A stretch of 64,000 nucleotides of DNA from Promethearchaeota archaeon (lineage in GTDB: Archaea; Asgardarchaeota; Lokiarchaeia; Sigyniarchaeales; SOKP01): positions 14,536 through 78,535 of the forward strand of contig JBHLON010000014.1 of the NCBI GenBank assembly GCA_048940445.1, in the 5' to 3' direction. This document shows positions 1 through 64,000 of the stretch, in pieces; within the stretch, counting starts at the first letter, position 1; every line of letters begins with the position of its first letter. A model generated the notes under the pieces. That model ran no database searches, was not told the DNA's origin, and saw only the letters and a program-made list of their open reading frames with translations. Both the position numbers and the translations under genes were made by a program.

Positions 1-1
1 A

Positions 2-1198
2 TCTCCATCAGGTGGAGATGATACCGCAAACATCCAAGCAGCATTTGATGACGCTATTGCTGCGGGTCCAGGAAGCACAGTTCAATTAACTTCAGGACAA
101 TTTTACACGAACGCTATTTTTGTTGAGGGTTTTTGTGGCACGTTTAAGGGGACAAGTAAAAGTCTTACCAAAATTGATGTTCTTAAAGGTTTGGATGACA
201 CATTAGAAGGAGTAGTTGGTCCTGAGGGCCCATATTTATTTACTTTCGCAGGGGGAGATGTATACATCTCAGATTTAATTTTTGATATTACACCTTATAT
301 GCCTGCTGAACCATGGGAGGATCCAGAATACCCATCATACGATTTGGTATCAATTATTTTACTAACAGGTGAAACTAATTCCTGGATCGAAAATGTTAAA
401 TATATTGGACATGAAGGTACTCTAGTTAATCCATTAGGAGTAGGTTTTAATGTTAGAGTAGGAGTTGAATATCACTTTGGAACAGGAAATCACATTATTA
501 CTATGTGTGATTTTGACTCGATATGGGGAGCCATTTCAGCATATGGATTAATGAATGTGCAAATGAAAATTTCTTCAAATTCAATTAAAGGAGGAAATTT
601 TGGAGTGATTAATATGGATAATATCAATTCAAAATTTGAGATTAAATATAATGATATTGAGACCATGTTTATATATGGTATATGGGTATGGCAAGCAGGT
701 ATTATAGTTCCACCCTCCCTCTCGCAGTGGAAAATTACTCACAACACAATAAGGGTTTCTTCTTCTGCAGATGGTATAGGTTTAATGGACTATTCATCAA
801 TCAAATCTCTCGAAGTGGTTGTCTCACATAATAAAATTGTTTTAGATGATACTGAATGGGGTGGAATTTGGATAGAAGGGTTGCAGGATGCTTTTATTTC
901 CAATAACATTATTCGAGGTACAGGAGCTTATGGTATTGGGTCTGCTTTTCCCTATAATAATATGATACTCGGTAATAATGTTCAAGATGTTGTTGCCTCT
1001 TGGGCTCCTATTTTCTTGTATGGGGCAAGTGAATGCGTGGTTGTGGGAGGTTCTACGAAAACCAACGTGGCAGATATTGATGGTTATAACAATATAATTG
1101 TTGGATGTAATAATATGCAAATTAATTCGTTAGGTCCAGAAATCAAAGAAGCGATGGAACTGAAGAGAGAAATTATTCAATCTTTCCCTGAATTTTAA
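2..1198 (+). CDS. Parallel beta-helix (pectin-lyase-like) protein, 5'-truncated by the window edge
   Basis: Frame is open from nt 2 (SPSGGDDTANIQAAFDDAIAAGPGSTVQLTSGQFY), the typical 'DDT.AIQAA' cap of beta-helix proteins. Repeated I.xN.I coils follow. The track start at 191 is internal. Confidence 0.75.
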   Translation, partial: SPSGGDDTANIQAAFDDAIAAGPGSTVQLTSGQFYTNAIFVEGFCGTFKGTSKSLTKIDVLKGLDDTLEGVVGPEGPYLFTFAGGDVYISDLIFDITPYMPAEPWEDPEYPSYDLVSIILLTGETNSWIENVKYIGHEGTLVNPLGVGFNVRVGVEYHFGTGNHIITMCDFDSIWGAISAYGLMNVQMKISSNSIKGGNFGVINMDNINSKFEIKYNDIETMFIYGIWVWQAGIIVPPSLSQWKITHNTIRVSSSADGIGLMDYSSIKSLEVVVSHNKIVLDDTEWGGIWIEGLQDAFISNNIIRGTGAYGIGSAFPYNNMILGNNVQDVVASWAPIFLYGASECVVVGGSTKTNVADIDGYNNIIVGCNNMQINSLGPEIKEAMELKREIIQSFPEF

Positions 1199-1223
1199 CA
1201 GAAACTATTTTCCTTTCCATATA

Positions 1224-1285
1224 AAATAGAAAATGGAGGATTAATGACAACTTATTCCTCCGATTCTATTTCTTTTTTTTTTTTT
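1224..1285 (+). terminator. Stem-loop plus T-tract, 3' element copy 1
   Basis: aaatagaaaatggagga ... tcctccgattctattt, followed by a T13 run just after the stop codon. Confidence 0.65.
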
Positions 1286-1429
1286 AATATTCTTTAGGTT
1301 AAAATAATGGTTTTGAAAGTTTTAATTATTAGAAGATCAAAAGTTTTAATTACGAAATTGTCTAATTTTAACTTTATACTGTTATCGTGAAATCAATTTG
1401 ATCAATTTTGATTGTTAAAAATAGATTAG

Positions 1430-3211
1430 TTGAGAGTTAAAATGTCATCAAAGAATAAAGGTTCAATGAAAAAACCTCCCAAAAAGAAAATTAAAGTATT
1501 TAAAAAAAACCGAATTGTAATTTTTGGAATAGTGGGTTGCATAGCGTTAGCAGGAATTATTGGTGGAATAACAATCTTTTTATATTCACCAGAGGAAAAA
1601 ATTTTATATATATCCTTTACAGATTTAGCTGTATGTACTTTAGGGATTGACCCACTTATAACTTGGGTACCAGCTGATTACGAGATAATTAATCAAGTTG
1701 CTGAAGGTTTATTTACGCATGATTCAGCTAATCAACAATCCCAAATAATTTATAACCTTGCCATAAATTATTCAAGGAATGAGGATGCTACAGAGTATAT
1801 TTTTGAACTGAGACAAGGTGTTCAATTCCATGATGGAACACCATTTAATGCACCAGCGGTTCAATGGAATATTGATAGAATATACACTTTAATTGCAAAC
1901 GGTAAAATGCACTATACTTCAAAACAATTCTGGTTATTTTCCGATGGGACATGGATTATAAATCATACTGAAATCATTAATGATTATAATATAAAGTTCA
2001 TATTAAACAAGCCCTATATCCCCCTTACTGCATTATTAGCCTCTGTTAATGCATTCATGGTCTCACCTACTTCAACTTCTCAAAATGATTTTATTTCACC
2101 AACAGAAATTTTAATCGGAACTGGTCCTTTTTTATTTGGTGTTTGGAATAAAAATCATAGCCTAGTACTCTCTTCCAATCCAAATTATTGGGGTGGTAAA
2201 CCTCAGATTGATAAATTGATATTCAAGATTTATCCAACTCCAGAAGATAAATTCGAAGCATTACTTTCTGGAGAACTTTCAATGTTAAGTGGTTACAACG
2301 AATTACATAGTCATGCTCATTATTTGGATTCCCTCGGAATTTATGATAATGATGTCCTAGACACTTTTATAAACAATCCTGATGTAATAGTAGAAGAAGA
2401 CCCTTCAGCGCCATTTTTTGATTACTTACTAATGAACAACGAATTAATTAATGTAACTATGAGAAAAGCAATATCTTATGCTTGTAATTACTCTGCTTAT
2501 ATAGATAAGTGGTTAAGTGGTCATGGAATAAGACTTAGATCTCCTATTCCAGAAGGTGTTTTATACTCAAACACAACTAGTATTGAAGTTCCTTATTATA
2601 ATATTTCAATAGCACGACAAACTCTAAAAGATGTTAATTGGAGCGGAGTTGCCGGGGCTTTGACTGCTGATGATAACGTTTCTGCAGGTAATCAATGGGA
2701 AAAATTAGTAGATGATGGAAAACCTTTAGAGACATATAATTTTACATACATAAGTGGTATGTTAAATGGGATTGTCTTTTTAAATATAGTAACAGAAGAT
2801 CTAAAGCAAATTGGAGTAAAGGTAGAAGGCGTTAGCATTACACTTGGAGAATATAATGAAATCTTTCACGAAAACTTAAATAGGGTTGAACTTTCACATA
2901 TGGGTTATATTACGAGATTTAATGATCCTTGCAGTATTGTGAATATTTTATGTTCAAATAAAGCTTTAGATTTAAATTATTGTCAGGTTAATGATAATTC
3001 AACCCAAGATTTAATTGAACTTGCTCTAGCAGAAACTAATGAGGCTATAAGAGAACATTATTACTATCAAATTCAAAGACGTTTAATTGAAAAAATATTC
3101 CCAATGTGTTACCTTTTTGAAAGAAATTTTTTTAGGATTTATAGATCCAATTTAAAAGGATTTGAGATTAACTATTTTAATCCTGTATACAAAGATATTC
3201 ACTTTATCTAA
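1430..3211 (+). CDS. Family-5 (Opp/Dpp-like) solute-binding protein, N-terminal membrane anchor
   Basis: LRQGVQFHDGTPFNA..VQWN, IGTGPF and NPNYWG motifs; single N-terminal TM. Confidence 0.9.
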   Translation: MRVKMSSKNKGSMKKPPKKKIKVFKKNRIVIFGIVGCIALAGIIGGITIFLYSPEEKILYISFTDLAVCTLGIDPLITWVPADYEIINQVAEGLFTHDSANQQSQIIYNLAINYSRNEDATEYIFELRQGVQFHDGTPFNAPAVQWNIDRIYTLIANGKMHYTSKQFWLFSDGTWIINHTEIINDYNIKFILNKPYIPLTALLASVNAFMVSPTSTSQNDFISPTEILIGTGPFLFGVWNKNHSLVLSSNPNYWGGKPQIDKLIFKIYPTPEDKFEALLSGELSMLSGYNELHSHAHYLDSLGIYDNDVLDTFINNPDVIVEEDPSAPFFDYLLMNNELINVTMRKAISYACNYSAYIDKWLSGHGIRLRSPIPEGVLYSNTTSIEVPYYNISIARQTLKDVNWSGVAGALTADDNVSAGNQWEKLVDDGKPLETYNFTYISGMLNGIVFLNIVTEDLKQIGVKVEGVSITLGEYNEIFHENLNRVELSHMGYITRFNDPCSIVNILCSNKALDLNYCQVNDNSTQDLIELALAETNEAIREHYYYQIQRRLIEKIFPMCYLFERNFFRIYRSNLKGFEINYFNPVYKDIHFI

Positions 3212-3259
3212 CATATCTTAATAATCTTTCTATAAAATCAAATAAAATTAGAGCATTCT

Positions 3260-4261
3260 CTATGTGTTTTGGAGTTCTAACTCTTCATACATACCAATTG
3301 GAAAATTAAACAACAAATTATAATTATATTGTGCGGGATAATCATCGGAAGTCAAATGATAGACATCTGTCCCATTTACTGTTGTCACATAATATGCAAA
3401 ACCTACAAGTTCAGCAATTTTTTGATTAATAGCATAATCATCTGGGTGTACATATAATATAAAATATGCTCCAACTTCATCTGTATTGTCTATATAAGTT
3501 AATCGATAATTACCAGTAATTATTGTGATATTACCAATTATGTTAGCATTTGTAGCTTTAGTTTGAGAGATTTCAATATGGATATTACCCTTTTTAGTAT
3601 AAAGCGTCCATGTACTATTTTGCGTGTATTTTATATCATAGTTTTTCATCTCAAGATCTCCTCTGTCATTGATAATAGCACTAATATTACCTTCTAAGAG
3701 ACAGTAGAAAAAGTTATATTTGATATTACCTCTTGAAACATTAGCTTCTATATTCCCCACTGAAACACCATATGGAACAGATATACGAGCACCTCCTTTA
3801 ATGCTAACTCTGATATCAATATCATAAATTACATCTGCTTTTAGAGCTATATTTACATCAATACTCTTTATTAGGGATAGAATTTTAACTTTGTCTATAC
3901 CTGTTTTTAAATTCATGGTGAAGTATAAAAGACTACTTGTATTCTGCCAAGCAATATTGAAATAATCTAAATATGATTTTCCAGCTAAACTTTGGCCATT
4001 CATTTCAATACTTATATCTATTTTCGCATAATAACTAACTGGGTCAGTTATATATTCTATTTCAACTTCCCCTATATCAATATCAATATTTAATCCATTC
4101 GAAAATGTAGGGGTGCTAGGATTATAATAGAACTGAATTGATTTATAAATGTTGCCAAAAGATGAGAGAGCTGTTGAAATAATAACGATAGGTATAGAAA
4201 AAATGATACTCAAACAAAATATAATCAATATAATAACAGTTTTAATAGCTTTATATGCCAT
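3260..4261 (-). CDS. Membrane-anchored beta-rich protein (DUF4097/adhesin-like), paralog of 13840..14892
   Basis: N-terminal TM, repeated 'G.I.I' strands; shares YLD/FDD-Y.NI.W.N.SS and [VI]PYGVS with the paralog. Confidence 0.55.
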   Translation of the reverse strand: MAYKAIKTVIILIIFCLSIIFSIPIVIISTALSSFGNIYKSIQFYYNPSTPTFSNGLNIDIDIGEVEIEYITDPVSYYAKIDISIEMNGQSLAGKSYLDYFNIAWQNTSSLLYFTMNLKTGIDKVKILSLIKSIDVNIALKADVIYDIDIRVSIKGGARISVPYGVSVGNIEANVSRGNIKYNFFYCLLEGNISAIINDRGDLEMKNYDIKYTQNSTWTLYTKKGNIHIEISQTKATNANIIGNITIITGNYRLTYIDNTDEVGAYFILYVHPDDYAINQKIAELVGFAYYVTTVNGTDVYHLTSDDYPAQYNYNLLFNFPIGMYEELELQNT

Positions 4262-4439
4262 CTTTTAATTTATACAAGGAGTATTAAATTTTTCCTAAGT
4301 AATTTATATAAAAGGATTAAATTTAAATTAATTCCTCGAAATAACAAGTTAGAAGTTAAAGTTTAAGAGCGAAATTTTTTTATATATCCAATATGAGCTA
4401 ATTATTAAAAAAATTTCATGTTTGTTTAGGTGATTCCAC

Positions 4440-5450
4440 ATAATTTTCTTTATTACATTTGATCCTTTAGAACGTTTTTTTTCGTCTATTGCAATAGTGG
4501 TATTAATTTTTTGTTGTATATTTTACATTTCTCAGGGGCGTAAAAAAGAGATCCTACATGAAAAAATATTGATGTATAGTTTTGCAAGTTTTTGGCTTAG
4601 TATTTCTTTAGCAAGAATATTTTATTATTTTTCTGATATATTTTTAGAAGGGACTTATTCAGGTGATTTAAGCACACTTATTCTAACATATAATGTACTT
4701 AATTACATTTTTCTTTACTTTTATCTATATTCTCATATTTATATCTTAATTAGTATAATTATATTAAGTATTATGTTTATATGGTTTTCAATAAAGTCAA
4801 AAAAAGAATTCCAGTTAGTATCATCAGTAGTAGCCATTGGATTTACTATAGTTTTGATTGGATGGGTTTTTGAGACAATAGCATTAAAGCAATTAAATCT
4901 TATATCTCCAGTATTACCTTCAATTTTTATAATAGTGGGAACTATAACCGCAACAATTCCTCTAATTGCAAATATTGAGTTCTTTTCAAGCAAATTAATT
5001 AATTGGTTAGTTTTAATTTCAATTATTCTGATCTTACTATTTTTTAGTTTAACCATTTTCACCAATCTCCCACTAGTTCTTTTGAGTCAAATAATAATTT
5101 TAATTTCAACCTCTGTTTTAATTGTGGTGATCATTTATGTGACAATTTACATAATTAAGAGAACTAAAGTGTCAGAAGTTCAAGAAATAGTTCCAAAGGA
5201 GGAGCTTAAAGACTTTTTGAAGACTTTTATGAAACCCACTACTATTACTATCGAGGAAATTCAATTATATAAAGAGAAAGGATTATGTTTAGTGTGCAAA
5301 AGTAAAGTTACACGGTTAAATTATATTTGTCCCAAATGCAATGCATTATATTGTTTAAAATGCTCAAGAGCATTAACTAATTTAGAAAATGGTTGCTGGG
5401 TCTGCGAGACCCCCTTTGATGAATCCAAACCTATGAAAATTTCTAAATAA
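4440..5450 (+). CDS. Polytopic membrane protein with C-terminal C4C4 RING-like zinc finger (candidate E3)
   Basis: About 6-7 hydrophobic helices, then CLVC-x10-CPKC-x4-CLKC-x10-CWVC. Track start is GTG 4497; the frame is open back to ATA 4440, which follows AGGTGA. Confidence 0.7.
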   Translation: MIFFITFDPLERFFSSIAIVVLIFCCIFYISQGRKKEILHEKILMYSFASFWLSISLARIFYYFSDIFLEGTYSGDLSTLILTYNVLNYIFLYFYLYSHIYILISIIILSIMFIWFSIKSKKEFQLVSSVVAIGFTIVLIGWVFETIALKQLNLISPVLPSIFIIVGTITATIPLIANIEFFSSKLINWLVLISIILILLFFSLTIFTNLPLVLLSQIIILISTSVLIVVIIYVTIYIIKRTKVSEVQEIVPKEELKDFLKTFMKPTTITIEEIQLYKEKGLCLVCKSKVTRLNYICPKCNALYCLKCSRALTNLENGCWVCETPFDESKPMKISK

Positions 5451-5475
5451 AATAATTAATAGAAAGGTAAAGTTT

Positions 5476-5685
5476 ATGATTGAATTATTGATATTACTGC
5501 TTATAATATTTTTGGCAATTCCTTATATTATATTATCTTTTATAACATTCTGGGTATATAAAGATGCAAAAAAAAGAGATATGAATGTATTTGCTTGGAT
5601 TTTGGTGATTTGGTTAATCCCCTTCTTTATTGGTTTAGTCATTTATTTAAAAATTAGAATACAATATTCTGTCACTAGGTTTTAA
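5476..5685 (+). CDS. Small 2-3 TM protein (PLDc_N-like)
   Basis: WVYKDAKKR...W.LVI.LIPFFIGLVIYL..R pattern. Confidence 0.65.
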   Translation: MIELLILLLIIFLAIPYIILSFITFWVYKDAKKRDMNVFAWILVIWLIPFFIGLVIYLKIRIQYSVTRF

Positions 5686-5968
5686 TATTGTTATATTTTC
5701 CAAATTTCTTTCAAAGTCAACTTATTTATATTCTTTAGAATCCTGTTCAATAGAAAATTTTAAAATTTTATCATTCGGAGGGCGACATTCTGGAATTTTT
5801 TTTGCTTCAATGTTCAAAAATCTTAACTCTTGACTCTTATCATTATGGACTTTGTTTTTTTTACTCAGCTCAATACACTCAAAATTTCAGTTAAAAATAT
5901 ACTTATATTAATTAATGTTAATATCTATAATAAAATTAATTACAATTATGTAAGGAATATTAATTTCG

Positions 5969-6985
5969 ATGTTAAAACCTCCTCAAATTTTATTTACCGG
6001 AGAAAATGGAGTTGGTAAAACCACTATCTTGAATTTATTTCCAGAAGATATTATTTTAGAATTAGATGATAACTTTAATGAAATTTTTCAAAAGCAAGTT
6101 AATATTACTGGAACCAGAGGTATAGAACATTGTATTTTAAGAGAAATTGATTTAAGAGAATTAGTAGACAATTTTTTTTCTTTTCAAAAACTTTTACATA
6201 CTATTGATATCATTCTCATTGTTACTGATTCAACTGAGCGAAATGTTAAATATACTTATGATTTATTTTCTGAATTGAAATACAAATTACCTAAAATTGA
6301 TTTTTACATAATTGCTAATTTTCAAGACAGAAAGTCAATCTCAATGCCCATAGAAAAAATGGAATATACATTAAAAGAGAAAGTTTTTGGATATTCAGCG
6401 ATCCAAGAGGATTCAAAAGATTGTATAACTGAAATTATTAAAGAGATTTTAGAAATTTCTATTATTAAAAAGCAAGGAAAAAAGCCTTCATTTGATAAAA
6501 TTGATTACAATATAATTTGGTCAGACATAGAAGAAGCAAGATTGTTGGAAAAGAAAGGAGATCATTATACAGCATCAAAAAAATTCTCAATTGCTGGATC
6601 TAAATTTAAAATACTAAATTCAAATGAAGAAAAAGAAGAATTCAAAGCATTATACAATTTGTGTAAAGCTTGGGAGTGTATAGAATTAGCTGAAGAATAT
6701 GAAAATATTTCGAAGTTTGCTGAAGCTGTGAAATTTTTTGATCAAGCAATTGAATCTCTTTCTGATGAGAAATTGAAATTATTAGTATCAGCTAATTTAA
6801 TGCATTGTGAAGCTTTAAAATTAGGAATGGAGTCAGATATATCAGATCAACTGCATATTAAAGAAAGATTATATATAGAAATAATCGATTTAATTAACAA
6901 AGCAGTTAATTTATATAAAAGAGGAGGTTTTGAAAAAGAAGCAGAGTTTGCTTTAACTACCTTGAATAAATTAAAGAGCCTTTAA
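5969..6985 (+). CDS. Small-GTPase-like domain (degenerate G3/G4) fused to helical TPR-like repeats
   Basis: G1 GENGVGKT, G4-like ANFQD, G5 YSA; no DxxG. C-terminal AxxLYK/AxxFFDQA helices. Confidence 0.7.
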   Translation: MLKPPQILFTGENGVGKTTILNLFPEDIILELDDNFNEIFQKQVNITGTRGIEHCILREIDLRELVDNFFSFQKLLHTIDIILIVTDSTERNVKYTYDLFSELKYKLPKIDFYIIANFQDRKSISMPIEKMEYTLKEKVFGYSAIQEDSKDCITEIIKEILEISIIKKQGKKPSFDKIDYNIIWSDIEEARLLEKKGDHYTASKKFSIAGSKFKILNSNEEKEEFKALYNLCKAWECIELAEEYENISKFAEAVKFFDQAIESLSDEKLKLLVSANLMHCEALKLGMESDISDQLHIKERLYIEIIDLINKAVNLYKRGGFEKEAEFALTTLNKLKSL

Positions 6986-7038
6986 TTGAGTAAAATTAAA
7001 ATTTTAGTAAAATATCTTAAAACATTACAAGGATAAAA

Positions 7039-7533
7039 TTGACATTATTCGAAAAAGATTTTCTATTTCCAGTATACATAGATAAAAATACTTTAAATCA
7101 TATTGATGAATTATGCAAAAATTCTGATAGAGAAATTTTTGGCTATTTAATTGGTTTAATTTTAAAATGGAGAAAGAATAAATATATTGTTATAAAAGAA
7201 CAGATTTATATTAAAAATACAGTTAGAAGTAATAAATTTAATACATCTCAAATTGAAGGAACTGCAGGAAAATATGAACAGGAATTTCAAAAGTTGAAAT
7301 ATGATATGGGGAACGAGAATTTACAAGTTATAGGATGGTGGCATTCTCATATCAATCTAGGTTGCTTCTTATCATTAACTGACATTCACACACAAGAATA
7401 TTTTTTTCCCGAATCTTACCAAGTTGCTTTAGTAGTTGATCCCATTCGAGAGGAATTCAAATTTTTTACATTAGATAAAGGCTCAAAAAAGAAATACAAA
7501 ACGCTAAGTTATGCTATTATATCTTCAACTTAA
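7039..7533 (+). CDS. JAB/MPN+ (JAMM) isopeptidase, Rpn11-like
   Basis: REIFGYLIG plus GWWHSHINLGCFLSLTDIHTQ (HxH-x7-S-x2-D), ALVVDP. Confidence 0.92.
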   Translation: MTLFEKDFLFPVYIDKNTLNHIDELCKNSDREIFGYLIGLILKWRKNKYIVIKEQIYIKNTVRSNKFNTSQIEGTAGKYEQEFQKLKYDMGNENLQVIGWWHSHINLGCFLSLTDIHTQEYFFPESYQVALVVDPIREEFKFFTLDKGSKKKYKTLSYAIISST

Positions 7534-7550
7534 CAATTTAGTTTATATCT

Positions 7551-8432
7551 ATGAGTAAGAAAGAAAATAAAGGAATTAAAGTGATTGGAACTGATTCCAT
7601 AGATTCAGATAGATTCGATCGCCAAAAGAGAATTATTGGTTGGGATCAAACTACTATTTCTAATGCGACAATCATGGTAATTGGTGCTGGAGCTACTGGA
7701 AATGAAGTTGTAAAAAACTTAGCTTTAGTTGGAGTTGGAAAAATATTTTTAATTGATTTTGATTTCATTCAAACTTCAAATTTAAGTCGTTGTGTGTTGT
7801 TTAACCCTAAAGCAGCAAAAGATAGAGAATACAAAGCAGATGTTATTAAAGATGTATGCAGAGACTTAAATCCTGATGTTGAGGTTGTTTCAATTAAAAA
7901 AGACTTAAATTCAATAGATAAAACCCTTTATAGCAAGTGTAATGTAATATGCTCTTGCTTAGACAATCTTGAAGCACGAATTGAAGCTAACAATTATGCA
8001 TACTATAATCGAATTCCTTTTGTTGATTCTGGGATTGACGAATTTTTTGGTTCCGTTCAAGCAGTATATTCAGAAGTTGAAAATTCAGCTTGTTTGCAAT
8101 GTGGTATATCAGAAAAAGATTTGGATTTAATGTGGAAAAAATTTTCTTGTACTGGAGAGGAAATAAAGTCTGAAGAAGGTGAAACCACAAGAAAAATAGC
8201 AACAATCGTAACAACTACTTCAATAATAAGCGGTATTCAATCTCAGCAGGTTCTAAAATTTTTACTTGGAATGAATTATTATAAGGAAGATAAGAAATGG
8301 AATCCTTATATTGGAGAACCCTTAGTTGGAAAACAATTAATTTATAATGGTCTAACAAACAGTTTCAGCATTATTGATAAACTAAAAGATCCAAAGTGTT
8401 GGACTTGCTCATATAAAAAATTTAAGATTTAA
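7551..8432 (+). CDS. Ubiquitin-activating E1 / ThiF-family enzyme
   Basis: RFDRQ, GAGATG, D.D.I..SNLSR, CLDNLEAR, zinc pairs CLQC/CWTC, putative catalytic Cys in FSCT. Confidence 0.92.
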   Translation: MSKKENKGIKVIGTDSIDSDRFDRQKRIIGWDQTTISNATIMVIGAGATGNEVVKNLALVGVGKIFLIDFDFIQTSNLSRCVLFNPKAAKDREYKADVIKDVCRDLNPDVEVVSIKKDLNSIDKTLYSKCNVICSCLDNLEARIEANNYAYYNRIPFVDSGIDEFFGSVQAVYSEVENSACLQCGISEKDLDLMWKKFSCTGEEIKSEEGETTRKIATIVTTTSIISGIQSQQVLKFLLGMNYYKEDKKWNPYIGEPLVGKQLIYNGLTNSFSIIDKLKDPKCWTCSYKKFKI

Positions 8433-8449
8433 ATTAAGAGGACATATAG

Positions 8450-8968
8450 ATGCCAGAATTACCTTTTGAGATATGGAAAGAAAGAGTAAATAATGAGATA
8501 AAGATTCTAAGTACCATTAACCTTGTTGAAAATAAATCTATAGCATGGTATGATAATAGTGTAGAATTATGGATTAATTTAAGTGCCTTTGGATTTATTA
8601 AAGGAGAAAGTGAAGGAGGTATCAATGTAAAGCCTCAGATGAATCACCGAATTCTCATTAAAATAAATAGATCCTTTCCATATCCTGGAGGGATTGATTT
8701 TGCTTGGTATTCAAATATATTTCATCCAAATATTCATCCCATTGAGTTAGAAGGATTGAAAAGGATAGGGACCGGTTATATATGTTTAAATATTTTAAGG
8801 CAATGGACAAAATTATCAGATTTGGAAACTACAGTAAAGTCTCTAGAAAAATTAGTAGAGAATCCCAATCCAGAGGACCCCCTCCAATATGATATTTGTA
8901 TCGAAGCAGCTGAATTTTTTAAAAGAAATTCAATCCAAAAACTTAAAAAAATTTACAACGTGAAATAA
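8450..8968 (+). CDS. Ubiquitin-conjugating E2 (UBC fold)
   Basis: FPYP, IFHPNI, GYICLNIL..W (catalytic Cys), NPNPEDPL..EAA. Confidence 0.92.
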   Translation: MPELPFEIWKERVNNEIKILSTINLVENKSIAWYDNSVELWINLSAFGFIKGESEGGINVKPQMNHRILIKINRSFPYPGGIDFAWYSNIFHPNIHPIELEGLKRIGTGYICLNILRQWTKLSDLETTVKSLEKLVENPNPEDPLQYDICIEAAEFFKRNSIQKLKKIYNVK

Positions 8969-8994
8969 GATGAGCCTATATATGTTAAATAAGA

Positions 8995-9249
8995 TTAACC
9001 TCCTATAACTTTTGTCCATAACATTAAAATATCATACTCTTTTAGCCCAAATTTGTGTATTGCCTCCTTAATTGATATCGTATTTGGCAATTCCTTTTCT
9101 TTGTACACTAAAGCATAAGAACGTTGTTCTGAGCTTATAAACCCCATATGTTTGACAACAATTTCTATAATCCGTTCTATTATATGGTGTTCCTTTACAT
9201 CTAACTTTATTCTTTTGCCCGTTCTGGTATCTTCTATTGATAATTTCAT
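8995..9249 (-). CDS. Ubiquitin-like protein ending in di-glycine
   Basis: 84 aa beta-grasp pattern with C-terminus ...WTKVIGG-stop; adjacent to E1/E2/JAB. Confidence 0.88.
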   Translation of the reverse strand: MKLSIEDTRTGKRIKLDVKEHHIIERIIEIVVKHMGFISSEQRSYALVYKEKELPNTISIKEAIHKFGLKEYDILMLWTKVIGG

Positions 9250-9298
9250 TTTTATTCTGATTTTTCTTTTAAAGACAAATAAATTTATTCAACTAATA

Positions 9299-9340
9299 AT
9301 TTTTAGTTTTGAGTTCGAAACTTTTCACAAAGTTCGAATT
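9299..9340 (-). promoter_or_regulatory. 42-bp conserved upstream motif, copy A (before Ubl gene)
   Basis: AATTCGAACTTTGTGAAAAGTTTCGAACTCAAAACTAAAAAT, ending 49 bp before the ATG. Confidence 0.75.
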
Positions 9341-9345
9341 AGTTA

Positions 9346-10641
9346 TTATTCTTGTTCTTTCAACTTTTTATTAATTTCATCCAATATCTTATATTTTGGA
9401 AAATCTTTTAGAATTGAAGTTAAAATGGTTTTTTCTCTTTTAATTCTGTCATAATCCTCTAATTTTAGGTTAATTATATTTTGAAAAGCTAAACCCTTAA
9501 ACTTATCTACTAAATCATCTGAAATTGTTTCTTTTTGATATTTCCCAAATAAGAAATTGATGTAATCAGGTAGAAATTTCTTTAGAGGTGATTTTATATT
9601 TCTATCAAATAGTTTATCAGAAATGTCATTTAAAATATTGTCTAATAAATCTACGGTTTGTGAATTTCTTTCTTCTTTAGAGATGTCAGGTTGTAATCTT
9701 TTGAGATAACTAAACTTTAGAATGTTCTCATCTATAATTAAATGCAGCATTTTATCAATTTTGTCATCTTCTCGAAAACAATATACCATCTCATCATTAA
9801 ATCTTAAATTGAAAAATTTTGAACCATATAAATTCTCTTCAGTAATCTTTTGCACACAAAAAGTAAGTGTAGCTAGCTTAATATTATATTTAAGAGCGAA
9901 ATTTTCTTGTGAAATATATTCTGGATATCGACTTGGATGATTTATAGAAAGAAACAATAATATTTTATAAAAATCTTCTTTTGATGGGAGTATATTCTCA
10001 ATGACGCTATAATTAAAATGATTAATTAAATCAAGAAGTAAAATTTCTATTAGGTTATCTTCGATATCCTGCTCCTTAAGAAACTTTCTGGCATTTTCTT
10101 TGATACTTTCTATCTTATCTATCTCTTCTTCTAAAATTGATTGATAATCTAATTGATATTTTTTCAGCATTTTATTATATCGTTCCTCACCGACCTTAGT
10201 GATTCTGTATTCCATATTTTCGCTATCGACAAAACCTTTTTTCATTAAAAGATTTAAATATTTTGATAGAGAATTATGATTGAGAGAAAGAGGCTTTTCA
10301 ATAAAATCTGACCACTTTAAATAGTCGTTATTAAATAACATCCACAAGATGATATGAACATAATTTCTCTTGTTCAAAATGATCTCTGGAGGATATCTTA
10401 ATTTTCTCTCAAATGAGTCTTTAAATTTCAAATCTATATATCTTTTCTTACCTTCAGTAGTAGCTACATAAACTCCTTTACTCTTTTTCCCAACATAGCC
10501 GTTTGAAATTAATAATTTCATATATTTAGACAATGTAGCTAGGCTGATTTCTAGTGGCTTATCTAAAAAGACAGACCAATTACACTCCTCATTATTATTT
10601 AGCATCCAGAGGATTATATATTCAAAATCTTTCTTCTCCAT
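9346..10641 (-). CDS. Tandem winged-HTH transcription regulator
   Basis: Two repeats of IILWML.NN....WS.F..KPL......LSKY...L...G.V......Y..T..G..RY. The true start is probably upstream of 10641. Confidence 0.8.
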   Translation of the reverse strand: MEKKDFEYIILWMLNNNEECNWSVFLDKPLEISLATLSKYMKLLISNGYVGKKSKGVYVATTEGKKRYIDLKFKDSFERKLRYPPEIILNKRNYVHIILWMLFNNDYLKWSDFIEKPLSLNHNSLSKYLNLLMKKGFVDSENMEYRITKVGEERYNKMLKKYQLDYQSILEEEIDKIESIKENARKFLKEQDIEDNLIEILLLDLINHFNYSVIENILPSKEDFYKILLFLSINHPSRYPEYISQENFALKYNIKLATLTFCVQKITEENLYGSKFFNLRFNDEMVYCFREDDKIDKMLHLIIDENILKFSYLKRLQPDISKEERNSQTVDLLDNILNDISDKLFDRNIKSPLKKFLPDYINFLFGKYQKETISDDLVDKFKGLAFQNIINLKLEDYDRIKREKTILTSILKDFPKYKILDEINKKLKEQE

Positions 10642-10902
10642 GCCTGATGGGTTAATTAAATCTTCTGGAGGATAATTGATTTTTTTAGCACAGATTTTAT
10701 TAATACACCTATTATTATTTCTTTATTTTAATTTTCAATTAAATTTTGAGTAATCTCGCTCATATATAAGATATAACAAATATGTTTAAAAAATTTCATT
10801 TAAAAATAAAAATCCTCATATTTAATATTTTTTATTTAAATAACTCAAACTTCGGATTATATGCAAAATTCCGAACTGTTTCTTGGAATAATAAGTGGAA
10901 GA

Positions 10903-10944
10903 TATTCTAAGTTCGCTAAAGGTTTCGAACTTAAATCTAAAAAT
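10903..10944 (+). promoter_or_regulatory. 42-bp conserved upstream motif, copy B
   Basis: TATTCTAAGTTCGCTAAAGGTTTCGAACTTAAATCTAAAAAT, 33/42 identical to copy A, 76 bp before ATG 11021. Confidence 0.7.
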
Positions 10945-11020
10945 AAAGATTAAGCATAATAACCAATTGACACAAATTTGCCAAAAAAGAAAAATAAATA
11001 ACAAAAAAGGATGAAAAAAA

Positions 11021-11791
11021 ATGAATAGAAATAACCTATCTAAATTGATTCTCTTAACCTTTCTGATGTTCGCTATTTTCAGTTTTATACCAGTAGTTGC
11101 AGCAAGCTCAGGTAATGTAACCAAAAGACCATTAGATGATTGGTTAGATCCGAATTACGCTGCTTTCCCGTGGGGCGAAAAAAATTGGGCTTTTTATGAC
11201 TTTTGGAGCCCTTATTCTGGTTTAGTGACGAAGATGGGGTTACCTTGGCCTTTGGCTGGCTTCTACCCATTCGTTAACGACATGATATACGAAAATAGTT
11301 TAGTAATAGGAGATACTATAATTGATGGTAATATTAAAGAACGAGCATTAAACGATGGAACTGCTTTAATAACCCTGCAATTAAATGTGAAAAACGCTCC
11401 ATGTTCAGTGTATGATTACTTCGATTTTATTCTTTACTGTCTTGGGGCTGCTCCTTACCCTCAAGCTGTATTGGGAGATGGAATTGATGGGTATATCGAT
11501 TATACCGTGTTAGTTAAATTTTATATCCCTGAACCTGGAGCAGAGTTACCAAATGTATTTGATATGTGGTATTATTATGTCTCGATTAATATTCACGGTA
11601 TTGGTTATGGAACATTAACAGAACGTGCAGTTGAGCTCGGTTTTGCCGAAACTGCTGGTGCACCCGGAATGGTAGAACTTCATCACATAGCCCTTTTTAA
11701 GCCTGATTTCAAAGAAACTCATCCTAAATATGATCCATTTTATGGTGATTTATGGCCAGTTGACTCCGTTGAAGTTTATGAATTGAGTTAG
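11021..11791 (+). CDS. Secreted protein of unknown function, paralog of 15083..15880
   Basis: Signal peptide; shared motifs KRPLDDW, NVKNAP, HG.G.GT, HP.Y, LW.VD.V. Confidence 0.8.
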   Translation: MNRNNLSKLILLTFLMFAIFSFIPVVAASSGNVTKRPLDDWLDPNYAAFPWGEKNWAFYDFWSPYSGLVTKMGLPWPLAGFYPFVNDMIYENSLVIGDTIIDGNIKERALNDGTALITLQLNVKNAPCSVYDYFDFILYCLGAAPYPQAVLGDGIDGYIDYTVLVKFYIPEPGAELPNVFDMWYYYVSINIHGIGYGTLTERAVELGFAETAGAPGMVELHHIALFKPDFKETHPKYDPFYGDLWPVDSVEVYELS

Positions 11792-11846
11792 AAGCAGATT
11801 AATGGAGAGAAATACCAAGTGAGGGTTGAAATTTTTAAATAATAAT

Positions 11847-11933
11847 ATAGAACAAGGAGGAAAAAGATTAGAATAATGGCTTCTCGAATGACCACATCCA
11901 AACCGCTATTCCTCCATTCTTTTTTTTTTTTTT
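11847..11933 (+). terminator. Stem-loop plus T-tract, 3' element copy 2
   Basis: atagaacaaggaggaa ... ttcctccattct followed by a long T run. Confidence 0.6.
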
Positions 11934-12068
11934 AAAATATTCTTTTTAATTTTTGCTTCTTTTTAGATTCTGATAAAATTATATCTTAAATCTGATTATC
12001 ATAGACAGAAAAGTTTAAAAATAGAATCAACCAATCTTCAAGTTATACATAAATGTGAATTCTATTAA

Positions 12069-13778
12069 ATGATTAAAATGATAGAAAAAGCTTCTTCTAA
12101 AAAAAGATTTCCTAATATCAAAGAATTCAAGAAAATAATCATAGTTGGAGGGTCAATAATAAGCTTAGCGATAGTTGGGATTATAAGTGGAATTATTATT
12201 ATGGGAGAGATCCCGCAAGGAGGTATTCTTAAAGTAGGTATAACTAAACCTATTGGAGAAATTGACCCTCTTATGTATAGCTTTTCTTCAGAAGAAATAG
12301 TAATTAATCATGTTACCGAGACGTTATTTGATAATATTTATATAGGTGGTAAATCTCAAACTCTTCCTCATCTAGCATTAGATGGAAATTGGAGTTCGGA
12401 CTACCTAAATTTCACATGCACACTTAGAAAGAATGTCATGTTCCATGACGGAACGCCATTTAATGCTGCAGCTGTTAAATGGAACTTCGATAGAATTACT
12501 CAAATTATCGATTCATCACTTCTATCTTGGTATTTGTGGGGTTACCTATTTTTTTTACCAGATGGGCGCTGGATTGTAAATAAAACTCTAGTCTTAGATT
12601 CCCATATTGTAAAATTTGTTTTAAATGATGTTTTTGTACCTTTTCGAGAATTATTAACTCATAGTACTACAAGTATTTTATCACCATCATCAACCCCTGC
12701 GGATAAACCCCTAAATACACACATTGATAATTTAGTTGGAACCGGTCCTTTTATATATGATGGTTATGAACCTAATGTCAATATGTCATTATCTCCTAAT
12801 CAGGATTACTGGGGAACAAAACCTGAAATTGATAAGGTAATTTTAAAGTTTTATTCTCCAACTAATGATACTAATCGTATTAACATTTTATGGAATGCGC
12901 TTTTAGCAGGAGAAATTCATATAGTAGACCGGGACTTTATTAAATTTTTAATAAGGTTCTATCCAGAAAGATCTATCGAACTCCTTAAAGGTGTTGCAGG
13001 AATTACAGTTCAACAAAAGCCTACTATAAGCTATTTTTATGTTTTTTTTTATCCTAAACTTATTAATAGTACAATGAGAAAGGCAATATCTTATGCAATT
13101 AACTATTCTAATATCCTTGAAATAGTTCCTAACTCTATAACAGCCAGATCCCCAATTCCAGAAGGTATCCCTTACTCTAACATTACTGGTATTGACATTC
13201 CTTATTATAACATTTCAAAAGCAAGACAAATGTTAATTGACGAAGGTTGGCCTGGAACAGCGGGTTTAACGGCAAATGACAATATTACAGCAGGAAACGA
13301 ATGGGAACAATTAGTAACTAATGGATTCCCTCTTGCTATATATAATTTATCTTATTATCCAGGGAATCCATACAATGAATTACCACCAATTCCTTTTCCA
13401 GAAAATCTTAAACAACTTGGAGTCAATGTATCATGTCAACCAATTTGGAGTGGTGCTCCGTCTCAACTTGAAACATTAATGTGGATGTATGACTATAACG
13501 ATCCACACACTGGTATGCTTGATTATCATTCAAAATGGACTTTATGGACCGACTTTAATGTTAGTGTATTAGATGAATTGATAGAAGAAGGAATTAAGGA
13601 GACAAATCCTGTTTTAAGAGAAGCGATATACTATAATATTCAAAAACTTATAATCGAGGAAATTTGTCCTGTTATATTTACTCTCTCTCCACGAAATTTA
13701 GATATATATGCATCAAATTTAATAGGTTGGCAAATTTATCCATTCAAAATAGTATTTAAAACAGTTTATTTCGTCTAA
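12069..13778 (+). CDS. Family-5 solute-binding protein, paralog of 1430..3211
   Basis: LRKNVMFHDGTPFNAAAVKWN, VGTGPF, MRKAISYA, RSPIPEG, LTA.DN..AGN.WE. Confidence 0.9.
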   Translation: MIKMIEKASSKKRFPNIKEFKKIIIVGGSIISLAIVGIISGIIIMGEIPQGGILKVGITKPIGEIDPLMYSFSSEEIVINHVTETLFDNIYIGGKSQTLPHLALDGNWSSDYLNFTCTLRKNVMFHDGTPFNAAAVKWNFDRITQIIDSSLLSWYLWGYLFFLPDGRWIVNKTLVLDSHIVKFVLNDVFVPFRELLTHSTTSILSPSSTPADKPLNTHIDNLVGTGPFIYDGYEPNVNMSLSPNQDYWGTKPEIDKVILKFYSPTNDTNRINILWNALLAGEIHIVDRDFIKFLIRFYPERSIELLKGVAGITVQQKPTISYFYVFFYPKLINSTMRKAISYAINYSNILEIVPNSITARSPIPEGIPYSNITGIDIPYYNISKARQMLIDEGWPGTAGLTANDNITAGNEWEQLVTNGFPLAIYNLSYYPGNPYNELPPIPFPENLKQLGVNVSCQPIWSGAPSQLETLMWMYDYNDPHTGMLDYHSKWTLWTDFNVSVLDELIEEGIKETNPVLREAIYYNIQKLIIEEICPVIFTLSPRNLDIYASNLIGWQIYPFKIVFKTVYFV

Positions 13779-13839
13779 TATATGCCATGCACATTGGTCT
13801 AAAAAACCATAAACAAATTAAAAAATTTTTAACATGATT

Positions 13840-14892
13840 TTATTCAAATAATGAGGGTATACTTGTCAGATCCATGTCAAAATCTCCCTCTAGGATTTCA
13901 AACCTGATATTGTAATAGTACTTAACAATGTTTGCTAGTAAATCATCTGATGTAAAATAAAAAATGCCCTCATATGTAGTTTGTGCAATACGATTGAAAT
14001 CAAAACCATCTACAAGCGTACATATGAGACCAGGAACCTGCAATAAACAAGTAGGAAATCCACTTTTATCCATGAATTCTCCTCCGTAGGGAATTTCAAG
14101 CATTGCACCAATATCAGCGCTGTTATCCTTATAGTAAATAAAAATATCTCCTTTATTAACTTTGAATATCCCTGTTGTGTTAGCACCAATATCTCTATAT
14201 TGAAAAACTTCAATGTCTATATTACCCTCTCTAGTGTTTATGTCCCAACTACTATTTTGAGCATATTGCACATCATTTGACTTGAAAATCAAATTTCCAT
14301 TATTTATAGTTCCAATTATGTTTCCTTGAATTGAACAGTGCTCAAAATTGTACAAAATATTTCCATTGGAGACGTTTGTTAATAAATCTCTAAAGGAAAC
14401 GCCATAAGGAATAGTTATTTCAAAGTTTCCTTTAGTTAGATTGGTAATAATATCAAATACAATATCTTTTCTAATATTTACAACAATACTTATTTCTTTC
14501 TTTAACCAATATAGTGGATTAAACCAATCATCCGATATAATTTTCAATTTAAGATTTATCTGAGAACTTGAGTTGTTCCATGAAATGTTCAAATAATCAT
14601 CAAATGATTTACCAACTAAGTTTTCTCCAATTAAAGCAATATTTACGTCTATTAATACAAAATAATCAACTGGTGGATTAATATATCTTATTTCTATATT
14701 ACCCTCATCAGCATCAATATATAACTTTTCAATAGATGATGGTGAGCTTGGTTCATATATAAAAGAACGAGATTCGTTAATATGGTCATACAATGAGGAT
14801 CTGAATGAAAGTAATTGGATTGGAATAATTATCATAAGAGAACCCCATAAAATAACCAATATAACTACTCCAACTATACTTTTTTTCGCCAT
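13840..14892 (-). CDS. Membrane-anchored beta-rich protein (DUF4097/adhesin-like), paralog of 3260..4261
   Basis: N-terminal TM, GNI/GNF/GDI strand repeats, same position relative to the SBP gene. Confidence 0.55.
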   Translation of the reverse strand: MAKKSIVGVVILVILWGSLMIIIPIQLLSFRSSLYDHINESRSFIYEPSSPSSIEKLYIDADEGNIEIRYINPPVDYFVLIDVNIALIGENLVGKSFDDYLNISWNNSSSQINLKLKIISDDWFNPLYWLKKEISIVVNIRKDIVFDIITNLTKGNFEITIPYGVSFRDLLTNVSNGNILYNFEHCSIQGNIIGTINNGNLIFKSNDVQYAQNSSWDINTREGNIDIEVFQYRDIGANTTGIFKVNKGDIFIYYKDNSADIGAMLEIPYGGEFMDKSGFPTCLLQVPGLICTLVDGFDFNRIAQTTYEGIFYFTSDDLLANIVKYYYNIRFEILEGDFDMDLTSIPSLFE

Positions 14893-14986
14893 CTTTGATT
14901 CTATTGATTATCAACTATAAAAGATCTACAATCATTTAGATAAGATAAGGGTTTATTTAAATTGATTCTTCTTTGGCAAAATCCAA

Positions 14987-15028
14987 AATTCGAACTTTGC
15001 GCGAAGTTTCAAAGTCAAATCTAAAAAT
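14987..15028 (+). promoter_or_regulatory. 42-bp conserved upstream motif, copy C
   Basis: AATTCGAACTTTGCGCGAAGTTTCAAAGTCAAATCTAAAAAT, 36/42 identical to copy A, 54 bp before ATG 15083. Confidence 0.75.
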
Positions 15029-15082
15029 AAGATTTTAGACCAAATATCAATCACAGCAATTTAAAAAAAAAGTGAAATCTAA

Positions 15083-15880
15083 ATGAACAGAAAATATAGA
15101 GGACTTTTATCAATAACATGTTTAGCAATTTTTGGGATTTTAATCATGGGCGCTATACCAGCAGTACAGGGAGCCTCTTCGATCAAAAGACCACTTGATG
15201 ATTGGTTTTATGATGTCTTTGGTTACGATCTCAATCCCAACGTTGGTGGGTGGGTTGACGGATATCAAGTAAGACCTCAAGGCATAGATTATAATATGAC
15301 CACTGATGAGTGGATCTATCAACCGATTTGGGAATGTACATATGATGGCTTTATCCTTGATAGAGACATGCATGATGGTCGACATATGATTACAGTTAAT
15401 ATAAACGTCAAAAATGCTCCAGTTATCGTTGCTCCACCTTTTGGGAGTGGAGGATATTATTGGGTTTTCCAAGGTTTTATGGATTATAAATATCAATATA
15501 ATTTCATAATAGACATAGAGGTTTGGGCTGGCTGGCTGATAATGTTGGGCTTTGATGATGATGGCTTCGACGAATATGGAAATATCCTGTTACCTAGATG
15601 GGACCTACCCATGGTTTATGGCTCAGTCTTCGGATTTGAATTCATATCAGTGCATTTTCATGGTGATGGAGAAGGAACAATAGTTAACTATTGGGATGAG
15701 TCCTGGGTGGGAAATGGAGATCGTATTTGGGAACCAGGTGAATCAGCAAAATTGAGTACTAATATGGTTGGACTTGTAAAGGATGATTTCAAACTAGATC
15801 ATCCCAATTATTGGCCCTCAGAGTATTCTGGATTGCCTTGGAGTGTATTATGGGCAGTTGACTTCGTAAAATTACATTAA
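15083..15880 (+). CDS. Secreted protein of unknown function, paralog of 11021..11791
   Basis: Signal peptide and the same shared motifs. Confidence 0.8.
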   Translation: MNRKYRGLLSITCLAIFGILIMGAIPAVQGASSIKRPLDDWFYDVFGYDLNPNVGGWVDGYQVRPQGIDYNMTTDEWIYQPIWECTYDGFILDRDMHDGRHMITVNINVKNAPVIVAPPFGSGGYYWVFQGFMDYKYQYNFIIDIEVWAGWLIMLGFDDDGFDEYGNILLPRWDLPMVYGSVFGFEFISVHFHGDGEGTIVNYWDESWVGNGDRIWEPGESAKLSTNMVGLVKDDFKLDHPNYWPSEYSGLPWSVLWAVDFVKLH

Positions 15881-15910
15881 ATTGCTAAAAGAAATTACTC
15901 TCAATACTAT

Positions 15911-15997
15911 ATATAGAAAATGGAGGATCATGACTAAAGAGAGGGCGTTCCGAGAGACTTTATCATAACTCCTCCTTTTCTATATTCCTTTTTTTTT
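15911..15997 (+). terminator. Stem-loop plus T-tract, 3' element copy 3
   Basis: atatagaaaatggagga ... tcctccttttctatat followed by T9. Confidence 0.65.
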
Positions 15998-16033
15998 CTA
16001 TGTAAGATAAATTTAATATATTAAGTAAAATAA

Positions 16034-16588
16034 TTGAAATCGATGATACACATTACTTATTTCGTTCATGGTACTTCTATTCATAACAAAAAAGGAATAG
16101 CTGCTGGATGGCAAGGAAGTAAACTTTCTAATAAAGGTAAAAGGCAAGCAAAAAAACTAGGATTTTTAGTGTTTGATAAAAAATTTGATGTAATTTTTAG
16201 CTCAGATTTAACGAGGGCTATTGAAACCGCCAAATTAGCCTTTTCGAATAAATATAGAATAATTGAAGACAAGAGATTACGAGAAATTAATTTCGGAGAT
16301 TATACCAATTTAAGAGTTACACTATTAAAACCTAAACAAGTTAATTATATAGATAACCCGTTTCCTTCTGGTGAAAGTTATAAGGATGTGGAAACCAGGA
16401 TGGCAAATTTTCTTAATTTTTTAAAAAATGATCATCAAAATAAAAATGTGGTTATTGTGGCTCACCAAGCACCCCAATTAGCCTTAGAAGTGTTATTAAA
16501 TAATAAAACTTGGATTCAAGCTTTCAACGATGATTGGAGAGTTAAAGGAAAATGGCAACCAGGGTGGGAATATATAATTAATTATTGA
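16034..16588 (+). CDS. Histidine phosphatase (phosphoglycerate mutase-like) family protein
   Basis: VHG (RHG variant), SSDLTRA.ETA, RLREINFGD, GES, IVAH. Confidence 0.85.
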   Translation: MKSMIHITYFVHGTSIHNKKGIAAGWQGSKLSNKGKRQAKKLGFLVFDKKFDVIFSSDLTRAIETAKLAFSNKYRIIEDKRLREINFGDYTNLRVTLLKPKQVNYIDNPFPSGESYKDVETRMANFLNFLKNDHQNKNVVIVAHQAPQLALEVLLNNKTWIQAFNDDWRVKGKWQPGWEYIINY

Positions 16589-16592
16589 ATTT

Positions 16593-17543
16593 TTAAATAT
16601 TGAATCCATCGTCAAAGTCATCAAACTCATCCCCATCGATCTCAACGTCAAATCTCTCTACTTCCTGTTCTTTAAGCTTTTTCTTAAGTTCTCTTCGTTC
16701 TTTGTGAGTTTGATCATAGCGCTTAATATAGATTTTTTCATACTTCTCTCGTAATTTTTCTACACTTTCAACCTGTCCAATTTTATCTTGTAATCCATCT
16801 TCAAAAAACCAATTCCTTTTAAATTCTTTTGCAGGAATCCCAACATAAATATAATCATCTCTTAGCACTTGACCTACTGTTGTGACCGAATTAGCCGCTA
16901 GTACACTTCGTTTTCCAATATGAGTTCCTGGCATTACTATTGCATGTGAACCGATTCTAACATCATCTTCAATGATAGTTTTGCGAATAATTAGTAAATT
17001 GCCTATAATAACGCTGGATTGGATTATAGCTCCTTGACCTACAACGCAATTCTTTCCGAATTCAATAAACTCTGTATCCACCCAACCTTCGAATAACGAG
17101 TTGGAAAATTTAGTTCGAACTCCAAAAACCTTAAAGCAAATATTATCCAAAAAGGGGAATGGAAATTTATGAGCTAACCAAAAAGGAAATCTTTTTATTG
17201 TGCTTCTTAAACTCCAGTATCGATAATCCTTATCAGATGGATGTCGTAAAAAAGTTCCTTCTCGTGGTTTATGAATAGCATTTACTATTACAAGAATTAT
17301 TTTTGCAAAAAGAATAGCAGAAAATACTGCAGTAACGTACATCACAAAAAATAAGAGTGGTAAAAAAGTATAGAAATGAATTGGCCTTACATAATCCCAC
17401 AACCATTGCCAATATGCCCAAAATTCAAGCAATAATGGGAGAATAGTAGCCCAAATTATTATAATATAAAAACTTAAATATCGTTTCTTTACTAAAACCG
17501 TCGGTAAAAACGGCCCAACTCGCATTGTATTCGGAACTGACAT
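16593..17543 (-). CDS. Membrane-bound hexapeptide-repeat (LbH) protein, Pls-terminal-domain-like, type-C unit
   Basis: 2 TM, HKPREGTFLR..DYRYW, LbH repeats (IEDDVRIGSHAIVMPGTHIG), YVGIPA. Confidence 0.8.
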   Translation of the reverse strand: MSVPNTMRVGPFLPTVLVKKRYLSFYIIIIWATILPLLLEFWAYWQWLWDYVRPIHFYTFLPLLFFVMYVTAVFSAILFAKIILVIVNAIHKPREGTFLRHPSDKDYRYWSLRSTIKRFPFWLAHKFPFPFLDNICFKVFGVRTKFSNSLFEGWVDTEFIEFGKNCVVGQGAIIQSSVIIGNLLIIRKTIIEDDVRIGSHAIVMPGTHIGKRSVLAANSVTTVGQVLRDDYIYVGIPAKEFKRNWFFEDGLQDKIGQVESVEKLREKYEKIYIKRYDQTHKERRELKKKLKEQEVERFDVEIDGDEFDDFDDGFNI

Positions 17544-17559
17544 CTCTTCTCAATCCTTT

Positions 17560-19434
17560 TTAATTATCCTTTGTTTTTACTAATTTAAGTTTATCCTTAT
17601 CAATATTTACATCGTGCTCTACTTCAAACTTTTCAGAATCATCTACTTCTCTCTTTATTATTATATCCCTTCGCTCCTCAGCATATTTATTCTCTTTCAA
17701 CTTAATTGCGGGAATACCAAAATAAACCCACGTAGGTTCAAGAATTTGATTCATTGTAGTACTTGAAATAGCACCTATAACAGAATCATGTCCCATGATT
17801 GTTCCTGGAGCGATAGTGGTATGTCCACCAACTAACACATAGTTATCAAAAATCACTTGCTTTATAATTAAATACTTTCCAACTACCATGGAGGACATAA
17901 TTGTGGCTCCTTGACCTATCAAATTTTTCCTTCCAAAAGTGATAAATTCACCATCACACCAAGCATCATTGAGATGGCTTGAAAAATCCATCTTCGTACC
18001 AAACCATTTAAATGCTAACGCATCTATCCAAGGGAGCGGAGAATTTCTTAAGAACCACAAAGCAACTTTCTTCAATTCTGTGCGTAACATCCAAAACTCG
18101 TAATCTGTATTACCAACCTTAGCTAAAAATGTACCCTCTTTTGGTTTATGGATTAAATTTACCAGAATCAATAATAATTTGCTAAATAATAAAGCACCAA
18201 GAATAAAAATATATAACATTGATATAATCGCTATAGGAAGGAAAAAAATTGAGCCTGGATGAAGTCCTTCCTTAGAGTATTCATACCAATATAAACATAT
18301 AAACAAACCACTCAACCAGAATATTGGTAAGTATACTGCTAAAAACTTAATATTAATTCTACTAATTGCACTACTTGTTGTAAAATCCAAAGCAAGATCT
18401 TCATGTGTTAAATTATCTACATTAACTTGCTCAAAATCGGCTATATTACTTTCTTCCACATCTTCTAAATCCTCTTCTTCATTGAAATCCTCTACTTTTG
18501 AAACTGAATTTATTATGATTTCTTTTTCCTCTTCACTTTTCTTTATAAATTCTTCTGGATTCTCATTTTTTTCTAAGTCTTCTTCAGTTAATCTTAACCA
18601 ACTCATAGTCTTTTTTCTAAAAATCTTTCTAAGAGGAATTCCGAAATAATAGTTATTATTTCCTTTAAGAACACTATGTGCACTTGTTGATGATAATGGA
18701 AGTAAATAAGCATCGCTATGAATCTCAGATCCTGGACCAATCTGGTTCATAGCAGCAAGAGTAACGTTATCTCCCACATTAATTTTGAAATAATTAATAT
18801 TACCAAATATTCCAGTCAATAAATGAGATGCTAAAGTTGAGTTAACTCCGATGTAAGCGTTTTTGCCAACATCTATAAATTTATCAGATCCTACTGACTC
18901 TTCTATTGTACTTCCCTTTCCAACCTTAGAATCAATTTGTCTAAGGAACCAATTATAAAGCCAAGGAAATGCTCCTTTATTAAAAACATTCTTACCATAT
19001 TTAAGCATAAAACTTCTTAAATGATAATAATTTGCAGTCTTACTTTTAATATTTCTGGGAATTATACCATTTTTTGATGAAGAAATTTTCTCAGTAATTG
19101 CCCAAAAAATCCTTGTAATGATTCCAATTAAGAATAATCTAACTAAATAACAGATAATTATAACCAATGGCATACATAATAAAGATATTAAAGGTTCTAA
19201 TTTAATAAATAAAAAAACAAAATTGGTTGTCTCTAAAAAATTTGGAAGTAAAACGAAAATCACATAAGAAAAGAATATGAAACCAGGAACCAACCAAGAA
19301 CCATAATAAATAATAAAAAAGATGGAAATATACCAATGAAATTGAAGGCTCACCTCTTCCTTAACTACTTCTTCTTCATTATTTTTATCTGAATCTTCAT
19401 TCTTTCTTGAATCTTCAGACATTTTCTTCATCAA
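17560..19434 (-). CDS. Membrane-bound tandem LbH protein, fused type-A and type-B units
   Basis: Two [2TM+LbH] units ending YFGIPL and YFGIPA, joined by an acidic linker. Confidence 0.8.
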   Translation of the reverse strand: MMKKMSEDSRKNEDSDKNNEEEVVKEEVSLQFHWYISIFFIIYYGSWLVPGFIFFSYVIFVLLPNFLETTNFVFLFIKLEPLISLLCMPLVIIICYLVRLFLIGIITRIFWAITEKISSSKNGIIPRNIKSKTANYYHLRSFMLKYGKNVFNKGAFPWLYNWFLRQIDSKVGKGSTIEESVGSDKFIDVGKNAYIGVNSTLASHLLTGIFGNINYFKINVGDNVTLAAMNQIGPGSEIHSDAYLLPLSSTSAHSVLKGNNNYYFGIPLRKIFRKKTMSWLRLTEEDLEKNENPEEFIKKSEEEKEIIINSVSKVEDFNEEEDLEDVEESNIADFEQVNVDNLTHEDLALDFTTSSAISRINIKFLAVYLPIFWLSGLFICLYWYEYSKEGLHPGSIFFLPIAIISMLYIFILGALLFSKLLLILVNLIHKPKEGTFLAKVGNTDYEFWMLRTELKKVALWFLRNSPLPWIDALAFKWFGTKMDFSSHLNDAWCDGEFITFGRKNLIGQGATIMSSMVVGKYLIIKQVIFDNYVLVGGHTTIAPGTIMGHDSVIGAISSTTMNQILEPTWVYFGIPAIKLKENKYAEERRDIIIKREVDDSEKFEVEHDVNIDKDKLKLVKTKDN

Positions 19435-19590
19435 ATATAGGTTTGAAAAATATAAATAAATTGGTAAGTAATTTTTACTTAAAATTACTACTCTATATTA
19501 ATTGTAGTTATTTTTTGTATCTTTTAAAGTTAAGTTATTAATATTTTCATGATTTTTTTTGACTCTTAATAAATTTTATTTACGATAATT

Positions 19591-19986
19591 ATGAAAAGCG
19601 CGAAGAAAATATGTAAAAATTGTGGAATGTGCTGTCAGAGGACAGAAATGTTGGTATCAGAACTAGATATTCAATTAATAGCACAAACTTTGAATTTGAC
19701 TAGAAATGATTTTATAATAATAAATGAATTCGATATCCCTCAATTAAAGAATAAAGATAATCACTGTGTCTTCTTAGATTATACATCTAAGTTTTGTACT
19801 ATATATAAAATTAGACCAAAAGGCTGTAGATTTTATCCATTAGTTTATGATAAAGATAAGAGCAAATGTATTTATGATTCAGATTGCCCAAGAGTTAAGA
19901 ATTTTTATTTAGAGAAAGTTGATTTTCAGGAAGTATGTAATAATCTTAAAAATTTTATCAAATCTGAATTAAAAATCAAATTATAA
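19591..19986 (+). CDS. YkgJ-family (CxxCxxCC) cysteine-cluster protein
   Basis: CKNCGMCC, CVFL, CTIY..RP..CRFYP. Confidence 0.85.
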   Translation: MKSAKKICKNCGMCCQRTEMLVSELDIQLIAQTLNLTRNDFIIINEFDIPQLKNKDNHCVFLDYTSKFCTIYKIRPKGCRFYPLVYDKDKSKCIYDSDCPRVKNFYLEKVDFQEVCNNLKNFIKSELKIKL

Positions 19987-20983
19987 AAACTGTTTTAATG
20001 TGATCTCTACTTCTTTGATACGAATTAAATGCTTCAGAAAATTTTTCTAATGGAAATTCTTTTGAAATTAGTTCATTAACCTTAATTTTTCCTGACTTTA
20101 ATCCTTCTATTGCTTTATCAAATGGACCACATCGACTAGTATATAGGGTGAGCTCTCGTACAACCATATCCGTTAAATTCAGTTTTGTTCCTAATCCATG
20201 TGTACTTTTTACATGTATTTTTCCACGAGTTCTACAAGATGCAATAACATTTGAAATTGCATTTGGATTACCAGTGGCATCTAGAGTTATATCAGCTCCT
20301 AAATCGTCTGTAAACTTTTTGATTTGATTTGGGATATCATTATTTTTTAAACGGTTTATCAGAAATTTAGCCCCGAACTTTTTTGCTAATTCGAGTTTCT
20401 TATTAGACCCATCTATTGCAATTACCTCAAGACCATTCAAAATTGCAACCTGAATAATTAACAAACCCAATTTCCCAGCCCCGAAAATGGCAATAGTTTT
20501 ATCATCATCACCTATAGGCATTGTCTCAAAAGTCTGGTAAGCTGCAGCTAAAGGTTCTATGAATGATGCTTCTTTAAAAGAAATATCCGCTGGGATTTCA
20601 TGTAATAAATAAGAATCAACTGCAATATAATTTGCAAATGCGCCATCTATATCAATTCCTATAGCTTTTCGAGATATGCATTGAGTGAATAGATTTTGTT
20701 GACAAAAATAACAATTAAAGTCAATATTAGCATTGATTTCAGAAGTAACACGTTTCCCCAACCATTTTCGATTTACCTTTTTACCTAATTCTATAACTAC
20801 GCCCGCAAATTCATGTCCTAAAACAATTGGTATAGGTGTAGTTAAATCTCCTCTTAAAATTGCTAAATCTGTTCCGCATATTCCTGCAGTTTTTATCTCT
20901 ATTAAAGCTTGATTATCATCAATTTTCGGCGTTTCAATATCTTTTATTATCAACTCTTTTCCATCAAATAATACGGCTTTCAT
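19976..20983 (-). CDS. Zn-dependent medium-chain alcohol dehydrogenase
   Basis: GICGTD, LGHEF, GAGKLG. Confidence 0.9.
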   Translation of the reverse strand: MKAVLFDGKELIIKDIETPKIDDNQALIEIKTAGICGTDLAILRGDLTTPIPIVLGHEFAGVVIELGKKVNRKWLGKRVTSEINANIDFNCYFCQQNLFTQCISRKAIGIDIDGAFANYIAVDSYLLHEIPADISFKEASFIEPLAAAYQTFETMPIGDDDKTIAIFGAGKLGLLIIQVAILNGLEVIAIDGSNKKLELAKKFGAKFLINRLKNNDIPNQIKKFTDDLGADITLDATGNPNAISNVIASCRTRGKIHVKSTHGLGTKLNLTDMVVRELTLYTSRCGPFDKAIEGLKSGKIKVNELISKEFPLEKFSEAFNSYQRSRDHIKTVFII

Positions 20984-21145
20984 AATTTATTGAGTAGTTT
21001 TAATATTATAAATATAAAATGATAAATTCTCAAATTAATGTTAAGTTTTGAATAATGCTTATTTATGTATAATAAAGATTATGTACTTTAATTGGCCTTA
21101 TTTTGGTGTATTAGAATTCTAATAAAAATTTTAAATTGTGATTAT

Positions 21146-21682
21146 ATGCAAAAATCAATATTGATATGGGAAATCATTGGTATGGTCTTTATTACTTTAT
21201 TAGGATCTTTGATGCATTTTGCATTTGAATTATCAGGCTATTTTCTACCAGTTGGAGCAGTTGCTGCGGTAAATGAGAGTGTATGGGAACATTTGAAGCT
21301 AGGATTTTGGCCATTAATTTTATTTGCATTAATTGAGTATGGTTTCATTAGAAAGAAGACAGAGAATTTTGTAATTGCTAAGGGAGTTGCTGCTTTCGTT
21401 ATACCGATTGTTATTGTTGTGTTCTTTTATAGCTACACGGCTATTCTAGGTACTGACTCTCTATTCTTGGACATATTTAGCTTTATCTTGGCTATAGTAA
21501 TTGCTCAGTTAATTAGTTATAAAGTTTTAACTTTACCCAAAATCTCAAAAATTTATGCGATTATTTCTTTAATGTTAGTCATTACACTTGGAATCTTATT
21601 TGTCGTATTTACTTACTATCCGCCTCACTTTTTTCTTTTTGAGGATCCAATAACAAGTTCCTATGGAATTGTAATTCACTAA
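21146..21682 (+). CDS. Conserved membrane protein (DUF6512-like)
   Basis: LG.L.HF.FE.SG, VNESVWEHLKL, FTYYPP; ATG 21146 preferred over TTG 21092. Confidence 0.65.
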   Translation: MQKSILIWEIIGMVFITLLGSLMHFAFELSGYFLPVGAVAAVNESVWEHLKLGFWPLILFALIEYGFIRKKTENFVIAKGVAAFVIPIVIVVFFYSYTAILGTDSLFLDIFSFILAIVIAQLISYKVLTLPKISKIYAIISLMLVITLGILFVVFTYYPPHFFLFEDPITSSYGIVIH

Positions 21683-21765
21683 TAGTGAAATCTAAATTCA
21701 AATCAATTTACTTTTTTAATTCTTTTTCATATATAATTATCTGAACTATTCTTAATTTTAGTATA

Positions 21766-23400
21766 ATGCCCCAATTTGACTTTGATATAGAGATTCAAAA
21801 GTATTTTAATAATTTTTATGCAGATATAGACCGTGTCAATTGGGAAAAATGGTTGGACATATCAAGTAGTGAAGAATATCTAGAGCTAGCGCTAAAGTTA
21901 TCAGGCTTGTCTTCTATTGATGGTCTTTTTGATAGGCTTAACACTGAAACAACCGAGTCAAAAAAGATTTCTTTGAATTTAAGTGCCTTCCTCAGTAGCT
22001 ATGGTAATTCTAGCATTCCAATATTATGTCATACTTCTGGAACGACTAATAATAAAATTTCAGCATTAAAATGGTTTCATATGTCTAAAGCTATAGTTAA
22101 GAGAAATTGGGCTCCTGGTATGCAAGCTATTTTTGAATCAAGTGGCTTAAACAGAAATTCATCAGCTGTAATATTCGTTCCCTCAAGGATTAAATTTGAT
22201 GGCCTTAAAACTTTTGAAGGTCAAAGATACATTTCATTATATTCATCTGAGTTTTCCCAGAGAGTAATGCTTTCAATAATTAAACCAAAAGCATTTTCTT
22301 TTTATGAGTATAAGAATTCAAAGAATCTGGACGTCATAGCCAAGATTTTAAGTTTAGAAGGAATAGCTGTTATTTCTGCTCCAGCATTAACTATCTTGGG
22401 ATGGGCAGATTTAGAAAAATTACAAACAGGTATAAAAAATTCGTTAGAAAACTTACCAAAAGAAAAAAATTCAATTCTTGAAAAATTTTTATCTATTATC
22501 GAAAGGAAAGGCATAGAAAAAGCTTCTGAGATTATACAAAATAAACTCTCCGAAAAATTATCTGAAGCAACCCTTATATTTAGTATAAGTTCTCTTTCTG
22601 AACAGAATTGGTCTTTGATACGTAAATTTATGAAATGGAAAAAGGGGAATGAGCGATTTACGAATCTTTATGTAGCATCAGAAATTGGTCCATTTGCAGC
22701 TAGTATTTCAAAAGGAGATTTTAAACTTTCGCATTTAAACAGAATGTATGTTTTTCCTCTTACTATACCTATATTAGAATATAAAAACAAGAGAAGATTA
22801 ATCTCTGAAGTGTCAAATCAAATAGGTAAACTTTTTATTTCAAGAATGGGTAATAAAAAAGCCTTAATTAATATCAATGTAGGAGATATAATAACTGCTA
22901 TGAATTCAGAAGGGTTGCCTCAGATAGATGGGAAAATTATTAGATCAAGCTTTCAATTAAATTATAAGTTAAAGTTATCTAAAAAAGTTGAAGTTCCTTA
23001 TAAGCATGAGATTTTAGCCGGGGATTATTTTTCCTTAAATGAATTAATCATCAACCAACCTAGAAATTTAGTAAATTGTCTGAAACTTAACTGTAACTTG
23101 CAAACTGATGCCTTATTGCTTATAAAAAGAGAAAGCAATTCTTGGGAATTGGTTCTCCCTTTAGATTTGAAATCAAGCTGTGTAAATGCAACAGAAGTAT
23201 TAGAGACTATATTGAAATGCCCAACTCAAGCAGATCTTTATCAGGCAATTAGAAATAAGTCAATTAATTTAAAATTTATAGAAGATTTACCTGTTGATTT
23301 TCTAGCAACCCGAGAAGCTATATTAAAAAAAGTAAGAGAGGGGCAAATACCTAAAGGTATTTTAAAGAAGTGGCCTTTATATGTGATTTCACCTTGTTAA
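21766..23400 (+). CDS. Adenylate-forming enzyme of the ANL superfamily (GH3/PaaK/LuxE-like)
   Basis: P-loop HTSGTT..K, Y.ASE.G (NLYVASEIGP), VGDII, downstream DGK..R. Confidence 0.65.
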   Translation: MPQFDFDIEIQKYFNNFYADIDRVNWEKWLDISSSEEYLELALKLSGLSSIDGLFDRLNTETTESKKISLNLSAFLSSYGNSSIPILCHTSGTTNNKISALKWFHMSKAIVKRNWAPGMQAIFESSGLNRNSSAVIFVPSRIKFDGLKTFEGQRYISLYSSEFSQRVMLSIIKPKAFSFYEYKNSKNLDVIAKILSLEGIAVISAPALTILGWADLEKLQTGIKNSLENLPKEKNSILEKFLSIIERKGIEKASEIIQNKLSEKLSEATLIFSISSLSEQNWSLIRKFMKWKKGNERFTNLYVASEIGPFAASISKGDFKLSHLNRMYVFPLTIPILEYKNKRRLISEVSNQIGKLFISRMGNKKALININVGDIITAMNSEGLPQIDGKIIRSSFQLNYKLKLSKKVEVPYKHEILAGDYFSLNELIINQPRNLVNCLKLNCNLQTDALLLIKRESNSWELVLPLDLKSSCVNATEVLETILKCPTQADLYQAIRNKSINLKFIEDLPVDFLATREAILKKVREGQIPKGILKKWPLYVISPC

Positions 23401-23486
23401 ACAAAAATAAAACTAATAAGTTATAAAAAGACACTATAAATTCCTTATTGATTTTAATTATACATAACAATAAATTGGTTTTTAAA

Positions 23487-23960
23487 ATGAAAGATAAATT
23501 CAATTTCGTTGGTACAAAGATTAATGAATTCGAATTATCAAATTCTCGAGGAGAAAACAAAAATATACGAGATTTACAAGGACAGAATGTGGTACTTGTA
23601 TTATTTAGAAGTAAAAATTGACCTTATTCTAAAGCTCATGCCCAGAAACTTAGTAAAGACTATGAAAAGTTCAAAGATTTTAATGCAGTACTTTTTACTA
23701 TTTTACCCGATGATTTTAAGAGCGCAAAGATATTCGAAGAAAATTTCGCGAAAAATGCATTTCCAATATTCTATGATAATAAAAAGAAGGTAAATAAAAT
23801 GTTAAAACAAGAAGTTAAACCTTTAAAACTGGGACGGATGCCAGCCCTTCTTATTATAGATAAAGAAGGAATTATTAGATATGCATACTATAGTGATTCT
23901 ATGTCCGATATCCCCGAGAATGAAGTTGTATTTGAAGTACTTAAAAATCTTAATAAATAA
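23487..23960 (+). CDS. Peroxiredoxin-like (AhpC/TSA, thioredoxin fold) selenoprotein, Sec at codon 45
   Basis: 157-codon frame with one in-frame TGA (23619-23621) in VVLVLFRSKN-U-PYS; continues to FPIFYD...RMPALLIIDKEGIIRYAY. Confidence 0.85.
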
Positions 23961-24104
23961 TATGATTTGGTATGAATAAAATATAAAAAATTGTTGAATT
24001 TTATTCTTAGAAGTTAGCCATACTTTACCAAATCAAAATCCTTTTACTAAATAACTGCATTTTGAAATTTGTTCACCAAGAATTATTATAAATTTGAAAT
24101 AGTC

Positions 24105-24500
24105 TTACTTCTCGACCTTCCATCTTTTAACTTTTTTGACAGGATTCGGTAATCGACTTTTTAACCACTTTGTAGCATCATCGGGAGTAAAACTCTTAGA
24201 TTTTGATTCAATTAACCAAGATAAAAATTCATCAGGACCTCCATTCATATATGGAGGTGGAGAAACAGGCATGAAAACAGTGGGTAATGTTTCCTCTAAT
24301 GATAAACAATTTAGTACATGTCCCAACTCTTGGACAACATTCCAAGCTAATGGATGTTCTATATCTATTCTAAATTTTACCCACCACAAACCATTTTCAA
24401 TACCATTACTTATTGATCCAGTTATTGAAGGAACTTCCTTAAGAAAGTGAAGTAAATTATCAAAAGATTGATTAATCATAATAAATCTAAGAATTACCAT
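24105..24500 (-). CDS. Conserved hypothetical protein
   Basis: Protein-like ORF (WWVKF.IDI.HPLAWNVVQELGHVLN, SPPPY.NGGP..FLSW), 3 bp after the LbH operon. Confidence 0.7.
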   Translation of the reverse strand: MVILRFIMINQSFDNLLHFLKEVPSITGSISNGIENGLWWVKFRIDIEHPLAWNVVQELGHVLNCLSLEETLPTVFMPVSPPPYMNGGPDEFLSWLIESKSKSFTPDDATKWLKSRLPNPVKKVKRWKVEK

Positions 24501-24503
24501 ATC

Positions 24504-25376
24504 TTATATATTTTTTAGGTGTTTAGAAATAGTTTTATCTTTTCTCCTGGTATAAAGCTCATCATATTTTCTTCCCAATTCTCCCATCTTTTCAATATCA
24601 TGCTTTTGGTTTGCGATTATCTCTTCTAATCCATCTTCAAAGAACAAATCTTTTTTATATTTTCTCGCAGGCGCACCAAGATATATCCAACCTTCTTCTA
24701 ATTCTTGCCCAACTGTTGTAAGAGAACTAGCAGCTAATACAGCATTCTTATGAATATGGGTTCCTGGCATAACAACGGAATGGACTCCAATCCTAACATT
24801 ATCTTCAATTATAGTCTTTCTAATAATCAATAAGTTTCCAATTATAATTGACGATTGAATAATACTAGCTTGACCACAGACTACGTTTTTTCCAAATTCT
24901 ATAAATTCTGTATCACACCATGCTTCAAAAAGGGAATTCGAAAACTTAGTTTTAACTGAAAAAAGCTTAAAACAGAGATTATCTAAGAAGGGAAGGGGAA
25001 ATTTATGGGCTACCCAGATTGGCCATCTCTTAATAGTATTTCGAACACTCCAATAGCGATAATCTCGATCTTTTATCTCTCTCAGAAATGTACCTTCCCG
25101 AGGCTTATGCAGAAGATTAGCGCAAATAAGCAAAAATTTAGCAATTAAGAGTGACGAAAAAGCTAAAGAGACATATATAACAAAAATTAAAAGTGGAAGA
25201 AAGATAAGAAAGTGTACAAAATGATAATAATATAAAAAGTTCCAATACCACCAAAATTCAAACTGAATCACAAAAAAACTAAACCAAATTTCAAAAATGT
25301 ATAGGATTAAGTATTTTTTCTTAACCAATACAAGACTTGTATGAGGTCCTACCCGAAAATTTGCTGGTACAGACAT
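24504..25376 (-). CDS. Membrane LbH protein, type-C unit (paralog of 16593..17543)
   Basis: MSVP...RVGP start, HKPREGTFLR, FSNSLFE.W.DTEFIEFGKN. Confidence 0.8.
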   Translation of the reverse strand: MSVPANFRVGPHTSLVLVKKKYLILYIFEIWFSFFVIQFEFWWYWNFLYYYHFVHFLIFLPLLIFVIYVSLAFSSLLIAKFLLICANLLHKPREGTFLREIKDRDYRYWSVRNTIKRWPIWVAHKFPLPFLDNLCFKLFSVKTKFSNSLFEAWCDTEFIEFGKNVVCGQASIIQSSIIIGNLLIIRKTIIEDNVRIGVHSVVMPGTHIHKNAVLAASSLTTVGQELEEGWIYLGAPARKYKKDLFFEDGLEEIIANQKHDIEKMGELGRKYDELYTRRKDKTISKHLKNI

Positions 25377-26332
25377 TATTTTTCCTTATCGTGATTATAA
25401 TTATTATTTAATAAATCTTTTTTATCAGCATCTATATTCACTTCATGATCGACTTCGTAACGGGTTTCTTCTTCAACATCCTTTTTAAAGATTATATCAC
25501 GTCTTTGCTGGGCATACTTGTTTGGTTTAAATTTCATTGCTGGCAAACCAAGATAGATCCAACCAGGTTCTAAAAATTGGTTATAATTTATGTTAGAAAA
25601 AGCACTGCTTACAGATTCTTCTCCTAAAATAGCTCCAGGAGAAACATTAGAAACGCCTCCAACTACAATGTAATCCTCAAAAATTACCTTCTTTATAATT
25701 AGATACTTACCTACTACCATAGAACTCATAATTACAGCGCCTTGACCAATCGTTATCCTTCTCCCAAATTTTATAAAATCTGTGTCTACCCATGCATCTT
25801 GTAGGTGACTGGAAAAGTCTATGCGGACACCAAACCATCTAAAGCCCCACATCACTATCCAAGGCAAAGGATTATTAGTCATCAACCATAAGGCTAACTT
25901 TTTCAATTCGATCCGCAAACGCCAAAATTCAAAATCAGTATTCCCAGATTCTGCTCTAAATACACCCTCTTTCGGTTTATGTATCATATTAACGATTAAT
26001 AGAACTGCTTTTGAAAAGATTGCTATGCCAAAAATGAAAATAAAATATAATATGAAAAGCCAAAATGGTAAAAGCAACATAGTGATGATCCAATTGTTTA
26101 TGTATCGAGAAATATCAAAAAACACGGTAATTGCCATATAGCCACTGATCCAAAGAATTGGAATGTATAAGATAAGGAATTTAAGACTAATTCTACTTAT
26201 TGCGCTACTTGTAATAAAATCGATCGTATAATCTACTTTATCATTTGCTAGTGAGTTAGATTCATTCATATAGCTAATTTTACTCCTCTTTTTTTTCCTC
26301 TTTATTACTTTTGAGCGATTCTGCTCTCTCAA
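25376..26332 (-). CDS. Membrane LbH protein, type-B unit (start may be ATG 26269, or fused to the upstream gene)
   Basis: DFITSSAISRI, HKPKEG.F, GQGAVIMSSMVVGKYLII. Confidence 0.8.
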   Translation of the reverse strand: MREQNRSKVIKRKKKRSKISYMNESNSLANDKVDYTIDFITSSAISRISLKFLILYIPILWISGYMAITVFFDISRYINNWIITMLLLPFWLFILYFIFIFGIAIFSKAVLLIVNMIHKPKEGVFRAESGNTDFEFWRLRIELKKLALWLMTNNPLPWIVMWGFRWFGVRIDFSSHLQDAWVDTDFIKFGRRITIGQGAVIMSSMVVGKYLIIKKVIFEDYIVVGGVSNVSPGAILGEESVSSAFSNINYNQFLEPGWIYLGLPAMKFKPNKYAQQRRDIIFKKDVEEETRYEVDHEVNIDADKKDLLNNNYNHDKEK

Positions 26333-27161
26333 AATCCGTTTCAGAGATATCTAAATAATCTATTACTTTTTTCTTAAAAATACGACGCAAAGGAGCTCCA
26401 AAATAGTAATTATCACCTTTTAAAATATTAAATTTTGTGGCACCACTCATAGGTAACAGCCACGAATTATCATTTACCTCAGAACCAGGTCCTATACAAT
26501 TGAATGCACCCGCAGTTACATTATTACCAATTTTTACTCTGAAAAAAGAAATATTTCCAAAGATACCTTCTACGGCATGTGAACTTATCGCACCTCCAAC
26601 CCCAAAGTAACAATTTTTACCAATAGTTACAAACCTATCAGCGCCTACATTCTCTTCGAGAGTGGTTCCTTTTCCTATAATATTGGTTCCAATAAAATTA
26701 TAAAGCCAAGTGATTAGCCAAGGAAAGGGTCCTCTTACTATGGAATTTTTTGGATATTTTATGACAAAACTTCGGATGTGATAATAATTTACTGTTTTAC
26801 TGGGAATGTTTCTAGGGATAATTCCATCCTTTGAAGGAGAATTTTTCTCAGTTATCCTCCAAATGCCTCGCGTAATTAAAGCCATAAAAAACACATGAAC
26901 TAAATAACATAATATGATTATCAAGGGCATAAAAATTGAAGCTAAGAGCGGTTCAAATCGGGTAAAGAGTAAAAAGAAATTTGGTTCTTGCAAGAAATAT
27001 GGTAAATAAAATAACATGATGTATAACATAAAAATAATTGCTGGAATAAGGAATGACCCAAAATAAATTATGAAAAATAACGTCATATACCAATGAAATT
27101 GTAAATTAATTTCTTCTTTGACAATTCCTTTCGTAGATTCGTTTTGTTCGGTACTTTCCAT
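26280..27161 (-). CDS. Membrane LbH protein, type-A unit
   Basis: GIIPRNI.SKT.NYYH.RSF, SSHAVEGIFGNI, YFGAPL. Confidence 0.8.
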   Translation of the reverse strand: MESTEQNESTKGIVKEEINLQFHWYMTLFFIIYFGSFLIPAIIFMLYIMLFYLPYFLQEPNFFLLFTRFEPLLASIFMPLIIILCYLVHVFFMALITRGIWRITEKNSPSKDGIIPRNIPSKTVNYYHIRSFVIKYPKNSIVRGPFPWLITWLYNFIGTNIIGKGTTLEENVGADRFVTIGKNCYFGVGGAISSHAVEGIFGNISFFRVKIGNNVTAGAFNCIGPGSEVNDNSWLLPMSGATKFNILKGDNYYFGAPLRRIFKKKVIDYLDISETDFERAESLKSNKEEKKEE

Positions 27162-27466
27162 CTCTTAACTCATGTAAATTTTTTTAAAAGTCATCTTAGA
27201 AATAAATATATGAATCTTATTATGAGCTCTTTGACTATTTATTACGATTTAATTTAAAAATTTCTACACTTTTGCTTTTAGGAATAATATATTAAAAAAA
27301 AATAAAAGTCTTGAGATTATAGATTATTAATTTAAAAAGTTAAGTTCGGTTCTAAGAAAATCCTTATAAGCAAGAGTCGCTCAAATATTTACATATAAAG
27401 AAAACAATGCGGTTTCCATTTTTTTTAATATAATATATAAGATTAAAGATAAAAGAAGAAATAAAA

Positions 27467-28801
27467 ATGCGTGATTCTAACTTAATGATAGATAAGATTC
27501 GAGGAGAACATAAAAAAGGATTGCCGTCCAAAAGAAAAATCTTATCCTATTTACTCGATTTACTTAATAAAGATAAATATCCATCGCTCTCTGATATTGA
27601 ATATTACAATATTGTTGGAGAGACTTACAAATTAAATCTCGATTACAAATTAAATCTTCAAATGTTATTTTATCCAGTGTATCATGCTTTGAAGAAGAAA
27701 ATAAAGAAACTATATGGCAATGAAAAAAGCCTAGAAATGGAAAAATATCTTATTAAAAACTTTGGCTTGTTTGGGGCAAAGGATGTCCTTCTTCCTCTTA
27801 AGAAGAAAATTTTTAATCCAAGAACACCTATTTATGAAATTTTAAGATCTTTATATGATTTACGGACTGAGGAAGAATTTCTGCAACTCGCTGATGTAGA
27901 ATTTTTTGATATTATTGGAGAAACTTTTAAAACAAATTCTGATCTTTTTATGAACGAGCTTTATCAACCTTTCAGGAAAAGAATGAAAGAAATTATTGGT
28001 GCTGAAAAATTAAAGGAAATGGAAAGATACATTATTGAAAAATTTTGTTTATATGAGCAAGAACAAATCATTTATGAATGCACAGGAGATATTAAACAAA
28101 TGCAAGTATTAGTACAGAAACCATCGGGTAAGTACAAAATGGATTCTTTCCCACTTCGTATCTCATTAAAAAAAGGAGTCATTTTTTTTACGAATTATAG
28201 AATAATTGCTCAAGGTAAGCTTAATGTACGTGGTGGTCAAAGTACGACTTTATGGTTATGGGCTCCATCGCTGAGTGTTTTTTCAGGGGGATCTACCCGA
28301 GCTGAAAGCAAACAAGCACTTATTAATAGTTCGATAGATCAACAATTACCTTGCTATGGATATCAATTTCCAATTAAAAACCATACTGGATTAAGTAAGA
28401 GTAGTAGAAGAATAGCCTATGTTGTCACGATTGAGAATCATAAATCTATAATTTCTATAACGCCTTATCCTTTTAATGGAGAAGAAATCTTACATATTTT
28501 TGATATTTTACGTAAAGATGTAACGGAAATTTTAACTCTTATTAACGAAGTATATGAAATTGAAGTATTAGAAAAAAATAAGTTAAGAAGCATATTATCT
28601 GTTTTAAAAGCATTACGCATAAATGAAGAATATCAACATCTATCTGATTCAGATTATTTAGATATTGTAAAAGAGACTTATAAATTAGAACCCGATTTTT
28701 TTATGACTTTAATTTACCCAAAAATGATGTCTTGGGAATTTCCCTCGTTCTTAAGTGTGAGAGAGCACATAAGTTCACTAATTGAAAATTTAAGAACGTG
28801 A
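27467..28801 (+). CDS. Hypothetical protein with three helical repeats and a GRAM/PH-like core
   Basis: Repeats LSDIEYYNIVGETYK / LADVEFFDIIGETFK / LSDSDYLDIVKETYK; GVIFFTNYRII. Confidence 0.55.
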   Translation: MRDSNLMIDKIRGEHKKGLPSKRKILSYLLDLLNKDKYPSLSDIEYYNIVGETYKLNLDYKLNLQMLFYPVYHALKKKIKKLYGNEKSLEMEKYLIKNFGLFGAKDVLLPLKKKIFNPRTPIYEILRSLYDLRTEEEFLQLADVEFFDIIGETFKTNSDLFMNELYQPFRKRMKEIIGAEKLKEMERYIIEKFCLYEQEQIIYECTGDIKQMQVLVQKPSGKYKMDSFPLRISLKKGVIFFTNYRIIAQGKLNVRGGQSTTLWLWAPSLSVFSGGSTRAESKQALINSSIDQQLPCYGYQFPIKNHTGLSKSSRRIAYVVTIENHKSIISITPYPFNGEEILHIFDILRKDVTEILTLINEVYEIEVLEKNKLRSILSVLKALRINEEYQHLSDSDYLDIVKETYKLEPDFFMTLIYPKMMSWEFPSFLSVREHISSLIENLRT

Positions 28802-28941
28802 GCTCCTGTAGAAATTAGTAATAATAAGTAAACTAGTTCCTTTCTTTTATGCTATATATTCTTCATTTTCCCGTGTGGATTTTAGGAATAACACATTTTA
28901 AAAAAAAAGGTGAAAGAGTATATTTTATTAACTATTTTGAA

Positions 28942-29787
28942 TTAATCTCTAGCTTTTTCTTTTTTAGGAAACCATGGTATAAATGAACTAGTTCTTTTTT
29001 TGTATTCTACATACTCTTCATTTCCAGCGAATCTCTTATTTAGTAATCTCACCCCAGAAACTTTTATTATTTGAAAAGTAATGTATAAGGGACCTATAAA
29101 TGTAATAAATCCAAATGGAACAGCTAATGCGATTACAAAAAAACTCCACCATTGAGTGACTTCTCCAAAATAATTTGGGTGCTGCGAATACTTCCATACA
29201 CTTTTAGTCATAATCTTACCCTTATTAGTTGGATTTTGAAGAAATTTATAAAGAGAATAATCCGCTATAGTTTCAAACAGAAAACCAATTAACCATATTA
29301 CAGATCCCAACCATAAAGTTATACCTCCAAAATCTATTAAACTAACAACACAAGGATTCTCACTTATATTTACAAACCAAACCGGAAAACAGACAAGAAA
29401 TACAATAATGCCTTGAAATAAATAAATTTTAAAAAAACTCTTTAATGCAATATTTTTTTTCCAACGTTCTCGCATCGCCTTATATCGATAATCTTCTGGT
29501 TTTCCCCTATTTCTTATAAACACGTAAGTTGCTAATCTAACTGCCCAAATCAATACTAAAAGTGAGATTATAACTTGACGAATGCAATAAGTTGAGGTAA
29601 ATACTAAATTTAGTATAAAACTTGTCATTGCTACTACAAAATACGTTGGACCATAAAATATGTCCATTATAGCATTATTTTTTTTAATTGTTCCAACAAT
29701 AAAAGCAATGAAGATATAAATAAAGAGTGTTAAAGCCGAATAACCAATTATTGTTAACATTATTTCAATGGTGGACATGGGAAACAC
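28942..29787 (-). CDS. DUF1295 family (steroid 5-alpha-reductase/ICMT-like) membrane protein
   Basis: W..RL..Y...R..G..ED.RY..MR, E..AD, W.YS.HPNYFGE...W. Confidence 0.88.
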   Translation of the reverse strand: MFPMSTIEIMLTIIGYSALTLFIYIFIAFIVGTIKKNNAIMDIFYGPTYFVVAMTSFILNLVFTSTYCIRQVIISLLVLIWAVRLATYVFIRNRGKPEDYRYKAMRERWKKNIALKSFFKIYLFQGIIVFLVCFPVWFVNISENPCVVSLIDFGGITLWLGSVIWLIGFLFETIADYSLYKFLQNPTNKGKIMTKSVWKYSQHPNYFGEVTQWWSFFVIALAVPFGFITFIGPLYITFQIIKVSGVRLLNKRFAGNEEYVEYKKRTSSFIPWFPKKEKARD

Positions 29788-29884
29788 AATTAGATTCTAA
29801 AATATTGAAAGATGATTACTTGGAAAATACTAAATTATTTATACTTTATATCTATTAAATAAAGATTTTAATAAGTTTCGAAGA

Positions 29885-31702
29885 TTAGAGCTTCTCTTTT
29901 TTATCTTCTTCAATATTTACCTCATGTTCAACATGAAACTTTACTTCTTTATCCACATCTCTCTTGACAATGATATCACGCCTAGATTCAGCATATTTAT
30001 TTGGCTTTAGCTTAATTACTGGTATTCCTATATAAATATATCCTGGTTCTAAAACCTGGTTAAATGTTGTAATAGATACGGCAGCAACAACCGTATCTTT
30101 TCCAACGATTGTACCAGGAGCAATAGTTGTATGACCTCCTACTAAAGCATAATCATCAAGAATTATCCTAGAAATTATCAAATATTTTCCAACAACCATA
30201 GAACTCATCAGATTTGCACCTTGACCTATCATTACTTTCCTCCCAAAATAAATAAATTCGCCATCACACCATGCATCATACAAGTAACTTGAATAATCCA
30301 TTTTCACTCCAAACCACTTAAAAGCCAAAACATCAGTCCATGGTATTGGGCAATTTCGCATTAACCATAACACAATCTTCTTCAGTTCTGTACGTAATAA
30401 CCAAAATTCGTAATCTGTATCTCCTATTTGAGCCAAAAAGATTCCTTCTTTAGGGCGATGGATTAGATTTACGAGTGTAAGAAACAATTTGCTATATAAA
30501 AAACACCCTAAAATGAAAATAAAATAGAGTATAAAAAACAGAGCAGGCAAAAAAAATACAAAGAGAATCAAATTAGTTACAAATGCAGTATACGTATAAA
30601 AAAGAATCGCAACTTGTAATCCGCTGATCCAGAAGATAGGTAGATATACTGCCAAAAATTTGATATTAATTCTGCTAATTGCGGAACTCGTAGTAAAATC
30701 TATCGTTAAATCTATCTCTTCTTTTAGAGAATTATCTATCTTTTCTTTTTTCAATAAACTATTAGAGTTAATGTCAGTTTTAGTAGATTTTTTATCCTTC
30801 TTTTTCTTTTTGGGTTCTTTAGCTACCAAATCTTCTATAGGAATCTTATTCTTTTCCAATTCTTCTGGTGTTAGATCTAGATATCGCATAACCTTTTTAT
30901 CAAATATGCGTCTTAGAGGAATTCCGAAGTAATAATTACGGTTTCCTTTTAGAACACTGTGTTTAGTTGCTGAGGCTAGAGGTAATAGATAGGAATTATC
31001 TTTTATTTCCGTTCCAGGACCAATTTGATTGATTCCTGCTGAGGTAACGTTGTTACCGACTTCAATTTGAAAGTAAGCGATGTTTCCAAAAATGCCCTCC
31101 ACTAAATGGGTTGCTAATGTTGAACCAACAGCAAAGTAGCAATTTTCTCCTACAGTTGCGAACTTATCATTTCCAACAGATTCTTCAAGTGTGCTTCCCT
31201 TACCGATAACCATTGAACCTACAAAATTGAATAACCAATTAGAAAGCCAAGGGACTAATCCCTTAACAAATAAATTTTTAGGGTATTTTATGAGAAAAGA
31301 TCGAAGATGATAGTATTTTTCTGTTTTACTTTTAATATTACGTGGAATAATACCACTTTTGGTAGGTGACTTTTTTTCAGTATACCTCCATAATGAACGT
31401 GTGATTATTGCAACAAAAAGTAGTCTGATAAGATAGCAAATGATTAATACTATTGGCATTGAAAGGAAGGCGATTAATGGTTTCATTTCTGTAAAAAGAC
31501 TAATAAAATTCGAAGTCTCTAAAAAGTTTGGTAGAAAATATAGAAAAACATAAAGCATAAAAAGAGAAATAGGGACTAGAAATGACACTAAATATATTGT
31601 TAGCAAAATAATAATTGAAGATAAATATTGAACACTAAGTTCTTCCCTCTGTACAGGTGGTTTTAAAAGTTTAGATACTTTTAATTCTGGTTTCGATTCC
31701 AT
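29885..31702 (-). CDS. Membrane-bound tandem LbH protein, fused type-A and type-B units
   Basis: ATHLVEGIFGNI, DFTTSSAISRI, MSSMVVGKYLII; Lys-rich linker. Confidence 0.8.
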   Translation of the reverse strand: MESKPELKVSKLLKPPVQREELSVQYLSSIIILLTIYLVSFLVPISLFMLYVFLYFLPNFLETSNFISLFTEMKPLIAFLSMPIVLIICYLIRLLFVAIITRSLWRYTEKKSPTKSGIIPRNIKSKTEKYYHLRSFLIKYPKNLFVKGLVPWLSNWLFNFVGSMVIGKGSTLEESVGNDKFATVGENCYFAVGSTLATHLVEGIFGNIAYFQIEVGNNVTSAGINQIGPGTEIKDNSYLLPLASATKHSVLKGNRNYYFGIPLRRIFDKKVMRYLDLTPEELEKNKIPIEDLVAKEPKKKKKDKKSTKTDINSNSLLKKEKIDNSLKEEIDLTIDFTTSSAISRINIKFLAVYLPIFWISGLQVAILFYTYTAFVTNLILFVFFLPALFFILYFIFILGCFLYSKLFLTLVNLIHRPKEGIFLAQIGDTDYEFWLLRTELKKIVLWLMRNCPIPWTDVLAFKWFGVKMDYSSYLYDAWCDGEFIYFGRKVMIGQGANLMSSMVVGKYLIISRIILDDYALVGGHTTIAPGTIVGKDTVVAAVSITTFNQVLEPGYIYIGIPVIKLKPNKYAESRRDIIVKRDVDKEVKFHVEHEVNIEEDKKEKL

Positions 31703-32141
31703 TTACAAATAAATCCATTTTTGATTATACTTTTAGTAAGAAAGGAAGTAATTAGTACTTTTACAAAATAAAATTATATTTTAAAAAATCTTAAACCAGT
31801 TATAAATCAAAAATCTCTTTTACAATTTCTCTTTATATTACATGCAATTATAAAATAGATAATTATGCTCGAGATACACCGACAAAAAAATTAGAAGAGT
31901 TTGTTTAGCATAATAGTGAAAAATGAAAGAGAAAAGCATCGTCTACATCATGATTAATTGCAGCATCAAATTTTTAAAAATAAAGAAATTTAATCAATCT
32001 CTTAATAAAAACTATACAATAATTTTAAATTATTATAAATCATTAAGTTCTAGTTAGGTTAAGGCAAATAAAATTATAAAATTCTAATAAAAGCCGATAA
32101 AATTCAAATTATGATTGTAATTGGGTATATGGAGGAACATA

Positions 32142-34382
32142 ATGTCAGATAATTCTTTTTCGTTAATGGATTTACTTCCGAAGTTTGTGATTAATTCCAA
32201 AGGTGAAAAGAAAAAATTTGAAGAAGAAAATATCGCTAAAATCCTAAATAAGGAAACTGGTCTAGATATGCACATAGCTGAGAAAGTAGCTGAAGATGTG
32301 ATACGAAAAATCATTGGACTTGGAATTGATGAGATTCGAACTAATTATATTCGAGAATTAGTTTGCGTAGAACTCACTCAGCGTGGATTGAATAAGTATA
32401 GAAATCTATTTGCTCGAGCAATTAATTTAGAAAATATATCCTTTAAACTTGATGATAAATTTATAAAAAAATTTAGAGGAAAACAGCCAAATTGGGGTCC
32501 ATTGGGATACATTACGTATAAAAGAACTTATGCTCGAATTATTGAAGATAAAAATCGAAAAGAAGAATTTTGGGAAACAATTCGAAGAGTTGTTGAAGGG
32601 TGCTACTCTATACAGAAGGAACATTGCATGAAACTGAGTTTGCCATGGAGTGATGAAAAAGCTCAAAGATCAGCTAAGAGAATGTTTGAAAAGATTTGGA
32701 ATTTCAAGTTCTTACCACCAGGTAGAGGACTTTGGATGATGGGAACTGAATTTGTACAAAAAAATGGTTCTATGTCTTTAAATAATTGTGGGTTTGCTTC
32801 AACAGAAGATATTAATCGAAAGTATTCCAAGGCGTTTGAATTTGTTATGGACGCTTTGATGCTAGGAGTTGGAGTTGGATTCGATACGAAAGGAGCAGGA
32901 AAAATCATAATCAAAAAACCCCAAGAAAATAATTTTGATTTCCAAATATCAGATAGTAGGGAAGGATGGGTTGAAAGTTTAAAATTAACTTTAGAGGCGT
33001 ACTTCTTAGGAAAAGAAATCCCAAATTATGATTTTTCACTTATTCGTCCTGCAGGAGAACCAATTCGCGGATTTGGAGGGATAGCATCCGGTCCCGCGCC
33101 TTTAAAAGAAATGCTAGAGGATATTAGAAGGGTTTTAGACAAAAGAATTGGAAAACCTATTTCATCAGTAGATATTGTCGACATAATGAATTATATAGGG
33201 AAATGTGTTGTTGCTGGGAATGTAAGACGTAGTGCGGAAATTGCATTAGGTGATCCTACTGATTTAGAATTTGTTACCTGCAAACAAGATGAAAAGGCAC
33301 TATATTCTCATAGATGGGCTAGTAATAATAGTGTTTTTGCTGTAAAAGGAATGGATTATGCTTTTATTGCAGATCAAATAGCTGTAAATGGCGAACCTGG
33401 AGTTTTTTGGTTGGAAAATGCTAAGAATTATTCGAGAATGTCTGATGCTCCTGATTTTAAAGATAAACAAGCCGCAGGAGTGAATCCTTGTGGAGAACAG
33501 ACTCTAGAGTCATTCGAACTTTGTTGTTTAGTTGAAACCTTTCCATCTAATCATGAAATTTATGAAGAATTCCAAGAAACATTGAAATATGCTTATCTTT
33601 ATGGAAAATCTGTTACATTAGTAAACACGCACTGGCCTGAAACGAATGCTGTGATGCTTAAAAATAGAAGGATGGGAATCTCTCAAACGGGAATAATTGA
33701 AGCTTTTGTAAAACATGGAAGAAGAAAAATGATTGAATGGTCTGATCGTGCTTATAAATATTTACGAGAATTAGATGATGAATATTCAAATTGGCTTTGC
33801 ATTCCAAAAAGCCTTAAAATTAGTACTATTAAGCCTAGTGGTACCGTTAGTTTATTGCCTGGAGTCACACCTGGTATTCATTACCCCCACTCTGAATATT
33901 ATATCCGCCGAATCCGTTTGTCTAAAAATTCGGATTTAATAGAACAAATTCGCAATGCTGGATATCATATTGAAGATGATCTATATTCTCCAAATACAGT
34001 TGTCGCGGAATTCCCAATCAAAGAGAAATATTTTGATAGATCAAAGAAAGAAGTTACTTTATGGGAGCAAGTGGCAAATGCAATAGATTATCAATCTAAA
34101 TGGTCAGACAATCAAGTTTCTATTACTGTTACTTTTCATCCAGAAGAAAAAGAAGAAATAAAACGAGTTTTAGAGTTTTGTGAAGATAAATTGAAAAGCG
34201 TAAGTTTTTTACCACTTGAAGAACATGGCTATAAACAAGCTCCTTATGAGGAAATTACTAAACAGCAATATGAAGAAAGGATTTCCAAAACTAGCCCCTT
34301 AAATCTTAATGATACAAGAGATAGAGCTATTGGTGAAAAATTTTGTGATTCTGAGACATGTGAAGTAAGATTTGATTTCTAA
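32142..34382 (+). CDS. nrdJ: Class II (B12-dependent) ribonucleoside-triphosphate reductase with N-terminal ATP-cone
   Basis: PPGRGLW, LNNC, GNVRRSA, NPCGEQ, TIKPSGTVS, C-terminal CDSETC. ATG 32142 follows GGAGG. Confidence 0.93.
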   Translation: MSDNSFSLMDLLPKFVINSKGEKKKFEEENIAKILNKETGLDMHIAEKVAEDVIRKIIGLGIDEIRTNYIRELVCVELTQRGLNKYRNLFARAINLENISFKLDDKFIKKFRGKQPNWGPLGYITYKRTYARIIEDKNRKEEFWETIRRVVEGCYSIQKEHCMKLSLPWSDEKAQRSAKRMFEKIWNFKFLPPGRGLWMMGTEFVQKNGSMSLNNCGFASTEDINRKYSKAFEFVMDALMLGVGVGFDTKGAGKIIIKKPQENNFDFQISDSREGWVESLKLTLEAYFLGKEIPNYDFSLIRPAGEPIRGFGGIASGPAPLKEMLEDIRRVLDKRIGKPISSVDIVDIMNYIGKCVVAGNVRRSAEIALGDPTDLEFVTCKQDEKALYSHRWASNNSVFAVKGMDYAFIADQIAVNGEPGVFWLENAKNYSRMSDAPDFKDKQAAGVNPCGEQTLESFELCCLVETFPSNHEIYEEFQETLKYAYLYGKSVTLVNTHWPETNAVMLKNRRMGISQTGIIEAFVKHGRRKMIEWSDRAYKYLRELDDEYSNWLCIPKSLKISTIKPSGTVSLLPGVTPGIHYPHSEYYIRRIRLSKNSDLIEQIRNAGYHIEDDLYSPNTVVAEFPIKEKYFDRSKKEVTLWEQVANAIDYQSKWSDNQVSITVTFHPEEKEEIKRVLEFCEDKLKSVSFLPLEEHGYKQAPYEEITKQQYEERISKTSPLNLNDTRDRAIGEKFCDSETCEVRFDF

Positions 34383-34573
34383 CTTAATTCTAAAAACCTT
34401 TTCTATTGTTTAGAGTAAATTTAAAAGAAAAGAAAGGAAAATTGATTACTTTTGAGTTTTATTTGGTAATAGTGATTCTGAAAACAAGGAAATGATAATA
34501 GATATAAAGAAAATCATTGTAGGAATAAAAAGAAATTAAAAAAAAGGAATTTTTAGATTATATAATTTAAATA

Positions 34574-36598
34574 TTATAGCTTACTTTTTCGTCCCTTCTT
34601 ACGCATATTTAGTATTAAACCTAAAGCCAATATAGTTCCACCTATTATTGATGAGATAGTAATAATAATGATATATATTGGAATTCCATTAGGTCCGTCT
34701 GTAGCTGTTTTATCTATTACATCCGGATCTATAGCAAAATAAGCCTCGAAGTAATTATTTTCATATCCAAAAGCTGAAATAGTTATATTTAATAAAATTG
34801 GATTTTCGGTAGGAGAAACAGTTATGGGCTCTACTGATATAAGGTATGAACCACCTCCAAGGTTTAAAGTACCACTACTAACATCAATTCCATCCCACCA
34901 GATATGAATAGTTGCAAAATTAATCCCATCACCAGTCTCATTAGAAATGAAGAAAATAAATTTGAATTCATCGATTGAATAAAAATGATATAAAATATCC
35001 AAATATAGATGTTTAATAATTTCTTTTACAACAGTCCTTTCTTCAGTTCCAATACCATTAGCAATATCTTTTGAATAAAATCTTATAATGACATTTCCGT
35101 TGTTTTTTAGATCCCAAGCTAATTGATCAATCATCCCAGTTATTTCGGTATAATAGTAATCTCCTTCAATCCAAGATATCTGTGGTACCAGAATTGTATA
35201 ATTATCGTTACTTTCATCAATAGTATACCATAACAAATCAAGCAAATAATGGTGTTGAATAGTAAGATTAAACTCGGGAGCGGTTTCTTTTAATGTTTGA
35301 TTAATATTTGGTGAACTTATTGTAATTAAAGGCTCTGGACGAGTTGTTTCTGAATATTTTAATAGCACAAATGCATCAGATATTCCATTATAATAGTCTG
35401 TGTAACCTGAAATGTAGATATCATAAAGAGAATTTATTGCAATACCAAAAGCTTCAGTAATCATTGAACCTGACGATCCCCATGTTTGATTGAAGATATG
35501 AGAGCCATGTTCATCAAATTTTAAAAAACAGATAGATTCACCAATATAATCATAGCAATAACCAGTTAGATATATATTATTAAAAGGATCACTGATTAAA
35601 TCTTTACAATTACCACTTGGATAATCTGTTAAAGTATTGTTCCAAATTTGAAAACCTAGATTGTTATATTTAGTTAAAAAGATTTTACGAGACCCACCAC
35701 CAAAACTATCGGTATAACCTCCAATATATATATTATCTTCATTATCAGTTGTAACTGATTCAGCACCGTCTATATCGACTCCTCCCCACGTTCTATTCCA
35801 TAGTTCATTGCCTAAATTATCATATTTAATTAAAACAGCGTCACTCGACCCAGCACCAAAACTAGTTGTATATCCAGCAAGATAAATGTTATTTTGTGAA
35901 TCTACAGCAATGTCAACTCCATATCTTCCTTCATCGGCAGCTCCACCCCATATTCGTTCCCATAATTTTGTGCCTGCATTATTATATTTTATTAATACAA
36001 ATTCATTCGGATAATCTCCTGCATATCCCGCTAAATAGATATTATCATCAGAATCAATTATAATACTTCGTCCTTGTGCTCTATTCAATCCGCTCCAAGT
36101 TCTGTTCCAATAATTTATACCAGAACTATCGTATTTAAGCAGGATGATCTTTTCTTGAGCAAGCAAATAACCATCAATTGTTCCAACAATATATATATAA
36201 TTATTAGAATCTATGGCTACATCAAATCCACCATCATCATTGACGGTACCCCATGTTACATTCCATTGTTGGACTCCTAAACTATTTGATTTAATAATCA
36301 AACCATCATTCCGACCATATGGTCCGTTCATTGTGTAGCCTGTTTGATAAATATTTCCAAATGAATCAACAGCTAATCCTTTTCCACCTTTTGTATTTCC
36401 ACCATCCCATAATCTATACCAATTTAATTGATACTGATTAGTGTTAGATGTAGATAACGGAAGTCTTTTAGTATCTTCTAATTTTTTGATATATTGTGTT
36501 TGGGAAAATAGATAATTAGTATTACTGATAATTGAACTAGTAATTATAATTCCACAAATTATTAAAATTTCTATGAAATTATTGTTTCTTATTTTCAT
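34574..36598 (-). CDS. SBBP-like beta-propeller surface protein with C-terminal TM anchor
   Basis: About 7 repeats of IAVDS.NNIY.AGYT...LIKY...G...WNRTWGG; signal peptide; TM plus basic tail. Confidence 0.85.
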   Translation of the reverse strand: MKIRNNNFIEILIICGIIITSSIISNTNYLFSQTQYIKKLEDTKRLPLSTSNTNQYQLNWYRLWDGGNTKGGKGLAVDSFGNIYQTGYTMNGPYGRNDGLIIKSNSLGVQQWNVTWGTVNDDGGFDVAIDSNNYIYIVGTIDGYLLAQEKIILLKYDSSGINYWNRTWSGLNRAQGRSIIIDSDDNIYLAGYAGDYPNEFVLIKYNNAGTKLWERIWGGAADEGRYGVDIAVDSQNNIYLAGYTTSFGAGSSDAVLIKYDNLGNELWNRTWGGVDIDGAESVTTDNEDNIYIGGYTDSFGGGSRKIFLTKYNNLGFQIWNNTLTDYPSGNCKDLISDPFNNIYLTGYCYDYIGESICFLKFDEHGSHIFNQTWGSSGSMITEAFGIAINSLYDIYISGYTDYYNGISDAFVLLKYSETTRPEPLITISSPNINQTLKETAPEFNLTIQHHYLLDLLWYTIDESNDNYTILVPQISWIEGDYYYTEITGMIDQLAWDLKNNGNVIIRFYSKDIANGIGTEERTVVKEIIKHLYLDILYHFYSIDEFKFIFFISNETGDGINFATIHIWWDGIDVSSGTLNLGGGSYLISVEPITVSPTENPILLNITISAFGYENNYFEAYFAIDPDVIDKTATDGPNGIPIYIIIITISSIIGGTILALGLILNMRKKGRKSKL

Positions 36599-36738
36599 TA
36601 AAATCTCGCCTTAAAAGTTAAATGATCATAATAACAATTGATAGTCTCATATTTAATATTTATTTTAAAAAGTATAAAAAAAATAAATTAGGCTATTTAC
36701 TCAGAATTCATTGAATGATAATTAAAAATATTAATTAA

Positions 36739-37185
36739 TTAAATGTACCTGGGTTTATCTTTAGTGTCATTATAATAAGATTCAACTCCTATTTCTTTCA
36801 TTCTATTATTCATTTTTAGCCATCTTCGTTTAAGGTGTGGATCAAAATTAGTTTTTTCGCAAGGAAATTCATCGCATTGAAAACAAAAATCAACTTTTTT
36901 TTCCTTAGAACAATCTTTAACGTGGCAATCGGGGTAAATACATGTTCCTTTTCTACAGCCATTACAATTTTCTTTCGAAAAATAGGAGAGTAATTCTTTA
37001 AATGAAGGATAATGCTTAAAGATCGGTTGAAAAGAAGAAAATCGTTCAGCATAAACATCAAAAGAGCCAAGTAAATTCAGAAGATTTATGCTACTTTTGC
37101 GTATTTCTCCATTAGAATTAGCATAGCACTTGTAGCAATTAAGCCCACACGGAGCAAGTTTTTCTAAAATTTCTTCATATTTCAT
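36739..37185 (-). CDS. DUF3795-family Cys-rich protein
   Basis: APCGLNC..C, CNGCR, C.VK.C, FC.QC.EFPC. Confidence 0.85.
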   Translation of the reverse strand: MKYEEILEKLAPCGLNCYKCYANSNGEIRKSSINLLNLLGSFDVYAERFSSFQPIFKHYPSFKELLSYFSKENCNGCRKGTCIYPDCHVKDCSKEKKVDFCFQCDEFPCEKTNFDPHLKRRWLKMNNRMKEIGVESYYNDTKDKPRYI

Positions 37186-37357
37186 AATTTATTCTTTAAT
37201 TCAATTTTTTAATTATCAATATTTAATTAATGATTAAATAAAATTATTAATTCGAAAAAACTTCTTCAGATTAATAAGTAAAAATTAAAAACTATCCTAA
37301 AAATGTAATTTTTATCAATTAAGAATTATGTAAAAATTTTAAATTGAGTGATTTTTA

Positions 37358-38293
37358 ATGTCTGAAGACGATCCAGTTGAAGAATTAGAACAATTGGCAG
37401 AGGAAAAAGAAGCAAGAGCCAAACCAAGGATTACTCCAAAAAAGAAAAAGGTAAAGAAGAAAAAAACCACTCCGACAGCAGCTGAAGGAGAAGTTAAAAT
37501 CCCCAAACAAACTGTATTTAAGAAACTTCTTGTCAACTTTTGGCGTACTCGGCTTCATGATGAAGAACTAGGAATCCATCAACAACTAAAATATCAAGCT
37601 AAAACACGATGGTATTCCAAAAATTTTGATATGGAAGGCGATATTGAAGAAGATGGTGAAAAGAAATATATAATAGCCTTTAGCAAAGAACAATGGGAAG
37701 AAAATCCTTTAGAAGAGAAGCGACTAGTTTGTCGATTCTTTACCATTATGGAAGAATCAATAGAAAGTCGACCTAAAGGGGGAAATTTCAAGGGAGGCGT
37801 TGAATTGAGTATTGCTCATTCCTTAATACAAAGTTATGAGGTTAGACGTCCTGCTCCTGTTTTTATAATGCAAATTCCCGGGACTATTAATTTAGTGAGA
37901 CTAGTAAGAAGTTGGAGACTCGTTGGTACCCGTTGGTCATTTCCTCTTCTGCCAGAAGAGAAGGGTGATGAATTTCAAGTGATACGTGCACGAGGTGTCG
38001 TTGGTCCGGGCAGAAACTACAAGTTATATATAGGGAAAAAATTAATAGCTAGAGTCGATGGTCATCCAATACAAAAGGAATTTGAAATCGAAATTTATGA
38101 CGAAGATTATGCAAAAGATAAGAGTTTTCGTACTTATATGATTTTATTCGGGTGTGCTTGCAATTTTATGGATGATGCTACAAAAATCATTAAAAGACTT
38201 TATAAAAAGATGAAAAACACAGGAAGTAGCCCCTATAAGCCTCCTAAAAACGAGTTAGATCTATTTAGAAACCCAAGAATGATGCGGAGATAA
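37358..38293 (+). CDS. Hypothetical protein, possible tubby/LURP/scramblase-like beta-barrel
   Basis: Charged N-terminal tail; C-terminal NYKLY...LIARVD...FEIEI...ending in a hydrophobic helix. Confidence 0.4.
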   Translation: MSEDDPVEELEQLAEEKEARAKPRITPKKKKVKKKKTTPTAAEGEVKIPKQTVFKKLLVNFWRTRLHDEELGIHQQLKYQAKTRWYSKNFDMEGDIEEDGEKKYIIAFSKEQWEENPLEEKRLVCRFFTIMEESIESRPKGGNFKGGVELSIAHSLIQSYEVRRPAPVFIMQIPGTINLVRLVRSWRLVGTRWSFPLLPEEKGDEFQVIRARGVVGPGRNYKLYIGKKLIARVDGHPIQKEFEIEIYDEDYAKDKSFRTYMILFGCACNFMDDATKIIKRLYKKMKNTGSSPYKPPKNELDLFRNPRMMRR

Positions 38294-38341
38294 AGCTATC
38301 TTAGAAATTATAAAAAAATTTTTATTTTTTATCTTTAAAAA

Positions 38342-39112
38342 TTAAGGTACATATTTCTTTTTCCATGCTTTATAACCTTTAGTTTCTTTTCCTCGATATA
38401 TAGCAATTTTTCCAGTTTCCTTTTCATAAGTTTTTTGCAATGTGGCTTCATTCGCTCCTCTTAATTCTTCACGCTTAATTTCTTCTTCAATTTCATACTC
38501 TTCTTCTATTCTTTTAACCCTCTTCAATACAGCATAAACAGCATGATTCCAAAGAGCAAATCCTATATATACCAAACCTACAATTATCAATAATGTGATT
38601 CCAATAAGTAAAACCCACTCTCCCCAGTTAAAATTGCTAATAACATATCCCCATAATTCCCCGATCCAATTCCATAAAAATGATGGGATGATTACTACAA
38701 CTAGTGTAATAATGAAAATGTAAATACTTACTAATGTAACAGCTAAAAGTAAGCGTAAAGATGAGTAATCCTCATACTTTTTTGCCAAGATTCTGTCTTT
38801 GAATAATCTCTGACATAATTTCAAAATACCTCCTCTAAATAATATATAAAATAACACTATAACAAATAAATGACCGACTATAATGCCTATAATGATGAGA
38901 GCAATTATTCCTGCTCCCCAACTAGCAATAATGTCCCATCTTCCTGTTTCAATTAACCAACCAATAATAGTTAGCCAAATCCCACTTATAGAAACTATAG
39001 CCCCTACTATTAAGGAATAATAAATTGTTTTAGCAATACGTATATCCCAAGTACTATATTCATCTAATGGATCGGGCTCTCTAACTGGAGCGGTTCTTGG
39101 TTTTCTTGGCAT
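38342..39112 (-). CDS. 4-TM hypothetical membrane protein
   Basis: Four hydrophobic segments and a charged C-terminal tail. Confidence 0.7.
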   Translation of the reverse strand: MPRKPRTAPVREPDPLDEYSTWDIRIAKTIYYSLIVGAIVSISGIWLTIIGWLIETGRWDIIASWGAGIIALIIIGIIVGHLFVIVLFYILFRGGILKLCQRLFKDRILAKKYEDYSSLRLLLAVTLVSIYIFIITLVVVIIPSFLWNWIGELWGYVISNFNWGEWVLLIGITLLIIVGLVYIGFALWNHAVYAVLKRVKRIEEEYEIEEEIKREELRGANEATLQKTYEKETGKIAIYRGKETKGYKAWKKKYVP

Positions 39113-39232
39113 ATTTATCTCAACTTAAATTTTTTTTAAACATTTAGATTAGAATTTCAAATTCTATTATTTTATATTTTATTTTAGTTTATTTGAATAT
39201 TTTTCCTATTTATATATTATAGGTTTGATAAA

Positions 39233-39697
39233 TTATTCTTTTTCATATGGAGTCTTTAATGTACTATGACAATAAGGACATTTAACATCATCAGGAGAAA
39301 TATCTTCACCGCAATATGGACAGAAAGTTTTATCAATAGGGACTATCTGTTTACCTTCTTCTCGTATTTGAACTTGTTTTTCCTTTTTCCTGGGTTTAAT
39401 CTCTTTTCCTGCCTTTTTAAGCACTTTCTCTTTTGGAGTTGATGGTATTATCTCTTCTTCCTTCCCCTCTTCTTTCTTAAATGGTTCTTTTGAAAACTTT
39501 AATGGAGACAAACATGTGGGACAATAATTTTTAGGTCTATTAAGATAATAAATAGCGAAAATAGGTGCCGCTATTCCTAAAGTACCCACAATTAAAATGA
39601 TCCAAAGTACTTTTTGAAATGTTTCTATAGGCTTTCTAACAGGAGTACTTATCTCTTTTTTACATGCAGTGCAATATGCATATTGAGTCATATTCAA
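39233..39697 (-). CDS. LITAF-like zinc/membrane domain plus double zinc ribbon
   Basis: CTAC-hydrophobic stretch-YCPTC; C-terminal CPYC..CPYC. Confidence 0.6.
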   Translation of the reverse strand: MNMTQYAYCTACKKEISTPVRKPIETFQKVLWIILIVGTLGIAAPIFAIYYLNRPKNYCPTCLSPLKFSKEPFKKEEGKEEEIIPSTPKEKVLKKAGKEIKPRKKEKQVQIREEGKQIVPIDKTFCPYCGEDISPDDVKCPYCHSTLKTPYEKE

Positions 39698-39817
39698 TTC
39701 ACTAAAAAATTTTAAGTTTGTTAATTTGAATAATAGAATATTTTAATTAAAAAACTCTTTTAAACCTATATCATGGTTATTATGTTAAATAATTTACACA
39801 TTTAAATTGAAGGCAAT

Positions 39818-41173
39818 TTGGCAAGTAATACCTTTTATATTGAAACTTATGGTTGCACTTCTAATAAAGCAGATTCATATATTATTTCAAATGTGTTAAG
39901 AGATGCTAATTACAAACAAACATCTTTAGATGAGGCTAGGTTCATTATTATTAATACTTGCGGTGTAAAGCAACAAACAGAAAATAAAATAAAAACACGC
40001 TTAAGATTATTATCTTCTTCATTCAAGAAGGATGCTAATAAACATATAATCATTACTGGATGCCTGCCATTCATCGATGAGTCATATGTAAGAGTGATCG
40101 GAGAAATAGTTCCAAATTTCTCTGCAATCATAGATTTAGATAGAATTCACGAAATTGCCCAAATTATAAATCAAATCAATAAAGGATATAAAAATTTAGT
40201 CATTAAATCAAAAGGATCAATTGAAAAAGCACGATATTTATATAATTTTCTCCCAGGAAAAGTAACTGGTATTGTTCCTATCTCTGAAGGGTGCTTGGGA
40301 TCTTGTACATACTGTTGCGTAAAAAATGCTCGAGGTAGATTGAATTGTTATCACCCCGAAAACATCGTTAATAATGTTGAACATCAATTAAAGCAAGGAA
40401 TAAAACAGATTTATTTAACATCCCAAGATTGCAGTAATTACCAATATAATGATACTCACTTAAGCGATTTAGTTCAGAAAATTATAGAATTGGATTTTAA
40501 ATTTTTTTTAAGAATAGGTATGCTTAACCCCCAATTCCTTATTGATAATTTCGATCAATTAATTTCAATTTATAACTTTAATAAAGTGTATCAATTTTTA
40601 CACATTCCTATTCAATCAGGAAGTGATAAAATTCTTGAAACAATGAGTAGGAACTATAAAATTTCTAAATTAATGGAAAAAATAAATTTATTAAGAGAAA
40701 GATTTCCCTCTTTAACTATTTCTACTGACATCATTTGTGGTTTTCCAGGAGAAAGAGATAATGATTTTAAAGACACAATTGAATTTATAAAATGGTTAAG
40801 ACCAGAAATATTAAATATTTCGAAGTTTACACCACGTCCGGGTACTAAGGCAAAATTCATGGAGCAAGTCAATAGTAAAATAATCAAAGAGCGTACTATA
40901 AAATTATCGAGAATATTTCGAGAAAATTTGATAAACATTAATAAAGACTGGATAAATTGGGAAGGTGAAGTATTAATTCTTCATAGTACTGCTAAAGAGA
41001 ATCAAGTTTTTAGTAGGAATTTTGCGTATAAAAATATCTTTATTAATAATTATGAAGGTATTTTGGGGAATTTTTCGAAAGTTAGGGTATATGAAGTTGA
41101 TGGTTTCAACTTATATGCTAACCTAATTGATATAGAGTATATTGAAAATGAAATTAATTCAAATAGAAAATAG
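39818..41173 (+). CDS. mtaB: tRNA t6A37 methylthiotransferase (archaeal MtaB/CDKAL1 type)
   Basis: ETYGC..N, INTC.V, ITGC, GCLGSCTYC, HIPIQSGS, TDIICGFPGE, RPGT. Confidence 0.88.
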   Translation: MASNTFYIETYGCTSNKADSYIISNVLRDANYKQTSLDEARFIIINTCGVKQQTENKIKTRLRLLSSSFKKDANKHIIITGCLPFIDESYVRVIGEIVPNFSAIIDLDRIHEIAQIINQINKGYKNLVIKSKGSIEKARYLYNFLPGKVTGIVPISEGCLGSCTYCCVKNARGRLNCYHPENIVNNVEHQLKQGIKQIYLTSQDCSNYQYNDTHLSDLVQKIIELDFKFFLRIGMLNPQFLIDNFDQLISIYNFNKVYQFLHIPIQSGSDKILETMSRNYKISKLMEKINLLRERFPSLTISTDIICGFPGERDNDFKDTIEFIKWLRPEILNISKFTPRPGTKAKFMEQVNSKIIKERTIKLSRIFRENLININKDWINWEGEVLILHSTAKENQVFSRNFAYKNIFINNYEGILGNFSKVRVYEVDGFNLYANLIDIEYIENEINSNRK

Positions 41174-42064
41174 TTATTTTAAACCATATTTTTCGAGAAA
41201 ATTTGTTAATCTGCTTCTATGAAATTTCAATCCCAGCTCATCTGCAGGAAATCCAAATGCTAGTGCCATTAATTCAGTAAGATAGAGAATTGGAATATTA
41301 AAGCTTTTATTTGCTTGTGTTCCTGCTTTTTTCTGGTTTGTATCCATCTGTTGAAAACAAGCAGGGCACACTACGACAAAAGCTTCAGCACCAGAATTAA
41401 TTGCACTATTAAATTTGTTTGCTAATACTTGCATTGAAGGTTCTTCTTCAGTATTTCCTACTCCGGCACCACAACAAAGACTTTCTTCTTGATAATCAAC
41501 TGGTGTTGCTCCTAGTGCTGCAACAAGTTCCCTTAACTTTTTGGGTTCCATTGGATCATCTGTTTGCATAATCTCAGATGGACGATTATAATGGCATCCA
41601 GTATGACATGCTACTTTAAGAGCTGAAAAATCTACTTTTACGTGTTTTTTTATCTTCTCAGCTCCCAATTCATGTAGAACCTCTACAAAATGTTTAACAT
41701 TAATAGAACCTTTAAATTCTCTATTTATCGCCTTTAAAATTTCGTTTATTTTTCCCTTTTCATGAGAATCAAGTTTCAATTCATGATTAACTGCTTTCAA
41801 AGTCTGAAAGCATCCATTACATAAAGAAACAATGTCTTTATTTTCTTCTTCAGCGATTGTAAGATTTCTTGCACCCATTGCTAACCAACTAGTATGATCA
41901 ACAGAATGAAACCCAACGGGGTCCGGACAGCAGGCAAACGGAGCATCAGATGTTTTTATTTCTAAGGTATCGAAAACTTTTCGAGCAGAAGCTTCTATAA
42001 ACGGGATACGATTACCTATAGTACAACCTTGGAAAATCTTATATTCTCCTTCTGCTTTAGCCAT
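41174..42064 (-). CDS. hdrB: Heterodisulfide reductase subunit B
   Basis: Two CCG domains (GC...CCP...CNGC; HTGCH...CCGAG...CPAC). Confidence 0.9.
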   Translation of the reverse strand: MAKAEGEYKIFQGCTIGNRIPFIEASARKVFDTLEIKTSDAPFACCPDPVGFHSVDHTSWLAMGARNLTIAEEENKDIVSLCNGCFQTLKAVNHELKLDSHEKGKINEILKAINREFKGSINVKHFVEVLHELGAEKIKKHVKVDFSALKVACHTGCHYNRPSEIMQTDDPMEPKKLRELVAALGATPVDYQEESLCCGAGVGNTEEEPSMQVLANKFNSAINSGAEAFVVVCPACFQQMDTNQKKAGTQANKSFNIPILYLTELMALAFGFPADELGLKFHRSRLTNFLEKYGLK

Positions 42065-42193
42065 AATAATATTCTCTTTAATTCTTTAATGTATATATAT
42101 GCTTTAATTATAAATCAATTAAAAGATTTGCTAAATCAAGTAATAAGACACCTATATATAAAAAGTAATTAAGAAGAAATAAAATAAAAAAAT

Positions 42194-42832
42194 TTAATCA
42201 AAAGTTTTTCCACAATTACTGCAAAAATTGGCAAATACAGGTAATTCTGTTCCGCATTCTGGGCAAAATCTTTTTTCTAGTGGTTTAGATTCGTCTATAG
42301 TAACTTCTTGTTCAGGTTCTAAGGCTTTCTCCTCTACTTCAGATACTTTTTCCTTTTTTTCTATTATATCCTTCTTTGTTCTCACTTTCCTAACGGATAA
42401 GCGTCCGATAATAGCAATAACAGTTCCAACAAATGATAACACAGTTCCATAGCTAAATTGGTTATAAAGTGTATTTATAAAGTCTAAAGTATCTGGATCT
42501 GTTATAATTCCAGTAGCATTTACAATATGAGTAATGACCCATACAATTAATGCCAATGTACCAAAAGCTAATCCAACCCATATTATAAACTTTCCAAATC
42601 TAACAACTCCTAATAAAATCATTACTGCTCCCGCAATTACTGCTATTCCTCCTAAATCGGCAATCCATCGAAAAACAGTTAAAATATAATAAAAAATCTG
42701 TTCATAAGCAGGCCATTGATCCTTAGCTAGATCGTATAGAAACTCAAATACTCCTATACTTCCAACTGTAGAAGTATAAATCATTATAGCCCCACCAATA
42801 ATCAATAATGTAAATCCAACTTTATGTTTCAT
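42194..42832 (-). CDS. 4-TM protein with C-terminal double zinc ribbon
   Basis: FCPECG....ANFCSNCG. Confidence 0.75.
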   Translation of the reverse strand: MKHKVGFTLLIIGGAIMIYTSTVGSIGVFEFLYDLAKDQWPAYEQIFYYILTVFRWIADLGGIAVIAGAVMILLGVVRFGKFIIWVGLAFGTLALIVWVITHIVNATGIITDPDTLDFINTLYNQFSYGTVLSFVGTVIAIIGRLSVRKVRTKKDIIEKKEKVSEVEEKALEPEQEVTIDESKPLEKRFCPECGTELPVFANFCSNCGKTFD

Positions 42833-42970
42833 ATAATCAGTTCCTCACAAAAGATTATCTTCTTAAATTGATCTAAAAAAATTATTACCTTTATTTGTTT
42901 ATAATTTTTTTTGATAATTACTTATAAACTTAATTTATATGTGTTAATGATAAACATCATTAAGATTAAA

Positions 42971-43822
42971 TCAATTGAAATCTACTCTTTCTGGATGCGT
43001 ATAGATATTCATTCTTCCTCCTCTTACAAAACCAATTAGTGTAATTCCATTTGCAAATGCTAATCTTATCCCTGATTCTATGGCAGCTGATAATGATGCC
43101 ACAATAGGGATTTCAGCTCTTATTGTCTTCAAAACAGAATCTCCTGTTAATCTTCCAGTAGTAGTAAGGAAAATATTATCAAAATTTTGGTTTTTTATTA
43201 GCCTTTCTCCTATTACTTTATCTATTGCATTATGTCGCCCAATATCTTCCTTAACACTAACAATGTTTCCCGCGTAATCAAACAAAGCTGCTCCATGACA
43301 ACCTCCAGTTTCTCTAAATAACTTGGTCTCTGTCTGCATCTTAACAATTGATTTAAATATTACTTCAGAAGGAATTCTCTCAATCAATTTAGAAGAAATT
43401 GAGTCTTTTGATTTTTCGATGATGCTTTTCATATATTTTCTCCATGGAGATGGAACCCCACAAGTTGTATCTATCACTCTACTTACAGGATCCATCTCAA
43501 ATTTAGTTAAATCAATCTCTAATGAATCATTTAAATCAATATATACATTCCCTTCTAATTCATCAACTTCTAAATGTTTAATGTCTTTATATTTATTGAT
43601 TATTCCAATCGAAAATGTAAACCCTACAGCTAGTTCCCTTAAACTCTCTGGTAAACAAATAACATTAACCAACGGTTCTGAATTTATGAAAATATCAATT
43701 GGTGCTTCAATCAAAACTACATCAATTTCATCATATTTCTTGTTCTTTTTGATTCTTGTGATATTCACTTTCCTTTTATACAAGCTAATTACCCTAAAAA
43801 TAATCCGAAAATTAAATGTCAA
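42971..43822 (-). CDS. fdhD: Formate dehydrogenase accessory sulfurtransferase
   Basis: TCG, F.ETGG.HGA, EDIGRHNA.DKVIG, TGR, TLIGFVRG. Confidence 0.93.
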   Translation of the reverse strand: MTFNFRIIFRVISLYKRKVNITRIKKNKKYDEIDVVLIEAPIDIFINSEPLVNVICLPESLRELAVGFTFSIGIINKYKDIKHLEVDELEGNVYIDLNDSLEIDLTKFEMDPVSRVIDTTCGVPSPWRKYMKSIIEKSKDSISSKLIERIPSEVIFKSIVKMQTETKLFRETGGCHGAALFDYAGNIVSVKEDIGRHNAIDKVIGERLIKNQNFDNIFLTTTGRLTGDSVLKTIRAEIPIVASLSAAIESGIRLAFANGITLIGFVRGGRMNIYTHPERVDFN

Positions 43823-43904
43823 TAATTTAATCTAATAAATAAGGAAGTTGTCTGAAAATTAAATTTTTTTATTAAAAAGAATTAGTTCGAAACAGTAATT
43901 AAAC

Positions 43905-44753
43905 CTACACAGCAACATAGAGTCTGCCATTTGTAGTTAATTTTACTTTTCCAGTATTTTTATCAATTACGGAATGATTTTTTTTAACAGAATGATCTCC
44001 ACTATACTCTATGAATTTACCTTTTAATTTTTCTCCGTTAGGTAATTCAATTTCATTAATTTCACCTAATTTCTTGAATGAAGGTAATATTTTTAATGCA
44101 TTGCCTTTAATCACGATCCTTCCTTGAACTTGATCTGCTCCAGCACAACGATCTACATCTCCTTCAACAATAATAGTAGCTCCATGATTATGAACGCCTA
44201 AAAAAGACCCTGCTCCTCCACATATTAAGGTTGGATTTCCTTTAGCACCAGATGATCTTGCCCAAGATAATACTTCGTTTCCAACTTTACCCTTTACTTT
44301 AATTGTACCATTTTTCATTCCTTGCCAAAATCCTCTATAAGCAGCTCCTACGTAATGTCCTGCATTTCCATTTATTTCTAATTCTCCTCCCTGGAGCATA
44401 GCACCTGCCCAGTCATCAGCATTACCATTTACTGTAATTTTTCCTCCTTCCATTTGGTTACCAATATGCATGCCGACATTTCCATTGACAATAATCTCAC
44501 CATCAGTCATTTTTTCTCCAATACGTTTAACATTTGATAAATCTCCATCAATAATTATTTTGGTATTTTTGATATCAGTCGACTTTCCAATAACATCAAA
44601 AAAATCTCCTAATTTCACAACCTCTTTTCCAAGATATAGCTCCAATTTTTTTATCTCAGCAACTGTTTTTCCTACAAAATTGTCTGGGGTGATAATATCT
44701 GCTTCTAAGGGGACATTGGGCTGTTTTTTTAACTTTAATTTAATTTCTGCCAT
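43905..44753 (-). CDS. fwdC: Formylmethanofuran dehydrogenase subunit C
   Basis: PLEAD.I.PD, GXGXG repeats, VGAAYRG. Confidence 0.92.
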   Translation of the reverse strand: MAEIKLKLKKQPNVPLEADIITPDNFVGKTVAEIKKLELYLGKEVVKLGDFFDVIGKSTDIKNTKIIIDGDLSNVKRIGEKMTDGEIIVNGNVGMHIGNQMEGGKITVNGNADDWAGAMLQGGELEINGNAGHYVGAAYRGFWQGMKNGTIKVKGKVGNEVLSWARSSGAKGNPTLICGGAGSFLGVHNHGATIIVEGDVDRCAGADQVQGRIVIKGNALKILPSFKKLGEINEIELPNGEKLKGKFIEYSGDHSVKKNHSVIDKNTGKVKLTTNGRLYVAV

Positions 44754-44756
44754 TGA

Positions 44757-46085
44757 TCAATCACCAATTTTTACTTTTACCTTCTCTATTAAACGTTCTA
44801 ATATTTCTTTATCTGAAAGAGTTTCACCGGGAGCATTCTTTACTTTTCTTAATCGTAAGGGAACTTTATCCATTCTATACGCGGTACCCTCACACTCTAT
44901 TCCTGCAAACGCCGCAGGGAGTACTACATCGGCAAAGGCTGAAGTAGGGGTTTCATGGGGCTCAATGGCAATGAGAGGATGTTTAAACATGTTCTTCACT
45001 GCAGCTGCCGGAAAATTACTTGCAGGATCGGATGCTACAATTAAAGCTGCATCTACTTCGTCTCTCATAAATAGATCAACAGAAGAAAACTCTCCTGGAT
45101 TATATCGGGGATATCCTCTTGAAAAATCAATAGAATATGCATAACCTGTATTCCATGTAAACACTTGGTTAGCTCCAGTAACATTATAGTGTCCTCGCAT
45201 AGGTTCTAGTAAAAATTTTGTATAATCATTTAATTCTCTTGTTAAGCAAATTGCAGCATCAATATTCCTATGATGACCTAACGTCTGAGTCAATCCCATC
45301 CCGAAAAATATTACTCCAAATTTACATGATTTTATAATTTCGACCAATTCTTTTATTTTGTCAATAGGTACACCCGAAACTTCTTTTGCATCTAATTCAA
45401 CACCCCTAACCACCGCTCGTATGGCATTTAGTAATTCATAATCTTCATTAGGATTAATCTGGATAAATAAATCTGCAATTTGAGCAGTATGAGTGTTTCT
45501 TGGATCAACTACAACGATATATCTGTCATTTCTTCCGTCCTTTCTAAAATATCCTCTTACAAATTCACTATATCTTCCTAAATGCCTTGGATGGGCGTGA
45601 ACGGGATTAGAACCCCAAAATATTACTAAATCTGCCCTATTTTTATATTCACCTAAAGTCGATAAAGGAGCTCCCACATCTTGAATTGCTAATAAGGAAG
45701 GACCATGACAAACTGAAGCTGTATTATCTAATATTGCTCCTAAAATTTCAGCTAGCTCAACTCCTTTACTTTGTGCTTCACATTCAGTAGATGAGAATCC
45801 ATAGAGTAAAGGGCGTTTTGCTTTTATTAATAAATCCGCTGCCTTATCTAATGCCTCATCCCAAGAGACTTCTTTATACGTTCCATTCGCTTTGATCTTA
45901 GGTTTAAGATATCTATGACCACTTGGATTTGAAGAGAAATACTTTTTGGTTCCAATCTGGCACCCATTTCTTACTTCAATTACTGAATCTGTTTTGATAT
46001 CAATATCAACTTCAAGATCATCACAAAGAGTTCCACAGAAAGGGCATACAACATCATAAACAGTTTTAATTTTTTTTTCTACCAT
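44757..46085 (-). CDS. fwdB: Formylmethanofuran dehydrogenase subunit B (Cys form)
   Basis: CPFCGTLCDD, SVCHGP, TLGE.KNRAD, MRGHYNV, GTAYRMD. Confidence 0.95.
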   Translation of the reverse strand: MVEKKIKTVYDVVCPFCGTLCDDLEVDIDIKTDSVIEVRNGCQIGTKKYFSSNPSGHRYLKPKIKANGTYKEVSWDEALDKAADLLIKAKRPLLYGFSSTECEAQSKGVELAEILGAILDNTASVCHGPSLLAIQDVGAPLSTLGEYKNRADLVIFWGSNPVHAHPRHLGRYSEFVRGYFRKDGRNDRYIVVVDPRNTHTAQIADLFIQINPNEDYELLNAIRAVVRGVELDAKEVSGVPIDKIKELVEIIKSCKFGVIFFGMGLTQTLGHHRNIDAAICLTRELNDYTKFLLEPMRGHYNVTGANQVFTWNTGYAYSIDFSRGYPRYNPGEFSSVDLFMRDEVDAALIVASDPASNFPAAAVKNMFKHPLIAIEPHETPTSAFADVVLPAAFAGIECEGTAYRMDKVPLRLRKVKNAPGETLSDKEILERLIEKVKVKIGD

Positions 46086-46088
46086 TCT

Positions 46089-46484
46089 TTATGCCCCTCT
46101 TAATTTTCCTATTAATTCTAAAGCATTTAAAACCCGACCATTTTTCATAACTTCTACTTTAGCTTTCATTCCTTTATAAGTAGGTGTCCCGCATGCTTGA
46201 GAATCTGGATTAACTAATCGATTTGCCCATGGTCCCAACGGGATAAATATAATTCCTGGATGAGGTCCTTCTTCAGTAATTGTAGAATAGACCACTACTT
46301 CACCATAATCGGTAATAACTTTTACTGGAGTGCCTACTAAACAATCTAATTTCTTAAAGTCTTCTTTATCAAAAGTACATATAGCAGCAGCCCGAACATT
46401 TTCCATAGTGGTTTTACCTCCCTCAAGTGCGACACCTTGATTAATGGTTCGGCCCGTTAATAAGATTAAATTATTCAAACTCAT
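46089..46484 (-). CDS. fwdD: Formylmethanofuran dehydrogenase subunit D
   Basis: TGRT..QG, FIP.GPWAN, GTP.YKG. Confidence 0.92.
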   Translation of the reverse strand: MSLNNLILLTGRTINQGVALEGGKTTMENVRAAAICTFDKEDFKKLDCLVGTPVKVITDYGEVVVYSTITEEGPHPGIIFIPLGPWANRLVNPDSQACGTPTYKGMKAKVEVMKNGRVLNALELIGKLRGA

Positions 46485-46490
46485 CCTTGC

Positions 46491-47207
46491 TTATTCCTCC
46501 GTTTTTGTCCATCTTAACTTCTTTAATCGTTCTACTAATGGAGGCCAGAATAATTCACTAAATTCTCCTGAACTTTTTATTTCAGTAATCTCTAATTTAA
46601 TAGCCCCTGTAGGACAAGCATTATCGCAGGCACCGCAGAATACGCATTTCTCTTCATCTACAACTACATTTGGAGCTTTTTCCCATCCCTGTTCCGGTTT
46701 AGGAGGTATGGTTATAGCACCTGAAGGGCATACATCTGCGCATGTCTGACATCCGCCTGCACATTCCTCATCAACCACTCTTATTTTCCCAGTATTATAC
46801 TGTTTTACAACTCGCTCTTGTCCTTCATTATTTTTTATCTTTTTGCTTTCAAATTCAAGTATGGGTACTACTTTTTCTTTCACAATTGTAATATCTTCTA
46901 AATTTACTATTTCATCATCTTTTTTAAGTGTAAGAGAGCTAAAGGGACACATATAAACACAGGTGCCACAAAAAACACACTTCTTGGGATCATAGACTTC
47001 TGGAATTATATCTTCAGTTGTAGGAAAACGTCTTGAATAACCAACTGGTCCTCTCGATATAGCTTCCTTTGGACAGACACGAGCACAAGTTCCACATCCA
47101 ACACATTTTTCTCTATTAAGAATTAATTCTAAACTTTCTAAAAGGAATTTAACTTTAACTTTTTCTTCTCCCTTACTAATTACTCGAGATATTTTTGGAA
47201 ATGACAT
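46491..47207 (-). CDS. Polyferredoxin with four [4Fe-4S] motifs, short FwdF-like
   Basis: Four CxxCxxCxxxCP-type motifs, inside the fwd operon. Confidence 0.8.
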   Translation of the reverse strand: MSFPKISRVISKGEEKVKVKFLLESLELILNREKCVGCGTCARVCPKEAISRGPVGYSRRFPTTEDIIPEVYDPKKCVFCGTCVYMCPFSSLTLKKDDEIVNLEDITIVKEKVVPILEFESKKIKNNEGQERVVKQYNTGKIRVVDEECAGGCQTCADVCPSGAITIPPKPEQGWEKAPNVVVDEEKCVFCGACDNACPTGAIKLEITEIKSSGEFSELFWPPLVERLKKLRWTKTEE

Positions 47208-47210
47208 TTA

Positions 47211-47468
47211 TTAAACCTCCTCCACACATTCAATTCTAATTGCTACTTGTGGGCACATTTTAACACACACCCCACAACCATCACAATTTATCTCACGTTC
47301 TTCTTTATAAACTGGAAATGCAATTCCATTCTTGACTAAAATTACCGCATTTTCTTTATTTAAATAACTGTGAAGCCTTAATTGATTAAAATTTATTGGA
47401 CAGCTTACTACACATGCGTTACAACCAGTACATGTGTTTCTATTTATTTTTAGATGATAAACTTGCAT
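47211..47468 (-). CDS. fwdG: 2x[4Fe-4S] ferredoxin, FwdG-like
   Basis: CTGCNACVVSCPIN, CDGCGVCVKMCP; first gene of the fwd operon. Confidence 0.75.
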   Translation of the reverse strand: MQVYHLKINRNTCTGCNACVVSCPINFNQLRLHSYLNKENAVILVKNGIAFPVYKEEREINCDGCGVCVKMCPQVAIRIECVEEV

Positions 47469-47807
47469 GATATGAGAGGTTATTTATAATATCCTATGAA
47501 AAATATGTATTAAACTTAATTTTTAGAAAGTAGTGTATTTTAAAAAATTTAGTATATGAATTATTAAGTCTTAAGATTCGAAATGATATAAATTATTATA
47601 GTTTTGAAATCTCTTCTAAAAGACAGTTTAAATAATTTATAGAGAAATCCTAAGTAATTCAAAATGAGATTAAAAAATGTCCGAAATGTATAACAAGTGC
47701 ACCTTAAAGCTTTTTTAACATAATATTGATCAAATATAATAATTCAGTAAAAAGGTTTATAACGACAACTTGGATAAATTATTATTGATAAGAGAATCCT
47801 ATAAGTT

Positions 47808-48926
47808 ATGCCAAATCTAAAGTATCAATTATCCAATTTTTTTAAGCATAAATGCGCTGTATGGGAATTCACGTTAAAATGTAATAGTAAATGTATTCAT
47901 TGTGGATCATCAGCTGGAAAATCTCGATTAGATGAACTCAATACAGAGGAAGCTTTAACTTTAATTAAAGAATTAAAGTCCTGTGGATATGATGGAATTG
48001 CCTTAATGGGTGGTGAGCCATTTTTAAGGGAAGATTGGTATGATATTGCCTACGAGATTAAAAAAAAGAAAATGAAATTAACAATTGTTTCTAATGGTTT
48101 AGAGATCAAAAAAGAGATTTCGAAATTAAAAAAATTAAAAACAGATTGTATTTCTTTAAGTTTAGATGGTGCAACTGCGAAAACTCATGATTATTTAAGG
48201 GGAATTAATGGTTCTTATGATAAAGTTTTAAGTTCTATACATTCACTTAAAAAAGAGAATCTTCCTGTTAGTATAATAACTACTGTTAGTAAAATTAATT
48301 TCAAAGAGTTAATACAGATTCGAGATTTACTGCTTAATAAAGGAATTGCTTGGCAAATTCAAATAGCAATACCAATTGGCAGATTTCCAAGAGAATTAGT
48401 AATTTCTCGAAAACAATTTTATGGTATTGCCATGTTCATAGCAATGAGTTGTAAAAAATATTCAGTAAGAGAATTACCATTAATAGGAGCTCATTGTTTT
48501 GGATATTTTTCAATTTTACTACCAGAAGTAGGATTAGAGCCTTGGATTGGTTGTCAAGCGGGTAAATCAGTTTTAGGAATTCAGAGTAATGGAAATATTA
48601 AAGGATGCTTAACTTTATCAGATGAATTTATTAAAGGTAATATTAGAACGAGTAATCTTTCTAACATTATTAATAATAAATATGAATCGGATTACTATTT
48701 GCAGAAATTTGATTCAAATGATTACTGTTATAGATGTAAAATGTTTAAAAAGTGTCATGGAGGTTGTTTAGGGACAAAAATCGCATTAAATTCTCCTCAA
48801 AACCCATATTGTTTAAGAGCAATTGAGGAAGATTTATTCAAAAATGAATCTATCCCATTTAGGTGGAAAATTGATTCAAAAATTTCAAAATATAAATATT
48901 TATATCAAAAAATTTTGTTAAAATAA
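47808..48926 (+). CDS. Radical SAM/SPASM-domain protein
   Basis: CNSKCIHC, GGEP, SLDG, CQAG...G.I.GC, CYRC.....CHGGC. Confidence 0.9.
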   Translation: MPNLKYQLSNFFKHKCAVWEFTLKCNSKCIHCGSSAGKSRLDELNTEEALTLIKELKSCGYDGIALMGGEPFLREDWYDIAYEIKKKKMKLTIVSNGLEIKKEISKLKKLKTDCISLSLDGATAKTHDYLRGINGSYDKVLSSIHSLKKENLPVSIITTVSKINFKELIQIRDLLLNKGIAWQIQIAIPIGRFPRELVISRKQFYGIAMFIAMSCKKYSVRELPLIGAHCFGYFSILLPEVGLEPWIGCQAGKSVLGIQSNGNIKGCLTLSDEFIKGNIRTSNLSNIINNKYESDYYLQKFDSNDYCYRCKMFKKCHGGCLGTKIALNSPQNPYCLRAIEEDLFKNESIPFRWKIDSKISKYKYLYQKILLK

Positions 48927-48958
48927 AAATAAAATAAGGTATTGAGAGGAAAAATATA

Positions 48959-49216
48959 ATGATTAAAGATCTTTTTCAATTTTATACGATTGGAAAGGAA
49001 TTAGGGCTTTCTAGAAAAGAAATTAATAGTATTTTGCTATTTAACAAGCGATATCCACTAATCTTAGTTATAGCGTTAATAGTTATTATTTCAGTTTTTG
49101 CAGTTCTTTTTTGGAATGTAACGCTAATATTATATGCAAAATCGACTGAACCGGTCTATCCTCGGGGAACCCTATATTCAAGTATTAGTATAAAAGATTT
49201 TAGAGATAAAAAATGA
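48959..49216 (+). CDS. Small single-TM protein
   Basis: 85 aa with one TM; follows GAGG; stop overlaps the next start. Confidence 0.6.
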   Translation: MIKDLFQFYTIGKELGLSRKEINSILLFNKRYPLILVIALIVIISVFAVLFWNVTLILYAKSTEPVYPRGTLYSSISIKDFRDKK

Positions 49217-50568
49217 AATTAAATATTGGTTGCGGTAAGAATTTTAAGCCAGATTATTGCAATGTAGATCTATATGATGATATAGTCGCAGATAGGAAAA
49301 TGTCAGCTTTAGATCTTGAGTTTGATGATTATTCTTGCCAAGAAATACAAGCAAACCATTTGATTGAACATTTAGGTTTTTATCAATCAATTTACGCTCT
49401 AAGTGAGTTTTACAGAATTCTAGAATCAGAAGGAAAATTAATTTTAGAGACCCCTGATTTAGAAACGGCTTTTTCTACTTATTTAAAGTCAAGTTATGAA
49501 GAAAAGATAAATACACTAAACTGGGTATATGGACTTCCTCATGAGGGTCTTGAACATAAATTTTGTTTTCCTCCTCCTTTATTACATGAAATATTGGAGA
49601 ACGTTGGATTTAAGAATGTAATCTACACGAATTTTTATAATCAAGAATCAATTCCTACAATCAAATTTATAGCTAATAAACAAGAAGTAGACAAAATTGA
49701 TAGAATCTTCCAAGATTTTTCACATATTCGAAAAAGGATGATCGTTAAGAAGGTTATTGATTTCAAAGATTTATTTGTGGCAAAAGAACAAGAAGATTTG
49801 CTAAATTATTTATTAATAACAGCAATTAGTTTACAGAAACACAATGATCTAAAAAATTTTCTTAATTCTGTTATAAAATCATTAATATACTCTCCTCAAA
49901 TTGTGAAAATCTTCTTAGAAGAAATAAAAAATGCTAAAATATATTCTGATTTAAAGAGAACTCAAATTCTAGAGATAGCTGAACTTCTCCTTAAATCTAA
50001 ATTTCATGAGATTTTATTAGAATCTCTAATGAAGGCTCCTTTAATACCTGGATCTCAAAAAGCTGTTTTCTCTTCGATAGAATCATTTGGAGTAGGTGTG
50101 ATTGATAAATTACTTTCTTCGGGGTCAGAAAAAGAGAAAATGACAGAAAAGTTAAAGGAATTATCTCAAAATTTGAAAAATTACTCAATATCGTCATTTT
50201 CTTCTAACATTATAAGACGGAAATCTCTAGATTTCTTTTATCTTGGTATAAAATGTTTCTATAAACAAGATTATGAAATTGCTTTAAAGGATATGATAAC
50301 AGCTATAAAAATGTATAGAGATAATTTTTTGTACTTCTGGAACCTAGCCAAAGTTTTAGTTAACTTGAATTTAAAAGAAAAAGCAATTCAATATTACAAA
50401 AAGACATTAAGATGTTTAAATCTGACACAAGTTACAAATAAAAAACAAATAAAAATGGATATTAAAGGTGAATTAAATTCATTTAAGAAACAAAAAGTTG
50501 ATTCTTTAAAATTAGAACCTATCTTAACTCTTGAAAAATATGAATTGAATAAGTTAATTCAAAAATGA
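49213..50568 (+). CDS. Class I SAM methyltransferase-like domain plus C-terminal TPR
   Basis: KLNIGCG, NVD, H.IEH, RIL...G.L..ETPD; TPR-like ..AIQYYKK.L. Confidence 0.8.
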   Translation: MKLNIGCGKNFKPDYCNVDLYDDIVADRKMSALDLEFDDYSCQEIQANHLIEHLGFYQSIYALSEFYRILESEGKLILETPDLETAFSTYLKSSYEEKINTLNWVYGLPHEGLEHKFCFPPPLLHEILENVGFKNVIYTNFYNQESIPTIKFIANKQEVDKIDRIFQDFSHIRKRMIVKKVIDFKDLFVAKEQEDLLNYLLITAISLQKHNDLKNFLNSVIKSLIYSPQIVKIFLEEIKNAKIYSDLKRTQILEIAELLLKSKFHEILLESLMKAPLIPGSQKAVFSSIESFGVGVIDKLLSSGSEKEKMTEKLKELSQNLKNYSISSFSSNIIRRKSLDFFYLGIKCFYKQDYEIALKDMITAIKMYRDNFLYFWNLAKVLVNLNLKEKAIQYYKKTLRCLNLTQVTNKKQIKMDIKGELNSFKKQKVDSLKLEPILTLEKYELNKLIQK

Positions 50569-51584
50569 TGAAAATGAAAAGAGAAAAAATAAAACAGATC
50601 ATTTTTTTTAGCCTTACATTAATTTCAATCTTTCTTTTAGTAATTAATTTCATTCCGATTTTTGTTGTAAATGAAGGGATAACTACTCAGTTCTCGGGTA
50701 ATTTATGGTACGATAGAGAGGTATATGTAAATGAAAGCAATCCTGATATGAACTATGAACACTCTTGGGCAGTATTTGTAAGCAATTCTTGCGAAATATA
50801 CACCCACTTTAATCTAGAATTATTACCAAAAGAAACTGAAAAAATATATCTTATCATGTATTATTATGATTTTTTTTATAGTTATCCTCCACCTGTTAAA
50901 GATATTGAATTAAACTTAATCTTAGTGGACTCAAATTGGAATACTTCTGTAATAACTTGGAATAATAAGCCTGAACATGAAGAAATAATTGATACTTTCA
51001 ATGCTTCTGATATTACACAGGATTTTATTATCCAACATTACGATTTTGAAAAATCTATTGATTTAACAGAATTCATTGAAAATAATCATCTAAATGAAAT
51101 TAGCTTTTGTGTAAATGTAACACAAAATAACGTAGGGTTAAATACTAGTGCCTTTTTGGGGGGAATCCAGCTTATCTGGAATTATGAGCAGGTTCTTATT
51201 TCCAATACAACAATTATTACTTCAAGTATAATTTTCTCTATGCTAATCGGAATTTTACTGTATGCCAGAAAAGATATATATTCATGCCAAAGCTGTAAAA
51301 CTAAAAGAAAATTAACTGATAAATTTTGTTCATCATGTAGAAACGAATTTGATAAAGATATGATTGTTAAAGGAGCAGATTATCAATTAACTTTAGCATT
51401 TTTATGGCTATTTGCACTTTTTGAAGGTGGTTTTCTAATTTGGGAATGGTTTATTTATGTAATCACTGGAGGTGTTTTACCTTTATTTTCTATCATCATT
51501 TTTATTAATTGGATAGCAATTGCTTTGGTTCAAATAATATTTAAAATAAAGAAATATAGGAAGATACGGGCTCTCTTAAAATGA
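50565..51584 (+). CDS. Membrane protein with extracellular DNRLRE/CBM96-like domain and zinc ribbon
   Basis: YVNE.NPD.NY, Y.HFNL, W....ITWNNKP; CQSC/CSSC; 4 TM. Confidence 0.65.
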   Translation: MMKMKREKIKQIIFFSLTLISIFLLVINFIPIFVVNEGITTQFSGNLWYDREVYVNESNPDMNYEHSWAVFVSNSCEIYTHFNLELLPKETEKIYLIMYYYDFFYSYPPPVKDIELNLILVDSNWNTSVITWNNKPEHEEIIDTFNASDITQDFIIQHYDFEKSIDLTEFIENNHLNEISFCVNVTQNNVGLNTSAFLGGIQLIWNYEQVLISNTTIITSSIIFSMLIGILLYARKDIYSCQSCKTKRKLTDKFCSSCRNEFDKDMIVKGADYQLTLAFLWLFALFEGGFLIWEWFIYVITGGVLPLFSIIIFINWIAIALVQIIFKIKKYRKIRALLK

Positions 51585-51794
51585 TTTTGAATCGTTAAAA
51601 ACTGTATGAATAATAAACTAAACTTAAAAGCCTGTTTCTACAAAATTTACTAATTTAAAATTATATGGGAGTTCATTAATTTTTCTAAAGAATATTTTTA
51701 GAATTTATAATCCGTATATTTAAATTTTGGTTAAATGCAAATATAAATCGAATAAAAGAAAAAATTTGAGAAGAAAATTAAAGAGGAAATTTAT

Positions 51795-53453
51795 ATGAGT
51801 TCAGAATTATTTACTTTTTTAGTCGGTGGAAAGGCAGGCGAGGGTGTAAAAAAAGCAGGTTCAGTGGCGGCCCACATTTTTTCAGCTATGGGTCGTCATA
51901 TATTCCAAATGGATGATTACATGAGTCTGATTAGAGGTGGTCATAACTTTTCAGTTGTAAGTAGTGATATTGTACCAGTTACAAGTCAATATCTAAAAGC
52001 TCATGTTTCAATAAATTTTGATAAAAGAAGTTATGATAAACACATTAATGACTTAACAGAAGATAGTTTGATTTTATATAATTCAGATGAGATTGAGGAT
52101 GGAAAAGGCATAGGAATTCCTCTTAGTTCAGAAGCTAAAAAATATCCACTAAAGAATTTAATGTTTGGTGTAGGGGCAGTTGCAGCATTATCTGCAACAA
52201 TAGGTTTTGATAAAAAAAAAATGAATCAAATAATTAGAGATGAATATCCAAGAGGCATTGAAGATAACATTGCTTATGCTGATAAATTCTATGATTTAAT
52301 TTCTCCAGAATGCTTTAATAAATTTAAATTACTTAAAGGAGAAAAAAAAAGGCCTATATTATCTGGAAATGAAGCTATTAGTTTAGGTGCCGTCGCAGGA
52401 GGGTTAGATGCATATTATGCATATCCAATGACGCCTGCTTCTTCTATCTTGCATTTTCTAGCTCATCATGCTGAAGATTTTGGTTTAATAGTTGTTCACC
52501 CAGAAAGTGAAATTGGTGTTGTTAATATGGCAATAGGTTCAGCCTTCGCTGGTGCAAAATCAATGGTTGGAACAAGTGGGGGAGGTTTTGCACTTATGGC
52601 AGAAGGAATTTCATTAGCGGGAATAACTGAGACACCTATATTAATAGTATTATCAATGAGGCCTGGTCCAGCAACAGGAGTAGCTACATATACGGAACAA
52701 GGAGATTTAGGATTTGCTCTAAATGTAGGGCACGGAGAATTTTTACGTATTGTAGCGTCTCCAGGAACAATTGAAGAAGCATTTTATTTAACTTCTGAAA
52801 TGCTAGACTTAGTATGGAAATTTCAAACACCGGGCATTCTATTAACTGAAAAGCATCTATCTGAAAGCAGTATGACAGTTGATCTTGAACTTCAGAAGAG
52901 TAAATGGGCAGAACCTAAGATTCATGAAGGTTCAAATTTTTCGAGATATTTAAATACTGAAGATGGTATTTCTCCCTTACTTTTTCCACCTAATAAGGAG
53001 ATAATTAAATATTGTTCTAATGAACATGATGAGAAAGGGATATCAACAGAAGAACCAGAGATTATTGAAAAAATGCATAATAAAAGAAGAAGGAAGATTG
53101 AAAGCCTTAAAAATTATTTAAAACAGATAAATACAGTAAATGTTTATGGTTCGGGGGAGCCATTTATATTTACTTATGGCTCAACAACGATGAGTGTACT
53201 TGAAGCATTGAAATATAACAAAATGGATGCAACAGTGATCCAACCCGTATATTTGAATCCATTACCGGTATGGATTCTAGATAAGTATAAAGATAAGAAA
53301 GCAATTGTAGTCGAAATGAGTTCTTTAGGACAATTCTCACACTTACTACAAGAAAAAGTAGGACTTAAATTTTATTCTGAAATTCAAAAGTATGATGGAC
53401 GTCCATTTGATCCAATTGAATTATCAACTAAGTTTATGGAGGTTTTAAAATAA
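51795..53453 (+). CDS. korA: 2-oxoacid:ferredoxin oxidoreductase alpha (gamma-alpha fusion)
   Basis: GG.AGEGV, S.IRGGHN, YPMTPAS, ESEI, TSGGGF.LM.E, RPGPATG. Confidence 0.93.
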   Translation: MSSELFTFLVGGKAGEGVKKAGSVAAHIFSAMGRHIFQMDDYMSLIRGGHNFSVVSSDIVPVTSQYLKAHVSINFDKRSYDKHINDLTEDSLILYNSDEIEDGKGIGIPLSSEAKKYPLKNLMFGVGAVAALSATIGFDKKKMNQIIRDEYPRGIEDNIAYADKFYDLISPECFNKFKLLKGEKKRPILSGNEAISLGAVAGGLDAYYAYPMTPASSILHFLAHHAEDFGLIVVHPESEIGVVNMAIGSAFAGAKSMVGTSGGGFALMAEGISLAGITETPILIVLSMRPGPATGVATYTEQGDLGFALNVGHGEFLRIVASPGTIEEAFYLTSEMLDLVWKFQTPGILLTEKHLSESSMTVDLELQKSKWAEPKIHEGSNFSRYLNTEDGISPLLFPPNKEIIKYCSNEHDEKGISTEEPEIIEKMHNKRRRKIESLKNYLKQINTVNVYGSGEPFIFTYGSTTMSVLEALKYNKMDATVIQPVYLNPLPVWILDKYKDKKAIVVEMSSLGQFSHLLQEKVGLKFYSEIQKYDGRPFDPIELSTKFMEVLK

Positions 53454-54292
53454 TGGAAAGCTTAAAAACAGATGCTGAAATCACATGGTGCCCTGGTTGC
53501 GGTAATTTTTCGATCCTTACAGCAATTAGGAAAGCTATTTTACAACTTGAAGAAAGAGGATTGAAAAGAGAAAATATATGTATTTCTGCTGGTATTGGGT
53601 GCCATGCAAAAATTTTTGATTATTTAGATTTAAGTGGTTTATATTCATTGCATGGCAGAGATATAGCTACAGTACAAGGAATGAAGTTAGCAAACCCTGA
53701 CCTAAAAGTTATAACTTTTTCAGGAGATGGTAATGCGTTAGGAGAAGGTTTGGCTCATACAATGTTTGCAGCTAAAAGAAACCAGGATATGACATTAATT
53801 TTACACAATAATAGTGTATATGCTCTCACGACTGGTCAGTTTACACCTTTAAGTGAACGTGGTTGGAAGGGTCCATCTACTCCTGATGGAAGCATTGAAA
53901 AACCGTTTAAGGCACTCTCGTTAATGATTCAAGCAGGTGCTACTTTTGTTGCACGCACATTTGCCGGAGAGCTCAATCATTTAACTGAAGTTTTTATACA
54001 AGCTATCGAACATAAAGGATTTGCATTCATTGAAGTTTTACAACCTGCTGTTCCTTATCATGCATGGAAGGAATATCGTGAGAAAGTAGAATTTCTTGAT
54101 AAAGAGCCGGAGAATTTTGAAGAGGCATTAATTACGTCTAATCAGAAACATGCTTATACTATTGGAATATTCTATAAAACTCAAAAACCAGTATTTCATA
54201 AAGAGTTATATGGAGATCATAATCCCATTATGAAGAAAATGGATAAAGCTATGAGATATGATAAAATCTCAAAATTGTTAGATTCAATGTAA
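53453..54292 (+). CDS. korB: 2-oxoacid:ferredoxin oxidoreductase beta
   Basis: WCPGCGNF, GIGC, LHGR, GDG...NN TPP motif, Y.LT.GQ.TP. Confidence 0.93.
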   Translation: MESLKTDAEITWCPGCGNFSILTAIRKAILQLEERGLKRENICISAGIGCHAKIFDYLDLSGLYSLHGRDIATVQGMKLANPDLKVITFSGDGNALGEGLAHTMFAAKRNQDMTLILHNNSVYALTTGQFTPLSERGWKGPSTPDGSIEKPFKALSLMIQAGATFVARTFAGELNHLTEVFIQAIEHKGFAFIEVLQPAVPYHAWKEYREKVEFLDKEPENFEEALITSNQKHAYTIGIFYKTQKPVFHKELYGDHNPIMKKMDKAMRYDKISKLLDSM

Positions 54293-54344
54293 ATAGTTGA
54301 TAATTAGATTTTTTTTATTTTAAATTATTTGAATAAAGTGAGGA

Positions 54345-55664
54345 ATGTTTGTAATGGATAAGCCCCACGTTCTATTAAAAATCCCTGAACCAAATATAGT
54401 AGAGACTTTTAACTATATTTATTCTTACTGGTTAGAATTAACCATGGATGGATCTACTTTAGCACTTCCTCTACCCCATAAATGGATAAAACCGGGCGGA
54501 TTTTTTAATATGCTATTTTATTGGGATTCATATTTCATTTCCCTTGGTTTAGTTGTTCAAGGAAAGTGGGAGTTTGCTATGGGAATCTTAGAAAATTTCC
54601 TTTTTATAAATGAAAATCTAGGTTTTATTCCTAACTATATTGGAAAGAATATATGTTATTCTCGCTCTCAACCTCCCTTTTTGACTTCTTTTATAAAAGA
54701 AATATACAAGTACCGGTTAGATGAAAAGTGGTTAAAATATGCAATTAGGCAAGTGGAAAAAGAATATAATAATTACTGGTTAAAAACTCCACATCTTGAT
54801 TCATCTGGTCTATCAAAATATATTGATCTAGGGGGTATTGGTTGCATTACACATCCTAATACTCCTCACTTTCGAAGTATTGCGGAATCTGGCTGGGATA
54901 ATACTCCTAGGTTTGGTGATGATATCATAAATATCTTACCTATTGATTTAAATTGTATGCTTTATCAATATGAAGTAGATTTAGCCTTGTTTTATAGATT
55001 AGTTGGCGATGATAAAAATGCTAATAAATGGAAAGATAGTTCGAGTCAAAGAAAAGAATTAATTAATTTATATTTTTGGGATAATAAAACTGGTTTTTAT
55101 TGGGATTATGATTTAAAAATTGAAAGTAAAGTAGAAAATCTTCCAAAAACATTAGCATCTTTCTTTCCACTTTGGGCTGGTATAGCAGATTCACAGCAAG
55201 CTAGAAAATTGCTAAATTCATTACCAGTATTTGAGAAGAGTTATGGATTAGTGACTTGTGAACCAGGGTGGAATGATAATTCTCAATGGAATTATCCTGT
55301 GGGATGGGCTCCTCTTCATTGGATCGTTCTTTATGGATTAAGAAGATATGGATTTGATGATGAGGCAAAAAGAATCTCCATGAAATGGTTAAGACTATTG
55401 GCTAATAAATATGATGAAACTAAAGTACTTAGAGAAAAATACAATGTTGTTGATCCTAATGGACCTCTTCCAGGAAGATACGGTCCACAAAGGGGTTTTG
55501 GTTGGACTAATGGAGTTTTTGCAGCGATTTTGGTGAGAATAGTCTTTGGCTTGGAATATGAAATCATTCCAAATAATCCCATATGGACTCCACTGATACC
55601 AAAGGAGTGGCTAAATCATGAAATCTCGATAAGCATTTCAAATTATCCTTTAAAAGATGATTAA
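54345..55664 (+). CDS. Alpha,alpha-trehalase, GH37
   Basis: PGG.F...FYWDSYF, RSQPP, AESGWD, P.DLN, QW.YP.GWAP, EKY, GFGWTNG. Confidence 0.9.
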   Translation: MFVMDKPHVLLKIPEPNIVETFNYIYSYWLELTMDGSTLALPLPHKWIKPGGFFNMLFYWDSYFISLGLVVQGKWEFAMGILENFLFINENLGFIPNYIGKNICYSRSQPPFLTSFIKEIYKYRLDEKWLKYAIRQVEKEYNNYWLKTPHLDSSGLSKYIDLGGIGCITHPNTPHFRSIAESGWDNTPRFGDDIINILPIDLNCMLYQYEVDLALFYRLVGDDKNANKWKDSSSQRKELINLYFWDNKTGFYWDYDLKIESKVENLPKTLASFFPLWAGIADSQQARKLLNSLPVFEKSYGLVTCEPGWNDNSQWNYPVGWAPLHWIVLYGLRRYGFDDEAKRISMKWLRLLANKYDETKVLREKYNVVDPNGPLPGRYGPQRGFGWTNGVFAAILVRIVFGLEYEIIPNNPIWTPLIPKEWLNHEISISISNYPLKDD

Positions 55665-55883
55665 ATAACAATTATCTATTCCTCATACTATAGAGATCTG
55701 TTTAAAATCGACAATAACAGTATTAAAAGAAGATGAATCCGATGTTAGTCTTTAATAAATTAACGCATTTTATCTTAAAATATTTGAATAGATCATTTAA
55801 AAATACTAATTCAATTAGAAATATATAAATCTATGAAATTTATTATATAGAAAAATAACTATTTTAAGAAAGAAAGAATCAAA

Positions 55884-56888
55884 TTGAATGACGATTCTTT
55901 AAAAAACAAGATTGAGACTCTAGAATCGGAATTAGAAAGAAAGCATAAAGAAATTTCAGAACATATAGATAAAATACAAAATCTTGAAGATACCATAATG
56001 GAAATAGAAGCAACAGTCTCTAACTCAGATAAAGAACATAATCCATACTTACAGTTCCGAATAAGAGAAATGGAAAAGAGTTATCGAGAATTAAAAGATA
56101 AAATTAGTTTACTAAAGTTGGAAAACATAAGATTAAAGCAAAATCTTGATGAAGCCAAAAAGAATCCGATATTAATACCTGTTATGGAAGAGAAAACTCA
56201 AGCAGAAAATACAAAAAATACATCAAAATTATCAAAACAGTCTGATGATATTCAAGAGCAAGAAGAAAATATTAAACAAATCCTTATAGTTTGTCCAGAA
56301 TGTGCAAATCGAAAATCATTAAAAGTTCCATTAAAGGTAATAAACCAAAGTGAAAATGTAACAACTATTAGTGTTCCTTCAGGAATAGTTTGTACGCATA
56401 ATTTTCAGGTTTTTGTAGATAAATTTTTTGCCATAAGAGGTTATCAATTAGCAGATTTTGAATTTCCTAGAATAGAATATTATGAAAGTAGCATTGGAAG
56501 TCAGGGTATAAATAATGCTTCTGAAAGGAATTTACCTTCATCCCCACAATTTCAAGAAATAATTAATGTTTTAAGAAAATGTGTAGATAATCGAGAAATA
56601 CTCGGTAGTGCTATCTTTACCATTGAAGGAAGGGTTTTATATACTTCAATTCCTCAAAAAACTTTATTTAATACAATCCGAGAGTTTGAAATTAGAAATG
56701 AGAAACATGTGCATAGTGTTATTAAAATGTTCCTTGAATTAAAGAATCAGCAAAAAGTTTGTTCAGAAAATTTGGAAATACAAGGTATAGAATTTATACT
56801 TGTGTTAGTTTTTTCTAAAAATGTAAATTTTGGCATTGGAAATATGCTTTTGAAAGATGTAGTAAAACAATTAAAGGCACTTAGCTAA
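55884..56888 (+). CDS. Coiled-coil, Zn-ribbon and roadblock-like domain protein
   Basis: N-terminal heptads; CPEC...C.H.F..FVD..F.IRGYQ..DF; ILGSAIFT.EGRVLYTS...N.G. Confidence 0.6.
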   Translation: MNDDSLKNKIETLESELERKHKEISEHIDKIQNLEDTIMEIEATVSNSDKEHNPYLQFRIREMEKSYRELKDKISLLKLENIRLKQNLDEAKKNPILIPVMEEKTQAENTKNTSKLSKQSDDIQEQEENIKQILIVCPECANRKSLKVPLKVINQSENVTTISVPSGIVCTHNFQVFVDKFFAIRGYQLADFEFPRIEYYESSIGSQGINNASERNLPSSPQFQEIINVLRKCVDNREILGSAIFTIEGRVLYTSIPQKTLFNTIREFEIRNEKHVHSVIKMFLELKNQQKVCSENLEIQGIEFILVLVFSKNVNFGIGNMLLKDVVKQLKALS

Positions 56889-56890
56889 AA

Positions 56891-57763
56891 TCATAACAAA
56901 GAAGTTAATAATATTTCATTTTTAATCAAATATGATATAATCTCTTTAAAATCCTGTGAATAATTTTCGGATTTTTTTAAATATTGTAATACCGATTTCC
57001 TATTATCTGAATATTTATTGGATAGTTTAGGATTTCTTGGCACTATTCCTAAAAACAAAGGGAAGAGAAATAGAGCTAATATCTCTAATGAATAAACGTA
57101 GTATTCTTCTAAATATGGTTTTATAGATTGAATTATTTTCTCAATATCAGAATTTGGCTTTTTAACCTTAAAAATAACAAAAACATTATCATATTCTATC
57201 AAATCTAATTTAATATAATAATATTGTATTATTTCTTGATTTCCAATAATCTTCCGGTAGATATCGATCATTTCTGAATTTGATACTTGATTTTCACCAA
57301 TTTTAATTGGACAGGTTTTAAATTTTTCATCGCCCTGTAAAATGAAAATCTCTTTAATATTCTCTATTTCTATGTTTTCAATTAGTTTGTTTAATTCCAG
57401 ATATTCAAGTAAATTATTTGAATAAATCTCCTTCATAGTTTGATTATTTGGATTGTTGATCGCATAAAATAAATTACGCTGCAAAAATAAGTCTAAGTTA
57501 TCAAAAGTCTCATTTTCTTCAAAGATGATGCCTAAAATACCCTCCTTCTTAGTTCTCCGATCTAAATTACCAGTAAAACAAGAAATGCTCCTATACTGCA
57601 TTAATTTAATTTCAAGATGGGATGATGACTTAAATCCTGCATGAGACATATAGAGTTTCGAAATAAAATCTTGAGATAGATTTATAGGACTAGTATAATA
57701 AGAACATTTAATTTCCGGACCTTTTATTTCATCGTGAATCAATAAAAAAATTCCTCTTGGCAT
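56891..57763 (-). CDS. Longin/uDENN-like domain protein
   Basis: N-terminal GIFLLIHDEIKGPEI, matching the hydrophobic strand plus 'D...GP' start of longin/uDENN domains. Confidence 0.5.
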   Translation of the reverse strand: MPRGIFLLIHDEIKGPEIKCSYYTSPINLSQDFISKLYMSHAGFKSSSHLEIKLMQYRSISCFTGNLDRRTKKEGILGIIFEENETFDNLDLFLQRNLFYAINNPNNQTMKEIYSNNLLEYLELNKLIENIEIENIKEIFILQGDEKFKTCPIKIGENQVSNSEMIDIYRKIIGNQEIIQYYYIKLDLIEYDNVFVIFKVKKPNSDIEKIIQSIKPYLEEYYVYSLEILALFLFPLFLGIVPRNPKLSNKYSDNRKSVLQYLKKSENYSQDFKEIISYLIKNEILLTSLL

Positions 57764-57777
57764 TTACTAATTTCCTC

Positions 57778-64000: not shown

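Follow-up and report, generated by a model that had tools for sequence, protein, structure and literature searches.

The window analysed here is a stretch of 64,000 nucleotides from a Loki-type Asgard archaeon, in which positions 4443-10641 hold the eight genes of a ubiquitin-like conjugation set. Their content, order, and strands are, for all eight genes, those described in an earlier sequence-only reading, and we found no paper in the literature with such a layout (a membrane RING, an Arf-like GTPase, a regulator of its own, and an island). The whole block lies on an island of 19.5 kb, together with three surface-protein pairs, each of a family-5 solute-binding protein (SBP5) and a toast-rack protein.

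1430-3211, + strand: SBP5, membrane-anchored
3260-4261, - strand: toast-rack/DUF4097-like beta-helix protein, TM-anchored, convergent with the SBP5 gene and divergent from the RING gene
4443-5450, + strand: polytopic membrane protein (~7 TM, N-out/C-in) and candidate E3, its C4C4 RING at the C-terminus, in the cytoplasm
5476-5685, + strand: 69-aa two-TM protein (sTM), between the RING and GTPase genes in every cassette seen (at least 15)
5969-6985, + strand: small-GTPase-fold domain (residues 1-170) with a TPR-like solenoid (180-337), candidate adaptor or switch
7039-7533, + strand: JAMM/MPN metallopeptidase (JAB; PF01398, 6e-11, 42.5 bits, cut-off 22.5)
7551-8432, + strand: minimal E1, 293 aa (ThiF, 7e-46, 157 bits)
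8450-8968, + strand: divergent UBC-type E2 (UQ_con, 2.6e-10, 40.5 bits, cut-off 27)
8995-9249, - strand: ubiquitin-like protein (Ubl) of 84 aa with VIGG directly before the stop, its gene running towards the enzyme operon
9299-9340, - strand: operator-like palindrome upstream of the Ubl gene, TTCGAAC-N-GTTTCGAA, then AAATCTAAAAAT (inverted repeats I1 and I2)
9346-10641, - strand: candidate regulator of 431 aa that carries two wHTH domains at its N-terminal end (HTH_45 and HTH_34, both exceeding their cut-offs)
10904-10944, + strand: second copy of the operator motif (I2, 80%), upstream of the next gene
11021-11791: secreted 256-aa protein, in the rest of the island
12069-13778: second SBP5, in the rest of the island
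13840-14892, - strand: second toast-rack protein
14987-15028, + strand: third copy of the operator motif (I1, 86%), upstream of the next gene
15083-15880: secreted 265-aa protein, paralogue of the 256-aa protein
near 16025: right boundary of the island

Among the enzymes, JAB has the metal-site motif Glu + HxH-x7-S-x2-D, as read from its sequence. The E1 comprises an adenylation domain and a CxxC...CxxC zinc site, with the conserved Cys200 as its candidate catalytic residue, and its best solved relatives are the active adenylation domains of Uba1/Uba6 (9e-25), followed by MoeB (8e-15). At 293 aa, versus 410 aa in the core E1, it has no C-terminal UFD-like extension, which counts against the step of handing Ubl over to the E2. 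In the latter, HPN and the catalytic Cys align with the HPN and Cys88 of Rad6, with ∼10 residues inserted between them. The VIGG end of the Ubl is kept in all 23 of 23 paralogues, while matches to its sequence are weak (ubiquitin, 0.004; NEDD8, 0.25): the PF00240 profile does not detect it, and Pfam TUG-UBL1 does so at 9e-4, under its cut-off. The Ubl of the window does end at GG-stop, as had been stated; however, the Ubl of the nearest relative, at 98% identity, continues for five residues beyond GG, and many paralogues have 1-7 extra residues. The earlier view that JAB deconjugates but does not mature the Ubl was therefore too strong, and a maturase role is probably retained in the family.

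These assignments also bear on a reading in which Ubl and E1 serve in sulphur transfer (SAMP/Urm1/MoaD-like) and the remaining genes are chance neighbours. While the E1 does score against MoeB, ThiF, and SAMP-E1 models, these scores fall far under the family cut-offs and the Uba1 matches are stronger; moreover, the E2 with its HPN and Cys is co-conserved with a RING and a JAMM peptidase, and no rhodanese domain is present, so that we regard this reading as scarcely credible.

The 7-TM RING protein is probably the ligase of the system. The most likely start codon of its gene is a conserved ATT (4443) and not the GTG (4497) chosen by the ORF finder, because GGTGA-N9-ATT is kept in eight orthologues and a conserved peptide, FDPLERFFS, lies upstream of the GTG. 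Positive charges on alternate loops, from hydropathy and charge, place the RING in the cytoplasm. Its spacing is C-x2-C-x10-C-x2-C-x4-C-x2-C-x10-C-x2-C, with all eight Cys invariant among 39 homologues, and ligands 4 and 5 are separated by four residues, one more than the classical 2-3. In an AF2 model, residues 257-317 superpose on the Prp19 U-box (Z 7.0, rmsd 2.0 Å, 58 of 59 residues); the top 13 Foldseek matches of the domain are all RING or U-box, yet with E above 0.1, and Pfam zf-C3HC4_3 scores 5.6e-4 and 20 bits, under its cut-off of 27. Val266 and Trp301 are invariant in the homologues, and their counterparts in the Caldiarchaeum small RING protein are Ile30 and Trp58. A point against the E3 reading is the missing linchpin: an Arg/Lys after the last Cys is important in that protein and in eukaryotic RINGs (PMC5654768), whereas Glu follows Cys8 here and Glu or Asp does so in most homologues.

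Like the eukaryotic polytopic RING ligases (Hrd1, the MARCH family, Pex2/10/12, and other transmembrane RNFs; PMC4021871), the protein crosses the membrane several times and has a cytoplasmic RING by which E2~Ub would be drawn to the membrane, and structural matches to its RING include the zinc finger of Hrd1. It differs from them in that its RING, at the C-terminus, is of the C4C4 type and neither RING-H2 nor RING-CH, and no sequence or fold relationship was detected between its membrane domain and theirs. Since the system is restricted to one archaeal family, we favor convergence over ancestry. The domain and fold assignments support the proposal that the conjugation set is complete and includes a membrane RING; an analogy with ERAD, also proposed, found no support.

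Of the two products encoded next, the 69-aa two-TM protein matched no family in profile searches, and the GTPase/TPR protein was modeled by AF2 with a pLDDT of 88.6. The N-terminal domain of the latter matches MglA and Arf (Foldseek E 5e-7; Z 16.6 to Arf1 and 14.8 to HodArfR1), and it shares the small-GTPase fold with Asgard Arf/MglA-type GTPases and longin-GTPase modules (HodArfR1, 8oul; LokiRagO, 8yl2). G1 is intact, and G4 (NFQD) and G5 (SA) are, like G1, conserved, so that the P-loop and the guanine-specificity Asp are kept; in contrast to the Asgard GTPases, the domain has lost the G3 DxxG along with the catalytic residue and is fused to a TPR solenoid. The modeled domain is accordingly a small-GTPase fold but not a canonical switch, and nucleotide cycling may be absent, which counts against a switch role. 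The protein of the window is without the N-terminal extension found in relatives of 301 aa and 870 aa. Its gene precedes JAB-E1-E2, as is also the case in the core loci of g12, where the operon-leading GTPase-TPR bears a CN_hydrolase domain.

The double-wHTH protein, which also scored against the Sso10a family, is encoded next to the Ubl gene in 16 cassettes. The palindrome upstream of the Ubl gene is kept in nine cassettes from several species, with half-site remnants in six more; this conserved adjacency and the conserved palindrome support the dedicated regulator proposed from the sequence.

Synteny was compared across 20 loci from two genera. The order RING-sTM-GTPase/TPR-[JAB-E1-E2]-Ubl-wHTH is found in four genomes, and an enzyme-free cassette, RING-sTM-GTPase/TPR-Ubl-wHTH, in at least 11, two of which (G189 and G208) have two in tandem. 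Each genome has one accessory E2 and 2-4 Ubl paralogues, while RING paralogues number up to 14 per genome. The specificity cassette (RING, sTM, GTPase-TPR, Ubl, and wHTH) is thus duplicated and diversified as a unit, each copy having a private Ubl paralogue and all sharing a single JAB-E1-E2 set. Consistent with this, the pairwise identity matrices for the RING, the GTPase, the Ubl, and the wHTH protein are correlated with one another (Spearman 0.65-0.82, a value that includes shared species history), with none of 2000 permutations as high. RING and GTPase accompany the Ubl in every cassette examined and E1/E2/JAB at the level of the genome: across the order, 65 of 154 genomes have both the TM-RING and the accessory E2, 10 only the RING, 7 only the E2, and 72 neither, and the co-conservation on which the sequence-only reading depended therefore holds. 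Two near-complete genomes (G234 and G235) have the cassette with no accessory E2 detected, which counts against the explanation that we prefer.

Within the genus, the accessory E2 occurs in 14 of 42 genomes (61-69% identity, except 92% in G262), and core E2s occur in 40-41 of 42 (86-98% identity), the E2 being the only component by which the prevalence of the housekeeping cluster was counted. The housekeeping Lokiarchaeal cluster (Ub, 410-aa E1, E2, and JAB) lies on other contigs of the same genome, and the locus is a third, accessory E2 system that is separate from it. No ESCRT gene is present on the contig of the locus (C110); Snf7 is on contigs C101 and C69 and Vps4 on C101, and the statement that the locus is not ESCRT-linked was correct. 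A role in general proteostasis or ESCRT sorting, with the locus as a duplicate of the housekeeping Asgard cluster that has since diverged, is very improbable. The enzyme classes are the same, and Ub and ESCRT regions have already been described as separate in Lokiarchaeota (PMC9192718); however, the housekeeping cluster exists separately, with its E2 in 40 of 42 genomes, whereas the accessory system is missing from families f2 and f3 and, within the genus, from about two of every three genomes.

In a close relative (G258), the syntenic site is without the island, and the positions corresponding to 11021 and 30561 of contig C110 are directly joined. The conjugation cassette is inherited with the membrane-anchored SBP5 and toast-rack proteins as one island, and such a pair adjoins the RING gene in at least 14 cassettes. 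A functional tie between these proteins and the Ubl module is suggested by synteny, and their large domains may lie outside the cell, out of reach of the Ubl machinery, which counts against such a tie.

The nearest known counterparts are archaeal operons for eukaryote-like ubiquitylation, namely the Ub/E1-like/E2-like/small RING finger protein set with Rpn11 of Caldiarchaeum subterraneum and the Asgard clusters (PMC5654768, PMC6043591, PMC9192718). Like them, the locus (i) combines within a single operon a GG-ended Ubl, an E1 of the ThiF type, an E2 of the UBC type (HPN and Cys), a JAMM peptidase, and a RING in which the E2-contact Val/Ile and Trp are kept, and (ii) has pro-Ubl forms among its orthologues. 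The locus differs from them in that (i) the C4C4 RING, without the linchpin Arg/Lys, forms the C-terminal part of a 7-TM protein and not a small soluble protein, (ii) the 293-aa E1 has no UFD-like end, (iii) a GTPase-TPR gene lies ahead of the enzyme genes, and (iv) the system is accessory and island-borne, with satellite cassettes that have private Ubl paralogues. Compared with the Asgard core, its E2 and Ubl are far more divergent: UQ_con gives the E2 40 bits versus 89 bits for the core E2, and PF00240 does not pick up the Ubl.

Bacterial Bil (Ubl-E1-E2-JAB) and CBASS Cap2/Cap3 likewise have an accessory Ubl/E1/E2/JAB set borne on an island, and a role in immunity or biological conflict would have infection trigger Ubl conjugation at the membrane, to viral or host targets, with the GTPase-TPR as sensor. 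The patchy distribution within the genus, the fast divergence, the location on an island, and the many RING paralogues would suit such a role, as would GTPase and TPR domain paralogues fused to TIR, nitrilase, metallophosphatase, and KaiC-type domains, and the CN_hydrolase fusion of g12. However, E1 and E2 are here separate, eukaryote-like proteins (the E2 UBC-type, the E1 nearest Uba1), accompanied by a candidate RING E3 as well as by a GTPase and a transcription factor, and PADLOC returned only generic matches, to Cap2 models in their ThiF domain (7e-15) and weakly to JAB, with none for E2, Ubl, RING, or GTPase. Furthermore, the other genes of the island encode surface and solute-binding proteins and not known defence genes, the GTPase-TIR does not lie beside ubiquitin genes on the one contig examined, and a dedicated transcription factor with a secreted-protein regulon suits regulation more than abortive infection. 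We consider the immunity role unlikely.

Our preferred reading, which we hold to be probable, is that of an accessory system for Ubl conjugation that is restricted to one lineage, a Loki-type Asgard family, with regulated tagging at the membrane as its most likely function; the module is most likely membrane-anchored, under transcriptional control, and tied to the co-inherited surface proteins. By family membership, the GG-ended Ubl would be adenylated by the minimal E1 and handed to the UBC-type E2, E2~Ubl would be drawn by the C4C4 RING of the 7-TM protein to the membrane, on its cytoplasmic side, and the JAMM peptidase would trim pro-Ubl where an extension exists and remove conjugates. Synteny and structure suggest that the Arf/MglA-like GTPase-TPR, its switch II/catalytic motif lost, would bind guanine nucleotide and is probably a nucleotide-dependent adaptor for RING gating or substrate presentation, and that the double-wHTH protein would act on the Ubl gene and the two secreted-protein genes through their common palindrome. 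The outcome would be signalling from, or turnover of, the co-inherited set of surface proteins.

A more specific and rather improbable proposal is that each cassette is an insulated ubiquitin-based transmembrane pathway, in which an orphan SBP would report an extracellular ligand to the 7-TM RING receptor, the GTPase-TPR-gated RING would put its private Ubl on its own wHTH protein or adaptor, and transcription of the Ubl and surface-protein genes would be reset, with E1, E2, and JAB common to the pathways. If true, this would be a prokaryotic principle of signal transduction unlike two-component and Ser/Thr-kinase systems.

The locus at ~4.4-10.7 kb of the window comes from a 3.64-Mb Asgard genome (G000; GC ~30%), and public records label homologues of its proteins as Promethearchaeota or Lokiarchaeota. 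Six plus-strand genes are followed by two on the minus strand, and the plus-strand intergenic gaps measure 17-54 nt, except ahead of the GTPase/TPR gene, which lies 283 nt from the small membrane gene.

Genes of the accessory ubiquitin-like conjugation locus, with Pfam matches relative to the curated cut-off
4497-5450 (ORF finder), plus strand: multi-pass membrane protein with a Cys-rich tail (TM-RING); RING match below cut-off
5476-5685, plus strand: 69-aa two-helix membrane protein
5969-6985, plus strand: 338-aa P-loop/TPR protein (GTPase/TPR)
7039-7533, plus strand: JAMM peptidase; JAB above cut-off
7551-8432, plus strand: ThiF-type E1, 293 aa; ThiF above cut-off
8450-8968, plus strand: UBC-type E2, 172 aa; UQ_con above cut-off
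8995-9249, minus strand: ubiquitin-like protein (Ubl), 84 aa, ending VIGG-stop; match below cut-off
9346-10641, minus strand: 431-aa protein with two winged helix-turn-helix (wHTH) domains; wHTH above cut-off

This locus is the third, accessory ubiquitin system of G000, which carries two other clear E2 genes, one on contig C70 and one on C52. Contig C68 ends in a ubiquitin-E1 pair that runs on into E2-JAB on C70, the core Lokiarchaeal cluster (C68 31-34 kb; C70 1-3.2 kb; L058) being divided in this assembly between two contigs; the cluster is intact in the relative G262, where it comprises ubiquitin (108 aa), E1 (410 aa), E2 (175 aa), JAB (276 aa), a membrane protein, and more ubiquitin-domain proteins. 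Among the 42 genomes of the genus, the C70-type core E2 is present in 40 (86-96% identity), the C52-type core E2 in 41 (86-98%), and the window-type E2 in 14 (mostly 61-69%). The description of the locus as not ESCRT-linked was borne out, with the ESCRT-III and Vps4 genes of G000 residing on C101 and C69 rather than on the locus contig, C110; a separation of ubiquitin and ESCRT regions in Lokiarchaeota has already been published (PMC9192718).

Across the 154 genomes of the order, the window-type E2 occurs in 72 and the TM-RING family in 75, with both in 65, the RING only in 10, the E2 only in 7, and neither in 72, counts that describe co-occurrence among non-independent relatives and do not constitute a statistical test. 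Families f2 and f3 have neither protein, and within one genus the presence and absence of the two vary in step. The sequence-only reading had joined the RING and GTPase genes to E1, E2, and JAB in a single module, and their co-conservation stood at genome level in these counts, with the RING and GTPase genes also conserved alongside Ubl in every cassette examined. The accessory E2 was undetected in two near-complete genomes, G234, which keeps TM-RING genes, and G235, which keeps the RING-GTPase-Ubl-wHTH cassette.

TM-RING, the candidate E3, retains its eight cysteines in 39 homologues, at a spacing of C-x2-C-x10-C-x2-C-x4-C-x2-C-x10-C-x2-C. The invariant residues in the homologue alignment, a Val after the first Cys and a Trp after the seventh, are counterparts of the E2-contact residues mutated in the small RING protein of Caldiarchaeum (PMC5654768), and no linchpin Arg/Lys follows the last Cys. 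In the AF2 model (mean pLDDT 73.6), the C-terminal domain superimposes on the Prp19 U-box (Z 7.0, rmsd 2.0 Å over 58 residues), and every one of the best Foldseek matches, the Hrd1 finger among them, is a RING or U-box domain, albeit at E > 0.1. From hydropathy, the model helices, and the alternation of Lys/Arg-rich loops, the protein is predicted to have about seven helices, an outside N-terminus, and a cytoplasmic RING. It also has an invariant EGTYxGD loop. For the membrane domain, an ESM-Atlas search was uninformative (scores ≤0.83) and VIA-align returned helical-bundle matches alone (Z ≤8.5). The TM-RING frame is open for ~20 codons 5' of the first ATG/GTG/TTG, with protein-level conservation there (FDPLERFFSS...); moreover, at 4428-4445, a GGTGA, whose TGA is an in-frame stop, is followed 9 nt on by a conserved ATT in 8/8 orthologues inspected. 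Translation of the gene probably begins at this conserved, non-canonical AUU, a start that suggests a low or regulated output. The RING copy on contig C261 of G254 contains four stop codons and is a decaying copy.

Among solved structures, the best relatives of the accessory E1 are the active adenylation domains of Uba1/Uba6 (9e-25), with MoeB behind. Its sequence retains the CxxC...CxxC zinc site, along with a conserved Cys200, but, unlike the 410-aa core E1, has no C-terminal extension. The HPN motif and Cys of the E2 align with those of Rad6, with a 10-residue insertion. The likeness of the Ubl to ubiquitin and NEDD8 is weak; its terminus is nevertheless (K/R)V(I/V)GG in 23/23 paralogues. 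While the window Ubl stops at GG, which had led to the proposal that JAB would act as a deconjugase rather than a maturase, the 98% identical copy in G262 carries five residues more and many other paralogues carry one to seven. That proposal is therefore too strong, and the JAMM enzyme is probably both maturase and deconjugase in this family, as has been shown for Caldiarchaeum Rpn11 (PMC6043591).

A tblastn search of 20 loci with the proteins of the window revealed three cassette layouts. JAB-E1-E2 lie inside the cassette in the window, G262, G214, and G205, and inverted beside it in G219. An enzyme-free cassette, comprising the RING, the small membrane protein, GTPase/TPR, a convergent Ubl, and wHTH, occurs in at least 11 genomes, usually abutting a pair of genes for a family-5 solute-binding protein (SBP5) and a toast-rack protein, and stands twice in tandem in G189 (a one-contig genome) and G208. 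In genus g12, a separate core locus encodes an 870-aa protein (N-terminal extension, GTPase, TPR, and CN_hydrolase), JAB, E1, E2, a convergent Ubl, and RING proteins; two such enzyme loci, L048 (G209) and L059 (G189), are flanked by genes for canonical Ras-family GTPases, a DUF998 membrane protein, an LRR protein, and an HSP20 protein. Four of the five relatives checked have a single accessory E2 and between two and four Ubl paralogues; the fifth, G235, has one Ubl and no detected accessory E2. Furthermore, when the proteins of 13 cassettes were compared pair by pair, the identity matrices for RING, GTPase/TPR, Ubl, and wHTH were correlated (Spearman 0.65-0.82; 0/2000 permutations as high), and cassette types cut across both genera. 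Thus, the potential specificity parts travel and diverge as a unit, each cassette with its private Ubl, while the generic enzymes are common to the cassettes.

The GTPase/TPR model (AF2, pLDDT 88.6) comprises two parts: (i) residues 1-170, which match MglA and Arf/Arl in Foldseek at E ~5e-7 (Arf1, Z 16.6), and (ii) residues 178-337, a TPR-like solenoid whose similarity to PlcR (Z 14.7) and Bro1 (Z 13.6) is near the noise level for helical repeats. A sequence search against the PDB gave no match. Because the P-loop, G4 (as NFQD), and G5 (SA) are conserved in 25 orthologues, with REIDL in place of DxxG, the protein probably binds guanine nucleotide, yet without being a conventional switch. We propose that the system would operate as an E1-to-E2-to-RING cascade at the membrane, in which this protein may serve as the adaptor.

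Paralogues of 300-1300 aa (P0130 at L060:8001-8942, P0123, P0150, P0155, and P0177) carry the GTPase or TPR domain fused to TIR, CN_hydrolase, calcineurin-like phosphoesterase, or KaiC-type ATPase domains, an NLR-like pattern with variable effector ends. Such fusions, together with the patchiness and paralogue expansion of the system, speak for its main rival role, in immunity. However, a PADLOC scan gave generic matches alone, with no known defence signature; the genomic context of the GTPase-TIR paralogue, P0130, is also devoid of ubiquitin genes.

The locus also has a conserved operator. A 42-nt element at 9299-9340, upstream of the Ubl gene, consists of a palindrome (TTCGAAC...GTTTCGAA) and then AAATCTAAAAAT, and it recurs at 10904-10944 and 14987-15028, upstream of two secreted-protein genes. 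This element is conserved upstream of Ubl in nine cassettes from several species, with half-site remnants in six more, and is missing from the g12 core loci, which likewise have no adjacent wHTH gene. This distribution agrees with the assignment of the locus's own regulator and supports a dedicated regulator, putatively the wHTH protein, that would tie Ubl expression to surface-protein genes. Five further paralogues of the 431-aa protein in G000 (38-44% identity; C37, C75, two on C43, and C39) adjoin neither ubiquitin nor SBP5 genes.

When the DNA was compared with that of G258, a relative with 96-98% identity to G000 in its core E2s, contig C34 of G258 was seen to join G000:C110:11021 directly to C110:30561. 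A 19.5-kb island (G000:C110:11022-30560; right end ~16025 in the window), flanked by a 235-aa gene and a 184-aa gene, is thus absent from the syntenic site. In addition to the ubiquitin genes and the wHTH gene, the island encodes three pairs of a membrane-anchored SBP5 and a convergent toast-rack/DUF4097-like beta-helix protein, another beta-helix protein, and two secreted proteins that are paralogues of each other; every close paralogue that the toast-rack protein has in G000 is encoded on it. No tRNA was found in the window and no integrase signal; the island ends show only AT-rich microhomology, with no long direct or terminal repeats. In the SBP5 adjoining the cassette, the membrane anchor is preceded by a cytoplasmic N-terminal tail rich in Lys (window 1430-1600), a possible acceptor site if surface proteins are substrates, and the ubiquitin genes may be functionally tied to the SBP5/toast-rack proteins.

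We found no description in the literature of a membrane RING and GTPase ubiquitin cassette in archaea (coverage stopping short of the supplementary 'Cluster III' of PMC5654768), and no paper on the membrane RING, GTPase-led operon, satellite cassettes, or island. New here are the island boundaries, the SBP5/toast-rack linkage, the operator and its conservation, the probable use of ATT as the start of the RING gene, and the logic of satellite cassettes that each have a private Ubl, together with their co-diversification. Reconstitution of this compact eight-gene system could show how a minimal E1/E2 works with many membrane E3s and, at the same time, with several private Ubls. RING ligases embedded in membranes, like the coupling between ubiquitin and small GTPases, are considered traits of the eukaryotic endomembrane system, and a membrane RING and a small GTPase are here both part of one conserved operon in Asgard archaea, the archaeal group closest to eukaryotes. 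Because it is located on an island, patchy within the genus, and fast-diverging, the accessory system bears the marks of a lineage-specific accessory invention, a reminder that an Asgard gene that looks 'eukaryote-like' need not be ancestral.
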